A DNA stretch of 60,433 nt, counting the filler. It is 9 parts of 9 records of this genome, joined end to end, with 100 filler letters (N's around TTAATTAATTAA, not from the genome) between each part and the next. Parts side by side here need not be neighbours in the genome. Positions count along the whole stretch, not along the records: positions 26,335 to 32,994 come from SRR31147125_63667; 8 more parts are not named here. One strand, given 5' to 3'. Position numbers and translations under genes: made by a program. The notes beneath the pieces were generated by a model. That model had not been told where the DNA came from. It ran no database searches and worked only from the letters and a program-made list of their open reading frames with translations. Shown piece after piece: positions 1 to 60,433 of this stretch (position 1 is its first letter; each line of letters begins with the position of its first letter).

Positions 1-753
1 AAAAGAGTTATTGAAGGTGAAGCCATTGGTTCATTTTTCGGATTCCGGTATTTAGGTGTATATCCATCTGATGCGGATGCAGTTGCCAGAGATGTAGAAG
101 GAAATATCTTGTACGATAGCGAAGGTATACCCATACCCATGACATATTTGAGTTCTTATGTTTTTAAAGGTGGCGATGCTATTTATGATGATGTAAATCA
201 TGACGGTAAAATCGATTTGAATGATGTTGTCTACATCGGTGATTCAAATCCTAATTTTATTGGGGGATTTGGTACTGCTGTGAGGTACAAAAATTTTGAT
301 TTCTCAGTAGGATTCCATTACCGACTCGGTTTCGATATAATTAACAACGTTGCTCTCGAGACCGAGGGAATGGACAATAGGAACAACCAAAGTAAAGCTG
401 TTCTTAGTAGATGGCGAATTCAAGGACAAGACGAAGAAGGCATGCTTCCAAGAGCATATTTAAATCACCCTGCCAATAATCTTGGTTCTGACAGGTATGT
501 GGAAAAAGGAGATTATGTGAGGCTCAACAATGTTAAACTGGCTTATCGGTTAAATGATAATTTATGCCAGAAATTAAGTGTACGTACTATGAGTGTTGCT
601 GTAACAGCGAGGAAACTTCTCACTTTTACAAATTACTCAGGTCAGGATCCGGAAATCGGTCAAAATGCTGCTGATCCTTTCTGGATCGGTATAGACCGCG
701 CCAATACACCACCTCCAAGAATTGTGACATTTAGTCTTATGGTTGGGTTTTAG
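1..753 (+). CDS. susC: SusC/RagA TonB-dependent transporter, C-terminal part (5' truncated)
   Basis: Open from base 1. GGDAIYDDVNHDGKID, IGDSNPNFIGG, DYVRLNNV and YSGQDPE motifs and terminal Phe; directly upstream of SusD. Confidence 0.92.
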   Translation, partial: KRVIEGEAIGSFFGFRYLGVYPSDADAVARDVEGNILYDSEGIPIPMTYLSSYVFKGGDAIYDDVNHDGKIDLNDVVYIGDSNPNFIGGFGTAVRYKNFDFSVGFHYRLGFDIINNVALETEGMDNRNNQSKAVLSRWRIQGQDEEGMLPRAYLNHPANNLGSDRYVEKGDYVRLNNVKLAYRLNDNLCQKLSVRTMSVAVTARKLLTFTNYSGQDPEIGQNAADPFWIGIDRANTPPPRIVTFSLMVGF

Positions 754-768
754 TTAAAACGTAAAAAA

Positions 769-2238
769 ATGAAAAAAAGAATAACATATACATTACTTAT
801 CATCCTTATTCCTTTGCAATTCTCATGTTCTGACTGGATGAACCTTATTCCACCAGAAGGATTGATACGCGATGAATATTGGAAAAAGAAAGAAGATGTT
901 GAAGCCGTTTTAATGTCAGCATATGAATCGTTCAGAAGCATGAATGGTAACTTATTTAAATTGGGGGAAATTCGTGCCGATATGATTGTTGGTGACAATA
1001 ACCAGTCACTTGACGAACAAAAAATAATGGATGGCAATATTTATCCTGATAATAGTTTATGCGACTGGGCTTCGTTTTATGAAGTTATAAACTTTTGCAA
1101 CGAAGTAATAAAAAATGCCCCGGAAGTACAGAAGGTTGACGATACTTTTACGGATTACCAACTCCAGGGACTTATGTCGGAAGCATATTTTTTAAGGGGT
1201 CTTACTTATTTCTACCTGGTAAGAATTTATAAAGATGTCCCTTTCATTACTGAACCTACAGAAACAGACGATACAGAATTTTACCACGCAAAAATCTCTG
1301 GTGATGAAATTCTGGAAAACATTGTTATTGATCTTGAAACTACCAGGCCGTACATCACCACAGATGGTTACCCAACTATAATCGAAAACAAAGGAAGGGC
1401 CACAAAAGCTGCCATTGACGCATTGCTTGCAGATATTGCATTGTGGCAATTTAATTATGAAGCAGTAATTGAACATGTAACAAAAATTGAAATCTCAAAT
1501 AAATACAGGCTGTTGTTAAGTTCAGAATGGTTTGAATTGTATTTCCCGGGTAACTCTATTGAAAGCATATTCGAACTTCAATTTGACGATGACCTCAACC
1601 AAAAAAATGCCACGTACGGTATCACTAATAGAGAAGGATACAACTACGACCCAAGTGAAAAGGCTGTTCAAATGTTTGGCAAAGACTACACAAGGGAATT
1701 AGTAAGAGGAGAAGATGCTTCCATAAAAAAATATGGTGAAGACGATTTTATAATTTGGAAATATGTAGGTAGGGCACCCGATGGAAATACAATACGCTCG
1801 GCATCAATCCAAACCAGTTGCAACTTTATTATTTATCGCTATGCAGATGTATTGTTAATGAAAGCTGAAGCATTGTCCCAACTGGGCCGGTTTAATGAAG
1901 CATTGGAAATATTAAATACAATACGAACAAGGGCTGATGTACCCCCATTGAGTTTAGCAAATTCAGAGTCTGCATACGAAGATGCAATATTGGAAGAACG
2001 CGCCCTCGAACTTGCTTATGAAGGCAAAAGATGGTTCGATTTATTACGAATGGGAAGAAGAAACAACTTCAACAGAAAGACTAAACTAATTGATATTCTG
2101 GTAAGTAACGTTCCATCAACGCAAAAAAGAATATTAGCAACAAAACTTACCAATCCTCTTGGGTGGTATCTGCCAATATACGAAGATGAGATAGAACGCA
2201 ATAAAAACCTGGAACAGAATCCATATTACAATTTTTAA
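769..2238 (+). CDS. susD: SusD/RagB family outer-membrane lipoprotein
   Basis: Lipobox FSC; EAYFLRGLTYFYL, YRYADVLLMKAEAL, ERALELAYEGKRWFDL and QNPYY motifs. Confidence 0.93.
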   Translation: MKKRITYTLLIILIPLQFSCSDWMNLIPPEGLIRDEYWKKKEDVEAVLMSAYESFRSMNGNLFKLGEIRADMIVGDNNQSLDEQKIMDGNIYPDNSLCDWASFYEVINFCNEVIKNAPEVQKVDDTFTDYQLQGLMSEAYFLRGLTYFYLVRIYKDVPFITEPTETDDTEFYHAKISGDEILENIVIDLETTRPYITTDGYPTIIENKGRATKAAIDALLADIALWQFNYEAVIEHVTKIEISNKYRLLLSSEWFELYFPGNSIESIFELQFDDDLNQKNATYGITNREGYNYDPSEKAVQMFGKDYTRELVRGEDASIKKYGEDDFIIWKYVGRAPDGNTIRSASIQTSCNFIIYRYADVLLMKAEALSQLGRFNEALEILNTIRTRADVPPLSLANSESAYEDAILEERALELAYEGKRWFDLLRMGRRNNFNRKTKLIDILVSNVPSTQKRILATKLTNPLGWYLPIYEDEIERNKNLEQNPYYNF

Positions 2239-2240
2239 AA

Positions 2241-3815
2241 ATGAAGAATTTCTTATTTATAATAATTTTTATGGCCTTAACAATTAGCTTCTACTCTTGC
2301 GATGACAAGGTGGTAGAAGCTAATTTTGAGGATGTAGAACAGTTAACGATTTACGATTATATTGTTGAAAATAAAGATGAATACTCAAGTTTTTTAAGTA
2401 TTCTCGAAAAAGCTGGTATTGCAAAAACATTGAGCGCATATAATCCTGATGGAATTGGCTACACTCTGTTTCTACCCAACAACGAAGCAATAAATAGCTT
2501 TATTTCCGAAAATCAACAATTTAATTCATTAGATGAATTACTAAACAATGCAGAATATTCGAAAGCATTTTGCTTATACCACGTTGTTAATTTAGGTATT
2601 CATTCGAATGATTTTCCCTTCGGCGCCCTGCCAGAGATCACGTTATCTCTCGACTATTTAACTGTAAGTTTTGTAATAGAAACAGATACAGCGTACTATA
2701 AAATAAATAACCAGGCCCCTGTTTCCAAGCCTAACATTGAGTTATCAAACGGGTATATACATATTATTAACAAAGCCCTTACACCAATTACAGAAACCAG
2801 TTATAACTGGCTGGTTAATAATACAGTCAACGGTTATTCCATCTTTAAAGAAGCTGTTGAATTAACAGGATACGATGAGATACTAAGCTTAAACTCAAAA
2901 GATGAAAATGCAACAATAAGCGCTTTCACCATGCTTGTTGAGCATGATTCAATTTTTGCTAAACAAGGAATTAACTCGATTGATGATTTAATTAATGAAA
3001 TAAGCCCTGATGATGAAAACTATAATACCCCTGGTAATCCACTTAATAGTTTTGTTGGTTACCACCTTTTAACAGAAAATCAATTCCTTGACGATTTTGT
3101 TGGCATAGCCACTAATTTTAGTACATTCTCTGATATTCCTTTAAATATTAACGGCGTTGGACTAGACATACTCATAAACAAAGGCAAAGAAGTATTTGAC
3201 ACAATAATTTTTGGGGTAGATACTACCTATATTGATTATATTGGCTTCAATTATGATGCAAGCAATGTATTGTCATTAAGCGGTTCTATACATTTTATTG
3301 ACAGGGTATTAAAACAACAACAACCCTCAAGAGCTGTCCAAACTTTTGAATTTTACGAAGAGCCGTTGTTTGATGAATTCAGGGAAGAAATTGGCAGCTA
3401 TATCATAGAAGATTCCTCTGCACTTGATGTAATTTCATACTCAGGCTCAGAATTGTTTTTTGTGCAGGAAAGTGAAGAAAGCACTGCCTGGAGCGATGAT
3501 TACCTGCAAATTATTGGTGATTTTTCAATCAGCTACCAGATACCCAAAATTGTACAAGGAAGGTATACTGTATATCTTAGAGCAGAAGCATTTAGCCAGG
3601 CAAATGCGCTTATACAGGTTTTTGTGGATGGTAAGAACCTTGGAGGACTTATCGATTTATCATCTGGAGGTACAGCAAATAGTCCTTTTGCAGATATTGA
3701 AATTGGAGATATCGATTTTTTAAGATATGAAAATCATACAGTTGAAGTTAAATCACTTATACCGGGTAGGTTTCTTTGGGATTACATAAGATTTGAACTT
3801 CCATCTAATAATTGA
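2241..3815 (+). CDS. Fasciclin (FAS1) domain lipoprotein
   Basis: Lipobox YSC; YTLFLPNNEA and NGYIHIINKAL FAS1 motifs, second degenerate FAS1 (GSIHFIDRVL), beta-rich C-terminus. Confidence 0.82.
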   Translation: MKNFLFIIIFMALTISFYSCDDKVVEANFEDVEQLTIYDYIVENKDEYSSFLSILEKAGIAKTLSAYNPDGIGYTLFLPNNEAINSFISENQQFNSLDELLNNAEYSKAFCLYHVVNLGIHSNDFPFGALPEITLSLDYLTVSFVIETDTAYYKINNQAPVSKPNIELSNGYIHIINKALTPITETSYNWLVNNTVNGYSIFKEAVELTGYDEILSLNSKDENATISAFTMLVEHDSIFAKQGINSIDDLINEISPDDENYNTPGNPLNSFVGYHLLTENQFLDDFVGIATNFSTFSDIPLNINGVGLDILINKGKEVFDTIIFGVDTTYIDYIGFNYDASNVLSLSGSIHFIDRVLKQQQPSRAVQTFEFYEEPLFDEFREEIGSYIIEDSSALDVISYSGSELFFVQESEESTAWSDDYLQIIGDFSISYQIPKIVQGRYTVYLRAEAFSQANALIQVFVDGKNLGGLIDLSSGGTANSPFADIEIGDIDFLRYENHTVEVKSLIPGRFLWDYIRFELPSNN

Positions 3816-5380
3816 AAAACATGAATTACAGGATATACATAATTGGATTATTTACTGTCTTATTCTTATACAGTTGCGAAGAAAAATGGGAAGAGCATTA
3901 CAATACCGTGCCCGAAACAGTAGATATAAATATATGGGAAGCAATACAAAACACTCCGGACTTTTCAGCATATGTTCAATATATGCAAGAAATGCAATAC
4001 GATACTCTTTTTGAAACGGATGATACATATACGTTATTTATTCCCCATAATAGTGCATTTGAGGTTTTTACAGATACATCAACAGTAACAAATTCAGTAT
4101 TGGATTATCATATTTCATCACACTTTATACAATCAGGAAATATTAAAGGAAAAAGAAAAGTACAAACCTTATCCGAAAAATTTGCTCTTTTTGATCATAA
4201 CAATGAGGGAATGTATTTAGACGGAATTCAAGTAGACTTTGAAAGCCCCCTTTATCAAAATGGTAAATATTTCACGTTAAGTCAGGTAAGTTATCCCCGC
4301 CCAAATATTTACGAGTATTTTTCATTAAACAATCCAATTTTTGAATACTACATTGATAGTCAAGACTCAATAATATTAGATAGAGAAGAAAGTCGCCCAA
4401 TAGGATTTGATGAAGATGGTAATACCATTTATGATACTGTTGCAATAATTTACAATGAATTTGAAGAATTGTATTTTCCTATTAGAGAAGAGTTTAGAAA
4501 CAAAACAGCAACAATCGTATTTCCGAACGAACCTGATTATAATGAAGCACTAACAAATATGGTTCAGGAAATGGGGGGAATTTATACAGATTACAGTGAT
4601 GTTCCGTTAGACTGGCAAAACGATATTTTAATACCCTATCTGTTAGAATATGGGGTATTCGAAAACATGATTGAAGAAGTTGATTTTTTAACGCCGACCA
4701 GTGGAGACACGATTAGACTAAAAAATATTTTAGGAGATAGTATTGATATTGAATATGAAGTTGGAGAAAAAACAATTTGCAGCAATGGATATGTGTACAA
4801 TTATTCAAATTTTATTGTACCTGACACCTTATACAAAGGCTCAACTCTTTTCGAGGGCGAATGGTTGCTGAATCAGATAGGAGTAAACAGGTATGCCTGG
4901 GATAAAGAAGTTGATGTGATAAGCGATATTTCAATTAACCCAATAACTGAATATAACAACATTGCATCCAACGACTCCATGCTTTCGGTAAACTTTCCAA
5001 CAGATTATGATGGCACTTACTCTGTTGAATTTATCATTGATAATTTATTCCCCAGGGAATACCTGATGGTTGTAAAAACACACATGACTGTAGGTGGAAT
5101 CTACGATGTTTATGTTAACGATGAAATTGTTAAAGTAGATTTTAATTATGATGATTATGTAATTGATAGGTGGGTTTACAGGAGTGTTACAGGCAAACGG
5201 ATTCGAGCTGATGGGGTATTGAATATTTTTGATTGTTGGGTTGACAACAAAGCCGAATATGGTAAAACCAAAGTTAAATTCGTTTACAAAGGCCCGGGAA
5301 CTTATGTATCAAATTTGGGATTGGTAATTGATTATATTGAATTTATCCCGGCAGACTCTGATGCGATTAACAATCTATAA
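3812..5380 (+). CDS. Fasciclin domain lipoprotein (likely start ATG 3821)
   Basis: Lipobox YSCEEKWEEHY; YTLFIPHNSAF and ICSNGYVY motifs; C-terminal DYIEFIP beta domain. Confidence 0.78.
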   Translation: MKNMNYRIYIIGLFTVLFLYSCEEKWEEHYNTVPETVDINIWEAIQNTPDFSAYVQYMQEMQYDTLFETDDTYTLFIPHNSAFEVFTDTSTVTNSVLDYHISSHFIQSGNIKGKRKVQTLSEKFALFDHNNEGMYLDGIQVDFESPLYQNGKYFTLSQVSYPRPNIYEYFSLNNPIFEYYIDSQDSIILDREESRPIGFDEDGNTIYDTVAIIYNEFEELYFPIREEFRNKTATIVFPNEPDYNEALTNMVQEMGGIYTDYSDVPLDWQNDILIPYLLEYGVFENMIEEVDFLTPTSGDTIRLKNILGDSIDIEYEVGEKTICSNGYVYNYSNFIVPDTLYKGSTLFEGEWLLNQIGVNRYAWDKEVDVISDISINPITEYNNIASNDSMLSVNFPTDYDGTYSVEFIIDNLFPREYLMVVKTHMTVGGIYDVYVNDEIVKVDFNYDDYVIDRWVYRSVTGKRIRADGVLNIFDCWVDNKAEYGKTKVKFVYKGPGTYVSNLGLVIDYIEFIPADSDAINNL

Positions 5381-5403
5381 TTAGGACAAAGTATTAAACT
5401 AAA

Positions 5404-6299
5404 ATGAAAAATAAAAAACTAACAAATTATAAGTCAGTCTATCTCGTCCTCTTGTTACTAAGTTTTGGATTAGCTATTTCTGCACAGGACTCAACAGTTA
5501 TTAATAACATCGATGTGCAAGGGGTTATTCTTTCAAATCCTAATAAACCTGTGGCCGATGTAAGTATAAGCATTGAGGGGTCTACACAATTACCGGTTAT
5601 ATCGGATACTACCGGAAGGTTTGTTTTGCAAGCCCCGTCATTAAATGAATGGTTAATAATTGCACCTACAGGGCATTATAAAAAGAAAAGAGTCTTTTTA
5701 AACGGTAAATCAAGCATAACAATATACCTAACTTCTGACGACATAAGCTCTGGCGACGATGAAATAATGCTATTATCTCAAAATGTTAAGAAAAGGAATA
5801 TAACTGCATCGTTCTCAGAATTAAATACAAAAAACATTTACCATACCCCGGCAATTACAGTTGATGAATTTATGCAAGGCAGGGTAGCGGGTATGAACGT
5901 GGTAAATCGTTCGGGTTTACCTGGAAGTGGTGCCATTGCAAATATCAGGGGTGTAAATTCATTAAATGCATCGGTACAACCATTGGTAGTTGTTGACGGA
6001 ATTCCAATATTATCGAATGGTATTTTTGGTTCTAATCTCGAAGGTTATCAATACAACCCATTGTTATCAATTAACCCACATGATATTTCAAAAACAACAA
6101 TTGTAAAAGATCCAACCATAACATCTGCATATGGTTCGAAAGGTTCCAATGGCATCATATTTATTGAAACGTTGGATCCAAGTGCAACGCAAACATCAAT
6201 TGAAATAGATGCCAGAGGCGGATACTCACTAACACCGTCAAACCAAATCCCACAACTTGATGCTGCCCAGCACAAATCATTGATGAATGAGATTCTTTT
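5404..6299 (+). CDS. susC: Second SusC/RagA TonB-dependent transporter, N-terminal part (3' truncated)
   Basis: Signal peptide, carboxypeptidase-like N-domain, plug motifs QGRVAG, IRG, PLVVVDG and YGSKGSNGIIFIET. Confidence 0.88.
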
Positions 6300-6399
6300 N
6301 NNNNNNNNNNNNNNNNNNNNNNNNNNNNNNNNNNNNNNNNNNNTTAATTAATTAANNNNNNNNNNNNNNNNNNNNNNNNNNNNNNNNNNNNNNNNNNNN
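6300..6399. other. Artificial contig linker (N44-TTAATTAATTAA-N44)
   Basis: Identical 100-nt spacer with stops in all frames; gene content and composition change across it. Confidence 0.97.
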
Positions 6400-6514
6400 G
6401 TTCCACTGGCACTATCGTTCGGCCCGCCCAGGAAAAAAATCCCCGAGCGATCAGTTAATTTTAAGTGATATGTGAATTGTATGTTATTAATTTAAACTAT
6501 CAGGAGAAAAATAC

Positions 6515-7483
6515 ATGGAGTTCTTTAAAATCTGTTTGATGTGTCTTTGTTTCTTTGCTTTTGTCAGCATTCCCAATGTGAATGCCGCGCAAAAGCAAAA
6601 AGTCATTTTTGACTGCGATCTGGGTGGGGATATCGATGATGCCTTTGCACTTGCCCTGGTACTGGCCAGTCCGGAGTTTGAGGTGTTAGGTATTACGTTG
6701 GATCATGGTCTGACGGAAAAACGGGCTCAGGTGGCATGTAAAATGTTATATGAAACCGGTTTGGACCATATTCCGGTGGCTGTTGGCCGGCAAACACCCG
6801 GAGTCGTGGGTAAGGATACAGAACTCGCTCCTTATCGACCTCAGTTTTACTGGGCAGAGGGATTTGAGCAAGTCAAACCCATTAAAAAACCGGCAGCAGA
6901 TTTTATCATAGAGATGCTTCGCAAATATCCCAATGAAGTTATCCTGTTCACTGTTGGACCGGTGCCCAATATGCAGGATATCATTAAAAAGGATCCGGAG
7001 GCTTTAAAACTGGCCAAAGCTGTTTATTCCATGTTCGGTTCGTTTTATCTTGGCTATGGCAGCGATCCTGTTCCGGATGCCGAGTGGAATGTGCGCGCTG
7101 ATGTGGAATCAGCCAGGATGTTTGCCGCGTCTGGTGCGCCGATTACCTATGCCGGACTGGATATCACGACCTTTGTCAAACTGGAAAAAGAGTTGAGATT
7201 GAAACTTTTGATGCGGCAATCACCCCTCACAAACGCCTTGTGCGGACTTTATTCGTTATGGGAACATGAAACCCCTATCTTGTTTGATGTTGTGGCAGTA
7301 GGCATGGTGCTATGGCCGGATTTGTTCACCACGCGTCCGGCATTTGTCAAAGTGATCGATGGCGGTTTCACTGTCATTGATGAAAGTGTAAAGCCAAATT
7401 GCAGGATAGGCTTGTCCATCAAAAAGGATGAATTTCTGAAAAGAGTGATGCAAAGATATTTGCAGCAGAATTTTGCAAGATAG
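6515..7483 (+). CDS. Inosine/uridine-preferring nucleoside hydrolase family protein with signal peptide
   Basis: DCDLGGDIDDAFAL Asp cluster, GPVPN, AEWNV, GLDIT; N-terminus ends ...VNAA like a Sec signal. Confidence 0.88.
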   Translation: MEFFKICLMCLCFFAFVSIPNVNAAQKQKVIFDCDLGGDIDDAFALALVLASPEFEVLGITLDHGLTEKRAQVACKMLYETGLDHIPVAVGRQTPGVVGKDTELAPYRPQFYWAEGFEQVKPIKKPAADFIIEMLRKYPNEVILFTVGPVPNMQDIIKKDPEALKLAKAVYSMFGSFYLGYGSDPVPDAEWNVRADVESARMFAASGAPITYAGLDITTFVKLEKELRLKLLMRQSPLTNALCGLYSLWEHETPILFDVVAVGMVLWPDLFTTRPAFVKVIDGGFTVIDESVKPNCRIGLSIKKDEFLKRVMQRYLQQNFAR

Positions 7484-7766
7484 CAGAAAGAAAATAAAAT
7501 GTGAATATATTGGTATCACAAACGACAGTTATGAGAATACCAGTGGATTACCGTTATAAAAGGTGATTCTTTGTTAATTGATATCAATTTACTTGATATT
7601 TCTGTAAAAAATGTGCATTTTTCATGTCATAATCAAGCCTTAATACATAACTACTGGTAACATTTGCTTTTTAATTGAGAATAGATAGTTGGCTAAATTA
7701 GATCGGCCATATGTATACTGAGACACCTGAGTTAATCTGGTATATCTAAAAAGGAGGTTTGTTGTA

Positions 7767-8768
7767 ATGAGATTTTCAATTTTTTTCGTAACGCTTTTAT
7801 TCTTTGTCGTTGTTAATTCAAAGGGATTGTTCGCACAAGCAACGCCAACCGGAAATCCGGCAGATTTTAAGGTGAAAACATGCCTCCATTCGGTGAGTTA
7901 TGCGGGTTTTTGGCGCGGGCAGGAACGACTCACGGTTGATGAGTTTCTGGAAAAAGCCAAAGAACTTGGTTTTGATGGTGTCCTGCTGGTGGCAAAACGT
8001 CCACATGTGTCGCCACTGGATTATGATCAGGCAGCACGAAAACGTCTAAAAGAAAAAATAGAAAAACTCGGATTAAAACTGGTAGGTCTGGCAGGTTATA
8101 CTGATTTTACGGCTGGCAGCGATAAACCGGGGATCCCTAATGTAGAAATTCAGGCTGCCTATGTGGGTGAAGTAGCCAAAATGGCTCGTGATCTTGGTAC
8201 CGATATGGTGCGCATTTTTACCGGTTATTTTCGCGAGGGAATTCCTTATGATAAGCAGTATGCCGCGGTTTTAGATGGATTGAAACTGGCTGGCAAGGAA
8301 GCGGCCAAATATGGTGTCACTCTGGCTGTTCAAAATCATCATGATATTGCACTTCATCATGATTCCATGTATTGGCTGCTCAAAGAGGTGAACATGCCCA
8401 ACGTCATGTCCGGATGGGATGCCTGGTCACCCACTCTGGAAGGTTTGAGCAGCGAAGAGATCCGACAATCTGTTCTGAAAATGAAACCCTTTATCGTTCA
8501 TACTATTGCTGCTGATTATGTTCGTATGCCACAATTTGAGTACAAACATGAATATACCAATTACTCTAAAATCGGCGAGGTTATGCGTGCAGTGCCAATG
8601 GGACAAGGTTTCCTGGATTACAAAACATTTATCAATACTTTGAAGGAAATCGGTTATCAGGGTTATCTGACCTATGAAATGTGTGAAGTCCTGGATGGCG
8701 GGGGTTCCATTGAGAATCTGGACAAAACAGCCAGGATATTTTTAGATTACGTGAAACAGTTTGAATAA
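7767..8768 (+). CDS. Sugar phosphate isomerase/epimerase (xylose-isomerase-like TIM barrel) with signal peptide
   Basis: LAVQNHHD, G-FLDY and GYQGYLTYEMC motifs; AAGGAGG RBS; hydrophobic N-terminus ending LFAQ. Confidence 0.82.
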   Translation: MRFSIFFVTLLFFVVVNSKGLFAQATPTGNPADFKVKTCLHSVSYAGFWRGQERLTVDEFLEKAKELGFDGVLLVAKRPHVSPLDYDQAARKRLKEKIEKLGLKLVGLAGYTDFTAGSDKPGIPNVEIQAAYVGEVAKMARDLGTDMVRIFTGYFREGIPYDKQYAAVLDGLKLAGKEAAKYGVTLAVQNHHDIALHHDSMYWLLKEVNMPNVMSGWDAWSPTLEGLSSEEIRQSVLKMKPFIVHTIAADYVRMPQFEYKHEYTNYSKIGEVMRAVPMGQGFLDYKTFINTLKEIGYQGYLTYEMCEVLDGGGSIENLDKTARIFLDYVKQFE

Positions 8769-9013
8769 TTTATTTATTTTGTTGTTCTGATCAGATTCCA
8801 TATGCGAACATTCAAATTTTAATATTGTTGTATTATGGTTTTTGGATAATTGAGATAGTGGTGACAGATACCGAAACAACCAGTGAATGATTATCATATC
8901 ATACTCAATTATGCTCTTTGCTCTATATAGAAATATAGAATATATCATAATGAACCATTTTCAGAAAATAATCCGTCATCAATTGAATATTGTATTAATT
9001 CCTGGAGGATGAT

Positions 9014-10285
9014 TTGAAAAAAAATTATTATATGGTCGGACTGGTTTTGTTGACTTTTTTTGTTATTTCATTTGTCACGAACATTCTGGGCCCCATTATT
9101 CCTGCTATTATTGACAGTTTTAACCTCAGTTTAACCATGGTTGCTCTGCTGCCGTTTGCATTTTTTATAGCTTATGGTGTCATGTCCATTCCTTCAGGAA
9201 TGCTTATCGAAGTTTATAAAGAAAAAGTTGCGATGCTGGTGTCTTTTATCGTTGCTTCTGTCGGTGCGCTCATGTTTGCTATTATCCCAAGTTATTTCGT
9301 GGCTATAATTTCCCTATTTCTCCTCGGGTCCAGTTTTGCCATGTTGCAGGTGGCTATCAATCCGCTTTTACGAGTGGCTGGTGGTGAGGAGAATTTTGCT
9401 TTTAATTCGGTATTGGGTCAATTTCTTTTTGGACTTGCGTCCTTTTTAAGCCCCCGTGTCTACTCCTACCTTGTGCAGAATCTGGATAATCCGACTGCTG
9501 ATAGCAATTTTGTGGTCACGAACCTTGCAAAAGTGGTTCCTGCCAGCCTGCCATGGGTATCCCTGTATTGGGTTTTTGCCCTGATTTCCATTGTTATGGT
9601 CGTCGTGGTAATCGTTTCCAAATTTCCACAGGTTATTCGTGCCGAGGATGAACGTGCCGGCGCCTGGGAAACACATGTCAAGCTTTTCAAAAACCCGATT
9701 GTTATTGCTTATTTCTTTGGCATCTTTTGTTATGTTGGTTCGGAGCAGGGTGTAGCAAACTGGATATCCAAGTTTCTGAGCACCTATCATAATTACGATC
9801 CCGTGACAGTTGGTGCCAATGTGGTGTCCTGGTTCTGGGGGCTTATGACCGCAGGTTGTATATTAGGCCTGGTTCTGCTTAAATTTATTGACAGTCGACG
9901 TGTCCTGATCGGATTTAGCCTGGCATCGATCCTCTGTTTAACGATTGCCCTGTTAGGACCGGGCTCGGTTGCTGTTGTCGCTTTCGCAGTGATGGGATTT
10001 ACTATATCTATTATGTGGTCTGTTATTTTTTCTCTGGCCCTTAATTCATTGGCAAGCCATCATGGTTCTTTTTCCGGAATATTGTGTACAGGAATCGCTG
10101 GTGGTGCTGTGATATCTCTTATTGTTGGTGGTCTTGGCGATATTTTTGGACTTCGATTTGGTATGATGTTTCTCTATCTGACAATGGGTTATATCCTGAG
10201 TATCGGTTTCTGGGCCAAACCACTTATTACGAATAAAACAATTGATTTAAAGAAAAAATCAGATGTAGCTGAAAAGACTGCCTGA
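9014..10285 (+). CDS. MFS sugar transporter (FucP/GluP-like)
   Basis: About 12 hydrophobic segments; FFIAYG, LQVAINP and YVGSEQG motifs. Confidence 0.88.
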   Translation: MKKNYYMVGLVLLTFFVISFVTNILGPIIPAIIDSFNLSLTMVALLPFAFFIAYGVMSIPSGMLIEVYKEKVAMLVSFIVASVGALMFAIIPSYFVAIISLFLLGSSFAMLQVAINPLLRVAGGEENFAFNSVLGQFLFGLASFLSPRVYSYLVQNLDNPTADSNFVVTNLAKVVPASLPWVSLYWVFALISIVMVVVVIVSKFPQVIRAEDERAGAWETHVKLFKNPIVIAYFFGIFCYVGSEQGVANWISKFLSTYHNYDPVTVGANVVSWFWGLMTAGCILGLVLLKFIDSRRVLIGFSLASILCLTIALLGPGSVAVVAFAVMGFTISIMWSVIFSLALNSLASHHGSFSGILCTGIAGGAVISLIVGGLGDIFGLRFGMMFLYLTMGYILSIGFWAKPLITNKTIDLKKKSDVAEKTA

Positions 10286-10485
10286 TTTTTATGAAAAAAT
10301 GCTGTTAGGGTGATCCAATCCTGTTTACATGTGAGATCATGTCTTGTGATATGTCTTTTAATCACACAGGCGATAATTGCGTATTTAAACAGATAAGGGA
10401 TTCGCTGTGACAGCATTTTTGTTTATTATTGTCAGGATTTATGTATCATTATTAACGTTAAATAAGTTACAGGTATAAAGGATTA

Positions 10486-11352
10486 TTGAAAATGGAAACA
10501 AGACAGAATTCATCCATTATAGGTATTGATCTGGGCGGAACGAATGTCAGGGTTGGCCTTGTACAAGATGGCACGATATTAAAATCCAATGCGGTCGCCA
10601 TAAAATCAAAAGGCACTGAACAGGAGGTCATCGATCAGATAGAGGCATTAATTGATGTAACAATAGATCAGAATGTGGCAGGAATAGGTATTGGCGTACC
10701 CTCTGTTGTTGATGTCGAAAAGGGGATCGTTTATGATACACAAAATATACCATCCTGGAAAGAAGTGCATCTAAAAAGCATTTTTGAAAAAAAGTACAAC
10801 ATTCCTGTTTATTTAAACAATGACGCAAACTGTTTTGTGCTTGGTGAAAAATACTTTGGTAAAGCAAAATCCTATCATTCTGTAGTCGGATTAATTGTCG
10901 GTACTGGTTTGGGTGCGGGTATCATTATTAATAATAAACTTTATTCCGGCCCCAATTGTGGCGCCGGGGAATTTGGCATGATTCCCTATAAAGATCAGAT
11001 TTTTGAGTATTATTGCTGTGGTCAGTATTTTCCCAACGTTCACGGTGTGAGTGGCGATGTCGTTGCAAAAAAAGCAGAGGCAGGTGACCAGGAGGCACTG
11101 GACATATTTGATCAATTCGGCAAACACTTTGGCAATGCAGTGCAGACCATTCTATATGCTGTCGATCCGGAAATTATTATTCTTGGCGGTTCTGTCCGAA
11201 AATCATTCAAATTTTTCGAAAAAAGCATGTGGGAATCACTGGACTCTTTTGCCTATTCACAAACAGTTAAAAATTTGAAAATCCAGGTATCTGAAATGGA
11301 CCAGATTGCCATTCTCGGTGCGGCAGCTCTTTATTTTGACGCACAGATTTAG
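10486..11352 (+). CDS. ROK family sugar kinase
   Basis: GIDLGGT, NNDANC, GTGLGAG, AGEFG and ILGAA motifs; no HTH. Confidence 0.92.
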   Translation: MKMETRQNSSIIGIDLGGTNVRVGLVQDGTILKSNAVAIKSKGTEQEVIDQIEALIDVTIDQNVAGIGIGVPSVVDVEKGIVYDTQNIPSWKEVHLKSIFEKKYNIPVYLNNDANCFVLGEKYFGKAKSYHSVVGLIVGTGLGAGIIINNKLYSGPNCGAGEFGMIPYKDQIFEYYCCGQYFPNVHGVSGDVVAKKAEAGDQEALDIFDQFGKHFGNAVQTILYAVDPEIIILGGSVRKSFKFFEKSMWESLDSFAYSQTVKNLKIQVSEMDQIAILGAAALYFDAQI

Positions 11353-11451
11353 TGTTTTTTGTCTAGTTATAATGAGATTCTGTACCAGGGGACAAGAATC
11401 TTTTTGGGGAAAGTACGAACACTTATGATGAGGATTTATTGTTTAGTGCAA

Positions 11452-11597
11452 TGGATTCCCGCTACGAACATGCGGGAATGACATCTGTGTTTTCATTTAC
11501 AGACGATGCATGTGATTGAATAGTTTGTTTTTTTGAAAATTATACATTCAATACTAACGGAGGGGTGTCATTCCCGAGTGTTTTTATCGGGAATCCA
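11452..11597. repeat. Inverted pair of ATTCCCG..CGGGAAT palindromic REP-like units
   Basis: TGGATTCCCGctacgaacatgCGGGAATGACA (11452-11483) and TGTCATTCCCGagtgtttttatCGGGAATCCA (11566-11597); each is a hairpin and they are inverted copies of each other. Confidence 0.75.
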
Positions 11598-11943
11598 GGG
11601 GAGGGGCGTTATTTAATATATCGCGTCAATGGAACAAGTTTGTGAGTGACAATTAATGCTCTAAAAAGCGTCGCGCTCTGCAGGATCATCCAATATTTTA
11701 TCAAGGTAGGGGTGCATTTTACCGTTTTGCCCTGCTACAGCTCAGATATGTCTGCACAGGACAAAATTTAATTCCTGGCAAGTGCAAAACACGATCTTTT
11801 CTCACATTTATTATCGATAAAAAACAAATTGATATTGACCTCATTAAATTATTTCACCCTTTACCCTTTGAAGGTTGGTGATTTAAAAAAGTCAAAAAGC
11901 GAATCAATCGATCCCTCGAACCCAAAATAAAGAATTATTTCCT

Positions 11944-12010
11944 TTGACATCTAGTAAATTAATTCTTATTATTTATGTATCAATCCGTATACGTTTCCGT
12001 AATCGTTTAC
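11944..12010 (+). promoter_or_regulatory. Sigma70 promoter of the lacI-family gene with downstream LacI-type operators
   Basis: TTGACA (11944-11949)-17 nt-TATTAT (11967-11972), then CG-centred GTATACGTTTCC and GTAATCGTTTAC (11987-12010). Confidence 0.62.
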
Positions 12011-12091
12011 ATTTTATTCTGTTCGTTTCAATTCTTCCAGAAAGTTGATTTCGTTACGTTTATTTCACCTAATTGCATTTACGGAGTTTTT

Positions 12092-13090
12092 GTGCCAGTT
12101 ACTATGAAAGATGTTGCCCGGGCAGCCGGTGTGTCCGTTGTAACCGTTTCGAGAGCTTTTAATAATAAACCGGATATCGATAGCAAGACAAAAGAGCATA
12201 TCCTTGCGTTAGCCCGTGACATGAATTACGCCCCCAATATCCTGGCCAGAAGTTTAAGAGCGAAAAACACAAAAAGTATTGGCATTGTTATACCCGATTT
12301 AGGTGATCCTGTTTTTGCCGAAATTTTACAGGGCTGCAGTATCATGGCCAGGGAGCATGACTATCAAATCCTGTTGGCAACATTATCTCAACAGGGTAAG
12401 AATAGTGAGGAAGAAATTAACGCCATCCAAACGCTACTTCGGAAAAGGGTGAGTGGCCTGCTTTTGCAACCGGAACATGAAGAATCCCGGTATATGCATT
12501 TGTTGGAAAAGTGTCCCATACCGTTTGTTTTCTGGAATCGTCAACCCCAGGGAATTGATTGTTGTTATGTATCGCATGATCATGAGTATGGCGCCTACAT
12601 TACAGTAAAGCATTTTATCGAAAGAAAACATACAGACATTTGTTTTCTGGTTCGAAAACCGCAAACCAGTAGTGTTACAGCCAGAATAAGGGGATGTCAA
12701 AAAGCGCTAAAGGAAAAACAATTACCTGAAAGTGCTGTTAGGGTCGTTGAGTGTGGTGATAGTGCTCAGGATGCCTGGCAAAAAACAAAAAAGTTGCTTG
12801 AAAAGAATCGGCCTACCGCTATACTTACCTGGGATGATGTCATGGCTATTGGAGTAGCCAAAGCAGTGATGGATTCCGGTTATCTTATTCCACAGGACAT
12901 TGCCATTGCCGGATATAATGATATTGAGATGGCCAGCTATTTATCTCCCACCCTGACTACTGTACGCCAAAATTCCATAAAGATTGGAAAAATGGCTACT
13001 GAATTATTGATTAAAAACATTGAACAGGAAACAAAACAGGTAAAAAAAATATTGATCGAACCCGAGCTCATTATCAGAGAGACAGCCTGA
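12092..13090 (+). CDS. LacI family transcriptional regulator
   Basis: TMKDVARAAGVSVVTVSRAFN HTH, sugar-binding domain ending LIIRET. GTG start after GGAG; the ORF-track start at 11975 is too far upstream. Confidence 0.93.
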   Translation: MPVTMKDVARAAGVSVVTVSRAFNNKPDIDSKTKEHILALARDMNYAPNILARSLRAKNTKSIGIVIPDLGDPVFAEILQGCSIMAREHDYQILLATLSQQGKNSEEEINAIQTLLRKRVSGLLLQPEHEESRYMHLLEKCPIPFVFWNRQPQGIDCCYVSHDHEYGAYITVKHFIERKHTDICFLVRKPQTSSVTARIRGCQKALKEKQLPESAVRVVECGDSAQDAWQKTKKLLEKNRPTAILTWDDVMAIGVAKAVMDSGYLIPQDIAIAGYNDIEMASYLSPTLTTVRQNSIKIGKMATELLIKNIEQETKQVKKILIEPELIIRETA

Positions 13091-13226
13091 AATCCTTGAG
13101 CTATTTTGAAAGATTATTACCAGATCTTTTGAGGCACCTGGTTGATTTTTTGATTATATGACATTATTGACCTTGAAAAATGTAAGTAAATTTATTTTAT
13201 TCAAAGCATAAAAGGAATTATTCATA

Positions 13227-14524
13227 ATGAATCCAATAACAATCAATAATGTGGATATGACATTTGAACGGGAGGCCCTGGTTCGTCCTTTTGGTTTTAA
13301 AGGGATCTACCAAAAGGAATTTTGGGTTTCAGCCGCTCTTCTGGAGAGCGAGTCTGGTAATAAAAAGGTTGGTATTATGACCCAATCTCCGGCCTGGAGT
13401 GATATCGATCTCTATCTTGCTCATTCGGAAGTTGGAGGAAATATTTTACTCGCTCTGATACTTGAACATGCGTTGCAGGAAATCAAGGGACAAACTTTTG
13501 AAAATCCCTTAAAGCTGCAGGAAGCGATTTTGCAAAGTGTACACGAGTATGGAGTTTATGTCACAAAGAAGAAGAATCTGCGCCAAACATTCAGCCTGAG
13601 CGCCATGGTTGCCCTGGATAATGCCGCCTGGATGTTATATGCCAAGGAAAATCATATCAAAAATTTTGATGAATTGATTCCTGCCGAGTATCAATCCGCC
13701 TTGTCATGTAGACACAAACACGTGGCTCATGTACCGTTGATGTCGTATGCAGTGCCATTATCAGAAATTGAAAATGCGGTTGATCAGGGTTATTTCTTTA
13801 TGAAAATAAAAATAGGCAGACCCGGCAGTCAGGAGGAAATGCTGGAAGGGGATAAGGCACGAATCGAAGCCATACATAAGCTTATTGGGCACAGAGAGAC
13901 ACCGCATACCCAAAATGGAAAAATACCCTATTACTTTGATGCCAATGGACGGTACGAAAAAAGGAAACATTGGAGCGACTTTTGGATCATGCAAAAAAAG
14001 TGGGCATGTTCGATCAGATCGCTATCATAGAAGAACCCTTTCCGGAAGAAGCGGATATTGATGTCAGTGATTTAGGTGTCCGGATTGCCGCGGATGAAAG
14101 TGCGCATACAGCAATCGATGTAAAAACACGAATTCAAATGGGATATGGTGCTATCGCCCTTAAAGTGGCTGCCAAAACACTGAGTATGACCTTAAAGATG
14201 GCTCAGGTGGCCCATGAAAACAATATCCCCTGCTTTTTAGCTGATCTTACCTGTACACCTATTCTGGTAGACTGGAATAAAATGATTGCTGCCCGGCTGG
14301 CACCGTTCCCCGGTCTTAAGAATATGGGATTACTGGAATCCAATGGTTTTCAAAATTTTAAAAGATGGGATGACCTTGTTAGATTTCATCCCTTTTCAAA
14401 CGGTTCATGGATCCGTTCTAAAAAAGGTTTATTCAATCTCAAGGATGATTTTTATGGATTGAATGGCGGTATTCTTACGTCATCAGAACATTATTTGAAT
14501 TTATTTGATTTTGACAAAAAATAA
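13227..14524 (+). CDS. Enolase-superfamily (mandelate racemase/dipeptide epimerase-like) protein; one-base frameshift near 13960
   Basis: KIKIG, DANGRY, EEP and AADES motifs. Adding one A to the A6 run restores YEKKETLERL and joins 13227..14030 with 13970..14524. Confidence 0.75.
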
Positions 14525-14747
14525 AATTTCCAGAAATCATATAAGAACTGGATCTTGATACACTTTTGTTTTTATGAGACGATCCCGGATGCAATTAAAT
14601 ATCGTCTAACATAAAAAAAATCGATTTATATGTTGCAGCGGCTTATTGAACCATGTGGTGCGATAACACTTTTATAGACACAGTCAAAAGTGAACCATTC
14701 AGGTTATTAAATGTGTAATTTGTTCCGGGGAGATAAAAAAGAGAAAA

Positions 14748-15113
14748 ATGGAGGTCGGTTTGAACTACTTACAGTGTGTTAAAAACAAGATTAGGATGAT
14801 GTTTGTGGTCATATTTCTGGTATCCGGAGTAATCACTGTTCATGCCCGGGAAGCAAAAACCTCACTTGAGGTGAGACCACCTGTGCCCCTGTTGCCAATT
14901 CCCACAGCCAGACAGCTGGAATGGCAGACCGATGAAATGACCATGTTTGTTCATTTTACTGTCAATACCTATACGGATCGTGAATGGGGTGATGGCAGTG
15001 AAGATCCACAGATCTTTAATCCTGTTGAGCTGGATGCGCATCAATGGGTGCGGGCAGCGAAAATGGCTGGTTTCAAAACAATGATTCTGACCGCCAAACA
15101 TCATGATGGATTT
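14748..15113 (+). CDS. Alpha-L-fucosidase GH29, N-terminal part
   Basis: FVHF, EWGDG, FNP and LTAKHHDGF motifs; signal peptide. Confidence 0.88.
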
Positions 15114-15213
15114 NNNNNNNNNNNNNNNNNNNNNNNNNNNNNNNNNNNNNNNNNNNNTTAATTAATTAANNNNNNNNNNNNNNNNNNNNNNNNNNNNNNN
15201 NNNNNNNNNNNNN
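15114..15213. other. Artificial contig linker
   Basis: N44-TTAATTAATTAA-N44. Confidence 0.97.
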
Positions 15214-16637
15214 GAGCGCCTTAGCCGCTATAAAACCGGCGAACTAAACGCCAGCCTGTCCAGCAATGTTGATGAAAGCGTTACCATGATGGGCATGATA
15301 TCGGGAATGTTTCTTGATACCGTTATCACCCCCGGTTGTGACGGGGATGTTTTTTATCGACTGGAGAATGGCTGTTCTGGTGGCGATCATGATGCCCCTT
15401 GCCATCCCCCTATATAAGAGGAAACGGCAGGGCGGAATAACAGAAAAGACCGAAATGGCGGCAGCCAATGCAGCCCTGGAATCGGATCTCATCGAGTATG
15501 TCCAGGGGCTTCCCGTGCTGCGGGCAACCAATCAGACAGGCACCAATGCCAAACGGCTGTATGCCGGTATTTTAAAAATTCGGGATCTTCAAAGAGAATC
15601 TGTCTGGAAACCCATCATCCTAATGCTCTTTCTGGATATGATCACCCTTGCCACCCTGATCTTAATTGTATCCCTGGGAAGTTTGTGGGTGGGTAACGCA
15701 TCAATGAGTATTGCAGCTGTTGCAGCCATTTTGGTGATGATCTCACGCCTGATGGAGCCCTTGTCCATCTTTTTGGCGATTACGTCAACCCTTGATATTA
15801 TGGCCTCCTCATTCAGACGGGTTAAAACGTTGTTAAGTATTCCCCCCTTGAAGTGAGGCAACCCGAGGCCGAGGTGAGCCGCTATGAGATCGAATTTGAG
15901 GGGGTGGATTTCAGCTACCATGGTCAGGATGAAAAGGCCTTGAACCGTATCAGCGTCCGGATTCCCAGCAAGTCGATGACGGCCATTGTGGGCCCGTCCG
16001 GCTCGGGCAAAACAACCATGACCAAGATGATGATGCGCCATGCCGACCCCCAAAAGGGAGCCATAAGGATCGGTGGAGCCGACATCCGTAACATGAGCCA
16101 GAAATACCTTTTGAGCCTGTTTTCCGTGGTGTTTCAGGAGGTCTATCTCTTTGATGACAGCATCATGGAAAATATCCGTATGGCAAAACCCAGCGCCGAT
16201 GATGCGGCGGTCAAGCAAGCGGCCCAGGCCGCCTATTGCCATGAATTTATTGAAAGGCTTCCCCATGGATACCAGACAGGGGTTGGGGATATCGGCGGCT
16301 CCCTGTCAGGGGGGAACGTCAGCGGATCAGTATTGCCAGAGCGATTCTCAAAGATGCGCCCATCGTCATGCTTGACGAACCCACGGCTGCCCTGGATACC
16401 CAGAGCGAACTGGCGGTGCAAAAGGCCATTGACGTTCTGGTCAAAGATAAAACAGTGATTGTCATTGCCCATCGCCTTTCAACCATTGCAGGTGCCGACA
16501 AAATCCTGGTTATTGAGGAGGGGAAATTGATCGAACAGGGCCTGCACAAATCACTGCTGGTTAAAAAAGGAAGATATTACGACCTTTGGCAGGCCCAGCT
16601 TCGAACCAAGGCATGGAATCAAGAATTTAAAAATTAA
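15214..16637 (+). CDS. ABC transporter, fused permease/ATPase (YbtQ/IrtB-like); 5' truncated, three homopolymer frameshifts
   Basis: TM domain (EYVQGLPVLR), Walker A GPSGSGKTT, LSGGE(RQR), LDEPTAALD, IAHRLST. Frame breaks at a C run near 15330, C6 near 15845 and G6 near 16310. Confidence 0.85.
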
Positions 16638-16689
16638 AACAAGAGGGGGCCTGCCTGCCACGGGACAGAAAGCTGTGCCCCCTGTTTTT
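16636..16689. terminator. Probable bidirectional terminator between convergent genes
   Basis: AAAACA-AGAGGGGGC...GCCCCCTG-TTTTT inverted repeat with A and T tails. Confidence 0.5.
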
Positions 16690-17072
16690 TATCGATAGTC
16701 AAGATCAACGCAATAGTTTTTTGAGCCGCTTTTGTAGTAGGAACAGGCCTTGTAATAGCCGTTCTCCCCTGTGATGATCACTTTGCCGTCGTGGGTGACC
16801 CGGATATTGCCCACGCGGCTGAAGACGCTGGGGCCGTAGTCTTTTTTGCTGGGATAGGCGTTGATTTCCACCTTGCCGCCATCATCTTCATCATTTACGC
16901 ATTGGGTTCTGCCGGATAGAATGTGGAAATGCTCACCGCAAAAGAATCCGCACTCAAAGTCAATTTCAAAACCGATGTCGGATTTGCATTGGACACACAT
17001 GGCTTGGGCCGGGGCGGTTGAGATCAACAATGTTGCTGTGAGAATTCCCATTGCAAGGATAATCGGGCGCAT
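16689..17072 (-). CDS. Small secreted Cys-rich hypothetical protein
   Basis: AAGGAG RBS; signal peptide ending AQA; 7 Cys in the ~100-aa mature part. Confidence 0.7.
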   Translation of the reverse strand: MRPIILAMGILTATLLISTAPAQAMCVQCKSDIGFEIDFECGFFCGEHFHILSGRTQCVNDEDDGGKVEINAYPSKKDYGPSVFSRVGNIRVTHDGKVIITGENGYYKACSYYKSGSKNYCVDLDYR

Positions 17073-17709
17073 GGTCTTAAACTCCTTTTTATTGTCTGGG
17101 GTTCAAATTAAAATGGCATTGATGGTTTTATACCCGCATAAACCGTTTCATATCATAAAGATCATAAACTATACCATAGCATAAACCGTACCAGCTTGGG
17201 GCCAGATCCCGGAGTCCCTTTCTATCCCTGGGCTGGAGGGAGGACAGGCTCCGGCGTTTTTCCCCGGGTAAGGTCAACTTTATTGGCACTCATTTTAGCG
17301 TTGGGCTTGAATCGGGTTGGGCCAAAGGTTTTGCATTGAGGATCAGGGCAAAGGCTTGGCTTTCTCCCACGGCGGTCATGGCCTGTCCCGTCCGGGCTTG
17401 AAAAAAAGGGCAAGCAGGATGCAGAGCAAGAAAAAAGAGTAAAAACCCCAGGGGCGCCCTTACCCCTGCGATGTCTATCAGCCAGAAGTCATTCAGGGCC
17501 TTGGCAAAGAACTTTTTAAGGCCGATCACAGGTCTCAGCCCTTTGCCGCCAATGGGCCAGAGCATGGCCGTAACTGGACTTGATCAGGGGACAGAGGTTG
17601 GCCGGCAGATGGCGTTCCGCAACCGGAAATGGGTCTTCCGAATTCTAATGCGAACAGGTATTTTGTATAGAAAAAAAAGATCAGGATTTCGTGGGGGGGT
17701 GGGAAAATG

Positions 17710-17750
17710 CCTAAGCCCCGGCAATGAAAAGGACATTGCCGGGGCTTAGG
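17710..17750 (-). terminator. Terminator hairpin downstream of the cytochrome b gene
   Basis: Perfect 17-bp stem CCTAAGCCCCGGCAATG / CATTGCCGGGGCTTAGG, 10 nt after the stop. Confidence 0.72.
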
Positions 17751-17760
17751 AAAGAGGGGA

Positions 17761-18405
17761 TCAGCCCTTTTTAGTGGCCTTGTTTTCCCAGTCATGGATT
17801 TTGGTGGTGTCGTAGACTTCCTCCCAGCCTGTGATCATACCGGCAATATGGCTGAACAGGGAATGGCCCGTGGTGGTCATATACAGGTGAATGATCAGAA
17901 AGTTCACCAATAAAAAGGCCACCAGGGTGTGGACCACTGCCAAAATGGACAGGTCAATGCCACCGGGGATTGTGTTGTACAGGTAGTAGAGCAGGCCTGT
18001 TACCATCTGGGCCGGCAGCAGGGCTGCGGAAATGCCCAGGTAGGCCAGGCGCTGCAGGGGATTGTGTTTGGCCCCTGCAGATTTCTGGACCGGGTGGTCC
18101 TGGCCCCTGAAGATGCCATAGGCGTAGTAGAGTACCACGTCAATGAGTTTTCTGGTGGTGGGGATGTACTGCTTCCACTCCCCGGTGGTCAAGAGCCAGA
18201 AAACAAAGAAGGCAAAGAGGATGAGCCAGGACAGGCCCACAAAGTTGTGGACCTCCACGGCGGTTTCAAATCCCAGGAGGGCGTAGGTCCCGTGGACTTC
18301 AAACCCGGTGATGAGAAGGACGATGATCATCAAAGCCTGGAGCCAGTGCCAGAGGCGCTCGAATCGGGTGTACAGATATACTTTTGTCAACGCGCTTGTA
18401 CTCAT
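17761..18405 (-). CDS. Di-heme cytochrome b subunit (PhsC/HyaC-like)
   Basis: ERLWHWLQ, VHNFVG, KHNPLQRLAY, VVHTL and IIHLYM: His ligands in four TM helices. Confidence 0.88.
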   Translation of the reverse strand: MSTSALTKVYLYTRFERLWHWLQALMIIVLLITGFEVHGTYALLGFETAVEVHNFVGLSWLILFAFFVFWLLTTGEWKQYIPTTRKLIDVVLYYAYGIFRGQDHPVQKSAGAKHNPLQRLAYLGISAALLPAQMVTGLLYYLYNTIPGGIDLSILAVVHTLVAFLLVNFLIIHLYMTTTGHSLFSHIAGMITGWEEVYDTTKIHDWENKATKKG

Positions 18406-18408
18406 GAT

Positions 18409-20046
18409 TTAATCCTCCTTTCCGTTCCGGGTGAAAAAGCGGCCCAGTCCGTGGAGTGCGACCCCGAACAAGGCACCCAGCACGGCGATGATGCCGATGG
18501 TATCGATGATGGGGTTCTTGTCCCTGCCCGGCAGGTAGATGCCGGTGATGCTGGCCAGTCTCCCCTGGTTGCGGATATGACATTCGGTACAGTTGACGGC
18601 CTTGGATGCCGGGGCCACCATATGGGTGATGGGAAAGGCATAGGTGGTCCGGACATAGTCAAACTCCCCTGAAAAGTCCACGTCCAGGGTCTTGTTTCCC
18701 CGGGTGATGGCGTCGGTCATGTTAAAGGTGGTCCAAAAGCCGTCGGGCCCTGAGAGCAGGGGGGCCACAAGGCGCTTGTTGACCTTGTCATAGGGCAGAT
18801 TGGCCTGGTGCCGCTTAAAGGGATGGATCCGGGAGTTGCGGTCTTCCCGGCTTCCCGTGGGATGGCTGACCTCCACCACCTGGGCCGGGTCAATGACATC
18901 CTTGATGCTCAGGTGCTCAAATCCGCCATTGTACCAGAAGTATTCGGGTTTGACGTTCTTATCCCAGACAAAGGAGCCCTTGATGGATTTGTAAACAGGC
19001 TTGCCGAATTTACCGTCGGTGTGATAGGCCTTGCCGTCCTTGAGATCCCCGGCAGTGCTCCAGTCCCAGGACATCTTGGTGGGAAGGATGCGGGCATATT
19101 CGGGAATATGGCAGGACTGGCAGGCCACCCGGTCCACATGGTGGTTCATCTTGGATGAGGTCTTGTGGGGCAGGGTGCCGTGGCAGGACTCGCAGGTGAT
19201 TTTTGTGGCCATGTCGTCCTGAATAAGGCTCTTGCGTTCGGCCGAGGCCGGACGGGTGTACAGGCGGCCGGCAATGTTATGCTTGACCGTGGTATGGCAG
19301 CGCACACAGGTGAAGTTTGCCCCTTCGGCGGCCATGTGAACGTCAAGATTTCTATTGGGTTTGGTCAGAGAGGTGTCCAGATCCCCGTGTTTGACCCCGT
19401 CCCCGCCGCCACCCTTAAAGTGGCATTCCCCGCAGTGCTGGCGCTGGGGCAGGGTGATGCTGTCCAGGGCGGATTTGATTTCCCCCTGCAATTCCCTGGC
19501 AATTTCAAGGGTTTCGGGGTCATCATCCCCTATAAAGGACTGGATGTCGCCAAAGGCCTCCTGGTAGTTGTACTTGTTGCCGCCGTGGCAGTTGAGGCAG
19601 TTCACCCCTTCTTCCACGCCGTTCCAGCCCACATGGCAGGACAGACACCCCTTGTCCTCCATGTTGTTGCCGGAGATGCAGAAGTTGTTGATGGCATGGC
19701 CGGCCTTGCCGTTCATGATACCAGGCTTGTCCGATTCCACCTTCCAGGTCCAGTGGATGGTCTTTTCAAACTGCATGGATGCGTCGGTGTGGCAGGAGAG
19801 ACAGGCCTGGGTGATCTGTTCTCCTGATGTGAAGTTCTGGTTCAGGGCCTTTATCTTGGAATGGTCCGTGGTGGTCCAGTGGGTGTTGGCCCGTACGGCC
19901 TGCTTGGCCAGCTTTATTCCAAGGGCCTCGTCATCTGTGGCCGGGGGCTGACTTGCCACGCCAATGCCGACACCCCCAAAAAGCAGGATAGCCATTCCTG
20001 CACCCCCCATCAGACCCTTAAAGATCCTTTTGCTCATGTTTCCCAT
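18409..20046 (-). CDS. Octaheme c-type cytochrome, tetrathionate reductase (OTR) family, with C-terminal membrane anchor
   Basis: Eight CxxCH motifs (CLSCH x2, CLNCH, CGECH, CVRCH, CESCH, CQSCH, CTECH); HWTW, GK..INNFC, GGGGDGVKHGDLD and TKMSWDWS motifs. Confidence 0.9.
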   Translation of the reverse strand: MGNMSKRIFKGLMGGAGMAILLFGGVGIGVASQPPATDDEALGIKLAKQAVRANTHWTTTDHSKIKALNQNFTSGEQITQACLSCHTDASMQFEKTIHWTWKVESDKPGIMNGKAGHAINNFCISGNNMEDKGCLSCHVGWNGVEEGVNCLNCHGGNKYNYQEAFGDIQSFIGDDDPETLEIARELQGEIKSALDSITLPQRQHCGECHFKGGGGDGVKHGDLDTSLTKPNRNLDVHMAAEGANFTCVRCHTTVKHNIAGRLYTRPASAERKSLIQDDMATKITCESCHGTLPHKTSSKMNHHVDRVACQSCHIPEYARILPTKMSWDWSTAGDLKDGKAYHTDGKFGKPVYKSIKGSFVWDKNVKPEYFWYNGGFEHLSIKDVIDPAQVVEVSHPTGSREDRNSRIHPFKRHQANLPYDKVNKRLVAPLLSGPDGFWTTFNMTDAITRGNKTLDVDFSGEFDYVRTTYAFPITHMVAPASKAVNCTECHIRNQGRLASITGIYLPGRDKNPIIDTIGIIAVLGALFGVALHGLGRFFTRNGKED

Positions 20047-20133
20047 TATGCCTCCTCATCACTCCCCGGTTGAATACAAGCAGGCGGCAGGGATGCTGGA
20101 TCCTTTCAGCACCGGCCTGCCGCCGCAATTGTC

Positions 20134-20484
20134 CTATTTACAGGTCGCCGGTGTGGGCGAGTCTTTGGCAAAACTATAAAAATAGGAGTAGATGTCCAGA
20201 ACGTCCTTGTCACTGGCAGCTGCCCATTCCTGGTCGCAGCCAAAGGCGGAAAAGTTCTTGCCCTCAAATATCTCCTTCCACTCGGCCATGGTCTTGTCCG
20301 CAGGGCTGACCTTGGGGGAGGCCGATTCTACAGCGCCTCTCTCATGGCAGGCCTTTACCAGTTTACGATAGGTGTACTTGCCCTTTCTCTTGTTGCCGCC
20401 GGGACCGTCAGCGGCAAAGGCCGCGCCCAAAGAGCCAAGGGTGAACAGGAAAAGAATGGTAATAATCAAGGTGTTTTTAAGCAT
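20134..20484 (-). CDS. Small periplasmic cytochrome c-like protein with incomplete heme motif (VKACH)
   Basis: Signal peptide AFA; GNKRKGKY..xxxCH; C-terminal DSPTPATCK; AAGGAG RBS; upstream of the OTR gene. Confidence 0.65.
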   Translation of the reverse strand: MLKNTLIITILFLFTLGSLGAAFAADGPGGNKRKGKYTYRKLVKACHERGAVESASPKVSPADKTMAEWKEIFEGKNFSAFGCDQEWAAASDKDVLDIYSYFYSFAKDSPTPATCK

Positions 20485-20506
20485 GGTATCTCCTTAAATT
20501 GGGTCT

Positions 20507-20606
20507 NNNNNNNNNNNNNNNNNNNNNNNNNNNNNNNNNNNNNNNNNNNNTTAATTAATTAANNNNNNNNNNNNNNNNNNNNNNNNNNNNNNNNNNNNNN
20601 NNNNNN
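20507..20606. other. Artificial contig linker
   Basis: N44-TTAATTAATTAA-N44. Confidence 0.97.
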
Positions 20607-20607
20607 C

Positions 20608-22071
20608 CCTCCCAGACCCGCCGAAGGTGACGGACATTGGCACACGGCGTTGAAGGACGGTCTTCGAGAAAATTTGAAGGATAACGCCAATCCGGATTCT
20701 TCAGCTGAAATAATTGAAAATACATCAAATTCGGATTTGAATTCAAAAGAAAATGTTGATAACGACCCTTCCATAGTTTCCTTGGAGAACTTATCAACAT
20801 GGTGGGAAACGTTGCAGGATCCCGTGTTGACGGAGCTGATGAATCAGGCGATCGACGCGAACCTGAGTGTCAAGCAAGGCTTGGCGGCGTTGAAGCAAGC
20901 CCGGGCACAGCGTGGGATCACCCGTTCAAGAAATTTTCCAACCGTGGATGGGGACACCGGCATTTACAGAAACGGCGCCGGCAGTACATCGACATCCACC
21001 GGGAATGGAAAAGAGTCGGATCTGTTTTCCATCGGGTTGGATGCCGGATGGGAGATCGATCTTTTCGGCGGCATCAAAAGAGCCAATGAGGCGGCAGATG
21101 CCGATCTTGAGGCCACTGAAGCGGATTTAAAGGATATTTGGGTCTCCATTACCGCAGAGGTGGCACTCAGTTATCTGGATGTCCGGGTCTATCAAACCCG
21201 TCTGGATGTGGCGACGGCCAACATCAAGGCCCAGGAAAAGACCGCCGAGTTGATCCAGTCGCGATATCAGGCAGGGCTCAGTGATGAGCTGGCCTTGAAA
21301 CAGGCGATGTACAACTTGAAAAGCACCCAGAGCCAACTCCCGACCCTTCGGATCGGTCTGGAGGCTGGCAAAAACCGACTGGCTGTGCTTACCGGCCGGC
21401 AACCGGGTGCGCTTCATGGGATCCTGAGCCGTCACGATATCATTCCCAGTGCACCCATTCTGGTTGCGGTGGGGGTTCCGGCGGATGCGCTTCGGCGTCG
21501 TCCGGATATTCGGAAAGCCGAACGCCTGCTTGCGGCTCAGACAGCCCGAATCGGAGAGGCGGAAGCGGAACGCTATCCGAAATTCAATCTCATTGGCTCC
21601 ATCGGGTTGGAATCATTGGAGGCAGGGGATATTCTGGAGTGGTCAAGTCGCGTTTGGAAAATCGGTCCCGGGATTTCCTGGAAACTATTTGATGCCGGCA
21701 GCATAAGAAAAAATATCGAGGTGCAGACGGCCATCCAGGAACAGTATCTCATCGCGTACGAGCAGAGTGTCCTTTCGGCATTGGAAGAGGTGGAAAACGC
21801 ATTGACCGCATTTGCCGAAGAGCAGATTCGAAAGGATCGACTGTTGGAAGCCGTGGCAGCGGCCCAGCGTGCGGCGGAGCTGGCCCGGGAACAGTACACG
21901 GCGGGACTCATAGATTTTTCAAATGTTCTGGATGCCCAACGTTCTCTTCTGTCATTTGAGGATGAATTGGCCTTGAGTGACGGCAGGGTAATTACCAATT
22001 TGGTAACGCTCTATAAAGCGCTCGGTGGGGGGTGGGAGTTCTCACATTCCCAAACGCTATCACTCAATTGA
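20608..22071 (+). CDS. RND efflux outer-membrane factor (NodT/OprM/TolC family), 5' truncated
   Basis: WWETLQDPVL, WEIDLFG, RRPDIRKAE and LYKALGGGW motifs. Confidence 0.92.
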   Translation, partial: PPRPAEGDGHWHTALKDGLRENLKDNANPDSSAEIIENTSNSDLNSKENVDNDPSIVSLENLSTWWETLQDPVLTELMNQAIDANLSVKQGLAALKQARAQRGITRSRNFPTVDGDTGIYRNGAGSTSTSTGNGKESDLFSIGLDAGWEIDLFGGIKRANEAADADLEATEADLKDIWVSITAEVALSYLDVRVYQTRLDVATANIKAQEKTAELIQSRYQAGLSDELALKQAMYNLKSTQSQLPTLRIGLEAGKNRLAVLTGRQPGALHGILSRHDIIPSAPILVAVGVPADALRRRPDIRKAERLLAAQTARIGEAEAERYPKFNLIGSIGLESLEAGDILEWSSRVWKIGPGISWKLFDAGSIRKNIEVQTAIQEQYLIAYEQSVLSALEEVENALTAFAEEQIRKDRLLEAVAAAQRAAELAREQYTAGLIDFSNVLDAQRSLLSFEDELALSDGRVITNLVTLYKALGGGWEFSHSQTLSLN

Positions 22072-22250
22072 ACGCCTTCTCTCCATTTATTGAGAAGGGG
22101 GATAGGGGGCGAGGTTGGTTGTAAATGGTAAATTGGTAATCGCCGACTCCCTTACCCCAAGAGTTTGCGATTAGGGGACAGATTTCCAATTTGTCCCCGT
22201 CCCTGAAATGGGAAAGGTATTTCGTGCTCATTCTCAAGGAAGTGAGTCCC

Positions 22251-25200
22251 TCAAACCAGGGTTTCCATGATCCGGAACAACTTGTCGAAATCGATGGGTT
22301 TGGCAATCACGGCATTCATCCCAACGTCATAGTACGTTACCATCTCTTCTTTCATCACACCGGCCGTGGTGGCGATAATGGGCACATATGCGCCGGTTTC
22401 CACTTCAATCCTTCGAATTTCTTCCGTTGCTTGGATACCGCCCATCACAGGCATTTGAATGTCCATGAGGATGAGATCAAACCGCTCTTTCTTGTATGCC
22501 TCAACCGCTTGTCGACCGTTTTCAGCCACAATCACCTCGAACCCTTTCTTCCCCATACGTATCTTTGCTAATTGGGCATTCATATCCACATCTTCAGCAA
22601 TCAGGATTTTCAGGTGGGGATTGTTTTTTTCGATCTTCGGACTCTTCTTGTTTTCATCGTTCTCCAAATGCAATTGAATCATACTTTTTTCCGATGACGT
22701 CGTTTGGGAGCTTGAGTGATCATTTGAAGCGGCTTTTTCCCGGATAAGCGGAACCGTGAAATGAAATGAACTGCCTTTATCCTCTTCACTCTCCACCCAA
22801 ATTCGACCTCCCATGAGTTCTACCAGCTCTTTGGCGATGGTGGTCCCTAGGCCGGTCCCGCCGTATAGTCTAGTCGTGGAGGTGTCAGCCTGTGTAAAGG
22901 GGTCGAAAATCTGATGAATCCGATCAGACGCGATACCGATACCGGTATCGGATACGGTGCAATGAATTGGTAGCTCACCTTTGTCATTACCGTTGACAGG
23001 GCCGTCTTTTTCGGGAAAAACAGAAATGGACACCGTCCCCTCGGTGGTAAATTTCAGGGCGTTGCCGACGAGGTTGTTCATCACTTGACGAAGTCTTAAG
23101 GGATCTCCGATAAACATACCCGATAATGCATCGTCAATGGAAATTGTAAACGCCAACCCCTTTTCCAGCGCAGTGAATTTCATGGATTCATACACTTCAT
23201 TCATCAACCGGGTCAAACCGAATGATTTCATTTCAATGTCCAATTTTCCCCGTTCCATTTTACTGACATCAAGAATATCGTTGAGGAGGCTTAACAGAGT
23301 TTTGGCTGACATTCGAGCGGTATTCAAATGGCTGCGTTGCCGATCGATCAAATCACCCTCCTCCAGAACCAGCTCCAGAAATCCCAGGATGGAATTGAGG
23401 GGGGTTCGGATTTCATGACTCATGTTGGCCAGAAAATCACTTTTTGCACGGGTAGCCGATTCCGCCTGTTGTTTGGCCTTCCGTAATCCGGTATTTCTCT
23501 CTTCAGCCACTCTTTCCCAATCGTCCTTGGCTCTCTTTAAAGTACGATTGGTGCGTACCCCGTTGAAAATGAAAAATCCCATAAGAATTGAGGTTAACAG
23601 CAGCATGAGAGGTAATACGGATAACACGAAGAGCCGATAGTCATAATAGGAGTCCAGTGCTTCGCTCTCTTCAATTTCAGTTGCAAGTCCGATCTGAAGT
23701 ACCGGATCCCACAACCATGCTCCGAGAACGTCGACCCCTCTAAAATCACGATATCCATTGATATCAATACCGGCCCCCCCTGAAACGGCATCGGCGGCCA
23801 TTCGCGTCAAGGGGAGTGAGGATTTGGGCACGCTTGGCGTATATCCCTCAAGTATATTGCCACCGGGATCTTTCAAGGTAAACCCCAGAAGTGTATTCTC
23901 ACCGTTGTCGATCTCCCCTTTTTGTATCAGATCTTTTGAAAAGCGACTGATGGTAAGCATGGAGGCCAGGTTATCAAATGCATAGGTCTCCCCGGATCGT
24001 CCGGTACGGCCGGTGATGCAGATGCGGGTGAAATCCTTTCCCGGATCGTAACGGATCGCCAGTACGGCAATGACATTGTCATGGAGGTCTTTTACGGGGG
24101 TCGCCAGGAACATGGAGGGAAGCGCCTCCCTGTTTTCTCCGGTGATGTCTTTTAAAATCACATCGGAAGGGATGGGAGGAATGAAAATGGTACGGCCGTT
24201 GAATGCCTGAGTGAGCAGATCCGCCCGTTGATCTGCAATGACATTTCTTTGGCAGATGGTCTCATCGCGCATGGAACCGATGTTGATCATGTCCGGTGTG
24301 ATAATGAAAAATCCCATGAATTCTTCAGATTCTCTATTGAAGACACCTCTTACGGAGCGTAGGGCACTGCTTTTCAATATTTCCGTTTTATTTCTGGGAA
24401 GCCCAATCAGCTGCCGAGTCGCACTGATCACCCTTGGGTGTCGCCCATATCGTTCGATTCGCCCGCTCTCATCCTCAAACCATTCTCTCATGGCACTTTG
24501 AGTGGTTCGAACCACCACATCCAGCATCTCACCGACTCTGACCCTCGCTTGTCCCTCCAATCGCGCCAGCCCCACCCAGGCCGTAACAAAAATGATGGTG
24601 AGAAACAGGGACGCGACAATCAACCAAACCACACGACTCCCCACGGTTTGCATGCCGACCGGTAGACGATCGGCGCTAAGACGCATCAAGAGCCAAATGG
24701 CAATTGCCAGAAGGCTCATCCCCAGGATGATCCAACCGACAACTTTTACGATACTCTCATCTTTACCCTCTATCTTGGCAGTTCTTTTGATTTCTTTTGG
24801 AATCCATTTCTCCCTGATTGTCGTCATTTCATCAATAGATATGGCGGCCAGCCCTTTGTTGAGGATGGAAACCAATTCTAGATGATTGTCATTGACTTGA
24901 AATCCCAGATCCGCAAATTCTCCGGGTATGCTGATTACGGTAATGTCGGTCAACCCCAGCTCATCCAACAAATGCGCTGCCGTAAGTCGAATGATCAACA
25001 GCGCATCCACTTCGCCTGCCGCCAGTTTCAATATTCCGTTTCTGCACGATTTAACCGACTCATACATCAGATCGGGATACTTTTTTTTGAATTGGATTCC
25101 ATAGTCGCTGTTTTCGATGATGCCGATTCGATGCCCTGTCAGGCGGGATGGATCTGAAAGTCGAGGGGCGTTGCCGCGCCCCAATACAACAAAGGGAAGG

Positions 25201-26234
25201 GAGAGAAAACTTTTGGTCGGTGTCAGATGGGGTCTCCGGGTAGTGATCATATCGGAAAACATGTCCACCTGTTCATTTTTCACCATGTCAACGGCATCAT
25301 CCCAGGTTTTGGTTGGTGCACGAGCAATCCGTACGCCCAATTTCTCTTCCAAGAGATTCAACACTTCGGCTGTGATTCCGATCAGTTTCCCGCTGGCGGT
25401 ATACGCTTCTAGTGGTAAGCGATTGGGGGATCCGGCAAATCGAATGACAGGGTTTTGATTCAGCCAGTTTTGTTCGTTTAAAGTCAATTGGATTTTTGAC
25501 CGTACCGAAGGTAGAGTAATGGACCATTTTTTTGCAATTTGGGTTTTCTCTTCATTTGTGATGGAATGGATTGCTTTGTTTAAAATGGCAACCAGCTCCG
25601 GCCAGTCTGATCGGATGGCCATCCCCACACTCCGCACCTTTTTTGCTTCAATCTCCAAAAAGGAAGGGATCACGTTGACAATCTGATTTTTCAGAGCAAC
25701 GTAGGTCAGTCCGGAATATCCGGCAAATGCATGCACATCTTTATTTGATAAGGCCAAAAAACCTGACAGTGCATCGTTTACAGTGATGATTGTTGCCGTT
25801 GGTGCCTCATGTTTTATTCGTTTCAAATTGATGGAGTTTCCCTTCAAAACGGCAACTTTGAGACCGGATAAATCTTTGTAACTGTTTACATACCCGGCAT
25901 CTTCGATCCGTGTGAATATAGCCAACGGCGTTTTCCAGTGGGGGATCGTTGGTGTCATGCCGAGTTTGACGGCAATTTCGGGATCCACTGCTAACAATCC
26001 GTCCACTTCCCCGCTCCGGGCCTTTGAAATCATCTGCGGCAATTCATCGACCTCAATTTTCCATTTAATGGGTACCCGTTTTTCGATGGCTTGGAGAATG
26101 TCCCGGAAAACTCCACTGAACGATCCATCAGACTCCCGGATTAAACCGGGCTCAAAAGCCAGGGTAAATCCCAATGTGAATTGCGGATGGTCAGTCAGCC
26201 AGTTTTGTTCTTTTTTCGTCAATATCACTTTTTT
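22251..26234 (-). CDS. Hybrid sensor histidine kinase (two PBP domains, Cache-like domain, HisKA, HATPase, receiver), 5' truncated
   Basis: Two LT..EQ.WL..P PBP domains; [43 protein letters not shown] and AKP motifs; three TM segments. Confidence 0.9.
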
Positions 26235-26334
26235 NNNNNNNNNNNNNNNNNNNNNNNNNNNNNNNNNNNNNNNNNNNNTTAATTAATTAANNNNNNNNNN
26301 NNNNNNNNNNNNNNNNNNNNNNNNNNNNNNNNNN
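26235..26334. other. Artificial contig linker
   Basis: N44-TTAATTAATTAA-N44. Confidence 0.97.
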
Positions 26335-26386
26335 GAATGAAGGAACGCATGGCACACACACACCGGTTGTTCATGGCCTCTCTCAC

Positions 26387-26489
26387 CCTCAGAGTCGAGT
26401 CTCACGGCAATGATTGGGGGCCCTACGTCTTCCGGTGCTCCTGCTGCCGGAGATGTAGGGATCCCAGGTGGAGGTGGCTCGTCCGCCAT
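26387..26489 (-). CDS. Probable first exon of an unidentified eukaryotic gene divergent from MCMBP
   Basis: ATG at 26489 (MADEPPPPGIPTSPAAG...) ends at a G|GTGAGA donor followed by GT-repeat intron-like sequence; the rest is off the contig. Confidence 0.4.
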
Positions 26490-26608
26490 CCAACGCTTGG
26501 TAGTTGTGTTGTCTGTGCGACCCACCCAACCGATGGAGAGGAGAGAAGGGGAGTGTTCCTTCGTCCCTTGTAAATTCCCTCCCTTCCCTCCCGTTCTGGC
26601 GAGATCTC

Positions 26609-29051
26609 ATGTCCTCTCCTTCACCTGAAGAGATCATACGCCCATTGGATGTAGTGAAACGGTTGTTTGCGTCTGCGGGGCCGGAAGACGGGAACTGGGG
26701 TGTGAAGGCTCACTTTCACCATGCACTTGTGGACGGAGGGCTTCTCGAAGCGGTAGGAGGAAGGCCCTGCCTGTCTGGTTGTCTGGTTGTCTGGTTGTGG
26801 GTCCTCACACAATGCGCACATATAGGTCCCGTGTATGAACTCGACACCTGTGGAACAAATACCTCCTCATTCCCTTGTACGGTTCACGGGAATGGTGCAG
26901 GAGATGTTGAGCCCGGAATTGTATTTGGGGGTGGTCCGAGAAGCCGATGTGCGTGTGGTGTTGTTTCAGAGGTCCCTCGACTCATGGATGCCCAGTCTCT
27001 TGTCACATCCAAGTACACTGACATCCTACAAGGTCAAGTGCGTGGATACACCCATGCACACACCCACGCACACACAATCTCATACACTGACACACTTCCA
27101 TACATGGGACAGGATACAGACGTGGACGTGAACACATCCACGGCACTACGTGAGTGGACATTCGAACGGCAGCCACTATGCTGTGTGTCGATTCCCGGAG
27201 AAGCTCCTTGGGCCACACCCACTGTATCCGTTCTTGTTTGAAGGGATGGATGGATGGATGGATAGCTCCTCTCTCCTTGATCACACAATTCAGCCGGTAC
27301 CTCATACACCTGATGATCGTGTTTCCCGTTCCAAACGTGGACTGGAGGTGGATGAAGAGGAACAATCGGGCAGACGTGGACCATCCGCATCAACAGACGT
27401 GCATGCGCCTCCTACGTCACATGCTGATCATGCAAAGCAGTGGAATCCACTCCCTGGCTGTAATGCTCCTGCCGTTATAGTGCTGATGTGCGCCTCCTTC
27501 CCCTTGCTGTGTGGTTGGCTCATGCATGATTCATCAGATACGAAGAGGCGGATCAATTGAAAATGAATGACATGGCGGAATTCGTTGGCGTACTCTCTCT
27601 GGTTCCCGACCTGGCCACTATGAGGTGAGACCAAGGGTTGGCCCTTAATCACCGGGATCTCACCGCCCTGCCAGTCCCGATGATGAGTTTCCAACTGATC
27701 TCCCTCAACCTACAAGCCTTCTGCCTCGTCTACACTGTATCTTTTATCGAAATTTGGAGGATCCGAATCCAGCCCTTCCCGCACCGGGTCCTGCACGTGC
27801 AGAAGGTATGATGTCCATCTGTTCCAGGAGGGACAGCTGACGACGACATGATCCTTGTAGTGGAAGCACATATCGCACACGAACTTCTCTTTCTTCGAAC
27901 GCATTTGATCTACTATATGGCATCAGCACTGGGCGGGGACATCGTGGGTGCCGAATACTTGCTCTTCCATTTGTTGTCACGAGTGTACGTGTGTGTGGGT
28001 GTGTGGATGCTGACTGTATTGTGATTTTTCCATCAGACACACACGGCAAGGTGGAGTGGTTCTGGGAAAGTTCTCCCTGAACCTGTCTGGCGTAGAGGCT
28101 GGGACGTCCGTTGACAATGCGATTGGGACGTTGTTAGCAAATTTGTGTCCCCGTTCGTTTGTTCTTCCCTTGACTATTGAGGTGTGTGTAATGTGTGCAT
28201 GTGTGCCACATGCATTCCCACAGCCATTGTGTTCCAGAACCTTTGCAAGTTACGATTCATCCCCAAGAAGGATTACACACAGAACCGGCTTCTGTCCGGC
28301 ATTCTCCAACTCCCCCAAGGAACCCATGTGGTTGTGGATGAAACCGTACTTCAACCCGGCACATTGGATGAGACAGGAGTTCGCAATTTGCAGGCACTAC
28401 GCGATGTCATCTTTTGGCAAAAGGTGCCGTGTGTTCGTGTTTGTGAAGTGTGCTGGTCTCATGCTCTTTCAAGGTGAACTACGATTTCGAGTTTCATTCG
28501 CTTGAATTCAACGTGGACATACCTGTTATGGTGTTATCGCAGGGCAAGTCCTTGTTAGAGGTGAGGTTGTTGGTCCAATTCACTTTGCATTCACTCTTCC
28601 CCATTCGAAAGTGCGATTGTCGTCTTCCTCTACATCCCAAGGAACCGTTTACACTCCCTTCTGTCCCCTCTCCATTCAATATACCTGAATTCTTCACGAA
28701 TTGCCGCCGGTATCTTGGGTTGATGCGGTCCCTTGACTTCAGCATTCGTTCTTCTATGTCTGAGGTAGGTAATGCGGACGATCAAGGAACTGGCATACTG
28801 ATCCATCATCAGGTGATTGAATCTGACTTTGTGGCAGCTCGAAAAGCAGAAGGGGACAGTGTGCGCCAAGACACATTGAATCTCTGGCTGACACTCGCGA
28901 GGTTTGTAATGATGACGATGCTGTTGCTGCTCTATATGACAATCCATTCAGGCTACACGCCCTCAGTTTCGGTGAGAAAGAATTGACACAAGAACGATGG
29001 CAAGCCACGCTCGAATTGGAACGTATCCGTGTGGCTCGTTTTTCTTCCTGA
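26609..29051 (+). CDS. MCMBP: MCM complex-binding protein (eukaryotic, 13 introns)
   Basis: Manual splicing gives SLVRFTGMVQEM, PRLHC, AEYLLFHLLSRV, PKKDYTQNRLLSGILQL, DETVLQPGTL, YDFEFH and IESDFV. Introns: 26753-26825, 26949-26995, 27038-27112, 27224-27293, 27488-27537, 27625-27674, 27806-27860, 27985-28036, 28182-28237, 28424-28473, 28561-28611, 28765-28812, 28902-28951. The three in-frame introns (75, 51 and 48 nt) are less certain. Confidence 0.88.
27224..27293 (+). other. Putative U12-type (minor spliceosome) GT-AG intron
   Basis: Donor GTATCCGTT, branch TCCTTGAT (27274-27281) 12 nt before the end, CAG acceptor. Removal at phase 0 restores the frame and removes an in-frame TGA. Confidence 0.72.
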
Positions 29052-29120
29052 TCGGGATGAGGGAGGGGAAATGGATCTGTTTGATTGATCACTTGCCTGT
29101 TCATTTTCTCGTCCGTCACC

Positions 29121-30677
29121 ATGCTGCGCCGTGGACAACGCTTGTGTTGTGTCCTGTTGCTGGCACGAGGAATCAGTCACCCCACGAATCACGTGTCACG
29201 TAAACGTTTTGAGAGGGTTCGTGAGGCACACCAAAAGCAGGAGGAGTCGTATCGCAGGCTGGAGGAGCTGGCGGACCAGGGAGACGCCGACGGGTGCTGG
29301 CGACAACTTGCCGTGCTGGGACGTGAGAACATTCGTCCTGATACGACGCACTACCTACACATCATTCGGGGGATGGTGAAAGGGGGCGATCTGCGTGGAG
29401 CGGAGAAGGTCATTGACGAGATGCGTCGAAGGCGTGTCCCAACGGACGTGAGTGCATGGAATCTTCTTCTGGATGGCTATGTGAAACAAGGAGACCTACG
29501 AAAGGCCTTGGAGTGTGAGGAAGAGATGCGTCATGATGGTGTACAGGGGGATGACGGGACGTGTCGTATCCTCGTGCGAGGTCTTGTTCGCAAAGGGGAC
29601 ACAAATGCAGCTATGAGCCTTGTGGAACGTATGGAGCGAGAAGGTGTGAGACCCACAGCTACAACCCTCCAGTTATTGGGTCCCGACGTCATTGACCCTG
29701 GTGTGGCGGATCGTATGGAACTTCTGGAGGCTGTGGGTCTTCAACCGGATGCATGGATGCGCCGATCTCTCCAAGGAGACAAAGAGGAGGGTTCTAGGCA
29801 ACGTCATGTGGAGGACCGACAAGAACAGACACGCCTTCGTGCTTGTACGCGCAAACTCATCCAACTGGTAGGGGAGGGTGCCTTCACGGGGTGTTGGGAA
29901 GAGATCGACAAGTTGGAGCGAGAAGGATTTCATGCCAACGCTGTACACTACACGGTGATCCTGCGAGGACTTGTGGGGGTCGGTGATATTTCAGGAGCCG
30001 AGAAGGTATTGAAACGGATGCGCACGCGTGGGATCGCAGCAGGCCCTCTTGCATGGCATGCACTGTTGGATGCCTATGTGAAGCGTGATCAATTGAAACG
30101 TGCTCTGGCGGGGATGAAGATCATGCGGAAGGACGGAGTACAACCTGATGTATTTGTGTATGCCACACTGATCAAGGGGCTTCTGGAGAAGCGAAGGCAA
30201 CATGATGCCGAGGTGATGATTCAACAGATGATTTCCGAGGGAATTCGACTCGATGCCGTGGCATACAGCACGCTGATGAAGGGATATGTTCAAGACGGGG
30301 ACGTGGCCAAGGCGGAACACGTGCTAGAGGATATGAGACGAAACGGTGTGCAACCTACAGTCGTGACGTACACGACACTGCTCTCGGGACTGGTTCGATG
30401 TGGGGATATGGCCAAGGCCGAACAGATATTGGCCCAGATCCACAAGGAGAAGTTGTCTCCGACAGTCGTCACGTACAACACCCTCCTGAAGGGTTATTTG
30501 CGGAAGGGAGAAGGAGGTCTGGAGGATGCCACACAGGTGGTGACACGCATGCAAGAGTCTGGCATTGTTCCGGACACGGCCACATACAACATTGTGCTAC
30601 GAAGTTCTGCGCGGCGACAAGATAAGAAGGAATTGTTACACATGGTGAAGATGTTGATGGACAGAAGAAAGGAGTGA
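29121..30677 (+). CDS. P-class pentatricopeptide repeat protein, intronless, with mitochondrial-like presequence
   Basis: About 12 35-aa repeats (e.g. TYNTLLKGY, AYSTLMKGY...GVQPTVV); Arg-rich, acid-free N-terminus MLRRGQRL. Confidence 0.9.
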   Translation: MLRRGQRLCCVLLLARGISHPTNHVSRKRFERVREAHQKQEESYRRLEELADQGDADGCWRQLAVLGRENIRPDTTHYLHIIRGMVKGGDLRGAEKVIDEMRRRRVPTDVSAWNLLLDGYVKQGDLRKALECEEEMRHDGVQGDDGTCRILVRGLVRKGDTNAAMSLVERMEREGVRPTATTLQLLGPDVIDPGVADRMELLEAVGLQPDAWMRRSLQGDKEEGSRQRHVEDRQEQTRLRACTRKLIQLVGEGAFTGCWEEIDKLEREGFHANAVHYTVILRGLVGVGDISGAEKVLKRMRTRGIAAGPLAWHALLDAYVKRDQLKRALAGMKIMRKDGVQPDVFVYATLIKGLLEKRRQHDAEVMIQQMISEGIRLDAVAYSTLMKGYVQDGDVAKAEHVLEDMRRNGVQPTVVTYTTLLSGLVRCGDMAKAEQILAQIHKEKLSPTVVTYNTLLKGYLRKGEGGLEDATQVVTRMQESGIVPDTATYNIVLRSSARRQDKKELLHMVKMLMDRRKE

Positions 30678-30688
30678 ATACGATTGAT

Positions 30689-32994
30689 TCATTTGATCTG
30701 AAACACGTCGTCCCTGAACTCCAAGCGTCCCTCGTCACACATTGAACTAAGAAGACTCGAGAGTTCCTGGAACGTCACGCAAAATAAGATCCCACCAACA
30801 CGCGCCATGCCTACACACTTCCTGCGTCTGTTCATAGGGTGGTTCACTGACAAAGAGTTTCAGCATATTGTGGATCCTCTCCAGGGGCAATCCGCCCAGG
30901 TTTGTTAGTATACTCGTAATGTAGGATTCGAGTTTCTGTATGTGTGTTAACTCCATCTGTCGCCTGTGTGGGAAGCCAACCTCTGTGTCCTGTTCCCCTT
31001 GTGCAGATGCCGCCCCAGCTCCATTGTCCTCTTCAATATACTGATGCAGAGGCGCTTTCCAGACACTGTGAATGACTGACTGCCCCTCCTCCCTTCCCCG
31101 TGTGTGCAGCACACCTTGAGTCCCTTGTCCCTCTTCCATGTGTTCCATCACTTCAAATACATCTCTTGTCACTTCACGTACAATCCCTTGGTTGAGAAGG
31201 AGGACCATCTTTCGCTTCACATAATCCGGGGTGGCATTGAGCATTGACGCCAGTTCCGTGGTGGTCCATGTATCTGCAAGACAATGAGCTGGGCGTAGCA
31301 GAACGTAGCAGAAATAACATCAATCCCCAAACCTTTCTCTTGAAAGAAAAGAAGAATGGACGCGTGCACAGGCGACACACTGAGCTGAAGCGTCCTGCTC
31401 GCGAGAGTCACCTTCACCTCCACCATACCCAGGTTGCGTTTCCAGTGAAGACGACGAGGTGCTTTCACAATATGATACTCCTTTTCGTATGCTTTGAATT
31501 GTCTACACCCAAGCGAATCAGTGTCATCGTCCTCATGTTGTCTCTCACCCACTGCTCAATCTCTGGAGCCAGTACAATCGATTCCTCATTCAGTGTCGGC
31601 CAGAAAACATGAGAAAGAATCGAAGCATGAAGAGACAGTTGGTCTTCCCCCATGTATTTTGCCATTCTGGACTGAAGATTGGCATCGGTACGCTTCGATT
31701 CGGATATGTCACGAAGCATGACTTCGCATTGTGCTAGGTTTGTCTGAAAAAGATTTGGGGTCAGTAGAGTGTGCAACGCACTCCTGTGTGTCGACTACCC
31801 ACTTCCCCAAAACGGAGCTTTAGCAATTCGAGGTTACGAATCTGGGAACGTGCATGCAGGTAAGGCACACTGGGAGGAGTTATCTGCGTACCTCGCTATC
31901 AATGTCATAGTCGGGCAGGGAGAGAAGTTTATCAGCGAGAAGGGTACGATATTCGACGACGAACAAATCCCGACTCCCATAGATTCCCACCAAACGACTC
32001 AGAATATCTTGCGATGTGCGACTCTTGGATGGTTTGGCTGGAGGGAGGGCAAGATCTCAGCAGATATGTGGGCCGACAGACGTTTGGGAACTTCGCACAG
32101 GGATCCGCTTCCACGGGGTCAGGGATCCACGCCACGGCTCCCCCTTCCTCTTCATCCTCTGTGTCCTCCTCTTCCCGTGCATTCGTGTCATGCCGTCGCA
32201 ATTCAGCGAACAGTTCGGATTCCTCATCATCAATCAGACTCGTCACAATACACCGAATGGTATCCTTGCGCTCCCTGCGGGTTTGTAATTATATCCTCCT
32301 CTGCGTGTCTTACCACACACATACACACATACACACACACGTACCGCAAGTATTCCTTCACAGGATCACTAATTCGTTCCAAAACTACACCCGTGGGATC
32401 AAGAAGACGGAGACACTTGATGGTGGAGATGTAGGTTTCAATGATGTCAGAGGTGTTGGCTCCTGGATGAAGTAATCGTTTCGCAAACCTATACGTATGC
32501 CCTCGTCACATCCCAGGCAAACATCCACGAAGCCACGTACGCCGAGCTCAGGGCTGTGATCATGCTGCCATGCTCGCAAATCTGTGTGAGACATACACGG
32601 AGGTCTTCTAATGCGGGCATACTGTCTGGATAGTCGATGATGATATCAAACAACTCAGAGATTCTGTGTTACCTCGCGGACATGAGCCACCCATGCACAT
32701 ACACCCTACACGCACGTACCGAAGCCCACCAAACATCTCATGCATGAAAAAATCGAGGCGTGTTCTCCATGAGGGAACAACACGTGAGCCATCTCCACCC
32801 TGTGCCGAGAGCACCTCCTCCAAGAATCGATCCCCCACATTATGAACCCAATCTCGCACATGTTCCAACATATGAACATGAAAGGAACCCTTACAGGATT
32901 GTGTAATCAGAAATTCCGTCTTTCTATATCTGAGAGGGTGATAGGAACGTATTAAGAGAGAGAGAAGCAAGCAAGCAAGCAAGCAAGCAAGCAA
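30689..32994 (-). CDS. ANAPC2: Anaphase-promoting complex subunit 2 (cullin-like), intron-rich, 5' truncated
   Basis: Spliced exons give ELFDIIIDYPDS, RLLHPGANTSDII, LRERKDTIRCIV, WIPDPVEA, LELLKLRFGE, ILSHVFWP and LPLERIHNMLK; about 11 complete short GT-AG introns; stop at 30689-30691. Confidence 0.88.
32966..32994. repeat. (AAGC)n microsatellite in an APC2 intron
   Basis: About 7 tandem copies at the contig end; other intronic SSRs at 27244-27263 (GGAT) and 32313-32340 (CA). Confidence 0.8.
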
Positions 32995-33094
32995 NNNNNN
33001 NNNNNNNNNNNNNNNNNNNNNNNNNNNNNNNNNNNNNNTTAATTAATTAANNNNNNNNNNNNNNNNNNNNNNNNNNNNNNNNNNNNNNNNNNNN
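32995..33094. other. Artificial contig linker
   Basis: N44-TTAATTAATTAA-N44. Confidence 0.97.
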
Positions 33095-34228
33095 TTTTTG
33101 AAAGGAAGGGAGGCCCATACCTTGTTGATTGCGGGAAATTGAATCTACTGAAGACAAAAACGAATCAAAATTCTTTTGGGCGACATGTATCTTACCTGTT
33201 CCGGTTAAACTATCTGACGCAACATTCTCTTCAAATATAACTGTATCAATTCCCATATTTGCCAATTCATATGTAACATAGCCAAATGATTCCTTAGTGC
33301 TGGGCAAAAAGGCAAATCTAACATCACTCAACTCTATCGATAGTTGGTCCCAATCCATGGAGTCCTGGAAGGTGTATTTATCAATATATTTTTCGGGAAT
33401 TCTCTTTATCAGAAAAGCCAAATAGTTATCAGAATTGTCTGGTGCCATTTTTTCCGAACTACCGATCAATTTGAATTGGTAATCTAATCCTTTATCTAGC
33501 ATTCTAATCGAATAGTCAATGAAGATGTCAACAGACTTAAAAGGAACGATTCTTCCGAAGTAAAGAACAGTATTGCGATTCTTGTTGAGAATCGGCCGAG
33601 CGGGATAGTCAATCACAGGTGGTTCCACCACCTCGCAATTCAATTTACCATACAATGGTCGAAGATGTTTTTTCTCGTAGATTTCGGAAGGTATAGCTAT
33701 GTAGTCGGAGTGCTTTAGACAGAATCTTTCGAAATTATAGCATGTAGCATGGTGAAGATTATATTCAGTGGATTTATCTGCAGCATCCATATACTCGACA
33801 CTATTATGTGCACGAGTCACAATTTGTGTGTTTGGATACTTGTTCTCAGTTATTTTTTTTTCAATGGAGTACTTTCCACGACCAAAGAAATCGGGAAATC
33901 TGACAATATCAGGTCTGAATATCCTATATATGTCCTCAAACGCCTGCTCCCATTTCATTGAATTTGCATAAAACTCGTATCCTAGGCCATCATAGGGCAT
34001 GTAAACGGGTTTTGAGTTTGTAGTTACTGGAAAAATAGAAATATTCGAATCATCAAAGACTGCAGGCAAACACTCTATAGCTTTTTTCTCGTTTTCCAGC
34101 GTAGAGTCCAGCGCGATGATTACTTTATGTCCTTCTCCAAGCAATTTGCGGGAGAAATTGTAAATCAATGTTCCAGCACCGGCTCCACAGACAGGATGGA
34201 TTTCATGTGTAAAATAGCAAATGGTCAT
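33095..34228 (-). CDS. GT4-like glycosyltransferase, 3' truncated
   Basis: GAGT N-terminal loop, VLYFGRIVPFKSVD, and PSTKESFGYVTYE (EX7E) motif. Confidence 0.8.
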
Positions 34229-34364
34229 AACTACTCCGATTATAGTTGATATCTCGAATTCGTGAAATCACTACACAAATATACAAACTCGAATAGAAGA
34301 GCTCCAAAAGAAAGCTAACAGTTATCGAGACATGACAATATGGTGGTTTTTTAGATCGTGATTC

Positions 34365-35741
34365 TCATTGTATTTTCGCATATGATCCTCCATGAAAGAA
34401 TCTAGTATGACCAGAAAGATCCAGCTCATTCTTTTCGAGAATTCGAAAGACTATTGCATCGGATATATTTGCGACAGAAGTTATCTCGTTATCTAGGAGT
34501 CCCCGTACGATTATTCGAATACCGTACAAACCAGAAAGAAATGTCGTTCTGAAAGGAATGTTTACTTCGATAATGGATCCTTCTGACACATCATCAACGG
34601 ATTCAAACTTCCCAGGTATCCATAATCCAGAGAGTGCCTTACCTCGATTGCTATATGCGTTTACACCTATACTCACACAACTCACATCTTCATTGAAATG
34701 TACTTTGAAAGTTAATCTGAACTCTTCATCACCCGCCAGATGATTGCATTCTTCACCATTTGTGTTGAATATGGACACAGTGCTAAATGAAATGTCCTTT
34801 AGTGCTTTTAGAGACTGACTCTTCGAAATAAAGTCTTCTAAAAAATATGACTTTGCTTGCACATGGTTAATATCCTGGATAGTTGACATAGAAACAGAAT
34901 TCTCCAATTGACGCCGCTCGTATCTCGTTACTAGAACTGACTTCATTTTCGAATCTGCATCAAGCTTCTTGATTTCTTCTACTACCTCTTTTTCTTTTAT
35001 TCCACCCACACTCATGAGCTTTCTATATCGCGAAATAATCGTGTTATTGTCAGCACTCAATAGTAGCTCGCCGTTGTGTAAAAGAATTGAACGTGTACAT
35101 ATTTCTGCAACATTGTTCAAAGCATGACTAACGAAGATTATCGTCTTGTCACTACGAAAGAACTCTTCCATTCGTGCGAAGCATTTCCTTCTGAAAAGTT
35201 CATCACCTACTGATAGCACTTCATCTAATATCAGAATTTCGGGATTAATGTTGGTGGAAACAGCAAATCCCAAACGAGCTTTCATGCCACTGGAATACTT
35301 TCGAACTGGTATATCAATGAAATCTGCAAGCTCTGAAAAAGCAACTACATCATCAAATATTTTATCAATTTCGTCACGCCTCATTCCTTGTAGCGAACAG
35401 TTGAAATAGATGTTTTCTCTACCTGTATAGTCTGGATTAAATCCCCCTCCAAGTTCCAGTAAAGGAACTATTCGACCACTAGTTTCAACAATACCTGATG
35501 TTGCCTGACTAATGCCGCTGATGATTTTCAGAAGAGTTGACTTTCCGGCTCCGTTTCGTCCGACTATTCCGACAACTTCCCCTTTTTTAATTTCAATATT
35601 GACATTCTTCAAGGCACTAAATTCTCGATGTCGAGTTCTATTGCCTGGCAAAAAAGTATCTCTAAATCTATCCAATGCATTTCTGTCATAGAGCCTATAC
35701 GACTTGTTTACATTGGCCAACTTAATAGCAATATCATCCAT
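34365..35741 (-). CDS. wzt: Polysaccharide export ABC ATPase with C-terminal carbohydrate-binding domain
   Basis: GRNGAGKSTLL, YSSGMKARLGF, LDEVLSVGD and VSH motifs; Wzt_C-like tail; likely ATG at 35741. Confidence 0.9.
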   Translation of the reverse strand: MDDIAIKLANVNKSYRLYDRNALDRFRDTFLPGNRTRHREFSALKNVNIEIKKGEVVGIVGRNGAGKSTLLKIISGISQATSGIVETSGRIVPLLELGGGFNPDYTGRENIYFNCSLQGMRRDEIDKIFDDVVAFSELADFIDIPVRKYSSGMKARLGFAVSTNINPEILILDEVLSVGDELFRRKCFARMEEFFRSDKTIIFVSHALNNVAEICTRSILLHNGELLLSADNNTIISRYRKLMSVGGIKEKEVVEEIKKLDADSKMKSVLVTRYERRQLENSVSMSTIQDINHVQAKSYFLEDFISKSQSLKALKDISFSTVSIFNTNGEECNHLAGDEEFRLTFKVHFNEDVSCVSIGVNAYSNRGKALSGLWIPGKFESVDDVSEGSIIEVNIPFRTTFLSGLYGIRIIVRGLLDNEITSVANISDAIVFRILEKNELDLSGHTRFFHGGSYAKIQ

Positions 35742-35752
35742 TGTGGCTACCC

Positions 35753-36551
35753 TTATACATGGTCCACGAATTGAGGGCTTAAACGTTTGAAGAAGAATGT
35801 TCCTAGAAACAGCATAACTATCACCCACAACCAAAAATAGAGTGTGAGTTCAGGTTTGTCCCAAAAAGGAATACTATAAAACAGAGAATCTCTATATCCA
35901 GTAACAATATAGAATAGCGGGTTGAGTCTGACATAGAAATGTAAGCTTTCAGGAATACTTTCATGGTTCCACATGACAGGAGAAAAGTAGAAAATCATCC
36001 TCCCAATAACAGAGGTAATATGCTGTAAATCCGGCAAGAAAACTCCAACGGATGCTGTGAACCAAGTTATTCCTGCTAAAAAGATACTGTTGGCTAGTAT
36101 GTAGTATATTAGTTGAAACCAATAAAAATTAGGTAATATACCATTAATCAAAACGATCAACAGTACAGCAACTAAGAATAACAGGTGATCAATTACACCA
36201 CTGAAGACTGTTACAAGAGGCAATATGCCAATTCGGAAGTTCACTTTCTTTAGGAGATAAGAACTCGTCCGCACTGAAATTGTGCCTTGGGTAAGAACAG
36301 ATGTAAAAAGTTTACAGCCGCCATGCCACTGGCCAAATAGCAAATAAATGGGATTCCCATACTTCTGCCGCCACGTAGACCAATCCCGAAAACCAGATAT
36401 AGCACGCCCATAAATGCCAGCGGTTCAGCAAGTGCCCAAAACATACCAAGTTTGGATTTTCGGTACTTATTCGTAACGTTTCTTTTAGTTAATTCATATA
36501 CTAGATAGCGACTTCTAATTAAGTTACTTAGGAAATTAAATGCAATTTCAT
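35753..36551 (-). CDS. wzm: Polysaccharide export ABC permease; two homopolymer frameshifts (near 36547 and 36307)
   Basis: KYRKSKLGMFWALAEP, LLKKVNF, FYFSPVMW, LNPLFYIVTGYR and FVDHV motifs. Confidence 0.85.
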
Positions 36552-36977
36552 GTGGTAAAGAGAGCTCCTCATTTGTTTCTTAGGAAATGATGTATTCTGA
36601 AACAGAATAGACTGAAAAATGCTGCATTCTTCTCTTTTGTCCGAGACATTCTGCAATACATCGCATTTAGCTGAGAAACAGTCATCACTTTTGATGGACT
36701 ATATACAGAGGATTAAATATTTGAATCATCCACCGCCTATTTCTAACAAGCCCAGATAACTATGTCAACAGAAGAAATTGATGTATGCAGACTACTACAG
36801 ACAGCATTCCCAAGTAATACATTATTATAGCTTAAATGAAACAGTTTGAAGAAGGTCTGCCCTAAAGAACCAAGGCAGATCCATCAGCTCTGGAGAATAG
36901 ATTAATATCTTGAGAAGAGAACCTCCGCAGCAAGATTAATTGCTACGAAGGTCTTCTATTTGGAAAACTTTGACGAC

Positions 36978-37394
36978 TTACACATGCAACGGCCGATTAT
37001 ACCCGGCATCCTTAAGAATCTTCTCCCCCCGGTCCAGATCCTGCACCTTGAAGACGATGTCGGCCATGCCTTCCTTGCCGGCCATGATGGAATAGAGATA
37101 CTCGATGTTCACCTCGTTGTCCTCGAAAAGCTCCATCACTTTGGCCAGGGCGCCGGGCTCATCTTCCATGGCGACGGCCAGGACTTCGGTTTCCTTGGCT
37201 GTGAAGCCGGCTTCCAGCAGAACATCCCGGGCGTGGTCGGGGTCCTTCACGATAAGACGGAGGATGCCGAAATCGGCGGTATCGGCGATGGTGACCGCCC
37301 GGAGGCTGACTCCCTTGGCCGCCAGGAGTTTCGTGATTTCCGCGAGACGTCCGTTCTTGTTTTCCATGAAGACCGAGATCTGATTCGTTTTCAT
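36978..37394 (-). CDS. ACT-domain protein (two ACT domains), commonly paired with paaK
   Basis: QISVFMENKNGRL, DTADFGILRLIV and NIEYLY motifs. Confidence 0.88.
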   Translation of the reverse strand: MKTNQISVFMENKNGRLAEITKLLAAKGVSLRAVTIADTADFGILRLIVKDPDHARDVLLEAGFTAKETEVLAVAMEDEPGALAKVMELFEDNEVNIEYLYSIMAGKEGMADIVFKVQDLDRGEKILKDAGYNRPLHV

Positions 37395-37411
37395 CTTCTG
37401 CTCCTTTCGAC

Positions 37412-38329
37412 CTAGAGGGTCCGCTTGTCGATGACGCGCTTGGCCTTGCCCATGCTGCGTTCAATCGACTTGGGTTCTACAAGTTTAATACGAAGATTCA
37501 CGCCGAGCTTGTCTTTCATCGCCCGGGCGATCTTCCGGCTGACTTCTTCGAGTATCCGTGTCTCATCGGAGAAGAACTTGGGTTCCACTTCCACCTGCAG
37601 TTCCACATCGTCCAGGTGCGAATCGCCGCGGTCGATGACAATCTGGTAGTGGGGCTGGGTTTCCTCGATCTGCATGAGGATGTTCTCGATCTGGCTCGGG
37701 AAAACGTTCACGCCGCGGATGATCATCATGTCGTCGGTCCGGCCGAGGAGACGGTGCATTTTCACCAGGTTCCGGCCGCAGGCGCATTCGCCCCGCTCCA
37801 GCCAGGTGATGTCCCGGGTGCGGTAGCGGAGAATGGGGGTGCCGGTCTTGGTGAGAGTGGTGAAAACCAGCTCGCCCTTCTCGCCGTCGGGGAGTACTTC
37901 GCCGGTTTCGGGATTGATGATTTCCGGATAGAAGTGGTCTTCATTCACATGCAGACCGTTCTGCTCGGAACATTCGTTGGAGACCCCGGGACCGATGATT
38001 TCCGTCAGGCCGTAGATATCATAGGCCTTCAGGCACATCTTCTCCTCAATCTCCTTGCGCATGTTGTCGCTCCAGGGCTCAGCGCCGAAGATGCCGGACT
38101 TGAGGGGCAAGTCGGCCATGTCGATGCCCATCTCTTTGGCCACTTCGGCCATGTAGAGGGAATAGGACGGCGTGCAGGTGAGTATGGTGGATCCGAAGTC
38201 CCGCATGAGCTGGAGCTGGCGCTCCGTGTTGCCGCCGCCGACGGGGATGGTGTTGCAGCCGATGGTATGGGAGCCGTAGTGGACTCCCAGGCCGCCGGTG
38301 AACATGCCGTAGCCGTAGCCGTTCTGAAC
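37412..38329 (-). CDS. paaK: Phenylacetate-CoA ligase, 5' truncated
   Basis: [51 protein letters not shown] and GKAKRVID motifs. Confidence 0.92.
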
Positions 38330-38429
38330 NNNNNNNNNNNNNNNNNNNNNNNNNNNNNNNNNNNNNNNNNNNNTTAATTAATTAANNNNNNNNNNNNNNN
38401 NNNNNNNNNNNNNNNNNNNNNNNNNNNNN
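38330..38429. other. Artificial contig linker
   Basis: N44-TTAATTAATTAA-N44. Confidence 0.97.
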
Positions 38430-38572
38430 AACAACCCCCTTTTATCCCCCTTTGATAAGTGGGACATTAGGTTTGTTGTTTTTTGTAGAGTCGGGATATT
38501 TTTTCGGACAATTCCTTTATAATTAATCTAAAGAATCCTCGTTTCAAAAAATCCACATTTTCCCGACAGAAC

Positions 38573-38670
38573 AAAAAAAGCCTGGAGTCATTGGTTGTTT
38601 TTTGGTGCCACTCCAGGCTCGACCTTTGATAATGGGATATTGTGTGAGCCAGGTCCGATTAACTCACACA
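38573..38670 (-). ncRNA. Candidate ~100-nt small RNA (5' hairpin plus intrinsic terminator)
   Basis: TGTTATAAA extended -10-like element at 38682-38674; stem TGTGTGAG/CTCACACA; terminator AGCCTGGAGT...ACTCCAGGC-T7. Confidence 0.4.
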
Positions 38671-38873
38671 TGCTTTATAACAAAGTTGAATGATTTTTAA
38701 TTTCAGTACAGAATCATTTTTATTGATAAAATATAAAGTACGAATTATGACAGATCTTTAGTGTATACAATATGATATGATGGACATTTTCTTATTTATA
38801 TGATTTTTTTTAACTGTCAATACAATTTTGTTTAGCGGCCCTGACATTTTTCTTGTTTGGTTATTGTCTCACT

Positions 38874-39380
38874 CTATTTCATTGGCCCGAAAAATCCTCC
38901 ACGTCCGGGACCATCACAATTCATGCGACCTCTACCACGCATGCCTCTTTTTCCAAGAAAACCTCTTCGATGTTTGTCCATTATTTCTTTTTGTTCTTTG
39001 GTTAGAATATTTCGCATAGCCAGTCTGTGAGCCACTCTTTTTTTCTGAATTTCTGTTCTGATATTGCCCATATCTTCAACAAGTGATTCCAGTTTGGCCT
39101 GGTTGGGATTATCGGCATTCATTTCCTGTCTGAAATCCAGTCGTTTTGATTTTACTTTACTTTGAAGAGGAATGAGTTCTTTTTGGTGCTTTATTCTTAT
39201 ATCTTCCATTGTTTTTGCCTGCTCATCTGTCAGGTTGAGTTGTTCGAATAATTGTTGACGTGGTCTCTCACCCAGCATCCGTGCTGGTCTCTGCATATTT
39301 TTGCGCATCGGTTGAGCAAACACAGTTGTTGCCAGGATGAGAAGTAAACTGATTAACAGGATGTTTTTGTTCCGTTTCAT
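38874..39380 (-). CDS. Spy/CpxP family periplasmic chaperone-like protein
   Basis: Signal peptide VFA; LNLTDEQ and ILTKEQ (LTxxQ) motifs; Gly/Arg/Met-rich tail. Confidence 0.82.
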   Translation of the reverse strand: MKRNKNILLISLLLILATTVFAQPMRKNMQRPARMLGERPRQQLFEQLNLTDEQAKTMEDIRIKHQKELIPLQSKVKSKRLDFRQEMNADNPNQAKLESLVEDMGNIRTEIQKKRVAHRLAMRNILTKEQKEIMDKHRRGFLGKRGMRGRGRMNCDGPGRGGFFGPMK

Positions 39381-39419
39381 ATGAAAATCTCCTTATTTTT
39401 TTATGTTACTGATTATTTA

Positions 39420-39920
39420 TTATTCCATCTTGTGGTTTTTATTTCTCATTGGTCCCCGCCCCCTTGGTAACCCAGATGGCCGTTCGAAGGTTCGGATCAT
39501 CGTTTTCCATTGCTCTTTATCAAGGTGTTTTCGCATGGATAAAAGATGTTGAATTGTTATTTTTTCCAATTCTTTTTGTTTTTGAGATACTCTGTCCAGT
39601 GTAACATAAATGGAATCTAACATAGGCGGATCATTTAGTAAATAACGAACCAAATCCGCTCGTTGTCGGGCGATGAATTTTCTTTTTCCTCTTGATTCGC
39701 CATGATACCGGTTTCGCAGTTGTTTTAGCTCTTGTTTCTGCTCTTTTGTTAATAAGGGATTATCTCTCAATAGTAATCTACTATTATAACGTTCTCTTTG
39801 ACTGAGATCGCGAGTCTCCACCGGTCTATGCGGTCGTGTCCAGAAATAAACCAGGGTTCCGAGCACGGCAACGTTAACAGTGAGAGAGAAAACGAGAATA
39901 AAAAGCTTCCATCTATTCAT
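39420..39920 (-). CDS. Periplasmic heavy-metal sensor / ZraP-CpxP-like membrane-anchored protein
   Basis: SLTVN TM anchor, LTKEQ and LDKEQ motifs; located in the ECF operon. Confidence 0.7.
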   Translation of the reverse strand: MNRWKLFILVFSLTVNVAVLGTLVYFWTRPHRPVETRDLSQRERYNSRLLLRDNPLLTKEQKQELKQLRNRYHGESRGKRKFIARQRADLVRYLLNDPPMLDSIYVTLDRVSQKQKELEKITIQHLLSMRKHLDKEQWKTMIRTFERPSGLPRGRGPMRNKNHKME

Positions 39921-40398
39921 TTTCAGCTCCTTGAGTTTCGCTCAAGCCACTTTCATAATAATAACTGGATGTAAGAGAGGCTGCAGGCATTTCATTAAAA
40001 AGATCCTGATCAAAATAACCTGATTCAGAAAAATAATCGGCTTCTTCAATAGTAGAGTAAGAAAGTGACAAGTTTTTACCTGCCATCGTTCCAAGAAAGA
40101 GCCCGACGACGATAGCAGCCGGAACCATGGCTTTTTCAATGAATAACCGGGATCCTGATTTGGTAGATTTTGATAACGATTTTTCTTTTACATGTTGTTT
40201 CAGCCTTGTTACAAAGAATGGATCCGGCTTTACCTGTTCCGATGTTACCATCCATTCCTGAACTGTGGATAGTTGTTCCCTTAATTGCGTACACTGTTCA
40301 CAGTTTTCCAAATGGATCCGGATATGTTCCTGTGTAGAAAAATCAAGCTCATTGTTCAGATAAGCGAGCAATTTTTTTTGGATGTGTTTACATTTCAT
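39913..40398 (-). CDS. Zinc-finger (zf-HC2) anti-sigma factor
   Basis: MKC...HLENCEQC HxxxCxxC motif and one TM helix; follows the ECF sigma gene. Confidence 0.88.
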   Translation of the reverse strand: MKCKHIQKKLLAYLNNELDFSTQEHIRIHLENCEQCTQLREQLSTVQEWMVTSEQVKPDPFFVTRLKQHVKEKSLSKSTKSGSRLFIEKAMVPAAIVVGLFLGTMAGKNLSLSYSTIEEADYFSESGYFDQDLFNEMPAASLTSSYYYESGLSETQGAENE

Positions 40399-40455
40399 TT
40401 TTTATTCACTCTTTTTAACATGATATTCAAAAACGTTCAAAGTGATTTTATGTGA

Positions 40456-41028
40456 TTATTCATTTTTAAAATAATGTTCCAATAAACCGTACAACTTTTT
40501 GTGCGCTCGATATAGTCTGGATTCCACTGATGACACACTTTTATTGGTGACCTCTGCGATTTCTTTGTACGATAAACCCTGATATCGATGCAGAATGACA
40601 GCTGTTTTTTGATCCAGCGGTAGAGAATCTATAGCTTTTTTTATGATCTGTTGCCGTTCCAGATCCATTGTGTTGCGTTCCGGATCTTTTTCGCCAGTAG
40701 TGAACTGTAAATCGTTCGGAGGATCTGCTCTGTTTTCATCTGCAAAAGGTAATAGCCATTTTTTTCGTTTTTTTGAGCGTAAAACATTCAGACAATGGTT
40801 AACCGACACTCTGTAAAGCCAGGTTCTGAATTTGGCATTTGATTGGTATGCACTCAGATTTTGACACACTTTGATAAATACGTCCTGGGTTGCATCCATT
40901 GCATCCTGAGTATTATTCAAAAAGTGATAGCAGGTTTTATAAACCTGATCATAATAACGCTCGATCAGTCTATCCTGTGCATCGAATGCGCCTTTTTGAT
41001 ATTTTTCTACGAGTTGTTCGTCAGTCAT
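40456..41028 (-). CDS. ECF sigma-70 factor
   Basis: DATQDVFIK, FRTWLYRV, GLSYKEIA and VESRLYRA motifs. Confidence 0.93.
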   Translation of the reverse strand: MTDEQLVEKYQKGAFDAQDRLIERYYDQVYKTCYHFLNNTQDAMDATQDVFIKVCQNLSAYQSNAKFRTWLYRVSVNHCLNVLRSKKRKKWLLPFADENRADPPNDLQFTTGEKDPERNTMDLERQQIIKKAIDSLPLDQKTAVILHRYQGLSYKEIAEVTNKSVSSVESRLYRAHKKLYGLLEHYFKNE

Positions 41029-41057
41029 CGGTTTTTCTTGTCTGTCTGTTTATTATA

Positions 41058-41086
41058 TTAGACACCTCAACCGGTAAAATCTTGCA
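41058..41086 (-). promoter_or_regulatory. Putative ECF autoregulatory promoter
   Basis: Minus strand TGCAAGATTT...GTGTCTAA, an ECF-like -35/-10 pair about 30 nt upstream of the sigma ATG. Confidence 0.45.
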
Positions 41087-41382
41087 CTAATTTTGATTTT
41101 TTTTATTTTTTTAAAGCATTACTGGCACATAATTTGGGTTTATATTGTGTATCAAACCCTGAAATTAAAAGATGGTTATATGTAATATATTGATAATCAG
41201 TTAATTGTGAAATCATTTTATTGGATCCTTTATGGATAGATATAATATGTGTGGCATTTATGTCTTGAAATTAGTGATTTTTTTACTAAAAATGTTTACC
41301 AAACGCCTCATTCGACTTTTAATTTAAATAAATTATAAATACGTCATGATGTTAAAACCGTAAAGTTTAGGACAAGAAGGAC

Positions 41383-43593
41383 ATGTTTACACCTTTGTCA
41401 GGCACTCGATATGAAACTGTCTTTAGGAACTGGATTTTTAATGCGCTGATGATGATAGCCGTTTTTCTTTCAGGAAACAAGGTTACAGCAGGGGAATACA
41501 TCATACCTCCACTCGGTTCAACGGTGATTTTTCAAACAAACGGACCAAATGGCAATTTATCGGATGGAGACTGGTGGACCAACAGTGATCCGGATGCCGG
41601 TCAGCAATCGCATTTATTCGAGTTGTACGTTCCGTGCCAGGTAGATTCTGATTTTGTGATAGAGTTGGAGCTTTATGATCCCGAGTGTTTCCAAACCAGT
41701 AGTGAAATGGATGAAATCGGTGACGTGAGTTGGGATGATGCTACTTTTTTATTAATAGCCCCGGATAATGCTACTGTTGTAGCAGAGGAGACATACTCTC
41801 CTGTTGGAACCACTTCTGAAACCTGGAATGCTTTTACAAGTTTTACCGTACGCCAATATGGTTGTGGTGTATATCGACTCTATGTTTCCACAGCTGATGA
41901 TGACGGAAATGTCTACAAAATAAAGATTGTGGAATCGAATCCGGATGGATTGGTCAATACAGGAGATGAGATAACGATTGCGCCGCTTAAAACATCCTAT
42001 CAACCATTTATAGATGGTTGTGAACAATTCTGGTTTTATGTGCCGGACACGTCAGAGCTCAGAATATCAAATTTTGATATGGACCTGGCTGGTACAATTG
42101 ATTTTTTGGATGCTGATGATCAGTCGCTATCTGGAACAGCGTCAGGGAAAACAGTATGGAACAATAGTGAGACTGCTACCTTTCCTCCACCAGGTGGTGA
42201 TGTTTATGCCAATCCGGCTACAGGCTGGTGGCAGGCAGAGGTGTGTGTGGATTCTTCAAATCAGTATCTTTTCTATCCTGAAAATTCTGTTATCATGGGT
42301 ACGGCGCCTGACTATCCGGATGTACAGGTAGCCCTTAGTAACGGCGTTGATACGGTTTATACGGAGGAAAATACGGTTTTTACCATTGTTGCAGAGAACA
42401 CAGGTACCGGCCCGGCTATGAACGTGATCCTGATCGATACCTTACCTTCCCAAACGTCTTTTGTGCAGGCGACAGGTTCCTATACCAAAACAACACCCGC
42501 TCCTTTTACAGTCGTGACGTGGACGATAGACGTGCTCACACCAGGAGAACAAGATACGGTGTTATTGACTTTGAATGTGAATTCAGATGCGTCCGGAGTT
42601 GTGACAAATATTATCTTTCCAGAATATCAGGATATCTTTTTCAACGATTATTCACTACTGCGGATCTCTGATGGGGATGTCGTTGTTTCAACCGGATCCA
42701 TTGGTGATTATGTCTGGCTGGATGAAAACGCGGATGGTGTTCAGGATGGTGGTGAATCCGGTCTGGCAGATGTAATGCTTTACCTGGTTGATACGAACGG
42801 CGATACCATCGATTCTGAAACGACCGATACGAATGGCGCTTATTTATTCCAACCCGTTCGATCAGGACAATATACAGTGCATGTGAATGAATCCACATTA
42901 CCAGCAGAGGCTGCTTTAACTACAGGTGTACATCCCATTGGCGTTACGCTGGCAGAGGGAGAGGATTTTATAGCAGCTGATTTTGGTTATAACGCGGTTT
43001 TAATTCCTGTGGAATTGACCTCTTTTGTGGCTCAGCCTTTGTCAAACAAAGTCGTATTGACCTGGATTACCCGTAGTGAAACGGAAAACCTGGGCTTTAA
43101 TATCTTTCGCAGTGAAAATCAGGATGAAGATTATACCAAGATTAATAAAGAGTTGATTGTTGGGGCCGGATCAACTCAAAAAGGTGAAACCTATCGCTTT
43201 GAAGATGAACATGTCGAAAGTCAAAAGACCTATTACTATCTTTTGGAGGACGTAAGCCAGTCGGGTGTTGTGGGAAAACATGGACCGATTGCTGTGACAA
43301 CAGCTGCCGTACCTAATGAATATGCTCTGCGGCAAAACTATCCTAATCCCTTTAATCCGGAAACGACCATTGGTTACAGTATAAAGGAAGAGTCCGAGGT
43401 TACCCTGTCTGTTTATAACCTCCTGGGACAAAAAGTGCGCACCCTTGTTTCCGGGCATGTGCAAGCAGGAGTCTATAATGCTATTTGGAGGGGCCGTCAT
43501 GATAACGGTTCACTATTACCCAGTGGTGTTTATATTTATGAGCTTGCTGTACCGGGATTGACATTGCGGAAACGACTGGTGTATATGCGGTAA
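41383..43593 (+). CDS. Secreted multidomain protein: unknown N-domain, DUF11, SdrD-B-like, FlgD-Ig/Por-like tail
   Basis: NTGTGPA.NV...DTLP (DUF11), IGDYVWLDENADGVQD.GE.GL (SdrD B), PVELTSF and QNYPNPFNPETTI motifs. Confidence 0.8.
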   Translation: MFTPLSGTRYETVFRNWIFNALMMIAVFLSGNKVTAGEYIIPPLGSTVIFQTNGPNGNLSDGDWWTNSDPDAGQQSHLFELYVPCQVDSDFVIELELYDPECFQTSSEMDEIGDVSWDDATFLLIAPDNATVVAEETYSPVGTTSETWNAFTSFTVRQYGCGVYRLYVSTADDDGNVYKIKIVESNPDGLVNTGDEITIAPLKTSYQPFIDGCEQFWFYVPDTSELRISNFDMDLAGTIDFLDADDQSLSGTASGKTVWNNSETATFPPPGGDVYANPATGWWQAEVCVDSSNQYLFYPENSVIMGTAPDYPDVQVALSNGVDTVYTEENTVFTIVAENTGTGPAMNVILIDTLPSQTSFVQATGSYTKTTPAPFTVVTWTIDVLTPGEQDTVLLTLNVNSDASGVVTNIIFPEYQDIFFNDYSLLRISDGDVVVSTGSIGDYVWLDENADGVQDGGESGLADVMLYLVDTNGDTIDSETTDTNGAYLFQPVRSGQYTVHVNESTLPAEAALTTGVHPIGVTLAEGEDFIAADFGYNAVLIPVELTSFVAQPLSNKVVLTWITRSETENLGFNIFRSENQDEDYTKINKELIVGAGSTQKGETYRFEDEHVESQKTYYYLLEDVSQSGVVGKHGPIAVTTAAVPNEYALRQNYPNPFNPETTIGYSIKEESEVTLSVYNLLGQKVRTLVSGHVQAGVYNAIWRGRHDNGSLLPSGVYIYELAVPGLTLRKRLVYMR

Positions 43594-43600
43594 GGGATAA

Positions 43601-43866
43601 TTTTGGAGTGCAATGACTGTGTCATTGCACTCCAAAAGGTGCTATTTATATGAGTTCTCCGGGGACGGGCGATAAATACGGCGCTTCTACTTCTATAAGA
43701 TCGTTAACAAGGAACAAGGAGCTTTAGCTCCTTGCTGCTGGAATGTTATGAGGATTCGTCTGGCGTGAAATCCGGAATAGCCAATTGGACCGTTTTTTAT
43801 CCACTAACCTGTATTATCCTTCGCATTAAACATGAAAGGCAATGACACAGTCATTGCACTCCAAAA
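43601..43866. repeat. REP/MITE-like element bounded by perfect 28-bp inverted repeats
   Basis: TTTTGGAGTGCAATGACTGTGTCATTGC (43601-43628) and its exact reverse complement (43839-43866). The left end also forms a 17-bp palindrome to 43637; internal hairpin CAAGGAGCTTTAGCTCCTTG at 43715-43734. Confidence 0.75.
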
Positions 43867-43869
43867 GGG

Positions 43870-43893
43870 AAAAGCCCGGGCATGACCCGGGCT
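43870..43893 (-). terminator. Intrinsic terminator of the POT transporter gene
   Basis: AGCCCGGG-tcatg-CCCGGGC-TTTT on the minus strand just after the stop. Confidence 0.65.
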
Positions 43894-43905
43894 ATCAGAT
43901 ATATT

Positions 43906-45255
43906 CTATTCATTTCCTACCAATGTTGCTTGTATTTCTGTTTGCAGATCCTCTTTAATATCCTCGGCGCCGTGAGTGAGGGTTTTTAATTTTTTGAAAA
44001 AGACGAGCAACAGAGCGCCAATAGCGGCACAAAAGACAAAGATGCCGGTAAATACTTCAAGTTCGCCGGCGTGTGTGGCCAGTTCGCCAACGAGACCTGC
44101 GAGTTTGTTGCCCAGACCAGTGGCGGCAAAATAGATACCCATCATGATACCACCATATCGTATTGGTGCCAGTTTTGTAATGAACGAGAGTGCTACAGGA
44201 GAAATGGAAAGCTCACCAATAACCTGCAGTAAATAGGAACCAATAAGCCAGATTAACATGGCTTTGCTGCCATCTATGGTTTGTAGTGCCGCACCGGACA
44301 TTAAGAGAAATCCTGTTCCCATCACCATCGTTCCTATAGCCATTTTAAACAGAGAAGAGGATTCCTTGCCTTTTCTTTGCCGTTTCGCCCAGAAGGCGGC
44401 TACGATTGTGCCGAAAATGATGACAAATATGGCGGGTACGGATTGAAACAGACTGGCAGGAATTTCCCATCCCAATACAACTCGATTTATTCTTTCTTGT
44501 GTATAAATATTCATAAGGCCACCTGCCTGTTCATAAGCACCCCAGAAGACAATTACAATCAGGAATGAAATGAGCAAGACGACAATACGATCTTTTTCGA
44601 TTTTTGTTAACGGTGTTCTGGTTTTGGATCCAGCTACTTTTGGGGTTACCACCAAATTACCGACTGTTTTCAGGTGTTTCTGGCCATACATATAAACGGT
44701 CAGTCCTAATAACATCCCAACGCCGGCAAGACCAAAACCATAGTGCCAGCCATAGACCTCACCGATATAACCAACAAGGAGCGGTGCGATGGCAGCTCCT
44801 ATGTTTATACCAATGTAAAATATGGTAAATCCGCTATCCCGCATGCTGTCGCCTTCTTTGTATAATCCTCCCACCATAGTAGAGATATTGGGTTTCAGAC
44901 AGCCAACACCACAGATGATGATCATTAATCCGGCATAAAAAGAATAGATATTGTTTGCAGCCAGGCATAACTGGCCTGTAGCGATCAAAAGACCGCCTAT
45001 AAAGACGGTTTTTTTCTGTCCCAGTAATTTGTCGGCAATGATCCCTCCGGGGATGGACATGACATAGACAAGCATGGTATACCAGCCATAAAGTACCAGC
45101 GCGTCTGCACTTGTCCAACCAAGGCCGGGATTTTTGCCCGCGGTTTCTTTGATGAGGTAGAGCACAAGGATGGCACGCATGCCGTAAAAACTAAATCGTT
45201 CCCACATTTCTGTAAAAAACAGAATCGGCAGTCCTTTTGGATGACGTTTCTTCAT
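43906..45255 (-). CDS. POT/PTR family di-/tripeptide:H+ symporter
   Basis: EMWERFSFYGM (ExxERFxYY-like), FTIFYIGINIGA and GELSISP motifs. Confidence 0.93.
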   Translation of the reverse strand: MKKRHPKGLPILFFTEMWERFSFYGMRAILVLYLIKETAGKNPGLGWTSADALVLYGWYTMLVYVMSIPGGIIADKLLGQKKTVFIGGLLIATGQLCLAANNIYSFYAGLMIIICGVGCLKPNISTMVGGLYKEGDSMRDSGFTIFYIGINIGAAIAPLLVGYIGEVYGWHYGFGLAGVGMLLGLTVYMYGQKHLKTVGNLVVTPKVAGSKTRTPLTKIEKDRIVVLLISFLIVIVFWGAYEQAGGLMNIYTQERINRVVLGWEIPASLFQSVPAIFVIIFGTIVAAFWAKRQRKGKESSSLFKMAIGTMVMGTGFLLMSGAALQTIDGSKAMLIWLIGSYLLQVIGELSISPVALSFITKLAPIRYGGIMMGIYFAATGLGNKLAGLVGELATHAGELEVFTGIFVFCAAIGALLLVFFKKLKTLTHGAEDIKEDLQTEIQATLVGNE

Positions 45256-45571
45256 TAATATCTCCCTGTTTCCGTGGTATATGAGTTACTATCAAAACGT
45301 TAAGATAAAAATTCTTTATATTAAATTCTACTATTATTGTTCCATGTAAAAGTGTGGTTAGGTATTTTATTATTGGAAAGGTGATATTGAATGTTTTTTA
45401 GAAGCGAATAATTAAAGCATATTTTTAAACTTGAAATAATATATATCATGCACAATATTGTAACTTGATGATATTAAAGAAATTAAAAAATAATCATATT
45501 CTAAATTTTTATAAAAATCAAATAATTAACAAGCCAGGCACCCATAAAATTGAGTGCCTGGCCATATGATA

Positions 45572-45624
45572 CTATCGCATTAAAACCATCTTGTTTGTGA
45601 TAACCTTGTCCTTAAACTGTAATT
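45572..45624 (-). CDS. Last codons of a FlgD-Ig/Por-tail protein (truncated)
   Basis: ...LQFKDKVITNKMVLMR*, followed by a GCCAGGCAC/GTGCCTGGC hairpin at 45533-45562. Confidence 0.5.
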
Positions 45625-45724
45625 NNNNNNNNNNNNNNNNNNNNNNNNNNNNNNNNNNNNNNNNNNNNTTAATTAATTAANNNNNNNNNNNNNNNNNNNN
45701 NNNNNNNNNNNNNNNNNNNNNNNN
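45625..45724. other. Artificial contig linker
   Basis: N44-TTAATTAATTAA-N44. Confidence 0.97.
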
Positions 45725-47191
45725 GCCGCCAATGCCCGCGCCGTCATTGTCATATCCCGCAGCATACACAGTACCGCCATCTATTTTAATCGTACCACCA
45801 TCGCCGTTCGCGCCGCCGCCGATGCCTGCGCCGTTCTCTCCGCCGTTTGCCGTGACATTCGCGCTCCCAGATATCGTGATGGTGCCACCGTCGGCCCCTT
45901 TGCCGCCACCGATGGCCGCACCGTCAAGACCGCCCGTCGCGTCCACCGCTCCGCCTGTTATCGCGATTGTGCCGCTATCACCATCCCAGCCGCTGCCGAT
46001 GCCTGCACCGTGATCGGCCCCTATCGCTGTAATATCGCCGCCTGATATCGTGATGTCGCCGCCGCCGCCGTCATCTCCGCCACCAATGCCCGCGCCGCCA
46101 CTGTCATAACCCGCAGCATACACGGTACCGCCTTCTATCCTAATCGTACCGCCATCGCCTTCTTCACCGCCGCCAATGCCTGCGCCGTGCTCGCCAGCTG
46201 TTGCCGTCACATCCGTGCTCCCCGATATCGTGATGTCGCCGCCGTTACCACTAGCCCCGCCGCCGATACCAGCTGAGCGTGTCCCGCCGGTCGCCGTCAC
46301 ATCCGCGCTCCCTGATATCGTAATGTTACCGCCGTTACCACCGGCCCCGCCGCCGATTCCAGCGCCGTAAAAGCCGCTACCCTCGAAACCAGCAATTACG
46401 ATACCGCCTTCTATTTTAATTGTACCGCCGCTGCCACTCCAGCCGCCGCCAATACCGGCTGCCAGGACGCCGCTCGTTGCCGTCACGTCCGCGCTTCCTG
46501 ATATCGTGATGCTGCCGCCGTCGCCCATATGTCCGCCGCCGATACCTGCGCCGTTTTCTCCGCCGGTTGCTATGACCGTACCGCCCGATATCGTAATAGC
46601 ACCGCCGTCGTCACATTCGAATCCGCCACCGATACCCGCGCCATATTTACCGCCGGTTGCGGTAACGGCGCCGCTTTCAATCGTCATGCTGCCGCCGCTT
46701 TCCCTATACCCGCCGCCAATGCCCGCGCCATCCTCGCCTCCGGTTGCCGACAGACTTCCGTCACCCGAAATAGTCAGCGCCACACCGCTTTCCACGCTGA
46801 TGGCGGGTTGGCCCTCCGCCGCAGCCAGCGTATTAACGCCGGTCAGAACAAGCGCATTGCCCGTTCCTGTAAATGTAATGGGACAATAATCGTCGGTGGA
46901 GTTGGTAATCATAACCCCATCCAGCGTCACGCTGACGCCTGCCCCGCAGGAAATACGTATATCGGTATTGCTGCCGGTGACTGTTACGCCGACACTGTCA
47001 GGAATGCTTATGATATCTCCTCCCGATATCGTCAGCGTTACTGTGGTGCTGTCGGCGTGCGTCACCACTCCCGTTGACAGATCCAGCCTATCACCGTCCG
47101 TCAGGGTATGCTCCGCCGCTAAAGCGCTGCCAGGCAATAACAGAAAAGCCATCGCTACAACAGCCAACAATATAAATACAATCTTTTTCAT
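45725..47191 (-). CDS. Secreted Gly-rich repeat protein (GAGIGGG..GGxITISG repeats, probable beta-helix), 3' truncated
   Basis: Signal peptide ending ALA; about 12 tandem ~29-31-aa repeats. Confidence 0.78.
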
Positions 47192-47304
47192 ATATACCCC
47201 CGTTTCAATATTCAATCATTTTCCTGTCTGTCTCGTATTCACTCAATGCAATTTGGCTCATAAATTACCAAAACATTATTCTGATGTTTCTTATACCATT
47301 GCTG

Positions 47305-47321
47305 TGTGAAGTCCCTGTGAA
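47305..47321 (-). promoter_or_regulatory. OmpR/PhoB-type direct-repeat box 1
   Basis: TTCACA-gggac-TTCACA, 9 nt, then TATAAG; upstream of the Gly-rich gene. Confidence 0.7.
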
Positions 47322-47394
47322 GTTCACTTCGCATTATTATCGGTAGTCCAATGCTATAGAATGTTCTGTAGCATTTCTGCGCGTAAGCAGGTAT

Positions 47395-47432
47395 AAAAAA
47401 CGGCCTGAAACCTTCGTTTCAAGCCGTTTGTT
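47395..47432. terminator. Terminator after the histidine kinase gene
   Basis: AAAAAACGGCCTGAAAC-cttc-GTTTCAAGCCGTTTG hairpin with a T6 tail on the minus strand. Confidence 0.65.
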
Positions 47433-47458
47433 GGAATAATCTTACAGATCGGTTCTCT

Positions 47459-48888
47459 TTATATGATAATCTCAAAACAATTGTATTGCGCTGTTGTATA
47501 AGCCCGGCAGCTGCCCTGATGCAGCTCAACAATACTTTTTACAATGGCGAGCCCCAAGCCATTACCGTTACGATCCGTATCCACCTGATAAAAGCTGTTC
47601 CAGATAAGCTCCAGATCTTTCTCGGGAATCAAGGGCCCCGTATTGGCGATCGTCATCTTTGTCCGGTCGGCCGTCTTCTCCAGCTCAATTTTGATGGTTC
47701 CGTTGTCGTCTACATATTTAAAAGCATTTCCAAGCAGATTGATAATAACCTGATTCATCCTGAGCCGATCGGCCACAATTTCAAACCGCGCTTTTCGATC
47801 ATAGTCAATATGAACATTCTTATCGTCCATAATATAACCGAAACGTTCGATGGCATTGTCAATGATCTCATTCAGATCAAACGTCTCTTTTTCAACCGTA
47901 AATGTCCCGGATTCATAACTGGAAAGGTCGAGAAGATTTTTAACAAGTTCGTTCATTCTGTTTGCTTCATCGACGATAATTTCATAATACTCTTTTTTAT
48001 CCGCATCGGTCCTCGGCACATTTTGCACAAGGCCGTCGGCATAGCCGAGAATCATGCTGATCGGATTTTTTAACTCGTGGGAAACATCGGACACAAATCT
48101 TCGGCGCATTTTTTCCAGGCTTTTTTCCTTTGACAGTTCCCGTTCCAGCTGTTTGTTGCTGGCGTTCAGGGCCTGGATCGTATTAGACAGCTCATCCGCC
48201 ATCTGGTTGACGCTTGCCATTAAATCGCCTATTTCATTGTGGCTGTTCACTTCCAGTTTTTCATCAAACTCCAGTTTTGCCATTTTATGCGTAATCCTTT
48301 TCATCTCGCTGATCGGTCGCGTCAGGCTGCCCGATATGAAGTATATGATCACAATCCCAACCAGGTAAATGATCACCGAGGTACCCATCATGAAGTTGAA
48401 AAACATCTTAGACGCTTCTGCCACCAGCCCCATCGCTTTGGTAATGACTAAAAGCATCCCATCTTTCGTTACAACAGCGTATACAAGCCTTTGGTCTTCC
48501 AAATCTCCAGTGCCCAATACTTCAAAATAGCCTTTTTCCCCGCTGGCCACAGCCTCATCATATATGAACTTTCCTTTATCCATATCAAAAGGAAGCCTTT
48601 CCGACTGACTGTCATCGGCACTCATTAACTGCAGGTCCTCTGTAAAAACGAAAAGCTGTCCCCCCGTGTTTTTTTGCAGTTCTTTGGCCAGAATTGCTCT
48701 GTTTGCCGGATTTCTGTTCAGCAAAAACCTTTCTGCTTCTTCGTGCATATTATCCCTGTTTGTATGCGCGTAAAAATCCACTAAAAAATCCTGTTGACCA
48801 AAAGAAGGGCCGCCAGCAGTATTAAGAACGTTACAGAAAATATAAGCAAAATTTTATTGCGAATCGTTTTCGTCTTTATCAAGTTCAA
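47459..48888 (-). CDS. HAMP-domain sensor histidine kinase; one homopolymer frameshift near 48785
   Basis: FVSDVSHELKNP, NLLGNAFKY and GNGLGLAIV motifs. First TM helix is encoded upstream in another frame overlapping the regulator's end; start approximate. Confidence 0.88.
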
Positions 48889-49540
48889 GCTTATACCCTA
48901 CTCCTCTCACTGTTTTAATAAGGCCGCTGTATTCATCAAGTTTAGCCCTCAAGGTTTTTACATGCGTATCGACCGTTCTTGGGTCACCGTAATAATCGTA
49001 CCCCCACAAACGATCCAGGAGCTTCGTCCGGTCCATCGTCAGGTTCTTGTTTTTTATTAAGTATTCCAGCAGCTCGAATTCTTTAAGTGTCAGGCCCTTG
49101 TCAGTATCGCCGATCCTGACTTCACGGTTCGTAAAATCTATGGACAAATTCCTGTACGTCATCACGTCGGATAGGTTCTTTTGGTTTTTACGAATACAGG
49201 ATTTAACTCTTGCCATAAAAACACTGTAATTAAATGGTTTAGTAATGTAATCATCCGCGCCCAGCTCCAAGCCTTTGACTTCGTCGTAGCTTTCATCCAA
49301 AGCGGTGAGAAAGATCACAGGCGCGTCCGTTATCGACCGAATCTCTTTTATTGTTTCGAAACCGTCCATTTTCGGCATGCGTATATCCAGCAAAATCAGG
49401 CCAACATCTTTATGCTTAACGAGCTGTTCTATACCGTCTTCACCATCTGCGCCTTCAACGACTTCGTATCCTTCATTTTTTAGATAATCCCCGATAATTC
49501 TTCGGACATTTTTTTCATCATCAATCACCAATATCTTCAT
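48854..49540 (-). CDS. OmpR/PhoB family response regulator
   Basis: LLDIRMP, GADDYITKPF, RTVDTHVKTLRAKL and TVRGVGY motifs. Confidence 0.94.
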   Translation of the reverse strand: MKILVIDDEKNVRRIIGDYLKNEGYEVVEGADGEDGIEQLVKHKDVGLILLDIRMPKMDGFETIKEIRSITDAPVIFLTALDESYDEVKGLELGADDYITKPFNYSVFMARVKSCIRKNQKNLSDVMTYRNLSIDFTNREVRIGDTDKGLTLKEFELLEYLIKNKNLTMDRTKLLDRLWGYDYYGDPRTVDTHVKTLRAKLDEYSGLIKTVRGVGYKLELDKDENDSQ

Positions 49541-49598
49541 AACGCACCTCGAATTATATTCAGCTCATTATGGGTAATTTCAATATGAATGCGCGCAT

Positions 49599-49630
49599 GC
49601 AGGGTTTTGATTTGAAAATCAAAACCCTGC
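49599..49630. terminator. Hairpin between the DUF1566 and response regulator genes
   Basis: 15-bp stem GCAGGGTTTTGATTT / AAATCAAAACCCTGC with no clear U tail. Confidence 0.5.
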
Positions 49631-49661
49631 GCTATTTAGTTAAATAAATATATCATATTTT

Positions 49662-51053
49662 TTACTCATCAATCACTCGGACGGCCCTGACGTAATTAAA
49701 TACAACTCTTACATCTCCCTGCGGCCCTTGACCCGATATGGGATAGTCCGACGCATCGCCGGTTTTTGGGTCACTTCTCTGGGCGCCCGCGCCGTGGACG
49801 TCCATAATGGATCCGCTCATCTCGCCCAAAGCCTCTCCAAATGCTATATATACGGCATTCTCGCCCATGATCCGCCCATCCAGATGTGTCGTCGAGGTCC
49901 AGTAATACGGGTAATCCAATAATCCGGCGATCGTTTCTATCTCCGTTACATAAAAAAGCGGGTCGATAGAGGCGGAATCCGTTGTATCGGGAGACCTTGA
50001 GTAATCCACGATGCTTTGCAGTTCCTTCGCGTCGGGCAGCTTCCAGTCGTCATAACCGGCATATTCAAGGTTCTCCGCCCAGCTTAGCGCATCATCCCAG
50101 TCCATAGCACCGTCATTTCCTTCAAAATAACCGCTGTCATAGACCATCCACATAAGCCCCGTGGACAGGTCTGTGATCGTACCGTCGCCATTGTCCACAA
50201 AATTGTTCAGGCCATAGGTCCCGTCACCGCGGACCAGCATGACATAAAATTCTTTGTCAATCGGATATCCTTTAATCCGCCCGTCGGCGAAGTTAACGCC
50301 GAACATTGTCGTATTCCCATTCATTGTATCTGATTCATAAATGGTGCTTGTGGCATATTGCGAATCAATTACGCGTTCGCCTGTTACATCTCCGAAATTG
50401 AACACGAAATAATCGGTATCAATATAGGGTATTTCTTCCGTTACGCCGGAGAAGGCAATCAGTGAATAGAGCTCTTTGATGGTGGGCAGACGCCAATCCG
50501 TATATCCCGCCAGTTCAAAATCCTCCAGCATTTCAACAGCCTGGGTCCAGGTCATTTTTTCACCGGGGTCCTGCTGCCACATCAGCCCTGTTACGTTATC
50601 CGTCACCGTACCGTCGCCGTTATCGGTGTAGCTAGCTTCATTTGTCTCATAATGAGCGTCCTGACCGTAGAAGGGCTCTCCTTCACCCGGCTCGTTTATA
50701 ATGGAATTGTTTGAATAAAACGCTGTCGTTCCCGTATCTACTATGGGATAATTACCGACCAGAGACGACGTGTCAACGTCCGCAACCAGTTGATCTTCAA
50801 TCGCATTGGCTTCTTCAACGGATATAGACGAATGAGTCGGTGATTTGCCGGTCTGAGTGTCTTGCACTGATCTTTGCGGGTTATTTGAATTTGGCGTTTC
50901 TTCCGGCGTATTGTCGGAAGAGATGGTTACCTCTTCCTGTGTACTGGCGGGGGACGCCGTTTCCGCTTCCCGCGGAACCGAGGCACAGCCGCCAAGCAAC
51001 AATAATATTAAGAATAAAACTAAAACTTTTCCTTTAAACTTACGCCCTTTCAT
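49662..51053 (-). CDS. Lipoprotein with two DUF1566 (Lcl C-terminal) domains
   Basis: Lipobox LGGC; DNGDGTVTD..TGLMW, DWRLPTIKEL and VRAVR motifs, repeated twice. Confidence 0.85.
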   Translation of the reverse strand: MKGRKFKGKVLVLFLILLLLGGCASVPREAETASPASTQEEVTISSDNTPEETPNSNNPQRSVQDTQTGKSPTHSSISVEEANAIEDQLVADVDTSSLVGNYPIVDTGTTAFYSNNSIINEPGEGEPFYGQDAHYETNEASYTDNGDGTVTDNVTGLMWQQDPGEKMTWTQAVEMLEDFELAGYTDWRLPTIKELYSLIAFSGVTEEIPYIDTDYFVFNFGDVTGERVIDSQYATSTIYESDTMNGNTTMFGVNFADGRIKGYPIDKEFYVMLVRGDGTYGLNNFVDNGDGTITDLSTGLMWMVYDSGYFEGNDGAMDWDDALSWAENLEYAGYDDWKLPDAKELQSIVDYSRSPDTTDSASIDPLFYVTEIETIAGLLDYPYYWTSTTHLDGRIMGENAVYIAFGEALGEMSGSIMDVHGAGAQRSDPKTGDASDYPISGQGPQGDVRVVFNYVRAVRVIDE

Positions 51054-51847
51054 TATATCACTCTTTCATATATGGATTTCATAGTTCTTTCTTCAAACAC
51101 TACAGATTTATTCTTGCCGGTCTTTTTAGCCGTTGACAGCGCCGCATCGGCTTTGCAAAGCAGCTGCTCCGAACTGATATACCGGTCGTGATTATAGGCC
51201 GCCATGCCGAAACTGGCCGTTATCTTGGGTCCGCCACGGATGCATGAGAACTTTTTAGTTTGAACGATCCCTCTGATTCGCTCGATAACTTCTCTTCCAT
51301 CCGCAATCGATGTGTCCGGAAGGATAATGATAAACTCTTCTCCGCCGTACCTTCCAATCATGTCTTCCGGTCTTAAATTTCTGGAGATTTCCTGCGCTAC
51401 CGCTTTCAGTATTTCATCACCGGCCTGGTGTCCATAGCGATCATTAACGGTCTTAAAATCATCAATATCGAGTATTGTTATGATCATATCCTTATGTCTT
51501 CGAATGCAATTTCTTAGCTCTTTACACATGTAATCCATGATAAATTGCCTTGAATAAACTTGTGTCAAAGCGTCAAAGGCGCACATGGTGTGCAGCTTCT
51601 CGTTTTGCTGCTTTAAAAAATCATTATTCTCCCTGAGAACATCTCTGTCCCGCATTAATTCCCTGTTTTCTTCGTTGTATTTTTTCAGCAGCCTTGCAGA
51701 CATATCCATAAGCTTTTTATATCTTTGTGATAAAAACATATATCTTTTTTTAAAACTCATGTTTTTAAATTCATCCGGTATTTCATGTTCAATTAAGTAA
51801 TTGAACTCCTTAATAAAAAGCTTTTCAAGTTGTTTCGTTATCGTCAT
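51053..51847 (-). CDS. Diguanylate cyclase (GGDEF) with coiled-coil N-terminus
   Basis: DIDDFKTVNDRYGH, RPED I-site and GGEEF; stop overlaps the DUF1566 start. Confidence 0.88.
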   Translation of the reverse strand: MTITKQLEKLFIKEFNYLIEHEIPDEFKNMSFKKRYMFLSQRYKKLMDMSARLLKKYNEENRELMRDRDVLRENNDFLKQQNEKLHTMCAFDALTQVYSRQFIMDYMCKELRNCIRRHKDMIITILDIDDFKTVNDRYGHQAGDEILKAVAQEISRNLRPEDMIGRYGGEEFIIILPDTSIADGREVIERIRGIVQTKKFSCIRGGPKITASFGMAAYNHDRYISSEQLLCKADAALSTAKKTGKNKSVVFEERTMKSIYERVI

Positions 51848-51891
51848 ATCAATATCCTCATCATTGATTTAAGTACATTTTAGACGGTGTT

Positions 51892-51908
51892 TGTGAAGTC
51901 TTTGTGAA
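51892..51908 (-). promoter_or_regulatory. OmpR/PhoB-type direct-repeat box 2
   Basis: TTCACA-aagac-TTCACA, 9 nt, then TAAAAT; upstream of the GGDEF gene. Confidence 0.72.
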
Positions 51909-52022
51909 ATGACCGGGCCATATTGATTTTGTTTTTATTCATATCAAGGCACACAAGGTGACATATTTTGTGTTCTGCAGTTTTTCTGTCATTTTCTGTT
52001 GTCAGCACGCTGCAATACATAA

Positions 52023-52056
52023 CAGCGGTCTGGGGAAATGATCCGCCAGACCGCTG
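52023..52056 (-). terminator. Hairpin after the arylsulfotransferase gene
   Basis: CAGCGGTCTGG...CCAGACCGCTG inverted repeat. Confidence 0.55.
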
Positions 52057-52071
52057 CTTCTGCCAAGCGTT

Positions 52072-53570
52072 TTAGTTTTTATCTTTCTTAAAGGACACGC
52101 CGTCAAACCCGCTATAATCGCATTCGTAACGCTCAATCTTGAAGACCTGATCGTCAGCTGTGTACGTCCATACTGTTTCCCCCAAGTCTGTTACTTCAAA
52201 AAAGTAACCATTCGGTCCGTCGCATATGAGCGTATTGCCGTTGGACAGGCGCTGCGCACCGGAAACGTTTTGCGCGTAGAAATCAGACGGATTTCCAGCC
52301 ATATAGGTCCAGATGCTGCTTTCAGGCCCGTAAGTCCCGTTCTGATCCAGCATATAGCTGCCGTAATCGCTTACCGGCAGGACGATTTCATCAAGAGATG
52401 AGTAATTGCCGCCCTTACGTCCCAGCCCATTGTTGAAAATAAGAATGTGTCCCTCACCGGGCAGACCGTCCCCAATCCATCCGGCATCATGCTGTCCATA
52501 AAGCATCTGATCCGAAGCATCACCCGTATCATATGTCTGAGGATTCCCCCTCGATAAAGCAGATCACCGCCGCATCCGCTGTCGCCGCCGGAATGCCCGG
52601 CCGCCTCCTTTGTTGTCGTACTGTGATCAATGATCCAGACCTCGCCGAAATTATGGACACTTAAAAGTATCTGATCCAGTTCGGCGTTATAATCGACGCT
52701 ATTGAAGTGCGTCCAGTCAGCGTATGCATTCATTGTATAGTTAATATCGATCAATTCCGGATGCTCTGATACGACCCCATAATTATCTTTCGAGGCGTCA
52801 AAATCCTGAATCAGATGATCCCATACATGCCACTCCCACACGATCTCACCGGTATCAAAGCCGGTCGGCTGCACTTCGATAATACTGTCGGGCCATAAGG
52901 CGCCCTCAGAGAGCACTGACGGGTCGCGGCCGGCATCCAGGGCCTCCTGCTCCGTTTTGTACTCCCAGGCAATTATCAGCACATTACCGTTTGGCAGCAT
53001 CTCAACATCATGGTGCTGAAGATATGAGGCGCTGGAATACTCATACTCCCAAGTCACATTGCCGTCCCAGTCAATAAGCTGCACAATCCCGCCGGCGCCG
53101 CCGGCGCTGCGGGCTATGGTATTCTTGCCACCGCTGCCGCTTTGGTCGGGCACGCTTCTGTTTTTGCCGTCATCAGTCCTCTGCGGGCCGGAATTGCTTG
53201 ATGTAAAGGTCATATTCCCAACATTTCCAGTATGTAATAACAAACCGTTTTCAAGGAAATAGGTCGCCAAGCCCGGCCGGTAATCGGTATCCCAGGTGTG
53301 AACAAGCTCCCCGTCGTTGTCTATAAGTGAAACAGTTGTGGATGACAGGGACGAAAACAACGTATACCCGTTACTCGAAGTATCCAACGCTGGCCCAGCT
53401 GCCGCATTTTCGATGTTTAAACGATCTGTACCGGGCACGTCAGTTTTGTTCATGAATTCGCCAAGACAAATACCACCGATTAACAGACCTGCAACAATGA
53501 TGATATAAATCCTATTCTTAAGTTTTTTCTTTCTACCGTTATATCGAGAGACTGACCCAAACCCTCTCAT
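52072..53570 (-). CDS. Arylsulfotransferase (ASST) family beta-propeller protein; one-base frameshift near 52550
   Basis: QHHDVEMLPNGN, DWTHFNSVDY, QHD and SGAQRLSNGNTLI motifs. A missing T breaks LLYR(W)GNPQ. Confidence 0.82.
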
Positions 53571-53667
53571 ATTGCTCCCTCCGTTACTTAAGTAGTTAAA
53601 CTCCATAGCAGCTCCATAATCCTGGCTGTCAAATTAATACGGTGTTTATTCTTATTGTAACCACAAC

Positions 53668-53684
53668 TGTGAAGTCTGTGTGAA
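53668..53684 (-). promoter_or_regulatory. OmpR/PhoB-type direct-repeat box 3
   Basis: TTCACA-cagac-TTCACA, 8 nt, then TACAAT; upstream of the ASST gene. Confidence 0.72.
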
Positions 53685-53860
53685 AACGGATATGGACGAT
53701 AAAAAAACGGTTCATTTGATAGGAACCAAACTTGTATTGTACCTTTCGGATATCTCACAAGTTCATCTCGTTCTTATAAACCAATAGTTTTTTCTTCACC
53801 TCGCTTAGCGCGTGGCATTCTTTGCTGCACAAAGCAAAAAGCCTCGAAAACATAGTGTTT

Positions 53861-53960
53861 NNNNNNNNNNNNNNNNNNNNNNNNNNNNNNNNNNNNNNNN
53901 NNNNTTAATTAATTAANNNNNNNNNNNNNNNNNNNNNNNNNNNNNNNNNNNNNNNNNNNN
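53861..53960. other. Artificial contig linker
   Basis: N44-TTAATTAATTAA-N44. Confidence 0.97.
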
Positions 53961-54008
53961 CGGGGAGGTTTCTCCCCGACACAATATTTTAAAGGGAGGA
54001 TATATGCT

Positions 54009-54902
54009 TTGAAAGGTAATAGAAGCTATATGTTACGTCAGAGAAGAGTGGGATATCGTTTTATCTTTCCCTCTATGACCATATTGCTAGTGTTTGTTTT
54101 TGTCCCATTGGTGATGACAATTGTTTACAGCTTTATGAAGTTTAATATGATGTTTACCAATATGGAGTTTGTAGAGTTTAGTAATTACACTCGCTTGATT
54201 TCTGACGATCGATTTTGGAATGCTACAATAAATACACTTTACTATATGCTTTGTATGGTGCCCATTCAAGTCATATTCGCTCTTTTGGTGGGAGTCGCCT
54301 TGACTAAATCGAATAGATTTAACTCGTTTATGCGCTCTGTGTACTTCATACCCGCAATATGTTCAATGACCATTATGGCGATCACTTGGTCATTCTTAAT
54401 CAACAACGATTATGGAATCTATACTTATTCTTTAAGACAAATAGGAATTGATTTGCCAAATCTACTAAACAGCACAACGTGGGCCATGCCTACAATGATC
54501 TTTATCGGCGTATGGAAGAACCTTGGATTTAAAATGGTAATATTTATTGCTGGACTGCAGGGGATTTCCAAAACCTATTATGAGGCGGCTGAAATCGATG
54601 GTGCATCGTCATGGCAAAAACTCTATAAGATAACAATTCCGCTACTAATGCCTACACTTACTTTTGTGACCATAGATTCGGTAATTACGTCGTTCCAGGT
54701 GTTCGACCAAGTATACGTAATGACGCGAGGTGGCCCGCTCTATAGTACAGAGACACTAGTGCAATACATTTACAACAATGCTTTTATTAAGTCAGATATG
54801 GGCTATGCATCCACAGTTGCTGTGGCGCTGCTGGTTCTCACTTTGGTGGCCTCTGTTCCGCTATATCGTTATATGAAGCGGGATGAAGATACATTAAGTT
54901 AA
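54009..54902 (+). CDS. Carbohydrate ABC transporter permease 1
   Basis: YEAAEIDGA EAA loop, MTRGGP and MGYAS motifs; six TM segments. Confidence 0.92.
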   Translation: MKGNRSYMLRQRRVGYRFIFPSMTILLVFVFVPLVMTIVYSFMKFNMMFTNMEFVEFSNYTRLISDDRFWNATINTLYYMLCMVPIQVIFALLVGVALTKSNRFNSFMRSVYFIPAICSMTIMAITWSFLINNDYGIYTYSLRQIGIDLPNLLNSTTWAMPTMIFIGVWKNLGFKMVIFIAGLQGISKTYYEAAEIDGASSWQKLYKITIPLLMPTLTFVTIDSVITSFQVFDQVYVMTRGGPLYSTETLVQYIYNNAFIKSDMGYASTVAVALLVLTLVASVPLYRYMKRDEDTLS

Positions 54903-54914
54903 GGAGACAGGAAC

Positions 54915-55747
54915 ATGATCAAGTGGAAACAAATAACGCCGGGTAAAGTAATAAAATACATACTTCTGCTCGCATTGGCTTTCCTTATTATCTATCCCTT
55001 TGTTTGGATGGTAGTAACATCGTTTAAGCCGGAGGTGGATATCCGTAGTTTTCCGCCTAGTTTATTTTCGGGTAATTACTCTTTTGACAACTACAAGAAT
55101 ATCTGGGAGAGGATACCTTTTCTCAGTTACTATAAAAATACAATAATCTTTGCAGGTTCTGTTACAATAATCTCTTTGATGCTGGATACGATGGCTGGCT
55201 ATGCGTTTGCTAGGCTACAGTTTAAGGGGCGAAATGTCCTATTCGTATTAGTGCTTGCTACATTAATGATACCTTTTCAGGTCATAATGGTTCCGCTTTT
55301 TCTGAGCTGAATCAAATGAAGCTTCTTAACACATATGCAGGCTTGATTCTTCCTCGTGCAACCAATGCGTTTGGTATATTTATGATGCGACAATTCTTTG
55401 TCTCGTTGCCACGTGGTTTAGAAGAAGCAGCAAGAATTGATGGATGTAGTGAGTTCAAAATATTCCGAAGGATTATGCTTCCTCTGTGTAAACCAGCTTT
55501 AAGTACACTTGCCATATTTCACTTTATGTATAACTGGAATGATTTACTCTATCCATTGGTGCTTGCAACCAAGTCGGAGATGAAGACGCTCGCTGCCGGA
55601 CTTGCTTCGTTCATGGGGACACATGTTGTTGAGTATGGCGTAATTATGGCTGGTGCGGCACTATCTATGCTACCGATATTTATTGCTTATTGCTGTGTGC
55701 AAAGGACGTTTATTCAAAGTATAGCTATGACAGGTATGAAAGGGTAA
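54915..55747 (+). CDS. Carbohydrate ABC transporter permease 2; homopolymer frameshift near 55300
   Basis: AGYAFARL, EEAARIDG and WND motifs. Adding one T restores PLFSELNQMK. Confidence 0.88.
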
Positions 55748-55757
55748 GAACATTATA

Positions 55758-57653
55758 ATGAAAGACAGAATGATTGATATCTTGCTTGATCCTATGAAGA
55801 TAAAGGGTGCGGTTCCGCCATTAATGTTTGGGCACTTTATTGAATTTATGTATGACTGTATTAATGGCGGTATGTATACACAACTTTTACAGTCACGTGG
55901 TTTTGAATATCCCGATAGTAAAGGTGAGGGAGTTTCTCCACCTTGGCGTTTGACAGGTTATAACGATTCTTATAGTGCTACTATCGATACTGAGATTACC
56001 TATGCGCCTGGTCAAGCTCAGAAACTGCAGGTGTTTACCCACTATGACGGCTATTGTGGGATTGCGCAGGATGGATTGCTCCTTGAAGCGCAACAACCAT
56101 ATAGCGGATATTTCTGGGCTCGGTCAAATGACAATGTGGATATTTTCGTACGTGTTTGCAACCGGGCAGGTGAGCCACTGTTTTGTAAGCATAGTTCTGG
56201 GGCTTTTTCTGAGTGGGAAAAGGTTTCGTTTGAGTTTGAACTAGAGAAATCTTGTGAAGAGGCGATGATGGAAATTGGGTTGGAAAGTGAAGGAACTATT
56301 TGGCTGGATCAGGTTTCCTTGATGCCGGTTGGTGTTACATGTGATATTTGGACAGCGGTTATGGAACGGATGCGTACTTTGCAGATTCCGGCTCTCCGGT
56401 TTCCAGGAGGTTGCTTTGCCGATTGCTACAATTGGAAGGATGGGATCGGTCCAAAAGATTTACGCCCTTCCAGCTTAAACACGCACTGGGGAGGAACCGA
56501 GGAGCATAATTTCGGAACTGATGAGTTCATTGCTCTGTGTAGAGAAGTTGACTGTGAGCCGATGATTTGTGTAAATTTTGGTTCTGCAACACCTGAGGAC
56601 GCGGCGGCGTGGGTAGAGTATTGCAATGGAGACAAAGATACTGAACATGGTAAACTCAGAGCTCTCAATGGGCACCCAGAGCCATATGATATAAAGTTTT
56701 GGGATATTGGCAATGAAACCTTTGGCGAGTGGGAAATTGGTCATTGCCCTGCAAAAGAGTATGCAGAAAAGTATATGGAGTTTGCACAAAAAATGCGTTC
56801 AGTTGACCCAGATATCTGTCTAGTTGCCTGTGCGGGTAATGGTAACTCCATAGATCAGAATTGGAATCGAGATATTTTGCCAGTAATTTCTGAGCAAACC
56901 AATATCCTAGGTCTGCACATGTATACACCAATGATTGAGCAATCCAATTATGATAATACGGATATTTACTATTCTGTCGTGGGAGGCGCTCCAAAAAAAT
57001 CCGAGCACGTTCTCCGTGAAACATGGAAAACGGTGAATTCTGTGGTAGCACATGATCACAATATTAAGCTGGCAGTTACTGAGTGGAATACATCATACCA
57101 CAATAACAGCCTGCGAGAGCAAACACTCGAGGCGGCGATTTCAAACGCGGGAACGATGAACATGTTTCTTCGAAATGTTGAGATACTCTCGATGACGAAT
57201 GTATCAGACTTGGTCAATGGATGGCCGGGTGGGCTTATTCGAAGTAAGTGTGGGAAGGCTTTTGGAACGCCCACTTACCATACTATAGCGCTCTACGCGA
57301 CTGCTGGCATCAAGTCAGTTATCCAGGTTGAATACGACTGTGAAATATTTAATACGAAACAAATAGGAAACAATCCTGCTGAGAAGGATATACCATATGT
57401 AGATGTTGTAGCAGGTATTCGGGGAGATGGCAAAGTGACTATATTTGCTGTAAACCGATCCTTAGAAAAAAGCGTAGAATTAAGATTACATGAGCAGTCG
57501 CTTTTCGGGGCAATACATACCGAAATATGGTCACCGAACGTGAGCGACCGTAATGCATTTGGAGATGAAAAAATAATTCCGCGAAAACGAAATAATGAAG
57601 ATAAAGTAATTGTGCTGAAACCGCATTCTATCAATAGGATTGAACTGATTTGA
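55758..57653 (+). CDS. GH51 alpha-L-arabinofuranosidase (no signal peptide)
   Basis: FGHFIE, LRFPGGCFAD, FGTDEF, WDIGNE (acid/base) and VTEWN (nucleophile) motifs. Confidence 0.9.
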   Translation: MKDRMIDILLDPMKIKGAVPPLMFGHFIEFMYDCINGGMYTQLLQSRGFEYPDSKGEGVSPPWRLTGYNDSYSATIDTEITYAPGQAQKLQVFTHYDGYCGIAQDGLLLEAQQPYSGYFWARSNDNVDIFVRVCNRAGEPLFCKHSSGAFSEWEKVSFEFELEKSCEEAMMEIGLESEGTIWLDQVSLMPVGVTCDIWTAVMERMRTLQIPALRFPGGCFADCYNWKDGIGPKDLRPSSLNTHWGGTEEHNFGTDEFIALCREVDCEPMICVNFGSATPEDAAAWVEYCNGDKDTEHGKLRALNGHPEPYDIKFWDIGNETFGEWEIGHCPAKEYAEKYMEFAQKMRSVDPDICLVACAGNGNSIDQNWNRDILPVISEQTNILGLHMYTPMIEQSNYDNTDIYYSVVGGAPKKSEHVLRETWKTVNSVVAHDHNIKLAVTEWNTSYHNNSLREQTLEAAISNAGTMNMFLRNVEILSMTNVSDLVNGWPGGLIRSKCGKAFGTPTYHTIALYATAGIKSVIQVEYDCEIFNTKQIGNNPAEKDIPYVDVVAGIRGDGKVTIFAVNRSLEKSVELRLHEQSLFGAIHTEIWSPNVSDRNAFGDEKIIPRKRNNEDKVIVLKPHSINRIELI

Positions 57654-57714
57654 TGCGAGCTTGATTGTGCTTGCGTTGTAATAACTGTTACCAATGAAAG
57701 GGAGGAAAAATGAT

Positions 57715-60433
57715 ATGAAACGGTCAATAATAGCTGTGTTATTAATTATGGTGATAGTCTTCTCGGGAGCAACGCAAGTCACTGCAAGTACGGGAGGACC
57801 GTCAATTACGGTGGATGCAGACATAAACGAAGGTGTGTACAGCCCAAACGTTATGGGAAATATGTTTGAATGGGCATCGGATTATATGAATGGTGCCTGG
57901 GCAGAAAAAGCAACCAATCGTAACTTTGAGATGGACACCATTGACTTTAACCGATCGCCAATTTATGATCAGTTTTCAAGTGGGAACTTGAGCAGTGCAA
58001 AATGGGTAACAAAAACTTATGGATCTACAACACAGGGGAGTGCGGCGGTGTCATCCTCACAATTAAGTCTTACCGGTGTTGCAAATGCAAGATATGGCGT
58101 ATTGTCAAATAATTTTATTCAAAACGAGTACACGGATTATACAGTTAAGGCAATATTGGATGGATATACTGGAACGAACGCAATGATCTCGTTAATGGGG
58201 GGAGACTGCAGTACATTTGATAATAATATTGAATTTGGCATTGATGATGGCTACTTAAAGATATTTGGTGACGGCATTACATCATATGTTGGCTCGCAAA
58301 TTTCAGCACCAATCGAACTAACGATAGATGTGTCGCACTTAAAGGAAAATGGAAGAGATATAACATTTTATGCTGACGGAGAGCTTGTGTATGAGATTTC
58401 GGATTTTTCATGTATTGAAGATCAATGCAAAATATTTCTATATGGCTGGGGCACTTCGACTTCAATTTGGGATGCAGTATACATTTATGAAGGAGATACA
58501 TTTGAAGCATTTGACACCCAGCCTTCAAGCACACATTTTGAGCCTGAAGTCCTTGGAGGCGGTACACAAGGGACGATTCAATATGCAAATAGCAAGGCAA
58601 CAATCAGTGGGGTTGCAAATGAACGCTTTGGACTGATGTCCGAGTACATTTCAAATTCATCTGTTCACTGGACCTATGTAGAGGTAGAGCTTGATTCTTA
58701 CACGGGGACTAATGCACTCATCAGCTTATACGGTGATACGGATAGCAGTGTATACTCAGACTTCATTGAGTTTGGAGTCGAAAATGGAACCCTTGTTGTA
58801 TATACTCCTTCGGGAGAAGGAAATTGGCAAGGAGATAGTGTTTCTTTCCCGTGTTCGTTGAGAATCGAAACGAGCCCGTATTATGCAAATGGTAGGAACA
58901 TTAGGTTCTTCTATAACGATGAATTGGTATATGCGTTATGGGAAAATGAGGAGCTGTCCAATGAAGACTATAAAGTGCTTTTATACGGATATAGCAACTC
59001 GACTACGGTTTGGGAAAATGTAGGCATATATCAAGAACATTTTACAGACATTGCAGGTCCTAATTTTGAAGGCTCATCATTGCCTAATGATTGGGAAATC
59101 AGCTCATTGAATGACGGAGCTTTAGGCACAGTAGACTCTCATGATGGATTTTGCACTATTGAAGGCGTATCGGGTTCGCGCTTTGGCGTTGGTTGCATGT
59201 CTTATGAGAACAGCGATATTGAGCCGTTTCGCGTGGTAGCAAAGTTAGATTCATATACTGGTCTCAACGGACTTTTGCATATTACGTCAAGTGAGCCGCA
59301 TGGCGCATTTGAGAAATTCATAGAGTTTGGTGTTGAGAACGGACATCTAAAAGTATTTACGCCGTCAGGTTCATGGGAAGGACCGGAGGTATCATGTTCT
59401 GTAAGGTTAACAGTTGAGTTATACCCATTGGAAAACGGCAATAAAAACATTGTGTTTATATGCAATAACGAACCGGTTTATTATTTGGAAAACTGTTCGG
59501 TTCTTGAAGATGATGAATTCCGTCTATTCTTATATGGATATGGTGAAGGAACAACAGTATGGGATTATGCTGATGCATATTCGCTTGAAAGCTGGAGCGC
59601 GGATGGTTATCTGGCTTCGGGCAGCTATAAACAAGATAGTGAGGGCGGTGCTGTGTCTGGTCGGTATGCACAAAAAATTAATATTGACGAAAACGCAAGT
59701 GGTATTATGGGGATTAGTCATACCGGCATAGACGTAATATCGGGAAATGAATATGAAGTAAGTATATGGGCAAAGACAAGTGGCTCAATCGGTAATATAT
59801 CTGTTATATTAGGTGATAATACTGACCTCGGATCAAACTATTCATCGTATGCTAGCGCTACACTCACAGCAACAGGGACAACATCAAATGGATTTGAAAA
59901 GTATTCAGTAGTTATTACGCCATCGACTACAGATACCGACGCAAAGCTGTTTGTTGGTGCCGCTGGTACTGGAACGGTTTTGTTTGATCAGGTTTCCATG
60001 ATGCCTTTGGATAGTGATGAGGTTGTTTATGGTGGATGGAGAAAAGACTTCGTTGATGCGTTGGAGGAGCTTAATCCAAATGCTCTGCGTTGGCCAGGGG
60101 GAATTTTGGCCGACTGGTATTCATGGAGCGATGGAGTTGGTAGCGAACAGGATCTTCGCCCACCGACTTACTTTGCACAATGGAACGCGTGTTGGATGAC
60201 AAATGATGTTGGTGTAGATGAATTCCTAAATCTATGCGATGAGCTCAGTATTGATCCAGTTCTGAACGTTAACTATGGAACAGGCACGGCGAGCTATGCA
60301 GCAGAATTTGTTGAATATGTAAACGGAGATGTAACGACAACGCGCGGTGCAGAACGTGCACAAAACGGTCATACAGCACCGTATGACATTACATATTGGG
60401 AAATTGGAAACGAAACATGGGGGAGTTGGACGC
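57715..60433 (+). CDS. Large secreted GH51-family glycosidase with three inserted tandem ~180-aa domains, 3' truncated
   Basis: Absent from the ORF track because it runs off the window. GGGAGG RBS; signal MKRSIIAVLL..VTA; GNMFE, LRWPGG, VGVDEFL, VNYGTG and WEIGNE motifs. Confidence 0.87.
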   Translation, partial: MKRSIIAVLLIMVIVFSGATQVTASTGGPSITVDADINEGVYSPNVMGNMFEWASDYMNGAWAEKATNRNFEMDTIDFNRSPIYDQFSSGNLSSAKWVTKTYGSTTQGSAAVSSSQLSLTGVANARYGVLSNNFIQNEYTDYTVKAILDGYTGTNAMISLMGGDCSTFDNNIEFGIDDGYLKIFGDGITSYVGSQISAPIELTIDVSHLKENGRDITFYADGELVYEISDFSCIEDQCKIFLYGWGTSTSIWDAVYIYEGDTFEAFDTQPSSTHFEPEVLGGGTQGTIQYANSKATISGVANERFGLMSEYISNSSVHWTYVEVELDSYTGTNALISLYGDTDSSVYSDFIEFGVENGTLVVYTPSGEGNWQGDSVSFPCSLRIETSPYYANGRNIRFFYNDELVYALWENEELSNEDYKVLLYGYSNSTTVWENVGIYQEHFTDIAGPNFEGSSLPNDWEISSLNDGALGTVDSHDGFCTIEGVSGSRFGVGCMSYENSDIEPFRVVAKLDSYTGLNGLLHITSSEPHGAFEKFIEFGVENGHLKVFTPSGSWEGPEVSCSVRLTVELYPLENGNKNIVFICNNEPVYYLENCSVLEDDEFRLFLYGYGEGTTVWDYADAYSLESWSADGYLASGSYKQDSEGGAVSGRYAQKINIDENASGIMGISHTGIDVISGNEYEVSIWAKTSGSIGNISVILGDNTDLGSNYSSYASATLTATGTTSNGFEKYSVVITPSTTDTDAKLFVGAAGTGTVLFDQVSMMPLDSDEVVYGGWRKDFVDALEELNPNALRWPGGILADWYSWSDGVGSEQDLRPPTYFAQWNACWMTNDVGVDEFLNLCDELSIDPVLNVNYGTGTASYAAEFVEYVNGDVTTTRGAERAQNGHTAPYDITYWEIGNETWGSWT

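Follow-up and report, generated by a model that had tools for sequence, protein, structure and literature searches.

The window, which is the whole stretch of DNA analysed here (60,433 bases), consists of nine unrelated contigs separated by N spacers. The sole eukaryotic part is the contig at positions 26335-32994 (6,660 bases, 52% G+C); the other eight contigs carry long unbroken open reading frames, vary in G+C content and are prokaryotic in appearance. Three genes, with intergenic spacers of approximately 70 nt, were identified on the eukaryotic contig:

26609 to 29051, plus strand: MCMBP gene, from the ATG at 26609 to the TGA stop at 29051, with 14 exons and 13 introns; end-to-end alignment with MCMBP proteins
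29121-30677: intronless PPR gene, with a PPR_2 match (E 9e-83)
About 30750 to the contig end, minus strand: APC2-like cullin gene, with ANAPC2 and Cullin matches

Exon 10 of the MCMBP gene matched PF09739 (MCM_bind) with 90.7 bits (cut-off 25.6; E 1e-25), and the modelled protein aligned with MCMBPs over its whole length at 32-37% identity. Introns were modelled from the reading frames and GT..AG pairs, giving 13 in MCMBP (I1 to I13), the same number as had been counted in a first, sequence-only reading of the locus, and 8 in the APC2-like gene (A1 to A8), or 21 in all. The fourth MCMBP intron, which that reading had proposed to be of the minor-spliceosome (U12) type, is the subject of this analysis.

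Splicing signals of intron 4

The features of intron 4 and its flanking exons are as follows:

27113..27223, plus strand: exon 4, with the conserved ERQ..C.S.PGExxW motif, ending four codons past the W
27224..27293, plus strand: intron 4, candidate U12-type intron, 70 nt, phase 0, GT-AG
27224..27232, plus strand: candidate U12-type 5' splice site, GTATCCGTT
27236..27243, plus strand: GTTTGAAG, an in-frame donor of the major type that rivals 27224 and whose use would shorten the intron to 58 nt
27233..27271, plus strand: (GGAT)n-rich low-complexity stretch within intron 4
27274..27281, plus strand: candidate U12-type branch site, TCCTTGAT, with the branch A 13 nt from the 3' junction
27292..27293, plus strand: 3' splice site AG of intron 4
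27294..27487, plus strand: exon 5, an acidic linker with a KR..E/D motif

U12-type introns have a 5' splice site of the consensus RTATCCTT, placed directly at the exon boundary, and a branch site of the consensus TCCTTRAY near the 3' splice site, at about 10-20 nt. Examples of RTATCCTT-type donors are given in Table 1 of PMC7367187, in the available portion of that article. The donor of intron 4, GTATCCGTT, matches this consensus at +1 to +6 and at +8 to +9, with G for T at +7, the same departure that the sequence-only reading had pointed out. The putative branch site, TCCTTGAT, matches TCCTTRAY; the intron ends 12 nt beyond it, in AG. In all, none of the 14 core positions of the U12 signals is altered. 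GTATCC occurs six times and TCCTTRAY twice on the two strands of the contig, and they are combined in the geometry of an intron only at intron 4. The GTATCC start and the branch motif 12 nt before the acceptor, which had been described as peculiar to this intron within MCMBP, were found in none of the other 20 modelled introns.

If intron 4 is retained, the exon frame (frame 2) meets a TGA at 27239; once 27224-27293 is taken out, ...PGEAPWATPT is continued by PVPHTPDD..., in phase 0. The earlier claims that the intron must be removed and that its exons are joined at phase 0 were thus upheld. The reading frame does not by itself dictate the junction 27223|27294, because two further in-frame donors, at 27230 (GTTCTT) and 27236 (GTTTGAAGG), fit the same acceptor. 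An AT-AC reading of the intron (27226...27286) was dropped, its donor, ATCCGTTCT, not being ATATCC. The observation that a pyrimidine tract is absent was correct (0.50 pyrimidine at -15 to -4) but is not diagnostic, five of the 20 other introns having 0.50 or less.

Intron 4 has C at +5, a position at which 19 of the 20 others carry G. The motif CT[CG]A[CT] is present within the last 35 nt of 13 of the 20 and absent from intron 4. Within TCCTTGAT there is, in addition, a generic yTnAy branch site. Major-type branch motifs on this contig lie 11-30 nt from the AG, a range which includes the 13 nt of intron 4. A donor position weight matrix was constructed from the 20 other introns only, a small set whose scores are supportive and not decisive. 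Leave-one-out scores for the 20 true donors were between 2.3 and 11.2 bits, and the three candidate donors of intron 4 scored 2.0 (27224), -1.2 (27230) and 0.0 bits (27236), all below the 20 true donors. For the major spliceosome, the best donor in intron 4 is poorer than that of each of the 20 other introns, an observation which we take as supportive of its U12-type assignment.

An alternative to this assignment is that the major spliceosome now removes the intron from the donor at 27236 (GTTTGA), the intron being shortened to 58 nt, the four codons VSVL being added to exon 4 and the U12 signals being remnants of an earlier U12 intron or a coincidence. Joined to the same acceptor this donor keeps the frame, its G at +5 is shared with 19 of the other 20 donors, and its sequence is close to those of I13 (GTTTGT) and A8 (GTTTGG); at 58 nt, the intron would also be within the 47-75 nt found locally. 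Its score lies under those of all 20 true donors, however, and of the gene's 167 decoy GTs, 38% score as well or better. Relic signals that remained intact at every core position would likewise be unexpected unless the switch had been recent. With the evidence from other MCMBP loci given below, we consider this alternative unlikely.

The similarity to a U12-type intron might also have arisen by chance in an ordinary major-type intron using the GTATCC donor. The branch distance and pyrimidine content of intron 4 are not distinctive in this organism, and a loose composite of the signals does occur by chance. Using RTATCC, 25-390 nt, TCCTTRAY, 8-16 nt and AG/AC as the pattern, 286,946 bases of fetched eukaryotic loci were searched on both strands (574 kb of strand sequence), resulting in eight donor sites; three were MCMBP minor introns and five were located outside MCMBP introns, only one of the five spanning less than 100 nt. 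From these counts about 0.1 site would be expected by chance anywhere on the contig, and the chance of a composite which also fits the acceptor, the frame and the animal U12 site should be far smaller. As a major-type donor GTATCC would be without the +5 G of 19 of its 20 neighbours and would score under all 20. For C. elegans, which is without minor introns, the available portion of PMC7367187 gives an intronIC false-call rate of 1 in 116,241, a value that applies to intronIC calls. The coincidence would, in addition, have had to strike the one intron among 21 which corresponds to an animal U12 intron (see below), and on these grounds we regard it as very improbable.

Against the U12-type reading stand the G at +7, the other in-frame donors, the generic branch site and an offset of one codon from the animal intron. 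Nevertheless, the U12-type class of intron 4 appears to be well supported by its own signals, by the want of a good major-type donor and by a position nearly identical to that of AT-AC introns in animal-like loci, and 27224 would then be the donor used.

Gene models in public sequencing runs

Parts of the eukaryotic contig are carried by two public runs (X1 and X2) from one sample. No RNA run is among the sequencing runs listed for this contig, and the type label of X2, "DNA?", is a guess. Nine contigs of X2, all at least 99% alike, were aligned to the eukaryotic contig and found to skip 10 of the 21 modelled introns exactly: I1, I2, I8, I9, I12 and I13 of MCMBP, and A1, A2, A4 and A7 of the APC2-like gene. 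None of the X2 junctions shown is in conflict with the final gene models. X2 has no cover, and hence no joint, at I5, I6 and I7; there is also no joint at I3, I10, I11, A3, A5, A6 and A8. Ten exact GT..AG skips in two adjacent genes would be best explained by contigs derived from RNA, with the reservation that joined forms in DNA runs can be DNA. A 23-nt version of I2 was ruled out, as X2 skips 47 nt at this point (26949-26995), which is also the position of a vertebrate intron.

Junction reads had been suggested in the sequence-only reading as a check on intron 4. X2 provides ten other modelled joints; that of intron 4 is hidden by the repeat mask, since the (GGAT)n stretch at 27233-27271 was masked in the X2 alignment and no joint row was returned for this intron. 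One X2 joint row, the ends of which are not given, was dropped at masked repeats. This row probably belongs to intron 4, because the other masked stretches (32311-32345 and 32951-32994) show no unexplained X2 cover in the accounting by depth bins; splicing from 27224 and splicing from 27236 would look the same in it.

The (GGAT)n repeat within the intron 4 stretch raises the question of whether this is an intron at all, and not an artefact of assembly or a frameshift. An independent contig of X1 covers 26966-27311 with zero differences. The frame shifts across the stretch and meets a stop at 27239, both of which call for its removal, and the exons on either side can be aligned with MCMBP. An artefact is therefore extremely improbable.

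The PGExxW site in other MCMBP loci

The position of intron 4 was compared with MCMBP loci retrieved from metagenomes. An alignment of 45 proteins (A1) was too diverse for a scan of loci and an alignment of eight MCMBP proteins (A2) was used instead, yielding 376 pattern matches, of which 104 were confirmed and 80 kept. Because the window itself is not matched by the A2 patterns, the scan is unable to retrieve relatives of this organism. Many of the 80 loci are intronless, transcript-like contigs. The exon with the conserved C-x-P-x-PGExxW motif was present in 41 of the 80, and in 34 of the 41 the frame runs on past the motif; most of these are transcript-like and thereby uninformative on introns.

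In four of the 41 loci (L050, L053, L058 and L061) a minor-type break was located exactly three codons past the W, in phase 0. The donors are of the ATATCCTT type and the introns are AT-AC U12 introns (ATATCCTT...TCCTTAAT). The L050 intron reads ATATCCTTTT...TTCCTTAAT, followed by 9 nt ending in AC, and those of L058 and L061 read ATATCCTCAT...T(T/C)CCTTAAT, followed by 10 nt ending in AC. The L058 and L061 donors are themselves off consensus, having C at +8 (ATATCCTCAT). In L053 the donor is ATATCCTTT and the intron has an apparent AT-AA end. The minor intron of L061 occupies 796-901 (106 nt); the other resolved introns of this locus, eight by script and one by eye, are all GT introns with G at +5. 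Based on similarity, L058 and L061 are fish-like (67-87% identity per exon to wrasse MCMBP), and L050 and L053 are similar to bivalve MCMBP (63-66% identity).

Major-type donors were found at the same point in two further loci of the 41, L051 (GTAGAT) and L052 (GTAAGT), and L055 has an apparent GT intron one base further on, as judged by eye. L051 and L052 show that conversion from a minor to a major intron at this position has taken place, which lends some weight to the use of 27236 in the window. In both, however, the converted donor coincides with the old boundary, whereas 27236 lies 12 nt downstream; use of 27236 would set the exon boundary eight codons past the W.

Intron 4 is located four codons past the W (PGEAPW-ATPT|) in phase 0, one codon off the animal site in a linker of variable length that is not alignable residue by residue. 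The check on animal intron positions advocated in the sequence-only reading thus gave the same phase in the four animal-like loci, with the U12 intron at W+3 and not at W+4. The exon between the previous shared intron and the PGExxW-site intron has 31 codons in L058, 34 in L050 and 37 in the window. By eye, seven of the 13 window introns (I1, I2, I3, I8, I11, I12 and I13) agree exactly in position and phase with those of L058 and L061. For I4, I6 and I7 the phase is shared and the position differs by 1-3 codons, in linkers that align poorly; I5 is displaced by 2 nt with respect to the fish-like gene, and I9 and I10 have no counterpart. This shared gene structure argues that intron 4 may be the same intron as the animal U12 intron.

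The intron of animal MCMBP and intron 4 have in common the gene, the context past C-x-P-x-PGExxW, phase 0, the TATCC donor core and, 9-12 nt ahead of the 3' end, a branch site of the form TCCTT(A/G)AT. They differ in that intron 4 is of the GT-AG subtype, is one codon further from the W and has the G at +7; it is also shorter, with 70 nt compared to 106 nt (L061) to more than 1 kb (L053, as estimated from exon matches). Human MCMBP was reported to hold one or more U12-type introns in the available text of PMC7612377, and judging from the fish-like loci this would be the intron at the PGExxW site. Our literature searches found nothing tying C10orf119 to U12, and those for ETG1 and U12 returned only unrelated work.

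Taking the signals and the position together, we conclude that intron 4 is probably a true U12-type intron of the GT-AG subtype and the orthologue of the bilaterian AT-AC intron just past the MCMBP PGExxW motif. It would have descended from an ancestral minor intron which bilaterian animals keep in the AT-AC form. Following what is established for U12 splicing, U11 and later U6atac would pair with GTATCC(G)TT, U12 would pair with TCCTTGAT, bulging the A 13 nt from the AG, and the exons would then be joined at 27223|27294 in phase 0.

Possible minor splicing in a compact lineage

On this reading the organism would possess U11, U12, U4atac and U6atac and a working minor spliceosome. Rfam models gave no matches in the window at the gathering score and none on the 6.66-kb contig at E<=1; no minor snRNA was found on this contig, the sole sequence of this organism searched. 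In the accessible portion of PMC10639083, a genome is counted as minor-intron-positive when it has three or more minor introns together with two or more minor snRNAs, and intron 4 alone falls short of this.

The lineage is highly compact: its MCMBP gene, 2.4 kb long, contains 13 introns with lengths of about 50 nt, and the intergenic spacers are short. If the U12-type intron is real, minor splicing is kept in one more lineage, that of a highly compact and unsampled eukaryote, and the MCMBP minor intron is common to animals and a distant protist, which would be useful for reconstructing ancestral minor introns. The chances seem evenly balanced that the minor intron at the PGExxW site predates the split between animals and this protist, perhaps reaching back to early eukaryotes, and that an ultra-compact, intron-rich lineage still runs a minor spliceosome that tolerates a G at +7, perhaps owing to corresponding changes in U11 and U6atac. 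Current views would be unchanged: the available portions of PMC10639083, PMC11347168 and PMC7367187 already trace minor introns to early eukaryotes and place them in all supergroups, and very short ones are described in Blastocystis, a compact stramenopile (PMC10639083). The value of intron 4 would lie in a minor-intron position shared by animals and a protist, and in pointing to an unsampled compact lineage which probably keeps minor splicing.

Two known systems bear comparison. Blastocystis sp. ST1, likewise a compact microbial eukaryote, has minor introns that are very short, many of them in phase 0; in the part of PMC10639083 available, their mean length is about 42 bp, with 49% in phase 0 and 77% AT-AC. 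That genome has hundreds of cases, mostly AT-AC, whereas here there is a single GT-AG case on 6.66 kb. The second is the class of human "minor-like" introns (Olthof et al. 2024, PMC11347168), in which, according to the accessible text, the lack of an A-2G-1 exon end, a branch CC and a C at the start of the 3' exon are tied to dependence on the minor spliceosome, and which respond to its inhibition. Exon 4 ends in ..CT in place of AG, the CC is retained in the branch site, and exon 5 begins with C; intron 4 thus resembles these introns in its imperfect donor, in the branch CC and in the missing A-2G-1. The class was set by position weight matrix scores on annotated genomes, and by such scores intron 4 might fall with the minor or with the minor-like introns.

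No close relative was found in any collection searched. Searches with exon 10 matched only four longer proteins, three of them named as vertebrate and one unnamed, and no protein of similar length, and the identity of this exon to 784 representatives was at most 64%. Over the full length the best identity to an MCMBP was 37%, and among the 80 loci it was 38% over 400 residues (34% full length). The neighbouring PPR protein had no relative above 30% identity. The C-terminal half of MCMBP was approximately 45% identical to the proteins of jellyfish, Closterium, Trichoplax and Telonema alike.

Organization of the eukaryotic contig

The only eukaryotic contig in the window (26335-32994) was found to combine compaction with intron richness, which is an unusual mix. 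The MCMBP gene, of 2.44 kb, carries 13 introns of 47-75 nt each, and the three genes of the contig are set apart by spacers of approximately 70 nt. The donors are mostly GT[AG]CGT, with G at position +5. The organism was left without placement because the proteins of this contig stand at the same distance from sequences of animals, streptophytes and Telonema. Three short tandem repeats were identified, the last of which probably stopped the assembly of the contig:

26780-26800, (GTCTGGTT)3, inside an intron
27244-27263, (GGAT)n, inside an intron
32945-32994, (CAAG)n, at the contig end

The eight other contigs (1-26234 and 33095-60433) contain dense long ORFs, have G+C contents between 35% and 54%, and appear to be of prokaryotic origin, with no relation to the eukaryotic one.

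Spliced contigs of run X2

Two public sequencing runs, X1 and X2, contain parts of the eukaryotic contig. Ten introns of two adjoining genes were absent from the X2 contigs, with exact GT..AG borders (26336-32994). Run X2 bears the automatic label "DNA?" and is probably an RNA-derived library from the same sample as X1. Based on a spliced contig, MCMBP intron 2 is 47 nt long (26949-26995). A 23-nt GT..AG version (26949-26971), which also keeps the frame and gives a better fit to homologue lengths, was rejected since the spliced contig shows the 47-nt form instead.

The X2 contig over 26363-26487 (record 9) includes 43 extra letters which are not located on the eukaryotic contig before 26363. 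An ORF on the minus strand, starting near 26497, lies in a gene diverging upstream of MCMBP, and the 43 letters may represent a further exon of that gene.

The minor-intron site in other MCMBP loci

Metagenomic MCMBP loci were compared at the animal minor-intron position, which lies in phase 0 just after the conserved PGExxW motif. In a bivalve-like locus (L053:1727-2989) the donor ATATCCTTT was found at this shared site, with TTCTTTAAC located 10 nt upstream of a 3' end which is apparently AA, not AC; such a minor intron would have non-canonical AT-AA termini. Major-type GT donors occupy the animal minor-intron position in two further loci (L051:9649-9660 and L052:2340-2351), while in a third (L055:2438-2490) a GT intron lies apparently one base off. 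These three are candidate minor-to-major conversions or cases of intron sliding. In L039, the MCMBP of which shows just 26% identity to the query, the donors ATATCCTCTT and GTATCCTGCT are followed, at suitable spacing, by TTCCTTAAT and AG/AC (3279-3660); these signals may mark a minor intron of an adjacent gene, or may have arisen by chance.
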